Source: a virus. Taken from it: a stretch of 12,237 nucleotides of DNA. The position numbers and the translations under genes were made by a program. The notes beneath the pieces were generated by a model that did no database searches, was not told the DNA's origin, and worked only from the letters and a program-made list of their open reading frames with translations. Location of the stretch: the UHGV virus genome UHGV-0179089; one strand, written 5' to 3'. This document shows, piece after piece, positions 1-12,237 of this stretch; position 1 is the stretch's first letter, and every line of letters starts with the position of its first letter.

Positions 1-801
1 GTCCGTCACGGTACACTCTGTAAAGTCGACCGCCGACAGCTTTGTCGCCGCCAGGTAAGCCCGGTCGATGGGCAGTGTGGCCGTCTCCGGCTCCGGACCG
101 AAGGCTTTTGTCAGCTCCGTGCGGAAGAAGCCGCCCAGCTGCTGCTTCATCAGGGCTTTTTTCTTCTTCTGCGCACGCTGGAATTTTGCCGAGTTTTTCT
201 CTGCAAGGTTGGCAAGTTTCATGGTGACCTGCGCCAGCGTCATATCACGTCCACTCATCGGCGCAACGGTGTGAGTAACGTCTTTTTTATTCAGTAAGAA
301 CTGGAAAGCAACCAGCGTATCGCTATTTGTGATCCGGTTTTCCGCCGTCGGGCTATGAAACAGAATGCTGATAGTCTGACCATCACTGAGCGGAATAATG
401 GCTGGCAGGACCGGCAGCCCGTTAACGTTACGCGCCCGGCCAATTTCAGCGCCGCCGATCGCTCGCGCGCCGCTCTGGGCCACATCACCCGTTTTATCAC
501 TCCCCGCAGAGATTCCTGTACCATTCAACTTCTGGTTCAATGCCCGGACAAATGCCTGCATGGTCCGGTGTAACTGCAAACGAGTAGAACTAATCGCCTC
601 CAGTAAATCCGTAGCACACCAGTGGATCGGCGTGTCATAGAAGAACGTAGCCTCGATTTCCTCCAGCGTGTTGGATTCCGTCATCAGATAGCGGTCCTCA
701 CCGGCCATTAATGCGCGATATTCATCATCAGTCACCGGCGGGGGAAGCACGTCAAGCCCAGGCTTAATCGTCACCCCTTTATTGATATTGAACTGTTCCA
801 T
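1..801 (-). CDS. Hypothetical phage protein, N-terminal 267 aa (start ATG at 801..799; C-terminus beyond left edge). Paralog of the adjacent 203-aa protein; tentatively DarA/Hdf-like (P1 antirestriction/capsid-associated family)
   Basis: Minus-strand frame checked triplet by triplet from 801 to 1 and contains no stop. Shares the motif KNSAKFQ(R/K)..K.K with the next gene. Start lies 1 nt after the stop of the upstream gene (operon-like). DarA/Hdf assignment rests on recalled P1 operon layout, not on sequence identity. Confidence 0.55.
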   Translation of the reverse strand, partial: MEQFNINKGVTIKPGLDVLPPPVTDDEYRALMAGEDRYLMTESNTLEEIEATFFYDTPIHWCATDLLEAISSTRLQLHRTMQAFVRALNQKLNGTGISAGSDKTGDVAQSGARAIGGAEIGRARNVNGLPVLPAIIPLSDGQTISILFHSPTAENRITNSDTLVAFQFLLNKKDVTHTVAPMSGRDMTLAQVTMKLANLAEKNSAKFQRAQKKKKALMKQQLGGFFRTELTKAFGPEPETATLPIDRAYLAATKLSAVDFTECTVTD

Positions 802-802
802 G

Positions 803-1414
803 TTAATTTCCTGCTTTCAGTTGCTTAAGACGGCGTTTGAGTTCGCCATTTCGGGCCTTTTCGTTATTGAGTCGGCCTGTCTCCTTATCCAGCTTCGCCC
901 GCAAATCAGTGATCTGCTGTTGATTGAAAGACACCGAGTTCTGCGCTGATTTATAAGCGGCAACCACCTGAGCATTCCGCTGTTTTGCCTCTTGCAGGCG
1001 CTGAAAGTTGGATTTTACTGCCGGTTTCTTGTCTACCGGATTGGCAACACGTTTCGCTTTGGCGATCAGTGATTTCTGGAATTTTGCGGAGTTTTTGCGG
1101 GCCGCTTGCCCCATGACGGTACCAAGCGTCTTGATATCCGGCGACTGAGCGTTAGGAATAGCTTTTCCATTCAGCCTCACAGACGATATATCGCCAGTAT
1201 CGTTTACCTGTATGGCAAGAATTTGTCCGTCGTTAAGAACCAGCTTTGCGGTTTTAACTTTAACGCCATCTTTCGTTGTTGCGCGGTTGCTGGAGTCAAC
1301 CTCAATTACCGTAACACCGGTTTTATTGATCGCCGCGATAAGGGATTTCAGCCCCTTTTCATTAACCTGGTCAAAATCGACCGTTGCATACTTATTTTTC
1401 GTCATCTGACACAT
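803..1414 (-). CDS. Hypothetical phage protein, 203 aa (probable true start at the ATG 1405..1403, giving 200 aa); tentatively Hdf-like (homolog of DarA fragment)
   Basis: ORF track. An AGGA Shine-Dalgarno sits about 8 nt upstream of the internal ATG at 1405. Lys/Ala/Gln-rich C-terminal half; shares a motif with the partial downstream ORF. Its 5' end overlaps the stop of the 147-aa ORF. Confidence 0.6.
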   Translation of the reverse strand: MCQMTKNKYATVDFDQVNEKGLKSLIAAINKTGVTVIEVDSSNRATTKDGVKVKTAKLVLNDGQILAIQVNDTGDISSVRLNGKAIPNAQSPDIKTLGTVMGQAARKNSAKFQKSLIAKAKRVANPVDKKPAVKSNFQRLQEAKQRNAQVVAAYKSAQNSVSFNQQQITDLRAKLDKETGRLNNEKARNGELKRRLKQLKAGN

Positions 1415-1835
1415 CCTGTGCGAGATTTATTACGTAACTTCTGCGGATTTGCTGAGTAACAGGGAAAATCCGATACAACGGGTTAATGAACGAGTCGCCA
1501 TGCGTAACCATGACGTTGAAATGCCACAGCCGTTCTCCTTTACCCATATATTCAGTGGGTATGTATAACCATTCGCTGTTTTCGCCCTGTTCAGCCGATG
1601 TCAGACAACGTTGCTCGCCTTCAATCACTGTCGTCGGCTTCTGAACATCGCGGATCCAATACCTGACCGTTGCGCCGCGCAAAAAAGGAAATTTGGACCG
1701 GTATTTGAACGGCACCCGGATGAAGCCCGGTTTAATTTCCACTTCGCCAAGCTCTAAATTCGTGATGTCCTTGCGTTTTAGCAAATAGCGATCGGCTAAG
1801 GCTAACGCAAGAGCGCATACACCCCAGCCAATCAT
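1392..1835 (-). CDS. Hypothetical protein, 147 aa, with a hydrophobic N-terminus; possible lysis regulator (size and position resemble P1 LydB, tentative)
   Basis: ORF track. N-terminal hydrophobic stretch MIGWGVCALALALA. Its start overlaps the stop of the 109-aa holin-like gene (ATGA at 1832-1835), suggesting translational coupling. Confidence 0.5.
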   Translation of the reverse strand: MIGWGVCALALALADRYLLKRKDITNLELGEVEIKPGFIRVPFKYRSKFPFLRGATVRYWIRDVQKPTTVIEGEQRCLTSAEQGENSEWLYIPTEYMGKGERLWHFNVMVTHGDSFINPLYRIFPVTQQIRRSYVINLAQDVSDDEK

Positions 1836-2161
1836 TTCCCGCCTCCCTTTTTCACCAAACTTGTAAGAACATTCAGAATGCTATCGATATTCACTCGTTT
1901 CATCCCTGAAATCACCTCATGACCGTTATTGCTGGCTATCGTTACCATTAAGTACGTAATTGATAACTCCCAGCCCTCGTGTTGCCCCAATAGGTACGCC
2001 ACCGCGCCAGCTGTCACTGCAACAAAGATCTCCGTAACCAATCCCAACAAATTGCCAGACTGACGACCGTCTCGGACATCCATCAGGAACGTGCCTATCC
2101 CACCAATTACTGAAAGCAGGAGCGCAATAGCAACTGGAGCTAATTCCTGTGTGTCAAGCAC
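1832..2161 (-). CDS. Small membrane protein, holin-like, 109 aa (GTG start); tentatively LydA-type holin
   Basis: Strong AGGAGGG Shine-Dalgarno 5 nt upstream of the GTG at 2161. Two or three predicted hydrophobic helices and a charged C-terminus (KKGGGK). Paralogous to the 98-aa ORF upstream. Confidence 0.6.
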   Translation of the reverse strand: MLDTQELAPVAIALLLSVIGGIGTFLMDVRDGRQSGNLLGLVTEIFVAVTAGAVAYLLGQHEGWELSITYLMVTIASNNGHEVISGMKRVNIDSILNVLTSLVKKGGGK

Positions 2162-2166
2162 AAGTT

Positions 2167-2188
2167 CCCTCCTACGTTGTCAGGAGGT
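2167..2188 (-). promoter_or_regulatory. Stem-loop that pairs the Shine-Dalgarno of the 109-aa holin-like gene with an upstream anti-SD (mRNA CCUCCU ... AGGAGG)
   Basis: Plus-strand CCTCCT (2168-2173) and AGGAGG (2182-2187) are a perfect 6-bp inverted repeat with an 8-nt loop. On the minus-strand mRNA the downstream arm is the ribosome-binding site. Confidence 0.4.
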
Positions 2189-2228
2189 AATGGTATGCAA
2201 AGTAACTTCTCAACCGGTCATTTGTTGC

Positions 2229-2525
2229 TTAAGAGGCATTTCTATTGAGGTACGAATCGATAAGCCTTTGTAACCTTTCAAGAATGAGCCTGTTATTGAT
2301 GCTGCAAATAAGAGTCACGCAATTCTGAAGACTTTCATCCATCCCCTTATATTCCGCGAAACACATGCCTATAAAGCCTGCAAGTACGGCAGAAATACAC
2401 TCGGCCAACAATTTCCTGCATGACGCTTCGTAACGTTTTTCACGAACCCCATTCAGAAACGAATGCACTCCGCCAAGGATGGATATGAGAATTATTTTTA
2501 AATCAAACATAATAATTTCCCTCAT
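2229..2525 (-). CDS. Small membrane protein, holin-like paralog, 98 aa (probable start at ATG 2510..2508, giving 93 aa)
   Basis: ORF track. GAGG Shine-Dalgarno 9 nt upstream of the internal ATG. Alignable to the 109-aa protein (S-x-[IL]-GG-x-x-x-FL ... AV-x-AG ... VT-[IL]-I-x-S-x-NN). Confidence 0.55.
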   Translation of the reverse strand: MREIIMFDLKIILISILGGVHSFLNGVREKRYEASCRKLLAECISAVLAGFIGMCFAEYKGMDESLQNCVTLICSINNRLILERLQRLIDSYLNRNAS

Positions 2526-2637
2526 GGTGAGTTAAACATCACTGGGAAACGGTATGCACTTTGTGATTTCCACACACACTGGTTTTTGTTAATTAAAATC
2601 CGCAGCTTGCTATAAATAACGATAGTGAGCAGAAAAT
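2526..2637. promoter_or_regulatory. Divergent intergenic region between the holin-like operon (minus) and the invertase (plus); candidate invertase promoter (-35 TTGTTA 2587-2592, -10 TATAAA 2611-2616)
   Basis: 112-bp AT-rich spacer between divergently oriented genes. Hexamers are 18 bp apart and about 20 nt upstream of the invertase ATG. Confidence 0.3.
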
Positions 2638-3198
2638 ATGCTAATAGGCTATGTACGCGTATCAACAAATGAACAAAACACTGCTTTGCAACGAAATGCC
2701 CTTGAAAGCGCAGGATGTGAGCTAATTTTTGAGGATAAGGCGAGCGGCAAAAAGGCTGAACGCCCTGGGTTAAAAAAGGTTCTGCGTATGCTTTCCAGAG
2801 GTGACACCCTGGTCGTATGGAAGTTAGATCGTCTTGGGCGCAGCATGCGTCACTTAGTTGTGCTGGTGGAAGAGCTGCGTGACAGAGGCATTAACTTCCG
2901 GAGTCTCACTGACTCCATCGACACCAGTACACCAATGGGGCGCTTTTTCTTTCACGTAATGGGGGCGCTGGCAGAAATGGAACGCGAACTTATCGTCGAA
3001 CGTACACGCGCTGGGCTTGATGCAGCTCGCGCGGAGGGGCGAATAGGAGGCCGTCGGCCTAAATACCCGGAAGAGACATGGCAGCAAATGCGACGATTGC
3101 TAGAAAATGGCATCCCCCGTAAACAGGTTGCAATCATCTATGATGTGGCTATGTCCACGCTTTATAAAAAGTTTCCGGCATCATCATTTCAATCTTAA
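2638..3198 (+). CDS. Serine-type DNA invertase, Hin/Gin/Cin/Pin family, 186 aa
   Basis: N-terminal catalytic signature [14 protein letters not shown]. Family-conserved blocks [63 protein letters not shown]-terminal helix-turn-helix [21 protein letters not shown]. Confidence 0.95.
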
Positions 3199-3215
3199 AC
3201 CTTGGTTTAAGAGAA
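3190..3215. other. cix/gix/hix-type 26-bp crossover site for the invertase (CAATCTTAAACC-TT-GGTTTAAGAGAA)
   Basis: Two 12-bp half-sites in inverted orientation around a 2-bp core; the inner 9 bp of each are a perfect dyad (TCTTAAACC / GGTTTAAGA). Overlaps the invertase stop codon (3196-3198) and lies just upstream of the start-less tail-fibre cassette. Confidence 0.75.
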
Positions 3216-3245
3216 CTCGGCACCAGCGGCGAAAAGATCCCCCTG

Positions 3246-5351
3246 TTGAGCACGGCTAACACATGGAGTGCACGCCAGACTTTCAACGGTGGGATCACCG
3301 GTGCGCTGACAGGGAACGCCGATACCGCAACGAAATTAAAAACAGCGCGGAAGATTAACAACGTTTCATTTGACGGTTCGGCGGACATAACGCTGACTCC
3401 TGCGAACCTTGACGTTACCAGCCTGACGTTTATGAAGCACAATGGAATAATCCCAACCACTGACAATCTTGAATCCTATGGTCCAGAAGAAAAATATCTT
3501 GGGACGTGGTCATGCCCGTCACAATCCACTGCAAAACCAGAGTCTGGTTACCCTGAAGATAAAGGAAATGGGGTTCTGGAAGTATTCAATGCTGGTCGCT
3601 TTCACTGCACACAACGCTACACCACCCGAACCGGTAATATTTACATTCGGATGCTTGATGCAGAATGGAACCCAGCCAGTCCAACATGGAGTGCATGGAG
3701 AGTTATTACAAGCGGGACTCGACCATTAAGCACGTCAATTGACCTGAATTCTTTAGGTGGTGCGGAACACCTGGGAATATGGCGCAATAGCAGTACATCA
3801 ATAGCCTCATTTGACCGTCATTTCCCGGAGGAAGGGAGTTTTGGGCAGGGTATTCTGGAAGTCTTTGAAGGCGGTCTGTATGGGAGGATGCAACGTTACA
3901 CCACCCGTAGTGGGACTATGTACATTCGCGGACTGACTGCCTCATGGGATGCAGAAAATCCACAATGGGAGGACTGGATTGCTGTTGGGTATCAGTCCAC
4001 GGGATGGACTTATTCAGGGGATCTTGATGACCTTTTAAAGCCTGGTATTTATAGCGTTACGAAACAGGCCACAAATGCACCTGTCACCGACTCTAAAGAT
4101 CTTGCTGTTGGCTCAATAGTTGAAGTGAAAAAACGTTGTGATATTGAATCGTATATCCAGACATACACGACTGTTTCAGCAACGGATGCCTATAAAAACC
4201 GGACATTTCAGCGAACCCGCGCCAGCGGTGAAACTGACTGGGGGGAATGGGCGGAAGTATACAACTCAAAATCATTACTCACTAAATTAGGTGTCGGCGG
4301 TGTTACCGACAGGTTATCCAGTCTGGACTGGCAGACCTACGACTTTATACCGGGCAGCATGATAACTGTCAGGCTTTCAGATATGACCAATATTCCCGAT
4401 GGGATGGAATGGGGCGTCATTGATACTAACCTGATAAATATCACTGTTGGCCCCAGTGAAGGCGGAGGTGGCGCCCGTTCAATGCATGTATGGCGCAGCA
4501 CTTCAAACAAAACCAACTATCGTTTTTTTACAGTCCGCTTATATGGCAATCCTGGGGAGCGTAGCTTCAATATTCGTCGGCTACCAATTATCGACGAAGC
4601 CCAGACATGGGAGGCAAAACAGACATTCAGTGCAGGCCTTTCTGGTGAACTGTCCGGCAATGCGGCTACAGCAACAAAGCTGAAAACGGCAAGGACAATT
4701 AACGGCGTAAAATTTGACGGCTCGGCAAATATTGAAGCATTTCCGCCAGGTGTTCCGTTGCCGTGGCCATCAGATACACCACCTGCGGGCTATGCAATTA
4801 TGCAGGGGCAGACGTTTGATAAGGCAGCATATCCGAAACTGGCTATAGCCTATCCTTCTGGTGTTATTCCTGATATGCGCGGCTGGACAATCAAGGGCAA
4901 ACCCGCCAGTGGGCGTGCTGTATTGTCACAGGAACAGGACGGGATTAAATCGCATACTCACAGTGCCAGTGCGTCAAATACGGATTTGGGAACGAAAACA
5001 ACCAGTTCGTTTGATTACGGCACGAAGACGGTCAGTACGTTTAATCATGGCACAAAATCAACGAACAATACGGGCAATCATACGCACACTGTCGGTGGTG
5101 TTTATGGCGGCGACTCTGTCGGTGGAAAACAGCGTGTACAGGCTTCAGGAAACAATCAGGTGTCCAGCACCGCCGGAGCGCACGCCCATACGGTGGATAT
5201 TGGTCAGCATAACCACACTGTAGGTATTGGTGCCCATGCACACACTGTGGCCCTGGGTGCGCACGGACACACCATCACGGTAAATGCTACGGGTAATACC
5301 GAAAACACCGTCAAAAACATCGCATTTAACTATATTGTGAGGCTTGCATAA
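3246..5351 (+). CDS. Tail-fibre variable C-terminal cassette (Sv/H-like receptor-binding region) with no start codon of its own; frame is open from 3168, through the crossover site
   Basis: No ATG or GTG between the upstream stop (3165-3167) and the conserved motif; the track start is a TTG. Conserved tail-fibre junction motif [13 protein letters not shown]...FDGSADI. Tail-collar-like block [21 protein letters not shown]. Five C-terminal HxH repeats. Confidence 0.85.
5076..5273 (+). repeat. Five tandem His-x-His repeats (NHTHTV, AHAHTV, QHNHTV, AHAHTV, AHGHTI) in the tail-fibre tip
   Basis: Read directly from the translation of 3246..5351. Resembles the metal-coordinating HxH motifs of T4-type fibre tips (established knowledge). 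Confidence 0.6.
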
Positions 5352-5929
5352 TGGCTTTCAGAATGAGTGCAGAAGCACAAACTATCCGCGTTTTCAATTT
5401 ACTTGATGGAACCAATGAATTTATTGGTGAAAGTGACGCATATATTCCGCCGCATACAGGTCTGCCTGCAAACAGTACAGATATTGCACCGCCTGATATT
5501 CCTGCTGGTTATGCAGCCGTTTTCAATGCAGATGAAATGAAATGGGAACTGATGGAAGACCATCGCGGAAAGACCGTCTATGAAACGAAAACGGGAGCAG
5601 CCATTTATATTTCTGAACTTGGCGTATTACCTCCAGACGTGACAGCCATTTCCCCGGATGGGGATTATCAGAAATGGAACGGCAATGCGTGGGTGAATGA
5701 TGAGAATGCAGAGCGTGATGCGCTTGTCAGAGCGGCTGACTCTCAGAAGAAAGAGCTGATTGCATATGCAGGTGAAATTATTGCCACGCTGCAGGATGCT
5801 GTCGATTTAGATATGGCTACCGAGGAAGAAAAGTTAAGCCTGACACACTGGAAAAAATACCGTGTGCTACTGAATCGCGTTCAGCCGGAAAATGCCCCGG
5901 ATATTGAATGGCCGAAAATGCCGCAATAA
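5351..5929 (+). CDS. Tail-fibre assembly chaperone (Tfa / Mu U / P2 G family), 192 aa
   Basis: Start overlaps the tail-fibre stop (ATAATG). N-terminal motif [44 protein letters not shown] and C-terminal [11 protein letters not shown]...IEWPKMPQ are typical of this family. Confidence 0.9.
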
Positions 5930-6496
5930 ATCGTATTAGAACTGGTGTGAGATTAGTCATCTATGGCACAGAGTAAAACCTAATCTGACAGTCCACTCTG
6001 TGCCAGCAGCAATTGCGTGGCCAAAGGAAACACTGCCAGCACAATCAGGTATTGATATGTCGATGTAGTCCTGAATGGCTGGCAACTCACCTAACCTAAT
6101 GAGCTCCCGTTCAACCGGAACATAAGGTCAATTCTGTTGTATGATTTTTCCCTTTTTGAAAGAATAATAGCGATAAATGACGAATTTTTGGAACCCTGCT
6201 TGTTGCTGAAGATACGTTGTCACAATGGAAGAACGTGACTTACATCGAAGTGATGGGAGTATCCGTCAAGATCTAATACACGAAAATAGAAGTGAAAAGG
6301 TACGCTGCGAGGGCGCTCGCCTGTCCGCTCTGTCTGCGAAGAAATAATTTATTTTAGGCCACCCAAGCGGCTTGTTTAAGATTAGTACTCTTATCTAGAA
6401 AACTCGTAACTGACTTGAATGTATGGTAACATGATAATAACAAGGTTCGAACATCCGCCAATGCAATATACTTAGAACATATAAATTGAATCTGAC

Positions 6497-7378
6497 ATGG
6501 ATAAAAATAAATTGGTTAAATTTTCACTAGTCGAAAACGCCTTGGATTCTATTGAGCTAGGTTTGGAGTATTTTTACGAAGCAAAAAAAGAATTCACGCC
6601 ACGTAAATATAAACAATGCCTAATTAATATGTTTCATGGCTCGGAGTTAATCCTGAAAGAAATATTGAGTAGGATAAATATTATACTCATATTCGACAAA
6701 AACTCTTTATTTAAAATTTGCAAAGATCCTTTAAGTCCTACTGGGGATGAGTTGTATAAATTAAAATCAATAGATATTAATAGCTTATGCGATGAGGTTG
6801 TGAAGCATTATCCGGACGAGTTTAAAGGAAAGCTTAATATTGTCAAGGGCCTAGCTAGAGAAAGAAACAAGATACAGCATTTTGCAATCGAAATATCACC
6901 AGAGATATTATCAAGGTTACTCTCAAGTCTTTACATTGATGTTTTTAAGCCATCCTTTAAAATAATTTTATCTGAGCTTGATTATGTTAATCAATACAAT
7001 TCGCTGATTGAAAGGCAGATTATAGGTGCTGAAAAGACATTTCTTAAAATACAAGGTGATACTGATAACTATTTAGCTCTTTGTCCAAAGTGCGAGAACC
7101 ATTCTCACTTTATATTGTACAAAGGTACGGGTTACCCTGTTGAGACCTATTGTATTTGCTGTGATTATAAAAATACAGATATTGACATATCAGATTATCT
7201 GGTATGTCCTGAATGCGGATTCCCGTCATTGATATTTGATGAAAAAAATAATGCAGGAGTCTGCCTCAACGAGAAGTGTTACTATGGAATACAAGGTGGA
7301 TTCGTAGAAATGGAACCATGTGAAAATTGTGATGGCTTTATTATTGAAGGTTCATGCCCAGAATGTGATACGGATTGA
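6497..7378 (+). CDS. AT-rich cargo gene, hypothetical 293-aa protein: helical N-terminal region with an R-x4-H (HEPN-like) motif plus a C-terminal triple CxxC zinc-ribbon tail; candidate defence or abortive-infection effector
   Basis: Single long ORF in an island much more AT-rich than its flanks. Motif RERNKIQH at aa 121-128. Cys pairs CPKC, CICC, CPEC, CLNEKC, CENC, CPEC between aa 196 and 291. Occupies the slot between tfa and FI where P2 carries Z/fun. Confidence 0.75.
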   Translation: MDKNKLVKFSLVENALDSIELGLEYFYEAKKEFTPRKYKQCLINMFHGSELILKEILSRINIILIFDKNSLFKICKDPLSPTGDELYKLKSIDINSLCDEVVKHYPDEFKGKLNIVKGLARERNKIQHFAIEISPEILSRLLSSLYIDVFKPSFKIILSELDYVNQYNSLIERQIIGAEKTFLKIQGDTDNYLALCPKCENHSHFILYKGTGYPVETYCICCDYKNTDIDISDYLVCPECGFPSLIFDEKNNAGVCLNEKCYYGIQGGFVEMEPCENCDGFIIEGSCPECDTD

Positions 7379-7555
7379 GATTACTCGACGATTGGTGCAA
7401 CTGCATGCTTGCAAAACTCTATGGTGCTAACGGAGTCAATTACTGAATTGTTGTTACCCATTGACGGATAGATTTCGGTTGCTTAACTGTGAATGGAGTA
7501 GCATGACAGAGTTTTTTACCAGTCCGATTAGCTTCTATCAAATAGCAGTTCGGAC

Positions 7556-7584
7556 AGGCGGGCTGATTGCCCGCCTTTTCTTTA
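7556..7584 (+). terminator. Rho-independent terminator downstream of the cargo gene
   Basis: 8-bp GC-rich stem AGGCGGGC/GCCCGCCT with a 5-nt loop, followed directly by TTTTCTTT. Confidence 0.7.
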
Positions 7585-7601
7585 TCTGTTGTTTCATCCC
7601 C

Positions 7602-7616
7602 TGACCAGCCAGGTCA
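7602..7616 (+). promoter_or_regulatory. 15-bp palindrome TGACCAGCCAGGTCA upstream of FI; candidate late-promoter activator site (P2 Ogr-type)
   Basis: Perfect dyad centred about 70 nt upstream of the FI ATG, where P2-type late promoters carry an activator dyad. It does not match the TGT-N12-ACA consensus exactly. Confidence 0.3.
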
Positions 7617-7679
7617 AATAGCGTCTCATGCTCTGCACAACAGAAAATAGTTGCACCCATTAACCACGGAGTTAAACGG

Positions 7680-8870
7680 ATGAGTGACTATCATCACGGC
7701 GTGCAGGTGCTGGAGATTAACGACGGCACCCGCGTCATTTCCACCGTATCAACCGCCATTGTCGGCATGGTCTGCACAGCCAGCGATGCGGATGCGGAAA
7801 CCTTCCCCGTCAATAAACCGGTGCTGATTACCAATGTGCAGAGCGCGATTGCAAAGGCCGGTAAAAAAGGCACGCTGGCGGCGTCGTTACAGGCCATCGC
7901 TGACCAGTCAAAACCGGTCACCGTTGTCGTACGTGTGGAAGACGGCACCGGCGAAGACGAAGAAACGAAACTCGCGCAGACCGTTTCCAATATCATCGGC
8001 ACCACCGACGAAAACGGTCAGTACACCGGACTGAAAGCCCTGCTGGCGGCGGAGTCGGTAACCGGTGTTAAACCGCGTATTCTCGGTGTGCCGGGGCTGG
8101 ATACCAAAGAGGTGGCTGTTGCACTGGCATCCGTCTGTCAGAAGCTGCGCGCTTTCGGGTATATCAGCGCATGGGGCTGTAAAACCATTTCCGAGGTGAA
8201 AGCCTACCGTCAGAATTTCAGCCAGCGTGAGCTGATGGTCATCTGGCCGGATTTCCTCGCATGGGATACGGTCACCAGTACCACCGCCACCGCGTATGCC
8301 ACCGCCCGTGCGCTGGGTCTGCGTGCCAGAATCGACCAAGAGCAGGGCTGGCATAAAACGCTGTCCAACGTCGGGGTAAACGGTGTTACCGGCATCAGTG
8401 CGTCCGTATTCTGGGATTTGCAGGAGTCCAGCACCGATGCTGACCTGCTGAACGAGTCAGGTGTCACAACGCTGATTCGCCGTGACGGTTTCCGCTTCTG
8501 GGGTAACCGTACCTGCTCTGATGACCCGCTGTTCCTCTTTGAAAACTACACCCGCACCGCGCAGGTGCTGGCCGACACGATGGCTGAGGCGCACATGTGG
8601 GCGGTGGACAAGCCCATCACCGCAACGCTGATTCGCGACATCGTTGACGGCATCAATGCCAAATTCCGTGAACTGAAAAGCAACGGTTATATCGTGGATG
8701 GCACATGCTGGTTCAGTGAAGAAGCCAATGATGCGGAAACCCTCAAGGCCGGAAAACTGTATATCGACTACGACTATACCCCGGTGCCTCCTCTCGAAAA
8801 CCTGACCCTGCGCCAGCGTATTACTTCAAGATACCTGGCAAGTCTGGTCACCTCGGTTAACAGCAATTAA
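7680..8870 (+). CDS. FI: Contractile tail sheath protein (P2 gpFI-like), 396 aa
   Basis: Length and sequence (MSDYHHGVQVLEINDGTRVISTV...) match P2 FI closely from memory; GGAG Shine-Dalgarno upstream; followed by FII. Confidence 0.95.
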   Translation: MSDYHHGVQVLEINDGTRVISTVSTAIVGMVCTASDADAETFPVNKPVLITNVQSAIAKAGKKGTLAASLQAIADQSKPVTVVVRVEDGTGEDEETKLAQTVSNIIGTTDENGQYTGLKALLAAESVTGVKPRILGVPGLDTKEVAVALASVCQKLRAFGYISAWGCKTISEVKAYRQNFSQRELMVIWPDFLAWDTVTSTTATAYATARALGLRARIDQEQGWHKTLSNVGVNGVTGISASVFWDLQESSTDADLLNESGVTTLIRRDGFRFWGNRTCSDDPLFLFENYTRTAQVLADTMAEAHMWAVDKPITATLIRDIVDGINAKFRELKSNGYIVDGTCWFSEEANDAETLKAGKLYIDYDYTPVPPLENLTLRQRITSRYLASLVTSVNSN

Positions 8871-8882
8871 GGAGCCTGACCG

Positions 8883-9401
8883 ATGGCAATGCCGCGCAAA
8901 CTCAAGTTAATGAACGTCTTTCTGAACGGCTACAGCTATCAGGGCGTCGCGAAGTCCGTCACGCTGCCAAAACTGACCCGTAAGCTCGAAAACTATCGCG
9001 GTGCGGGGATGAACGGCAGCGCACCGGTAGACCTCGGCCTTGATGATGATGCGCTGTCAATGGAGTGGTCGCTCGGGGGCTTCCCGGATTCGGTTATCTG
9101 GGAACTTTACGCCGCAACTGGTGTGGATGCCGTGCCGATTCGTTTTGCAGGCTCTTACCAGCGTGACGATACCGGCGAAACGGTGGCCGTCGAAGTGGTC
9201 ATGCGTGGGCGTCAGAAAGAAGTCGATACCGGCGAGGGGAAACAGGGAGAGGATACCGAATCGAAACTCCCGGTGATTTGTACTTATTTCCGGCTGACGA
9301 TGGACGGTAAGGAGCTGGTCGAAATTGACACCATCAACATGATTGAGAAGGTGAACGGCGTCGACCGGCTGGAGCAACACCGCCGAAATATCGGCCTGTG
9401 A
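8883..9401 (+). CDS. FII: Tail tube protein (P2 gpFII-like), 172 aa
   Basis: MAMPRKLKLMNVFLNGYSYQG... and a 172-aa length; GGAG Shine-Dalgarno 8 nt upstream; conserved P2 order FI-FII-E-T. Confidence 0.95.
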   Translation: MAMPRKLKLMNVFLNGYSYQGVAKSVTLPKLTRKLENYRGAGMNGSAPVDLGLDDDALSMEWSLGGFPDSVIWELYAATGVDAVPIRFAGSYQRDDTGETVAVEVVMRGRQKEVDTGEGKQGEDTESKLPVICTYFRLTMDGKELVEIDTINMIEKVNGVDRLEQHRRNIGL

Positions 9402-9408
9402 TTTTCAT

Positions 9409-9429
9409 CCGGTCAGCCAGGCTGACCGG
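9409..9429 (+). other. Perfect 10-bp inverted repeat CCGGTCAGCC-A-GGCTGACCGG between FII and E; possible attenuator hairpin or protein-binding site
   Basis: Seen directly. No T-run follows, so it is not a canonical intrinsic terminator. Confidence 0.3.
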
Positions 9430-9457
9430 TTAACCCCGATTCAGAAGTGAGAAAACC

Positions 9458-9733
9458 ATGAACAAAGAAAATGTGATTACCCTGGACAATCCGGTCAAGC
9501 GTGGTGAGCAGGTTATCGAACAGGTCACGCTGATGAAACCCAATGCGGGGACGCTGCGCGGTGTCAGTCTGGCTGCGGTCGCAAACTCCGAAGTCGATGC
9601 ACTGATTAAAGTGCTGCCGCGCATGACGGCACCGATGCTGACTGAGCAGGAGGTCGCCGCGCTGGAGCTGCCTGACCTTGTGGCGCTGGCCGGTAAGGTG
9701 GTCGGTTTTTTGTCGCCGAACTCGGTGCAGTAA
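9458..9733 (+). CDS. E: Tail assembly chaperone gpE (P2-like), 91 aa
   Basis: 91-aa ORF directly upstream of the tape-measure gene; carries the slippery heptamer near its 3' end. Confidence 0.9.
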   Translation: MNKENVITLDNPVKRGEQVIEQVTLMKPNAGTLRGVSLAAVANSEVDALIKVLPRMTAPMLTEQEVAALELPDLVALAGKVVGFLSPNSVQ

Positions 9734-9885
9734 CGTTTCCGAAAAATCTCTCGGTCGATGACCTGATGGCGGATGTGGCAGTGGTATTTCACTGGCCGCC
9801 ATCAGAACTGTATCCCATGAGCCTGACCGAACTCATCACATGGCGCGAAAAGGCGCTCCGGCGAAGCGGAAACACGAATGAGTAA
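9458..9885 (+). CDS. E': gpE+E' fusion chaperone made by a programmed -1 frameshift at TTTTTTG (9706-9712); the -1 frame stays open to the TAA at 9883-9885, overlapping the T start
   Basis: Slippery heptamer T_TTT_TTG lies in the E zero frame. The -1 frame was translated by hand from 9709 to 9885 and has no stop; it ends ...WREKALRRSGNTNE*. Confidence 0.8.
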
Positions 9886-12237
9886 CAATGTAAAATTACA
9901 GGTATTGCTCAGGGCTGTTGACCAGGCATCCCGCCCGTTTAAATCCATCCGCACAGCGAGTAAGTCGCTGTCGGGGGATATCCGGGAAACACAAAAATCA
10001 CTGCGCGAGCTGAACGGTCACGCATCCCGTATTGAGGGATTTCGCAAGACCAGTGCACAGCTCGCCGTGACTGGTCATGCACTTGAAAAGGCTCGGCAGG
10101 AAGCCGAAGCCCTTGCCACACAGTTTAAAAACACCGAACGTCCGACCCGTGCTCAGGCGAAAGTGCTGGAATCCGCAAAGCGTGCGGCGGAGGACTTACA
10201 GGCGAAATATAACCGCCTGACGGATTCCGTTAAACGCCAGCAGCGGGAACTGGCCGCTGTGGGAATTAATACCCGCAATCTTGCACATGATGAGCAGGGA
10301 CTGAAAAACCGTATCAGTGAAACCACCGCACAACTTAACCGGCAGCGTGACGCGCTGGCGCGTGTCAGTGCGCAACAGGCAAAACTTAACGCAGTAAAAC
10401 AGCGTTATCAGGCCGGCAAGGAACTGGCCGGAAATATGGCCTCAGTGGGCGCTGCCGGTGTGGGGATTGCGGCGGCGGGAACGATGGCCGGAGTTAAGCT
10501 GCTGATGCCCGGTTATGAGTTTGCGCAGAAAAACTCAGAATTACAGGCCGTGCTCGGAGTGGCAAAAGACTCCGCCGAAATGGCCGCGCTCCGCAAACAG
10601 GCGCGCCAGCTCGGCGACAACACCGCCGCCTCGGCGGATGATGCAGCCGGTGCGCAGATTATCATTGCGAAAGCCGGTGGGGATGTTGATGCCATTCAGG
10701 CGGCAACGCCGGTCACGCTGAATATGGCGCTGGCGAACCGCCGCACGATGGAAGAAAACGCCGCCCTGTTGATGGGGATGAAATCCGCCTTTCAGCTTTC
10801 AAACGATAAGGTCGCTCATATCGGGGATGTTCTCTCCATGACGATGAACAAAACCGCCGCCGATTTTGACGGCATGAGCGATGCGCTGACCTATGCCGCA
10901 CCTGTGGCAAAAAATGCCGGTGTCAGCATTGAAGAAACCGCCGCAATGGTCGGGGCGCTGCATGATGCAAAAATTACCGGTTCAATGGCGGGGACGGGAA
11001 GCCGTGCCGTGTTAAGCCGCCTGCAGGCACCGACGGGAAAAGCATGGGATGCACTGAAAGAGCTTGGTGTGAAAACCTCAGACAGTAAGGGAAACACCCG
11101 GCCAGTATTTACCATTCTGAAAGAAATGCAGGCCAGCTTTGAGAAAAACCGGCTCGGTACTGCCCAGCAGGCTGAATACATGAAAACCATTTTCGGGGAG
11201 GAGGCCAGCTCAGCCGCCGCCGTGCTGATGACTGCCGCCTCAACCGGAAAGCTGGACAAACTGACCGCTGCGTTTAAAGCCTCAGACGGAAAGACCGCAG
11301 AGCTGGTAAATATCATGCAGGACAACCTCGGCGGTGACTTTAAGGAGTTTCAGTCCGCTTATGAGGCTGTGGGGACTGACCTGTTTGACCAGCAGGAAGG
11401 CGCACTGCGTAAGCTCACGCAGACGGCCACAAAGTATGTGTTAAAACTCGACGGCTGGATACAGAAAAACAAATCACTGGCGTCAACCATCGGCATCATT
11501 GTCGGTGGTGCACTGGCGCTGACTGGTGTCATCGGTGCCATTGGCCTCGTAGCCTGGCCGGTTATCACCGGCATCAATGCCATTATCGCGGCAGCAGGCG
11601 CAATGGGGGCAATTTTCACGACGGTTGGCAGTGCCGTTATGACGGCCATCGGGGCGATTAGCTGGCCGGTAGTGGCCGTGGTGGCCGCCATTGTCGCCGG
11701 AGCGTTACTTATCCGTAAATACTGGGAGCCTGTCAGCGCATTCTTTGGCGGTGTGGTGGAAGGGCTGAAAGCGGCATTTGCGCCGGTGGGGGAACTGTTC
11801 ACGCCACTTAAGCCGGTGTTTGACTGGCTGGGTGAAAAGTTACAGGCTGCGTGGCAGTGGTTTAAAAACCTGATTGCCCCGGTCAAAGCCACCCAGGACA
11901 CCCTGAACCGTTGCCGTGACACGGGCGTCATGTTCGGGCAGGCACTGGCTGACGCGCTGATGCTGCCGCTTAATGCGTTCAACAAATTACGCAGCGGCAT
12001 TGACTGGGTACTGGAAAAGCTCGGGTTCATCAACAAAGAGTCAGACACACTTGACCAGACAGCCGCCAGAACTCATGCCGCCACGTATGGCACCGGTGGT
12101 TATATTCCGGCGACCAGCTCTTATGCAGGTTATCAGGCTTATCAGCCGGTTACGGCACCGGCTGGCCGCTCTTATGTGGACCAGAGTAAAAACGAATATC
12201 ACATCAGCCTGACGGGTGGTACTGCGCCGGGGACACA
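9878..12237 (+). CDS. T: Tail tape measure protein (P2 gpT-like), N-terminal about 786 aa; 3' end beyond the right edge
   Basis: ATG at 9878, frame open to the window end. Coiled-coil-like N-terminus and a Gly/Ala-rich hydrophobic block (GIIVGGALALTGVIGAIGLVAWPVITGINAIIAAAGAMGA) typical of tape measure proteins. Confidence 0.9.
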   Translation, partial: MSNNVKLQVLLRAVDQASRPFKSIRTASKSLSGDIRETQKSLRELNGHASRIEGFRKTSAQLAVTGHALEKARQEAEALATQFKNTERPTRAQAKVLESAKRAAEDLQAKYNRLTDSVKRQQRELAAVGINTRNLAHDEQGLKNRISETTAQLNRQRDALARVSAQQAKLNAVKQRYQAGKELAGNMASVGAAGVGIAAAGTMAGVKLLMPGYEFAQKNSELQAVLGVAKDSAEMAALRKQARQLGDNTAASADDAAGAQIIIAKAGGDVDAIQAATPVTLNMALANRRTMEENAALLMGMKSAFQLSNDKVAHIGDVLSMTMNKTAADFDGMSDALTYAAPVAKNAGVSIEETAAMVGALHDAKITGSMAGTGSRAVLSRLQAPTGKAWDALKELGVKTSDSKGNTRPVFTILKEMQASFEKNRLGTAQQAEYMKTIFGEEASSAAAVLMTAASTGKLDKLTAAFKASDGKTAELVNIMQDNLGGDFKEFQSAYEAVGTDLFDQQEGALRKLTQTATKYVLKLDGWIQKNKSLASTIGIIVGGALALTGVIGAIGLVAWPVITGINAIIAAAGAMGAIFTTVGSAVMTAIGAISWPVVAVVAAIVAGALLIRKYWEPVSAFFGGVVEGLKAAFAPVGELFTPLKPVFDWLGEKLQAAWQWFKNLIAPVKATQDTLNRCRDTGVMFGQALADALMLPLNAFNKLRSGIDWVLEKLGFINKESDTLDQTAARTHAATYGTGGYIPATSSYAGYQAYQPVTAPAGRSYVDQSKNEYHISLTGGTAPGT

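Follow-up and report, generated by a model that had tools for sequence, protein, structure and literature searches.

How do the lysis and anti-restriction genes of a P1-like phage come to lie beside the tail genes of a P2-like phage? The window analysed here, 12,237 nucleotides long, places the two next to each other on one stretch of DNA. It is an entire metagenome contig (ena:ERZ1310408:NODE_839_length_12237_cov_2.180181) from a short-read gut-metagenome assembly, with a k-mer coverage of 2.18x. The contig is on record under three 'samples', which could be one assembly deposited more than once or assemblies made independently. The first-pass annotation had taken it for P1-like and P2-like modules joined through the tail-fibre region. 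We arrive at a different answer. The operon is that of the P1-like dar region, and its surroundings are very probably a three-source chimeric contig rather than a hybrid phage: Oscillospiraceae DNA at 1-150, P1-like DNA from 151 to 3566/3760 and P2-type DNA from 3567/3761 to 12237.

Positions 151-2525 hold a familiar set of genes, the operon with which phage P1 brings about lysis and counters restriction. Five minus-strand reading frames had been called here, and the ORF map places them at the same positions:

2229-2525, minus strand: lydC, accessory holin (98 aa); 86% identical to P1 LydC and 31% to LydA by BLASTP; Pfam Phage_holin_3_3
2190-2208, minus strand: LPdar, late promoter of the dar operon; identical to P1 31212-31230, with -22 and -10 elements as in the P1 annotation
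1832-2161, minus strand: lydA, main P1 holin (109 aa); 100% identical to P1 LydA by BLASTP; Pfam Phage_holin_3_3
1392-1835, minus strand: lydB, antagonist of the LydA holin (147 aa); 96.6% identical to P1 LydB; Pfam LydB, E=2.3e-101, full length
803-1414, minus strand: hdf, paralog of the DarA N-terminal domain (203 aa); 98.5% identical to P1 Hdf; Pfam DarA_N, E=1.5e-21
151-801, minus strand: 5' part of darA, codons 1-217 of 639; 98% identical to P1 DarA residues 1-217/220; Pfam DarA_N, E=4.3e-43

The matches to Phage_holin_3_3, LydB and DarA_N all exceed the Pfam gathering cut-offs, and Hdf also matches PHROG 1620 (Hdf-like antirestriction). The suspected similarity to LydA, LydB, Hdf and DarA of P1 is real, with BLASTP identities of 86-100% when LydC is included. 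The first-pass annotation was therefore right to liken the operon to the P1 lyd/dar genes, but it shifted the names by one gene: what it read as lydA-lydB-hdf-darA has the real order lydC-lydA-lydB-hdf-darA. This order, divergent from cin, is a conserved standard of Punavirus, an outcome that the annotation itself had held to count against its reading and that in part does so.

In P1, where lydC forms a monocistronic unit of its own, LydA serves as the main holin and LydC as an accessory one, and LydB antagonises LydA and delays lysis (PMC9025707). The P1 annotation gives LydC as a 93-aa form starting at the equivalent of window position 2510, and an ATG at 2525 extends the frame to 98 aa. The spacer between lydC and lydA is entirely identical to that of P1. 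The region would thus be the ordinary late dar operon (lydA, lydB, hdf, darA) of a P1-like phage-plasmid with the monocistronic lydC upstream, and transcription of the operon would start at LPdar. As had been noted, gene termini overlap: lydA and lydB share an ATGA at 1832-1835, positions 1392-1414 belong to both lydB and hdf, and the gap between hdf and darA is a single base. Overlaps of this kind may allow coupled translation.

In P1, both Hdf and DarA are associated with the phage head and belong to the Dar system, which accompanies the injected DNA and guards it against type I restriction. The two are indeed paralogs, as proposed from a common KNSAKFQ motif. They share the DarA_N domain in Pfam, and BLASTP aligns them at 31% identity over 90 aa (E=2e-4), with the alignment ending in KNSAKFQ. 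At the nucleotide level the motif is a 21-nt direct repeat (178-198 and 1076-1096).

The last gene is a different matter. Its reading frame begins at 801 and runs off the left end of the window after 267 codons, and it had been described as a protein of at least 267 aa. Codons 1-217 are darA; the last 50 (window 1-150) are foreign and fused in frame. Similarity to DarA stops at residue 217-220, and DarA_C, ddrA and ddrB are all missing from the window. We attribute both the cut after codon 217 and the absence of ddrA and ddrB to a switch of the contig into foreign DNA.

The invertase was correctly placed next to this operon: the lyd/dar genes adjoin cin and diverge from it, as in P1.

2638-3198, plus strand: cin, serine invertase; 98.4% identical to P1 Cin; Pfam Resolvase and HTH_7
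2656-2727: recombinational enhancer inside cin; 69 of 72 positions as in P1
3193-3212, no strand assigned: cixL crossover site; 19 of 20 bases as in P1 cixL
3203-3566, plus strand: Sv, start of the P1-like variable tail-fibre segment; matches the S gene of the P1-like plasmid L014

It is Sv, not Sv', that adjoins cin, the flipped orientation of the C segment; the order cin-cixL-Sv would be the flipped C-segment isomer, a normal state of P1. The full invertible C segment is present in L014, the P1-like parent, whose S gene, once reverse-complemented, matches window 3199-3760 at 100% identity. Within the window an inverted second copy of cix was sought and none found, so that cixL stands alone and we rejected the idea that the 3' part of H downstream is an invertible cassette.

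Comparison with P1 itself (NC_005856, 29.8-32.2 kb) reveals the same lydC, dar, cin and cixL genes in the same order, on the same strands and with the same overlaps. The P1-like stretch 151-3355, which comprises lydC, lydA, lydB, hdf, darA codons 1-217, cin and cixL, is about 96.6% identical to P1 at the nucleotide level (the figure is the same for 152-3346); divergence is greatest in lydC and the cin promoter region. P1 differs in having a complete darA-ddrA-ddrB after hdf, where darA in the window is cut after codon 217. Closer still are two P1-like phage-plasmid contigs of human-gut metagenome origin, L014 and L016, which are 100% identical to window 151-3253. These, unlike the window, carry full-length darA, ddrA and ddrB on one side. 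P1-like contigs of this kind (88-93 kb) have a normal C segment, S, R, gp16 and baseplate genes, and no P2-type genes.

The remainder of the window, 3409-12237, holds the 3' part of H, G, a moron, FI, FII, E and T, all of P2 type:

3761-5351, plus strand: 3' part of H, P2-type tail fibre; counted from 3409 it corresponds to H residues 227-873; 98.8% identical to the prophages L005 and L008
5351-5929, plus strand: G, P2-type tail-fibre assembly protein; Pfam Caudo_TAP, E=2.6e-40; matches Peduovirus records
Between G and FI: moron with a 293-aa product
7680-8870, plus strand: FI, P2-type; Peduovirus identity and Pfam on called genes
8883-9401, plus strand: FII, P2-type; Peduovirus identity and Pfam on called genes
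9458-9733, plus strand: E, P2-type; Peduovirus identity and Pfam on called genes
9878-12237, plus strand: T, P2-type, cut by the contig end; Peduovirus identity and Pfam on called genes

The assignment of FI, FII, E/E' and T to P2 had been made from the letters alone and is confirmed by nucleotide identities of 94-97% to Peduovirus records annotated H, G, FI, FII, E and T. From FI to T the called genes fall into the Pfam sheath, tube, TAC_7 and tape-measure families, and the H-G-(moron)-FI-FII-E/E'-T order of the P2-like tail module is the order found in the window. Moron-carrying Peduovirus prophages (L005, GCA_005400045.1; L006; L008; L011) have the same G-moron-FI-FII-E-T order, and 3409-12237 aligns to moron-carrying P2-like prophages without gaps at 98.8-99.1% identity. 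These prophages are related to L-413C and P24A7b.

Upstream the resemblance ends. The match to H begins at H nucleotide 680 (residue 227), so the N-terminal 226 residues, where the baseplate-binding part of H lies, are absent, and the product encoded in the window has 639 aa where full-length H has 873 aa in every other contig. The P2-like prophages have an intact 873-aa H after V, W, J and I; the window lacks those genes, and everything upstream of H is P1 sequence.

Where exactly do the three sources meet? The left join is the easier to read.

1-150, minus strand: foreign fragment of a small membrane-protein gene with Oscillospiraceae/Clostridiales matches, unrelated to DarA
151-171, no strand assigned: left breakpoint, the 21-nt word AGGGCTTTTTTCTTCTTCTGC, found alike in P1 darA and in the Oscillospiraceae gene

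Window 1-174/180 is 86-93% identical to 15 Oscillospiraceae/Clostridiales genomes (Flintibacter, Oscillibacter, Dysosmobacter, Flavonifractor and other Oscillospiraceae contigs). A protein search with 51 residues of the left end led to P0001, P0002 and Oscillospiraceae-type contigs, and a genome scan then agreed. An initial genome scan had given no match, as did exact-word scans of IMG/VR; nor was 1-150 matched in 5,426 E. coli genomes or in PLSDB plasmids. The possibility that 1-150 is the end of an insertion sequence was rejected, there being no E. coli or plasmid match and Oscillospiraceae matches instead. The two identities overlap: that to Flintibacter L035 covers window 1-171, and P1-like identity begins at 151. 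In both genes AGGGCTTTTTTCTTCTTCTGC encodes (A)QKKKKAL, and it is because the join falls at a shared word encoding the same peptide that 1-150 reads in frame with darA.

The right join lies in the tail-fibre gene.

3567-3760, plus strand: right breakpoint zone, a 194-bp exact stretch identical in P1-like S and P2-like H

Read from left to right, mismatches to the P2-type parent end with the one at 3566 and those to the P1-type parent start at 3761; from 3567 on the window matches the P2-like H of L005 and L011 at 100% identity. The 194 bp are the longest exact repeat common to L014 S and L005 H. They form the core of a shared tail-fibre segment that spans window 3413-3880, and the wider S/H repeat extends over 563 bp at 93.8% identity, 194 bp of them exact. 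An alternative switch at 3409-3431, in a microhomology of 19-24 nt, had followed from comparison with P1, APEC17 and the PLSDB alleles L012 and L013. We rejected it and moved the crossover into the 194-bp repeat because L014 is 100% identical through 3760. A P2-like contig from a sibling sample, L007, starts at the window equivalent of 3684, inside this repeat, the kind of break that a repeat left unresolved in assembly would produce. The claim of a joining through the tail-fibre region thus holds as to place, the switch being inside a tail-fibre gene, but a biological joining of the two modules is not supported.

Indeed, the two parents are found apart. In ERZ1311710 the P1-like plasmid L014 (NODE_155) is a 93.5-kb contig with a coverage of 6.06, and a P2-like prophage with the same moron, about 98.8% identical to the window, is on a separate contig with a coverage of 6.13, whose first base falls within the 194-bp repeat. 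In ERZ28656476 the P1-like L016 (scaffold_259) measures 88.8 kb and is the second contig identical to window 151-3253; a separate P2-like scaffold, about 99% identical, reads J-I-H(873 aa)-G-moron-FI. Every other contig with the same moron has the normal P2 gene order, with H intact where the contig reaches it.

Comparison with other P1-like and P2-like sequences went against the proposed joining: the junction was found in none of them, and the two phages are separate in related samples. Among 5,426 E. coli genomes, 72,556 plasmids and 50,697 phage records, none spans 80% or more of either the window or the stretch 3199-3800, and the window's arrangement is seen in none of the more than 500 matching P1-like plasmids. 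One contig only, ERZ1310408 NODE_839, has the truncated 639-aa H product on record. A two-anchor junction pattern had no match in IMG/VR or JGI metagenomes, a weak result given that the P1-side anchor alone is absent from IMG/VR. The chromosomal P1-like DNA of NCTC9040 and APEC17 was considered as the same arrangement and rejected: the two cases are a P1 remnant riddled with IS elements, in which darA is fused to a helicase fragment, and a full P1-like region.

From these sequences, the joins most likely arose during assembly rather than in a cell. K-mers common to several genomes at low abundance are known to give rise to chimeric contigs (PMC7299287). The window resembles repeat-mediated de Bruijn-graph chimeras in breaking at shared exact words (21 nt and 194 nt), in its very low coverage and in combining Clostridia (Bacillota) and E. 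coli phage parts in one contig; neither breakpoint repeat (21 nt, 194 nt), each shared by replicons that are otherwise unrelated, is shorter than the assembler's k. The assembler would have crossed from the Oscillospiraceae gene (1-150) to darA through the 21-mer at 151-171, and would then have passed from the P1-like plasmid to the P2-like prophage through the 194-bp repeat. Some observations count against such a chimera. The P2-like part differs from the prophages of the sibling samples (98.8-99.1% identity), a single crossover in the 194-bp repeat in vivo would yield the same right-hand sequence, and the 50 foreign codons are in frame with darA, as those of a real gene fusion would be.

Might the right junction be real nevertheless? 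A P1-like phage-plasmid could have undergone a single homologous crossover with a chromosomal P2-like prophage within 3413-3880, giving a cointegrate or hybrid in which cin/cixL and the dar operon lie directly upstream of a 5'-truncated H; only the left Oscillospiraceae end would then be an assembly error. The two elements do share a recombination-competent repeat (563 bp at 93.8%, 194 bp exact), and sibling samples contain both at equal coverage, suggestive of a common host cell. E. coli chromosomes sometimes harbour P1-like DNA (NCTC9040, APEC17), and exchange of tail-fibre modules among P1, P2 and Mu has been known since 1992 (Haggard-Ljungquist 1992, Sandmeier 1992, both as listed in PMC9594776). 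We nevertheless consider a real crossover unlikely. The other end of the same contig has a demonstrable cross-phylum join, and the ERZ1310408 assembly therefore does make repeat-mediated errors. Moreover, the contig is covered at 2.18x, no collection searched holds an independent instance, better-covered samples hold the elements separately with H intact where covered, and the sibling P2-like contig breaks inside the repeat. That the Sv::H junction is genuine, the P1-like phage-plasmid having integrated into the P2-like prophage or exchanged arms with it through the shared tail-fibre module, we hold to be very unlikely. If true, it would set Cin/cixL and the P1 holin and anti-restriction operon beside a silent P2 H 3' cassette, a snapshot of invertible host-range cassettes and modules moving between unrelated temperate gut myoviruses.

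Far less credible is a naturally mosaic P1-like phage, with all of the window, or 151 onward, as one replicon whose tail module was swapped for a P2-type sheath, tube and tape-measure. Its sole support is the contiguity of the contig, and it is already contradicted: the H-type frame next to cixL lacks the first 226 residues and any constant part; the P2 part, moron included, is 98.8% identical to chromosomal P2-like prophages of full P2 order; the P1 part is 100% identical to 88-93-kb contigs with normal P1 tail genes; and none of the more than 500 matched P1-like plasmids has the arrangement. Equally hard to believe, and likewise already contradicted, is a genuine DarA variant with 1-150 as its divergent, mosaic C-terminal continuation: the frame is open across 150/151 and DarA_N domains are found in varied architectures, but the 50 residues match an Oscillospiraceae small membrane protein whose upstream part (…GVALFLLVAKPAQTKKKALMQQQ…) has no DarA_N, the 86-93% DNA identity to Oscillospiraceae genomes runs through the breakpoint, and the P1-like contigs with 100% identity beyond the breakpoint go on into normal darA.

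The locus itself has little biological weight: the lydC/dar region is textbook P1, and exchange of tail fibres between P1 and P2 types is known. Its value is as a caution. Where an assembler runs across repeats of co-resident mobile elements, a low-coverage metagenome contig can mimic a new hybrid phage, and the caution extends to a 21-nt word common to another phylum. A catalogue entry, a host-range prediction or a claim of a 'mosaic phage' drawn from ERZ1310408 NODE_839 would be wrong, as would its 267-aa 'DarA' and 639-aa 'tail fibre' proteins.

The repeat does carry a real signal. The P1-like plasmid and the P2-like prophage apparently reside in the same gut E. coli. We propose that S and H have the 194-bp repeat in common because of past exchange of a tail-fibre module, and the 563-bp common segment with its identical 194-bp core points to a recent exchange of receptor-binding modules.

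Contig ena:ERZ1310408:NODE_839_length_12237_cov_2.180181 makes up the whole window. The best reading of it is that the assembler followed a path across three genomes which meet in its graph: Oscillospiraceae DNA, a P1-like plasmid and a P2-like prophage. The contig look-up lists three 'samples', which may be one assembly or independent ones. The features along the contig are as follows.

From 801 off the left end, minus strand: ORF of 267 codons that opens with the start of darA
803-1414, minus strand: hdf (203 aa)
1392-1835, minus strand: lydB (147 aa)
1832-2161, minus strand: lydA (109 aa)
2229-2525, minus strand: lydC (98 aa)
2638-3198, plus strand: cin, a recombinase gene (186 aa)
3246-5351, plus strand: tail-fibre-like ORF (701 codons)
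After the tail-fibre-like ORF: assembly protein G (192 aa), then a low-GC 293-aa ORF
6497-7378, plus strand: this 293-aa ORF (the moron), about 31-35% GC, inside a low-GC island at 6010-7557
3' of the 293-aa ORF: sheath, tube, E and tape-measure genes

Five close-packed minus-strand ORFs occupy the left end, and the coordinates, sizes and overlaps given for them by the first-pass annotation are all right: there is an ATGA overlap at 1832-1835 and a 23-nt overlap at 1392-1414, and one base separates hdf from darA. Phage P1 aligns to window 152-3346 with 96.6% nucleotide identity, spanning darA-hdf-lydB-lydA-lydC-cin-cixL, and the same interval resembles several hundred P1-like plasmids of E. 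coli, Salmonella and E. albertii. Compared with the P1 proteins, LydC is 86% identical, LydA 100%, LydB 96.6%, Hdf 98.5%, DarA 98% over residues 1-217 and Cin 98.4%. Pfam places Phage_holin_3_3 in both small proteins (LydC and LydA), a full-length LydB family match (E=2.3e-101) in LydB, DarA_N in Hdf and DarA, and Resolvase plus HTH_7 in Cin. The late promoter LPdar is identical to the P1 copy. The proposal that this is the P1 lyd/dar region is borne out by these nucleotide, protein and Pfam matches, and the paralogy of Hdf and DarA, with their KNSAKFQ motif, is confirmed. The gene names needed repair: the family was correct and the P1 proteins matched, but four names had been set against five ORFs and ran off by one, the 98-aa ORF being lydC. 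P1 LydC has 93 residues, whereas the ORF in the window has 98. In P1, an early promoter serves lydC alone as a monocistronic unit, and LPdar drives lydA (the main holin), lydB (which delays lysis by antagonising LydA), hdf and darA (PMC9025707).

By every sequence criterion tested except darA completeness, the operon belongs to the P1 family, and darA is incomplete because of an assembly artefact. The position of the operon beside cin is the standard P1 arrangement, an outcome that the first-pass annotation had itself named as counting against its proposal. A chromosomal P1-like remnant riddled with IS1 and IS5 (L001, E. coli NCTC9040 chromosome 2138480-2165717) has a darA that is cut after about 341 codons and adjoins a helicase fragment. 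It also has cin, a 5'-truncated tail-fibre gene, repA/parAB and a 192-aa assembly gene with about 72% identity to the window's G. This remnant shows that a chromosomal location of P1-like DNA is possible.

DarA and Hdf are required for loading the Dar anti-restriction proteins into the capsid, from which these are injected along with the DNA and shield it from type I restriction. Cin acts at cixL and cixR to flip the C segment between them, and this switches the S/U tail-fibre ends. The window's Cin enhancer is identical to that of P1 at 69 of 72 positions and its cixL at 19 of 20. Because darA is incomplete and cixR is absent from the window, neither the anti-restriction nor the inversion system is complete on this contig.

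At the left end, matching to all P1-like sequences stops at 151. Searches of 5,426 E. coli genomes and of PLSDB gave no match to bases 1-150, whose 50 extra encoded residues match two metagenomic ORFs only. An exact 33-mer from this stretch occurs in 15 genomes, almost all of Oscillospiraceae or other Clostridiales (Flintibacter, Oscillibacter, Dysosmobacter, Flavonifractor, Yanshouia). These genomes align to window 1-174/180 with 86-93% identity, the alignment crossing the breakpoint. Positions 151-171 (21 nt, AGGGCTTTTTTCTTCTTCTGC) are common to P1 darA and the Flintibacter sequence. The word encodes (A)QKKKKAL in both genes and so produces an in-frame fusion; the foreign gene product is a small membrane protein without a DarA_N domain. 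The contig name follows what we take to be the SPAdes/metaSPAdes style, and 21 is the smallest default k of these assemblers. Such a join, of Clostridia DNA to an E. coli phage gene across a 21-mer at 2x coverage, is a fault of the assembly. Among proteins, P0001 is the sole close match to window 1-150, a 77-aa database entry from a 601-nt ENA contig. It ends in ...LSLIHI, the translated Nextera adapter sequence CTGTCTCTTATACACATC, so it likewise comes from an artefactual contig.

From 3409 to 12237 the window is 94-97% identical to Peduovirus genomes (P24A7b, L-413C and P2) and to many E. coli prophages, the P2 match starting at H nucleotide 680, residue 227 of an 873/875-aa protein. Between G and FI, at the classical variable locus of P2, lies a 1.5-kb moron. 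When the moron protein was looked up by exact match, every other contig with it proved to have the normal P2 order; those that reach upstream of H, one of them a 983-kb isolate contig, read V-W-J-I-H(873 aa)-G-moron-FI-FII-E-T-U-D-ogr. From 3409 on, moron contigs match the window without gaps at 98.8-99.1% identity. By contrast, the 639-aa product called from the window's truncated H is on record from one contig only, this one.

An exact look-up of the Cin protein recovered P1-like contigs from related gut samples. Two of them, the phage-plasmid contigs L014 (ERZ1311710, 93.5 kb) and L016 (ERZ28656476, 88.8 kb), are 100% identical to window 151-3253, and window 3199-3760 is 100% identical to the reverse complement of the expressed S gene of L014. 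On the other side, the H genes of two P2-like prophages (L005 and L011) are 100% identical to the window from 3567 onward. Both parents share 563 bp at 93.8% identity (window 3413-3975; S in L014:14554-15326; H in L005:6913-7475), and the longest exact stretch common to S and H is 194 bp, window 3567-3760. The switch from P1 to P2 therefore lies somewhere inside this 194-bp perfect repeat. A switch at 3409-3431 through 19-24-nt microhomology, drawn from reference alleles alone, is superseded by the full identity of L014 through 3760.

Two related samples contain this P1-like plasmid and, on a separate contig, a P2-like prophage that carries the moron too and is near-identical (about 99%). Their coverage is equal in ERZ1311710 (6.06 and 6.13), so both elements are probably in one E. 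coli strain, and such co-residence explains the assembler's confusion of plasmid and prophage. It would also give a real homologous crossover its opportunity, and the product would be identical in sequence to the assembled junction. We nevertheless consider a real crossover improbable: no independent sequence supports the junction, although the IMG/VR part of that comparison has low power, the P1-side allele itself being absent there. Searches of PLSDB, complete E. coli genomes and IMG/VR did not find the Sv allele of the window and L014. The P1/P2 adjacency, proposed as a joining of modules, is best read as an assembler path. L007, a P2-like contig from a sibling sample, begins at window-equivalent 3684, inside the repeat, which is assembler behaviour at an unresolved repeat. 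Moreover, k-mers common to low-abundance genomes are known to give rise to chimeric contigs (PMC7299287). The use of this result lies in marking the contig and its predicted proteins as chimeric; no hybrid phage should be recorded on the strength of the P1/P2 adjacency.

Several isolate-genome entries of the H protein (cluster P0008, P0010, P0011, P0014) are 'partial' proteins of 606-648 aa that contig ends have cut short. The start of one, 648 aa long, nearly coincides with that of the P1-homologous segment (H residue about 226), which suggests breakage at the tail-fibre repeat in isolate assemblies too.

The window has the order cin-cixL-Sv, whereas the otherwise identical L014 has Sv' in that place (window 3199-3355 versus L014:10562-10718 and L014:15170-15326). 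The window thus shows a P1-like plasmid with the C segment in the opposite orientation, a normal P1 state. The inverted-repeat arms are identical only over the first 55 nt after 3199, with scattered differences beyond. The opposite orientation is compatible with Cin-mediated inversion in the population or with an assembler hop across the inverted repeat.

The only real biological point is that a P1-like S and a P2-like H carry a nearly identical internal segment. With it, the tail-fibre module exchange described in 1992 gains a new instance; PMC9594776 lists titles on the subject by Haggard-Ljungquist et al. and Sandmeier et al. The segment suggests that a tail-fibre shaft or receptor-binding module was exchanged recently between plasmid and prophage, which, with equal coverage in ERZ1311710, appear to be housed together in one gut E. 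coli.

Between 7750 and 12237, mismatches to the closest P2-like prophages are patchy (for example 7750-8000, 8500-9250, 10500-10750 and 11500-12237), with identical stretches between; either ordinary mosaicism of P2 phages or a 2x assembly that blends more than one P2-like prophage could account for this. Pfam has no family for the moron protein. PHROG 20819 (unknown function) covers all of it, and the PADLOC candidate defence family PDC-S64 covers the N-terminal 170 residues (E=2.6e-22). The C-terminal third of the protein has several CxxC pairs. Found with identical protein sequence on at least 14 contigs, the moron is a candidate anti-phage gene of the P2-like prophage.

Follow-up and report, generated by a model that had tools for sequence, protein, structure and literature searches.

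A P1-type cixL crossover site at the cin stop codon of a gut-metagenome contig that continues into P2-like tail genes

Does the short inverted repeat at the 3' end of the invertase gene in this virus contig belong to a known DNA inversion system, and if so, where is the partner site with which it would recombine? The window, i.e. the whole stretch of 12,237 nucleotides that was analysed, is a complete metagenome contig (NODE_839, ERZ1310408) with a coverage of 2.18x. The best explanation, which we regard as very probable, is that the repeat is the cixL site of a P1-like (Punavirus) plasmid prophage, and that its partner cixR is missing because the contig switches to P2-like DNA.

The element covers positions 3190-3215 and reads, in the letters quoted in the initial annotation, CAATCTTAAACCTTGGTTTAAGAGAA. 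As proposed there, it has a two-half-site architecture with a 2-bp core, namely two 12-bp inverted half-sites around TT (CAATCTTAAACC-TT-GGTTTAAGAGAA), and 9 of the 12 positions in each arm are symmetric. The inner 20 bp, which had been described as a dyad apart from the core, indeed form a perfect 9+2+9 arrangement at 3193-3212, TCTTAAACC-TT-GGTTTAAGA, and symmetry is lost at the tenth position. The overlap with the stop codon was likewise found as described, the TAA at 3196-3198 of the 186-aa open reading frame 2638-3198 being located inside the site. The two features are as follows.

3190-3215, no strand assigned: cixL-type crossover site, 12+2+12 bp, 25/26 identical to the annotated and published cixL of P1/P7
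3202-3203, no strand assigned: core dinucleotide TT, the putative point of strand exchange, aligning with the 'crossover site within cixL' of P1/P7

A perfect 9+2+9 dyad occurred only once in the whole window, at 3193-3212. When the window was simulated with a first-order Markov model, at least one such dyad was obtained in 113 of 2000 simulations (about 6%); by itself, the dyad is only mildly unusual and not rare. This frequency is what speaks for reading it as a chance palindrome, as an intrinsic terminator of cin or as the operator of another protein, a reading that we consider extremely improbable given that the window site shares 25 of 26 bases with a site that was defined experimentally and occupies the homologous position. 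The weight of the site comes from its identity to a known cixL and not from its symmetry. A terminator or RNA hairpin was also considered and rejected: none was predicted at the dyad, no T-run follows it, and the fold was no better than that of shuffled sequences (z = -0.06).

The initial annotation had called for an alignment to published cixL, cixR, gix, hix and pix sites, and in this alignment cixL was the best match. Among the cixL, cixR and other Din-family sites tabulated in PMC3241671 (Table 3), identity to the window site amounted to 25/26 for cixL, 21/26 for cixR, 20/26 for pixL, 19/26 for both hixL and bixR, 18/26 for gix and 15-18/26 for mix. The P1/P7 site, CAATCCTAAACCTTGGTTTAAGAGAA, differs from the window site solely at position 3195 (C>T, with T in the window). 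This change is synonymous in cin (TCC to TCT, both Ser), and with T at this position nine bases of the cin-side half-site mirror the inner half-site perfectly. A scan of the window with the published cixL, allowing up to three mismatches, recovered 3190-3215 alone, with one mismatch, and none of 200 shuffled controls contained any match.

The position of the site agrees with this assignment. In the GenBank records of P1 (NC_005856) and P7 (AF503408), the 'recombination site cixL' is annotated across the cin stop codon, and the annotated crossover point forms the 5' end of both the invertible C segment and the start-less Sv' cassette. In a megablast search against phage records, P1, P7, D6 and relatives matched over cin plus about 150 bp beyond. 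The identical 26-mer was present in every related contig that extends to the position of the site. It was absent from the IMG/VR viral contigs, which means merely that this allele is unrepresented there. The earlier suggestion of a Hin/Gin/Cin/Pin-type site laid out as in P1 cin/cixL is thus borne out by both the match and the P1/P7 annotation.

The site shares with cixL of P1, P7 and D6 (Punavirus) the TT core, the location across the cin stop codon and the position 5' of a start-less S-gene cassette, and the likeness to P1 extends to Cin (98.4%), to the enhancer (69/72) and to the upstream genes darA, hdf, lydB, lydA and lydC. It differs from P1 cixL in having T instead of C at 3195, which gives the window site its perfect 9+2+9 symmetry. 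In the lineage of the window, the inverted repeats flanking the segment are about 155 bp long with 11 mismatches; by contrast, the inner flanks in P1 are fully identical over the 300 bp compared. Furthermore, the variable cassette of the window is of a P2-H-like type, neither Sv nor Sv' of P1, and the contig is without a partner site. At the level of the site, the only differences from P1 are one synonymous base and the different, P2-H-like variable cassette.

With gix/Gin of Mu, hix/Hin of Salmonella, pix/Pin of e14 and mix/Min of p15B, the window site has in common the 12+2+12 layout and the AAACC..GGTTT motif of the inner half-sites, and it fits the dix consensus in the inner half and the core. 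In all these systems the invertase gene is adjacent or internal, and alternative expression of tail fibres (or flagellin) is controlled. Mu differs in that gix has a GA core and not AA/TT, the Salmonella hin gene is located within its own segment, and Min of p15B acts upon six sites. What the window contains is the cin/cixL system of P1, carried by a close relative of that phage, and as such the site is already known.

The invertase gene and the P1-type genes to its left are listed below.

151 onward, minus strand: darA, 5' part (Pfam DarA_N)
803-1414, minus strand: hdf
1392-1835, minus strand: lydB (Pfam LydB)
1832-2161, minus strand: lydA
2229-2525, minus strand: lydC
2638-3198, plus strand: cin, serine DNA invertase of 186 aa (Pfam Resolvase, E 4e-51; HTH_7, E 1.5e-16)
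2656-2727, no strand assigned: recombinational enhancer (by homology) in the 5' part of cin, 69/72 identical to P1

The cin product matched the PHROG DNA invertase family and was identical to P1 Cin at 183 of 186 residues, the three substitutions being Q144P, K157N and V172M; Q144P adjoins the DNA-binding arm. Exactly the same protein was found on at least 20 P1-like contigs, several of which are P1-like genomes of 89-96 kb. The P1 counterpart of 2656-2727 is annotated as 'enhancer of Cin-mediated C-segment inversion', and the window appears to have a conserved, putatively Fis-dependent enhancer in cis. The Punavirus gene order darA-hdf-lydB-lydA-lydC-cin-C segment was found in the left part of the window only, and Pfam holin matches were among those obtained for this P1-type region. 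Positions 151-3355 were 96-97% identical to P1 (97% over 151-2525) and 99.7% identical to L004, the closest complete P1-like relative of the window phage, and over 151-3253 the window was 100% identical to L004 and to a second related assembly, L007. A source-called gene of 79 aa on the minus strand (3149-3388) covers the cix site together with the beginning of the following cassette without matching any family; overlapping cin and the fibre frame, it is probably spurious.

At the extreme left of the contig, positions 1-150 are foreign to P1 darA, the join lying around 140-175. Up to '...KFQRAQKKKKAL' ('...AQKKKKAL') the DarA frame agrees with P1 and L004, after which it continues into an unrelated tail of 50 aa. 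No DNA match to 1-150 was found in E. coli genomes or phages, and two protein relatives of the 50-aa tail were found in 5.8 billion sequences. One of these two lies on a 601-bp contig that runs into LSLIHI, which we take to be a translated Nextera adapter. This left join probably marks a second point of mis-assembly, at a short repeat rich in A and G.

On the right-hand side, the fibre frame runs through the site without interruption, and from 3204 to the ATG at 3432 it contains neither ATG nor GTG and a single TTG, at 3246. The site had been placed at the 5' boundary of a 'start-less' fibre cassette, a description that fits these observations.

3204-3566, plus strand: start-less variable cassette of a P1-type S gene, 5' part, in frame with the constant part Sc only after inversion

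The cassette was identified by comparison with the relatives. Window positions 3199-3760 match the L004 S gene (1222 aa) with 100% identity, on its inner side next to cixR. The site lies at the junction of the constant and variable parts of the tail-fibre gene, and inversion at this point keeps the reading frame.

The initial annotation had also advised a search for a second copy of the site in inverted orientation. Probing the 12.2-kb window with published cixL and cixR, with the site's own sequence, with the AAACCNNGGTTT core and with the dix consensus recovered 3190-3215 and no second copy. In the complete relatives L004 and L005, both of which span the whole C segment and carry identical Cin and cixL, the expected partner was present: their cixR, TTATCCAATACCTTGGTTTAAGAGAA, is inverted, lies 4.76-4.94 kb from cixL and is identical in sequence to cixR of P1 and P7, so that P1 and the complete relatives of the window phage share the same partner site. 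The TT core is found in cixR of L004, L005, P1 and P7 as well. Probably, the window leaves the P1-like genome before cixR is reached, and inversion is not demonstrable on the window molecule because it contains no partner site.

The relatives differ from the window in the cassette that follows cin. In L004, and in L012 from another sample, a different cassette (A) is located next to cin and diverges from the window at 3254. In the window the cin flank is joined to cassette B, which in L004 sits at cixR. The exchange relative to L004 is confined to the 55 bp of 3199-3253, which contain the core 3202-3203. Judged from these junctions, window and L004 would thus be one and the same phage, differing in the orientation of the C segment. 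Such a switch of cassettes is consistent with strand exchange by Cin but is not proof of it; the flip relative to L004 could also be a choice of path by the assembler through the exact 55-bp repeat 3199-3253.

Might the site then be a decayed or orphan relic, fixed in one orientation in a defective prophage, with Cin inactive or without a partner? The lack of a partner site in the window and the three substitutions in Cin relative to P1 would fit such a history, yet we consider it very unlikely. The cin gene is intact, its exact product is encoded on those 20 or more contigs, including the 89-96-kb P1-like genomes with both cix sites, the enhancer is conserved, and both cassette arrangements occur next to the same cin. 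The change at 3195, moreover, shifts the outer half-site towards rather than away from the dyad consensus.

The boundary of the segment is also visible in the way in which related assemblies end. Six assemblies (L007, L008, L009, L010, L011 and L013) terminate at the window equivalents of 3197, 3217, 3228, 3228, 3253 and 3253. The inverted repeat of the segment starts at 3199, and the six ends fall at or just after this position. Breaks of this kind, here at 3197-3253, are the usual signature of an invertible-segment boundary. As six independent assemblies end near the start of the inverted repeat, the segment boundary therefore systematically breaks short-read assemblies.

Invertases of the Hin/Gin/Cin/Pin group act as dimers at two sites together with an enhancer bound by Fis, and make staggered cuts at the 2-bp core. 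Rotation of subunits and religation then leave the intervening segment inverted. In P1, one orientation of the C segment gives Sc-Sv with U and the other gives Sv' with U', and host range is changed (bioRxiv 10.1101/2022.07.24.501295, and the GenBank annotations of P1 and P7). For the phage of the window, Cin dimers would bind the 12-bp half-sites of cixL and of the inverted cixR inside the tail-fibre gene S, and, with Fis on the enhancer within cin, the complex would cut both sites at the TT core and exchange strands. The C segment of about 4.8 kb would be inverted, and either of the two start-less Sv/U cassettes would be fused in frame to the constant Sc, resulting in a switch of host range. 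The sequences compared here provide the site, its position, the synteny, the intact cin, the enhancer sequence, the in-frame cassette, the alternative junctions and the cixR of the relatives; Cin binding, cleavage and Fis dependence are presumed from homology to the known systems.

Why the window ends without cixR became apparent in its right part. The switch from P1-like to P2-like DNA begins about 360-560 bp past the site, and the features from there to the end of the contig are the following.

3567-3760, no strand assigned: 194-bp stretch common to the P1-like S gene (L004) and the P2-like H gene by exact identity; the switch of parent lies inside
3761-5351, plus strand: P2-type tail-fibre gene H, C-terminal part, 98-99% identical to L003, L015, L018, L022 and Peduovirus P24A7b (Pfam Collar)
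5351-5929, plus strand: P2-type fibre-assembly gene, G-like (Pfam Caudo_TAP)
7680-8870: P2 sheath gene (Pfam Phage_sheath)
8883-9401: P2 tube gene (Pfam Phage_tube)
9458-9733: P2 gene E
9878 to the contig end: P2 tape measure gene

The order of these genes is that of P2-like prophages, where a full H gene of 873 aa comes before them. From 3409 onward, the window is 96-98% identical to gene H of P2-like prophages and of Peduovirus P24A7b. A breakpoint between P1-like and P2-like DNA at 3401-3409, where the megablast matches end, was rejected, since the cixR side of L004 runs identically through this region. A 50-mer spanning 3401-3409 had no match in genome contigs, a result that informs on the L004-type cassette only. 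Nine positions between 3412 and 3566 separate L004 from all P2-like H genes, and the window has the L004 base at all nine. P1-specific bases end at 3566 and P2-specific bases start at 3761; from there on, each position at which L004 differs has the P2-like base in the window. The intervening 194 bp correspond to 14765-14958 of L004 (minus strand) and to 4159-4352 of the P2-like L003.

Between the fibre-assembly and sheath genes, in a gap that is a known slot for accessory genes in P2-like phages, lies an open reading frame of 293 aa (6497-7378, plus strand). It has no Pfam domain, matches the PADLOC candidate defence family PDC-S64 over its N-terminal half (E 2.6e-22) and belongs to phrog_20819, of unknown function; its position is kept in several P2-like prophages. 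Compared with L022, the stretch 3567-7500 has two mismatches, and 7500-12237 differs by 1-5%, in blocks, from all retrieved relatives. None of the relatives retrieved was identical across the whole P2-like tail region, and the blockwise differences in 7500-12237 reflect the mosaicism that is ordinary for P2-like prophages.

That P1-like and P2-like phage groups exchange fibre modules is established. The S gene of L004 and the P2-like H genes share about 350-470 bp at 96% identity or more (block 3409-3880, 96-100%), which is consistent with such exchanges. The 194-bp stretch within this block is a natural fibre-gene mosaic between unrelated phage groups, and with that a trap for assemblers. What distinguishes the window from known fibre mosaics is that the similarity to P2 goes on past the fibre cassette through 6.3 kb of P2 tail genes. 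This is not a cassette swap, and mis-assembly best explains the arrangement.

The switch from P1-like to P2-like DNA is likely an assembly chimera rather than a real recombinant. It falls within a long exact repeat between two co-occurring elements. The hybrid fibre reading frame was found on this contig alone in searches covering 153 billion gene positions and 15 billion proteins, and in its 90% protein cluster all other listed members are ordinary P2-type H proteins of 873 aa or shorter, mostly partial. The combination of the P1-type base at 3566 with the P2-type base at 3761 did not occur in any of the metagenome, genome or viral collections searched, with a positive control included, and none of the phage, plasmid and complete E. 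coli records reaches across the hybrid region. Many of the 'partial' members of the cluster, with lengths of 459-757 aa, fit truncation at the ends of isolate contigs, and assemblies of E. coli genomes, too, may often break in the H gene.

Other samples contain the two presumed parents side by side. In ERZ1311710, the same P1-like phage as in the window (NODE_155, coverage 6.06) and a P2-like prophage (NODE_937, coverage 6.13) were assembled as separate contigs, and the P2-like contig of this assembly (L019) stops at the window equivalent of 3684, inside the 194-bp stretch. ERZ28656476 contains a P1-like contig matching 3103 bp of the window with 100% identity and a separate P2-like contig with an intact 873-aa H.

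Were the contig real, homologous recombination in vivo via the 194-bp stretch would have joined a P1-like plasmid prophage to a resident P2-like prophage, for example by integration of the plasmid into the chromosome. The cixL of the window would then still be a functional Cin site, with its partner elsewhere in the cointegrate. No frame break occurs at the switch, a perfectly identical stretch of 194 bp is long enough for RecA, and the S gene of L004 already holds a stretch of P2-like H, so that an exchange of this kind has occurred in nature. In addition, the contig is listed for three samples, and independent assemblies would make the junction real; we think, however, that the three listings are mirrored copies, as the hybrid protein is present on one contig from one source. 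The coverage of 2.18x, the uniqueness of the hybrid in all collections searched, the separate parents in the sister samples with a contig break within the shared stretch, and the second unexplained join at the left end of the contig all stand against real recombination, to which we assign a small though appreciable probability. With the chimera as the preferred reading, cixR is missing from the window because of the likely chimeric switch at 3567-3760.

Taken as a P1-type system, the locus represents the textbook Cin/cix host-range switch of P1 in a gut-metagenome relative with an allelic difference of one base, and it carries little biological weight by itself. It is a caution that boundaries of invertible segments and shared fibre modules are spots where short-read metagenome assemblies break or are mis-joined, and that support at the level of reads is needed before an 'orphan' crossover site beside foreign tail genes is taken as a new arrangement. 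A real junction would document recombination between a phage-plasmid and a chromosomal prophage via a shared receptor-binding module, and would place an active cin-cixL in front of a P2 fibre cassette. In that case, inversion or deletion by Cin of long segments between cixL and a distant cixR would be conceivable, as would transfer of the P2 receptor-binding cassette onto the P1 fibre.

Follow-up and report, generated by a model that had tools for sequence, protein, structure and literature searches.

The 701-aa open reading frame (ORF) at positions 3246-5351 (+) of the window appears to be a composite of two different elements. The window is the whole stretch of DNA analysed, 12,237 nt in length, and it corresponds to the entire contig NODE_839_length_12237_cov_2.18 of the ENA metagenome assembly ERZ1310408, with a coverage of about 2x. 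The sequence is P1-like plasmid DNA over positions 151-3760 and P2-like prophage DNA over positions 3567-12237, and the 194 bp where the two overlap are identical in both parents. It is probable that a head-less cassette from a P1-like Cin-invertible locus was fused to part of a P2-like H gene by a mis-join during assembly, and that the motif found twice in the frame is a generic linker.

Translation recovers the frame as given in the preliminary description, and the repeats reported there hold up. The cores of the two motif copies share 30 of 43 residues and 66% of their nucleotides, in agreement with the claim that the motif is kept at the protein level and diverged at the DNA level. Because self-BLAST of the whole product returned the diagonal only, the 81-aa neighbourhoods of the copies were compared directly. 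BLASTP gave 54% identity over 61 aa (E=5e-24), far beyond chance. The limits of copy 2 lie one codon inside the positions originally proposed (4599-4736) at each end. The internal repeats at aa 109-154 and 202-247 are likewise real, with 22 of 46 residues identical, and the wider segments that contain them (aa 55-160 and 161-256) are 42% identical over 85 aa (E=2e-21, BLASTP). A third, diverged unit was recognised only by eye (G.[IL]VEV...Q.YTT...W.EW.EVY) and in the secondary structure of an AF2 model; BLASTP gave no match between it and the first two. The distal collar and HxH tip of the earlier account are also present, with consistent support from Pfam, from the structure 2XGF and from the translation (Table 1).

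Table 1. Features of the window, with nucleotide positions, residues of the 701-aa frame where they apply, strand, and the basis of each assignment
Feature	Position (nt)	Residues (aa)	Strand	Basis
darA, truncated by the contig end	left end of window			Pfam, P1 order
DarA_N/hdf-like gene	803-1414		-	Pfam
lydB	1392-1835		-	Pfam
Two LydA-type holin genes (lydA, lydC-like)	between lydB and cin			Pfam, P1 gene order
cin-type serine DNA invertase gene, 186 aa	2638-3198		+	Pfam Resolvase 4.3e-51, HTH_7 1.5e-16; position as cin in annotated P1
cix-type crossover site, 26 bp, CAATCTTAAACC TT GGTTTAAGAGAA	3190-3215		overlaps cin stop codon	Read in the sequence; P1 cixL has the same position relative to cin
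Junction peptide, 21 aa	3198-3260		+	Fibre frame open directly from cix
Linker motif copy 1 (P1 S-type, TWSARQ...FDGSADI)	3261-3389	6-48	+	Translation, BLASTP, motif HMM
Knob-like domain 1 (approximate boundaries)	3408-3725	55-160	+	Internal repeat E=2e-21; AF2 pLDDT 70-86
Stretch of 194 bp identical in P1-like S gene and P2-like H gene; holds the P1-to-P2 switch	3567-3760			Per-base comparison
Knob-like domain 2 (approximate boundaries)	3726-4013	161-256	+	Internal repeat BLASTP, AF2
Knob-like domain 3, diverged (approximate boundaries)	4014-4280	257-345	+	AF2 secondary structure and pLDDT
Fourth domain, common to P2 H	4281-4595	346-450	+	P2 DNA match from 4245; AF2 pLDDT <50
Linker motif copy 2 (module-terminal type, TW[GAE]..., QTWEAKQ...FDGSANI)	4602-4733 (43-aa core 4605-4733)	453-496	+	Translation, BLASTP
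Collar, HxH needle and head tip, T4 gp37 type	4734-5351		+	2XGF E=1.5e-76; Pfam Collar 5.7e-10; six HxH triplets
Tail-fibre assembly chaperone, P2 G / P1 U family	5351-5929		+	Pfam Caudo_TAP 2.6e-40

The left arm of the window is colinear with the P1 series darA-hdf-lydB-lydA-lydC-cin-cixL-Sv'. Over positions 151-3343 it is also colinear with the P1-like plasmid contig L018, at 99.8% identity. The invertase gene matches that of L018 at the same level in DNA, and the two Cin proteins are identical. The crossover site downstream of it is built of two imperfect 12-bp inverted half-sites around a 2-bp core; the variable fibre part begins in frame with it, and motif copy 1 follows 46 nt downstream. 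The 14-nt core of the site, TAAACCNNGGTTTA, has a single exact match in the window, at 3196-3209. No second cix was found in the 12.2 kb, where the sole further match to the core carries two mismatches and is at chance level.

Several features indicate that the frame does not encode a complete fibre. The frame is open from the cix site, the junction peptide is identical to the one that follows Sc in full-length P1-like S proteins, and the position is that of Sv', so no gene with a start codon of its own underlies the '701-aa protein'. The ORF listing produced a spurious TTG start at 3246; the depositors' gene caller began at the ATG at 3432. A Pfam search of the product found no N-terminal attachment domain and no PF12571. 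Judged from the sequence, what it represents is a cassette that lacks its head and occupies the silent Sv' site beside cin. The P1 record describes Sv' itself as the C-terminal moiety of an alternative tail fibre that is expressed only after inversion of the C segment.

The surroundings of the cassette are incomplete as well. A full invertible segment is represented in the window by the invertase and one in-frame crossover site, while the second cix, Sc and the opposed cassette are missing. The ORF list holds no Sc-like frame, leaving no constant 5' part for a fusion, and the chaperone gene is followed not by an opposed variable fibre and chaperone set but by a cargo gene and P2 FI, FII, E and T, all on the + strand. 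Both the second inverted crossover site and Sc are present in the parent-like plasmid L018. Measured against a full P2 H locus, the distal part and its neighbours are colinear and the N-terminal domain is missing. Together, the missing parts of the invertible segment and of H are the appearance expected of a junction between two elements.

The block between the two motif copies is a known exchangeable unit consisting of three predicted pyocin-knob-like domains and a fourth domain. At least four kinds of proximal part precede it. The block stands without copy 1 behind the P2 N-terminus in the 873-aa H of P2-like prophages and the 913-aa H of phage L-413C, and behind Sc and copy 1 in P1-like S proteins. 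It also occurs in T-even gp37 (P0044) and behind another N-terminus (P0011). In a search for homologues, identity was 58-66% for most E. coli matches and 50% for a T-even gp37, and NCBI names them 'pyocin knob domain-containing protein'. Neither Pfam nor NCBIfam gave a direct model match to the block, and the fibre likewise matched nothing in NCBIfam.

An AF2 monomer model covering nt 3198-4760 was confident (pLDDT 70-86) only for model residues 80-355, where it predicts three similar beta-rich units; the linker motifs and the fourth domain had pLDDT values below 50. When the model was searched with Foldseek, it matched the R1 pyocin fibre 6CL5 (E=1.8e-5, probability 1.00, sequence identity 16%) and also staphylococcal phage receptor-binding proteins. 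The TM-scores of 0.17-0.23 for the pyocin fibre are low because several domains were compared at once.

These results bear on the original interpretation, in which the 701-aa product was a complete fibre with two binding domains, its duplicated motif marking an extra receptor-binding module placed above the collar and HxH tip. One part of it stands, in that about 400 aa between the copies do behave as a separable module in several fibre contexts. The block is autonomous and exchangeable, and its predicted globular, knob-like domains are of a kind known in R-type pyocin fibres. The complete fibre does not stand. The ORF has no N-terminal attachment domain, whereas the natural P2-like H carries PF12571; it begins at the cix site adjoining cin; and the flanking motif also occurs in systems that are not invertible. 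In T4, moreover, the receptor contacts of gp37 are assigned to the tip. A complete fibre with two stacked binding modules is thus a highly improbable account of this frame.

The distribution of the motif is much broader than that of invertible segments. By tblastn, copy 1 matches 588 phage records, among them P1-like, P2-like, T4-like and rV5-like coliphages and phages of Pseudomonas, Acinetobacter, Shewanella and Synechococcus. Among the PHROG fibre families, many match both copies, and no Pfam model, Phage_fiber_2 included, covers the 43-aa motif. An HMM built on copies 1 and 2 was used to count the motif in individual proteins, and it found one to seven copies. There is one copy in P2-like H and in the H of L-413C, and two to seven in P1-like S and Sv'. 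Two copies occur in S and Sv' of pESBL-blaCTXM-55, in the 1222-aa S of L018, in the partial S of the metagenome contig SKEH01000593 and in an ENA P1-like Sv'; three occur in the Sv' of another plasmid, four in the Sv' of L018 and seven in the 1405-aa S of plasmid p98192. The S protein of L018 is a genuine example of the arrangement Sc, motif 1, knob block and motif 2. Almost every homologue long enough to include it has a motif of the copy 2 type at the end of its knob block, and at least four different, unrelated distal ends follow this motif.

Because the motif occurs in 588 records across many genera, and because copy 2 precedes at least four unrelated distal ends, the motif reads as a general inter-block linker of phage fibres rather than a marker of invertible segments. 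The proposal that it marks the boundary at which invertible modules are exchanged is not upheld: the true crossover is the cix site, and the motif is carried by non-invertible fibres of T4-like, Pseudomonas, Acinetobacter and cyanobacterial phages. It is a generic linker flanking exchangeable blocks, and two copies are therefore usual in P1-like fibres with a knob block.

The right arm is P2-like throughout and comprises distal H, G, FI, FII, E and T, with an AT-rich, PDC-S64-like cargo gene at 6497-7378 between G and FI. Over 3409-12237 the window is 98-99% identical to P2-like prophages, and 98.75% identical to P2-like prophage contigs. A protein identical to the window's G adjoins an 873-aa H in complete P2-like prophages, where H has 873 or 874 aa, the P2 N-terminal domain PF12571 and a single motif copy. 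The identical G was also found in seven other contigs. Four of the seven reach upstream past the gene neighbouring G, and all four have a full-length H of 873/874 aa preceded by V-W-J-I or J-I; cin flanks none of the seven. P2 itself matches the window in DNA only from nt 4245, so its H gene has no detectable DNA similarity in the three-knob region and has the fourth domain in common.

The change from one parent to the other was located by per-base comparison. Window positions 3199-3760 have no mismatch to the variable part of the expressed S gene of L018, in which the C segment is flipped; mismatches begin at 3761 and are dense after 3881. Against the P2-like contig L010 there are nine mismatches in 3412-3566 and the next is not reached until 4471. 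The P1-specific alleles stand at 3412, 3437, 3449, 3452, 3473, 3482, 3503, 3515 and 3566, and P2-specific ones at 3761, 3815, 3852, 3881 and further on. Since the mismatches to L010 end at 3566 and those to L018 begin at 3761, the parent change is placed within the shared 194 bp. By this comparison, copies 1 and 2 of the motif come from two different elements joined within that stretch. A breakpoint at 3401-3409, suggested by BLAST coordinates, was rejected by per-base comparison with the closer parents and is only an old homology boundary.

The setting of the junction points to the assembly. In the sister sample ERZ1311710 both parent types are present as separate contigs at equal coverage: the P1-like plasmid L018 (93.5 kb, cov 6.06) and the P2-like prophage contig L014 (25 kb, cov 6.13), which has an identical G protein. 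The P2-like contig of that sample terminates at window position 3684, that is, 3761-77, as would fit a branch of a k=77 assembly graph where the shared repeat ends. Given the identical 194 bp, the coverage of about 2x and the breaking of the sister contigs at the repeat, the composite ORF is most likely a mis-join. A point against a mis-join is that the P2-like part of the window departs by about 1.2% from the P2-like contigs recovered, which means that the exact parents of the source sample are not among them.

The join could instead be real. Homologous recombination within the 194 bp would then have fused a P1-like plasmid with a flipped C segment to a resident P2-like prophage, or have placed P2 tail genes on the plasmid, and the ORF would be a genuine silent cassette whose P2-type tip Cin inversion could make available to the P1 S gene. 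Recombination over 194 bp of identity is biologically feasible, since the two elements are perfectly identical there and 96-98% identical over 3409-3971, and they occur together at equal coverage in the sister sample. Sequence comparison also points clearly to earlier exchanges between P1-like Sv' and P2-like H within the knob block (P0003, L008). Moreover, the contig is listed for three samples, and independent assemblies would favour a real join.

Against this stand the low coverage of the window and the sister contig, whose end falls precisely at the repeat. The join is absent from the complete E. coli genomes and PLSDB plasmids searched, and scans of genome contigs and viral contigs for the exact junction gave no match. 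In a metagenome scan, the exact P1-type boundary sequence between motif and knob was found only in a P1-like S gene and not next to P2 genes. A rare cointegrate should not, in addition, dominate a metagenome assembly. Finally, window 1-150 diverges abruptly from all P1-like darA genes, and no source for it was found in plasmids, E. coli genomes or phages, which hints at a patchy assembly. On balance, a real fusion of plasmid and prophage is unlikely. A stronger version, in which a true P1/P2 fibre exchange in one E. coli placed the HxH tip and its chaperone under Cin control and the knob block served as a second receptor-binding unit of a bivalent fibre, is more improbable still. Recombination by Cin at a secondary site was rejected as the origin of the join because the join lies 350-550 nt from cix and a core search of the window found no cix-like site at copy 2.

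With the mis-join as the preferred reading, the two halves of the contig can be assigned separate roles. The order cin, cix, in-frame junction peptide and motif copy 1 would represent the promoter-less variable cassette of a P1-family Cin-invertible locus. As modelled on the P1 and P2 systems, Cin would recombine two inverted cix sites in the P1-like phage-plasmid, so that the late S promoter would drive expression of either variable cassette, each with its own chaperone, as an in-frame fusion with Sc. The one beside cin would be silent and translated only once Cin flips the segment. From a point within the shared stretch the contig would run on as P2-like H, with knobs, fourth domain, copy 2 and gp37-type tip, and then from G to T. 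The mature fibre would probably be a trimer with its N-terminus on the baseplate, a middle part of globular knobs parted by short conserved linkers, and a gp37-type tip that touches the receptor, its folding assisted by the chaperone. The conserved linkers and near-identical blocks may offer a foothold for homologous recombination, so that blocks could have been swapped among P1-like, P2-like, T-even and other phages.

The case is an example of the modular and mosaic construction for which enterobacterial phage tail fibres are well known, and of the C-segment switch of P1, and it carries two practical lessons. An ORF that begins at the crossover site of an invertase is a cassette and not a gene. 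In addition, when phages living together share near-identical fibre modules, a metagenome assembly of low coverage can be misled into hybrid fibres that look plausible. If the join were true, it would show a phage-plasmid and an integrated prophage caught in the act of exchanging modules, and it would have moderate value for studies of host-range evolution and for fibre or pyocin engineering.

Mosaic fibres of this kind are already known, and every element found here belongs to a described type. The C segment of P1 is one such system (PMC6906374). Like P1 (cin - cixL - Sv' - U' - U - Sv - cixR - Sc) and the Min system of p15B, the window has the same gene order in its left arm and a cix site over the cin stop codon; its variable part is open from cix and has the same junction peptide and motif. 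It differs from the P1 segment in having one cix, no Sc and no opposed U/Sv, and in the P2-like FI, FII, E and T that come after the chaperone. With gene H of P2-like prophages (Peduovirus P24A7b, E. coli FDAARGOS_1337) the window has in common the knob block, copy 2, the collar and HxH tip, and G; over 3409-6002 its DNA is 98% identical to that of the FDAARGOS_1337 prophage. The H of Yersinia phage L-413C (913 aa), described as a four-part mosaic by Garcia 2008 according to PMC7460101, has the knob block and motif copy 2 in common with the window, which also shares G with this phage, with 97% DNA identity over 3409-4687, but its distal end is P1-S-like and lacks the collar and HxH tip. Both H proteins possess the P2 N-terminal domain and one motif copy, while the window ORF has the P1 cix junction and copy 1 instead. 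Exchange of fibre segments bounded by motifs is the theme of Sandmeier 1994, as cited and summarised in PMC8986868. Beyond the temperate phages, the last 219 aa of the ORF align with the T4 gp37 tip (2XGF) through the collar, the HxH repeats and the C-terminus. In contrast, the proximal architecture differs from that of gp37, and the chaperone here is of the G/U (Caudo_TAP) type. The predicted tandem globular units may resemble the knobs of the R-type pyocin fibre (6CL5), whose distal end differs in being a foot domain.

In some P1-like tail fibres, the linker, the 43-aa motif that lies between fibre blocks, occurs in short tandem arrays with a spacing of about 40 aa. The P1-type fibre S of plasmid p98192 and the silent variable fibre part Sv' beside cin on a 93.5-kb P1-like plasmid contig are two such cases (see the table). 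These arrays suggest that the linker also serves as a shaft repeat of adjustable length.

Coordinates of the fibre, cargo and lysis features
Feature	Location	Strand	Remarks
LydA-type holin, 98 aa	window 2229-2525	-	
LydA-type holin paralogue, 109 aa	window 1832-2161	-	
Cargo ORF, 293 aa	window 6497-7378 (flanks 5930-7680)	+	AT-rich, 31-38% GC
S, 1405 aa	p98192 (L007) 3768-7985		seven linker copies
Sv', 404 aa	contig L018 8609-9823		four linker copies
Serine O-acetyltransferase (annotation)	pESBL-blaCTXM-55 (L002) 11334-11906		within invertible C segment

On the P1-like plasmid pESBL-blaCTXM-55, the gene annotated as a serine O-acetyltransferase is flanked by two opposed chaperone genes and is cargo within the switch. 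In the window, the slot between the chaperone gene G and the tail gene FI, where P2-like phages usually hold cargo, is occupied by the 293-aa ORF, and several P2-like prophage contigs carry the same gene. Its product has a Cys-rich, zinc-ribbon-like C-terminus and matches PDC-S64, which PADLOC lists as a candidate defence family (E=2.6e-22). Additionally, it matches phrog_20819, labelled as of unknown function. A Pfam search returned no match.

In the P1-like arm, the antiholin gene lydB comes after both LydA-type holin genes. The same order is found in P1 as lydC, lydA and lydB, and the two paralogues with lydB are an ordinary P1-like arrangement.

At the left end, similarity to P1-like darA stops abruptly at a T/C-rich run, CAGGGCTTTTTTCTTCTTCTG, and the leftmost 150 nt differ. 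Beyond this break the darA frame stays open on the minus strand for 50 more codons (1-150). Searches of the phage collection, PLSDB plasmids and complete E. coli genomes found no match to these codons. Either darA has a novel C-terminus here, or this contig of about 2x coverage contains a second mis-join. The window is the entire metagenome contig NODE_839_length_12237_cov_2.18 of ENA ERZ1310408. In the sister sample ERZ1311710, each element has a contig of its own, one for the P1-like plasmid and another for the P2-like prophage, both at about 6x coverage.

Follow-up and report, generated by a model that had tools for sequence, protein, structure and literature searches.

The Z-region of a P2-like tail operon in the virus genome UHGV-0179089 (12,237 nucleotides, hereafter the window) carries an AT-rich, foreign, single-gene cassette, and its gene encodes a 293-aa protein in which an N-terminal HEPN domain is followed by three zinc-ribbon-like units. 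The gene is probably a moron (accessory cargo) of the P2-like tail Z-region whose single protein, of the HEC-08 / PDC-S64 superfamily, would act as an effector against phages or mobile elements. Judged by its sequence, the protein is a member of the HEC-08 / PDC-S64 / DUF3644 superfamily, within which it falls into a compact and divergent subfamily. Its distant kinship with HEC-08, which is proven to work as a one-gene anti-phage system, makes it a real find and not a new kind of system. What is new is a divergent, compact and unannotated branch of the recently validated single-gene HEPN defences, without a Pfam or NCBIfam match, and no new category of system is opened by it.

The cargo slot and its borders

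In alignments to P2 and to the Peduovirus P24A7b, backbone homology stops at about 6005-6010 and restarts at 7552-7557, so that the variable island spans 6011-7551 (+ strand). This 1.54-kb segment has zero homology to P2 and P24A7b, and lies between the tail-fibre assembly gene (tfa) on its left and the sheath gene FI on its right. A preliminary description had put an AT-rich island at 6050-7400; the base composition is confirmed (GC 0.365 vs. 0.519 in the remaining window), while the bounds prove to be slightly wider. It had also equated the tfa-FI slot with the Z/fun position of P2, and this holds in the alignment to P2 and P24A7b, as the same gap is the home of fun(Z) in P2, which the cassette fills in its place. 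The Z-region of P2-like phages is a recognised site of horizontally acquired genes (PMC3091744; 10.64898/2026.02.27.708500), and the view of the island gene as horizontally acquired, AT-rich, single-gene cargo of the P2 Z-region is supported. Positions 6012-7409 are 80% identical to the loci L006-L008, and positions 6503-7540 show the same identity to the loci L005 and L018, all five of which lie in unrelated genomic settings.

The left edge of the slot is marked by a perfect 11-bp inverted repeat with a 20-nt loop (5964-5974 / 5995-6005, assigned to neither strand), which a repeat search located directly after the tfa stop codon. It is kept in P2 and P24A7b and homology ends just past it; by this comparison, the repeat (5964..6005) is conserved P2 backbone. 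Direct repeats flanking the island, as a footprint of transposition or integration, were not found by the repeat search, and an Rfam scan gave no match inside the island; its sole match of note was a sub-threshold one to IS009 within tfa.

At the right edge, a terminator scan identified a GC-rich, intrinsic-terminator-like hairpin with a T-run (7556..7584, + strand), the hairpin proper occupying 7556-7576. The preliminary description had read this as a terminator of the island that separates the cargo from the late tail operon. The hairpin and T-run do exist, but because they are conserved in P2 and P24A7b they belong to the phage backbone and not to the cargo, and they probably insulate the late promoter pF from cargo-derived transcription. 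Transfer of the P2 annotation by alignment, in which the activator site lies 97-69 bp upstream of FI, places a putative binding site of the pF activator (Ogr) at approximately 7584..7612 (+ strand), so that this site would be backbone context outside the cargo with the hairpin lying just upstream.

Two further elements precede the gene inside the island. At 6163..6347 (+ strand), tblastn and DNA alignment revealed a decayed copy of a 62-aa ORF, which the closest cassettes (L006-L008) keep intact. The window copy has lost its start codon and has accumulated deletions of 9, 3 and 1 nt, the 1-nt deletion causing a frameshift; the tblastn matches of the 62-aa product are split over two frames, and the remnant is a 40-aa ORF at 6225-6347. 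No such ORF is present upstream of the other homologues, at loci beyond L006-L008. A toxin-antitoxin pair made up of the HEPN gene and this ORF was considered and rejected, because most homologue loci are without the ORF and the window copy has decayed. Closer to the gene, a consensus scan picked out a sigma-70-like promoter candidate, CTGACT-17-GATAAT (6410..6438, + strand), 59 bp upstream of the ATG, whose -35-like and -10-like hexamers are mostly kept in the 80%-identical cassette L006 and which may drive the gene.

The surroundings of the slot are themselves composite. Over its left third (151-3400) the window resembles P1 and not P2, and P2-like sequence extends from about 3409 onward, so the P2-like prophage context assumed in the preliminary description fits only this latter region. 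The join of the two falls inside a tail-fibre gene without its constant N-terminal part, and the window has one cix-like site only. Given the P1/P2 hybrid structure and the truncated tail-fibre gene, the element may be defective, and expression of the cargo in a working lysogen is uncertain.

A HEPN domain fused to three zinc-ribbon-like units

The gene (6497..7378, + strand, ATG start) was delineated from the ORF list and characterised by PADLOC, PHROG, a structure model and hhalign. As the preliminary description had stated, it is the only substantial ORF of the island, the others within 5930-7680 being no longer than 47 aa, and its composition is indeed foreign (GC 0.332; GC3 0.30, against 0.67 in FI and 0.46 in the tail-fibre gene). 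Compared with the two closest genes its dN/dS is 0.07-0.10, and the HEPN gene is under strong purifying selection.

The N-terminal part (about aa 7-185; 6515..7051, + strand) is an all-helical up-and-down bundle with the topology of a HEPN domain in the predicted model (pLDDT 88.9). Residues 121-128 read RERNKIQH, so that the R-x4-H motif pointed out in the preliminary description is R123-x4-H128, and the predicted catalytic motif R123-N-K-I-Q-H128 (6863..6880, + strand) stands out by its conservation across homologues: R123, N124, K125, Q127 and H128 are invariant in 34 homologues, and among 42 distant relatives the conservation of the R and the H is 90% or more. The last 100 aa hold three Cys4 zinc-ribbon-like units (7082..7366, + strand), formed by C196/C199+C219/C222, C237/C240+C256/C261 and C275/C278+C287/C290, and in the 34 homologues each of the twelve cysteines reaches a conservation of at least 90%. 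These had been described as three ribbons of CxxC pairs, which is right for the three sites and for every pair except 256/261, a Cx4C. At aa 234-274 the protein matches the zinc ribbon of TFIIB (1pft, E 1.1e-3), and double-zinc-ribbon Pfam families match its relatives; a cysteine-rich, zinc-ribbon-like nature of the C-terminal module is supported at the level of sequence. This module has no good structural match, its sole structural echoes being the template-reading zinc-binding domains of DNA primases, and a Foldseek search against a viral structure library gave nothing significant (best E 0.035).

The preliminary description had proposed a profile search and structure prediction for HEPN and zinc-ribbon folds, which yielded the helical bundle and a match to a defence profile but nothing significant in Pfam (Zn_Ribbon_TF E 0.018; DUF7602 E 0.2), where DUF3644 was not reached. 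In PADLOC, PDC-S64 matches aa 7-174 with E 2.6e-22, covering profile positions 2-157 of 339 only, and the HEC-08 HMM alone matches weakly (E 3e-4). PHROG 20819, which carries the label "unknown function," matches with E 6e-80, and no NCBIfam family matched the protein. The family profile (A1) retrieves 537 cluster representatives (E <= 0.001), from which the 42 distant relatives are a sample that includes the window protein; PDC-S64 matches 41 of these 42, HEC-08 35, the PADLOC DUF3644 model 34, and Pfam DUF3644 21.

HEC-08 (Hma-embedded candidate 08; WP_150698383.1 of E. coli ECOR52) protects E. coli from phages, and its H128 mutant loses this protection (Payne et al., bioRxiv 10.1101/2024.01.29.577857). 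BLASTP aligns it collinearly with the window protein over 260 aa (E 5e-5), RNKIQH lying over RNRVVH and H128 over H128, and the first three Cys pairs of the window protein align to those of HEC-08. With hhalign, the A1 profile scores 82% against the lone HEC-08 sequence, and 99.9% (E 4e-33, residues 3-291 to 17-358) against a HEC-08 family alignment that was built from proteins first retrieved with the A1 profile. The comparison with known single-gene defence proteins envisaged in the preliminary description has in this way led to full-length homology with HEC-08. Both are single genes whose products start with a DUF3644-type HEPN domain and carry several zinc-finger or zinc-ribbon units of the CxxC kind towards the C-terminus; they have the RN-x3-HF motif in common, they are collinear over their full length at the profile level, and in both the C-terminal part is without a good structural match and shows zinc-ribbon similarity in sequence only. 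RNase activity is a prediction for HEC-08 as well as for the window protein. However, their identity is just 17-20%, and HEC-08 is the longer protein (366 aa), with inserts and additional cysteine pairs, whereas the window protein has 293 aa and exactly three Cys4 sites. HEC-08 is embedded in an Hma system, while the window gene sits in the P2 Z-region.

The wider family has a longer history. The DUF3644 HEPN family (EC042_2821-type) was described in 2013, and zinc-ribbon fusions and an association with restriction-modification were already reported for it in that survey (Anantharaman et al.; PMC3710099). The likeness of the window protein to PDC-S64 and DUF3644 resides in its N-terminal 170 aa, which match PDC-S64; a literature search on "PDC-S64" found no paper naming it, and PDC-S64 is a computational candidate. 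The preliminary description had left the choice between a Z/fun homologue and an undescribed system, and neither option holds. The second conflicts with the DUF3644 family of 2013, the PDC-S64 match and the HEC-08 superfamily. As for the first, P2 Fun(Z) is a lysogenic-conversion and T5-exclusion gene that shares with the window gene the tfa-FI slot, the bordering backbone sequences, and the character of AT-rich, non-essential cargo, but its product has 528 aa, it lies on the opposite strand and it is without sequence similarity to the window protein (best BLASTP E 3.3 against NP_046777.1), so that a Fun(Z) homologue was rejected.

Other HEPN proteins are further removed. The HepT/MNT toxins (SO_3166, 5yep; 7ae2; 8xdj), Csm6 and the HEPN domain of AbiA show sequence identities of 6-14%, and unlike them the window gene is without an MNT antitoxin, a CARF or a polymerase domain and has the fused triple zinc-ribbon module. 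A HepT-MNT type VII toxin-antitoxin system was rejected, with no ORF of at least 50 aa beside the gene in the island and no NTase neighbour at homologue loci. Ishtar proteins combine an N-terminal HEPN domain (DUF4145 or DUF3644) with a C-terminal beta-rich domain, and the activity demonstrated for them is plasmid loss, with RP4 being expelled (bioRxiv 10.64898/2026.07.06.735840). Like the window protein, they are single polypeptides with HEPN at the N-terminus, and they too reside in integrons of Vibrio and close to genes for defence, but they lack conserved Cys4 clusters and act in plasmid loss rather than in phage defence. Membership in Ishtar was rejected, as hmmsearch with A1 against six Ishtar sequences (Table S3) gave no match at E <= 10.

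Solitary mobility of the gene

The HEPN gene moves on its own across prophages, an ICE-like element, integrons and plasmids. One homologue is a single-gene integron cassette between attC-like repeats (Vibrio-type array), one adjoins an EcoRII restriction-modification system in the ICE-like element, one occupies the ogr end of a second P2-like prophage, and one sits at the integrase edge of a lambdoid-type Providencia prophage. Plasmid records with a full-length homologue 46-49% identical to the window protein number 266, of which 253 are conjugative, and a scan of IMG/VR returned one close (88%) and one distant homologue, neither in the P2 slot. No match was obtained by tblastn against 50,697 phage records, the gene being also absent from P2, P24A7b and L-413C, and megablast and blastn found it in none of 5,426 complete E. 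coli genomes, in 1,649 of which the flanks match. Its absence from the P2-like phages and E. coli genomes searched indicates that it is dispensable for P2-like phages.

Six homologues have upstream neighbours that bear no relation to one another, and no partner gene is conserved. On a Klebsiella IncF plasmid the homologue is paired with a PifC-like regulator, but a conserved two-gene operon of this kind was rejected, since other homologues have unrelated genes upstream. Taken as genomic evidence, the lone integron cassette, the unrelated neighbours and the decayed 62-aa ORF suggest that the gene works singly, without a partner.

A defence role and its alternatives

By analogy with HEC-08, the window protein is best read as having an anti-phage role, in keeping with the earlier expectation of anti-phage cargo in this slot. 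Phage defence dependent on H128 was demonstrated in HEC-08 itself, and for the window protein it would follow by analogy. The course of events that we infer, from expression and dimerisation through RNase activity, trigger and RNA target to an abortive outcome, would run as follows. In the lysogen the gene would be driven by its own promoter, with the backbone hairpin stopping cargo transcription from entering the late tail operon. The HEPN domain would probably dimerise, and the two R123/H128 motifs would form a predicted metal-independent RNase site, with the triple zinc-ribbon module as a sensor or substrate binder for phage nucleic acid or protein. Infection would unleash the RNase, RNA would be cut, and the infection or the infected cell would be stopped. 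It seems rather unlikely that the compact subfamily (PHROG 20819) is functionally distinct from HEC-08, its zinc ribbons reading invading single-stranded nucleic acid, that is phage or conjugative DNA, or RNA, and thereby gating the HEPN RNase. If true, this would be a one-protein sensor-effector against phages and plasmids, and would explain the spread over prophages, integrons and conjugative plasmids. The 293-aa version with its three predicted zinc sites would offer a convenient minimal model for zinc-ribbon control of a HEPN RNase.

An unlikely alternative to the anti-phage role is a toxin for addiction or competition between elements, in which the HEPN RNase would act to stabilise the plasmid, prophage or integron cassette that carries it, or would attack incoming plasmids as Ishtar does. 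The predominance of conjugative records (253 of 266) among plasmids with a homologue fits this as well as it fits phage defence, Ishtar offers a precedent of N-terminal HEPN proteins acting against plasmids (10.64898/2026.07.06.735840), and a small upstream ORF is present in the closest cassettes. However, an antitoxin-like conserved neighbour is missing, the upstream genes of homologues being unrelated, and the 62-aa ORF has decayed while the HEPN gene is under strong purifying selection; a toxin freed of its antitoxin would not be tolerated in this way. The six Ishtar sequences have neither a match to the family profile (E <= 10) nor Cys4 clusters, and the nearest tested relative, HEC-08, is an anti-phage protein.

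A part in the phage's own life cycle, be it RNA processing, regulation of late transcripts or superinfection exclusion of P2-like phages alone, is very improbable. The gene sits between two late operons, and neither the terminator scan nor the P2 alignment found a P2-like V-operon terminator between tfa and the gene, so late read-through could reach it; the P2 genes of such slots (fun(Z), old and tin) are, moreover, exclusion functions. Yet the gene is absent from P2, P24A7b, L-413C, the searched phage records and the 5,426 E. coli genomes, it is also found outside phages, in an integron, an ICE-like element and plasmids, and its base composition is foreign. There is likewise little likelihood that the gene is an inert passenger with no current function, whether its element is defective or chimeric or the contig is mis-assembled. 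The P1-like/P2-like join in a tail-fibre gene deprived of its constant N-terminal part, the single cix-like site and the decay of the adjoining small ORF would suit such a passenger, but the HEPN ORF is intact with all conserved catalytic and cysteine residues present, its dN/dS is 0.07-0.10, and the promoter-like element in front of it is conserved.

The cargo slot and its single gene

BLASTN homology to the backbones of P2 (NC_001895) and the P2-like phage P24A7b (Peduovirus) stops at about 6005-6010 of the window and restarts at 7552-7557, and the corresponding gap in P2 carries fun(Z). Therefore, the preliminary description was right to place this region in the P2 Z/fun slot, and the island can be delimited as 6011-7551, with a GC content of 0.365 vs. 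0.519 in the remaining window. In P2-like phages, this Z-region is recognised as a place where foreign genes are carried (PMC3091744; 10.64898/2026.02.27.708500), and no fun(Z)-like sequence was detected in the island. Between 6012 and 7409 it shares 80% identity with three unrelated contigs (L006-L008), and between 6503 and 7540 the same identity is reached with two further loci (L005 and L018); judged from these alignments, the entire island is one cassette.

Both edges are marked by stem-loops. A perfect 11-bp inverted repeat (5964-6005) lies directly past the stop codon of the tail-fibre assembly gene tfa (5351-5929) and is conserved backbone, and a GC-rich, terminator-like hairpin with a T-run (7556-7584) is found on the right. 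The latter had been described as a terminator separating the cargo gene from the late tail operon; the hairpin and T-run indeed exist, but they are conserved in P2 and P24A7b, immediately 5′ of the pF activator site, and therefore belong to the backbone, where the structure most likely shields the late promoter from inserts in the slot. Between phages with differing cargo, homology breaks exactly at both stem-loops.

An ORF scan of the interval between tfa and the sheath gene FI (7680-8870) confirmed a single substantial ORF at 6497-7378 (+), encoding 293 aa, all others being 47 aa or shorter. Its foreign, AT-rich composition is likewise borne out, with a GC content of 0.332 and a GC3 of 0.30, compared to a GC3 of 0.67 in FI and 0.46 in the tail-fibre gene. 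In the closest cassettes a 62-aa ORF (MNNESAPSIETQLAAAEDALSQWEERDLHRSDGS...) is located 155 bp upstream of the gene (L006 6658-6846) and is followed by the palindrome GGCCGAC-TA-GTCGGCC. The window retains a decayed copy of this ORF at 6163-6347, which lacks the start codon and carries deletions of 9, 3, and 1 nt, the last of which shifts the frame, and beside more distant homologues the ORF was not found. A promoter candidate, CTGACT-17-GATAAT (6410-6438), is largely kept in the 80%-identical cassette. No counterpart of the P2 V-operon terminator, annotated in P2 365 bp past G, is present in 5930-6496, and a scan for terminator-like sites was negative from tfa up to the gene; therefore, late transcription of the tail-fibre operon could read into the cargo.

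A compact relative of HEC-08

The R-x4-H motif predicted to mark a HEPN domain is present as described, in RERNKIQH at residues 121-128, and in an alignment of the 33 homologue clusters described below R123, N124, K125, Q127, and H128 are invariant. In the same alignment all twelve cysteines of the window protein (196/199, 219/222, 237/240, 256/261, 275/278, and 287/290) are at least 90% conserved. The Cys pairs of the three predicted zinc ribbons are as previously described, except that one pair (256/261) is Cx4C instead of CxxC. By sequence, the middle Cys unit resembles the TFIIB zinc ribbon (PDB 1pft, E 1.1e-3), and relatives of the protein match Pfam double-zinc-ribbon families.

Pfam and NCBIfam searches with the window protein gave no significant match. 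PHROGs assigned it to phrog_20819 of "unknown function" (E 6e-80), and in the PADLOC defence library its N-terminal 170 residues hit the candidate family PDC-S64 (E 2.6e-22), with a weaker match of the protein to HEC-08 (E 3e-4), a single-gene anti-phage protein with HEPN and zinc-finger domains. A word-indexed search across 5.8 billion proteins yielded no more than 33 clusters, the best of them 87% identical, which come from Salmonella diarizonae, Enterobacter bugandensis, Providencia rettgeri, Vibrio/Pseudoalteromonas, and Deefgea. With a profile of the window family, an exhaustive HMMER search retrieved 537 cluster representatives (E ≤ 1e-3), many of them about 300 aa long and aligned over their full length. 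In a sample of 42 sequences, comprising the window protein and 41 of these representatives, R123, H128, and the Cys pairs show conservation of at least 90%; PDC-S64 matches 41/42, HEC-08 35/42, PADLOC DUF3644 34/42, and Pfam DUF3644 21/42.

DUF3644 is a HEPN family (EC042_2821-type) that occurs in fusions with wHTH, REase, and zinc-ribbon domains as well as in restriction-modification operons (Anantharaman et al., 2013, PMC3710099). HEC-08 of E. coli ECOR52 lowers phage plaquing in E. coli, and mutation of H128, the histidine of its Rx4-6H motif, abolishes this defence (Payne et al., 10.1101/2024.01.29.577857). Using the HEC-08 sequence from Table S2 of that study, BLASTP with the window protein gave a collinear alignment over 260 residues (20% identity, E 5e-5) that pairs RNKIQHF with RNRVVHF and H128 with H128; the first three Cys pairs likewise coincide. 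Moreover, 67 proteins retrieved by the window family profile also match HEC-08 in phmmer, down to E 5e-21, and profile-profile comparison of the two families gave a probability of 99.9% (E 4e-33, residues 3-291 vs. 17-358), the HEC-08 alignment consisting of proteins that had initially been retrieved by the profile of the window family. Thus, profile and BLASTP homology identify the window protein as a compact, divergent member of the HEC-08/PDC-S64/DUF3644 superfamily, with 293 aa and three Cys4 sites, whereas HEC-08 has 366 aa and more Cys pairs. The alternatives left by the preliminary description, an undescribed system or a Z/fun homologue, both fall away: the superfamily has been described since 2013 and one member, HEC-08, validated, and P2 Fun(Z), a 528-aa protein encoded on the opposite strand, shows no similarity (E 3.3). 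HepT-MNT was rejected, as no nucleotidyltransferase antitoxin gene lies near the gene in the window or at any homologue locus. The recently reported Ishtar anti-plasmid proteins (10.64898/2026.07.06.735840) likewise bear a HEPN domain (DUF4145 or DUF3644) and were also rejected, since six members from Table S3 of the Ishtar paper lack both a match to the window family profile and Cys4 clusters.

Mobility and possible function

Homologues occupy varied settings: an ICE-like element adjoining an EcoRII restriction-modification pair (S. diarizonae), the ogr end of another P2-like prophage and hence a different slot in the same phage type (Enterobacter), a prophage edge between two integrases (Providencia), phage-like contigs beside umuDC-like genes, and an integron array in which the gene forms a solitary cassette flanked by VCR-like attC repeats (Vibrio/Pseudoalteromonas). 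This array (L014 1-12492, GCA_040777365.1) has at least 14 attC-like repeats of about 120-130 nt (ATAACAAAGCGTTTAAGAG...GGCGTTA), the homologue being one cassette at 3602-4492 among unannotated ones. By tblastn, full-length homologues of 46-49% identity were found on 266 plasmid records (Escherichia 130, Salmonella 94, Klebsiella 23), 253 of which are typed as conjugative. On Klebsiella IncF plasmids, such as pF13_1 of Klebsiella pneumoniae (L016 3914-5873), the 46%-identical homologue starts 2 nt past the stop codon of a gene for a 362-aa "transcriptional regulator" (PifC according to one record) and adjoins AAA ATPase genes as well as a vapBC pair; this arrangement resembles a small island for defence or stability on a conjugative plasmid. 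At DNA level the window gene is absent from the 5,426 complete genomes of E. coli, 1,649 of which match its flanks. By tblastn it has no match among 50,697 phage records either, and a single close homologue is present in IMG/VR. Immediate 5′ neighbours are mutually unrelated across different homologues, and dN/dS against the closest relatives is 0.07-0.10. Taken together, the varied settings, the unrelated neighbours, the decay of the 62-aa ORF, and the low dN/dS point to an accessory function that a single gene carries autonomously and that is under selection.

HEPN RNases dimerise. A defence scenario would build on what the analysis established, namely the predicted fold, motif, and Cys4 sites, the homology to HEC-08 as a validated defence protein, mobility as a solitary gene, and purifying selection. 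In the lysogen, the gene would be transcribed from a promoter of its own, for which 6410-6438 is the candidate, and, because HEPN enzymes are established as dimers with a shared active site, the protein would by analogy dimerise so that two R123/H128 motifs form that site. The zinc-ribbon module may then sense or bind a phage-derived molecule, and RNA cleavage would block infection. The main rival is that the gene serves competition between elements or addiction, for which the many homologues on conjugative plasmids speak. The slot as a cargo site, the domain architecture predicted in 2013, and the member validated in 2024 were already known; new is a divergent, compact subfamily with an unusually wide range of vehicles, missed by standard annotation, which would make a useful minimal model for its class.

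The hybrid context of the window

The segment 151-3400 shares about 96% identity with P1-like phage-plasmids, and from 3409 onward the window is 94-96% identical to P2-like phages; on these identities it is a P1/P2 hybrid. The P1-like part carries the darA end, an hdf-like gene (803-1414), lydB (1392-1835), two LydA-type holin genes (1832-2161 and 2229-2525), and a Cin-type invertase (2638-3198). The junction falls in the tail-fibre gene, where P1 Sv′/U′ and P2 H/G are homologous, and could be a real recombinant (e.g., of a P1 plasmid and a P2 prophage) or an assembly chimera. At its end, the invertase gene overlaps with a cix/gix-type crossover site (AAACCTTGGTTT, 3197-3208), across which the tail-fibre frame is open, as expected of a silent Sv′-type variable segment. 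The window has no second such site, and its tail-fibre ORF (3246-5351) is without the constant N-terminal part, about 226 aa compared to gpH of P24A7b; therefore, the inversion switch is incomplete, and probably the fibre gene too. The 3′ end of tfa (5694-5892) gives a sub-threshold Rfam match to the E. coli sRNA candidate IS009 (54 bits vs. a gathering score of 117, E 3e-10), which probably reflects the prophage tfa origin of that Rfam family.
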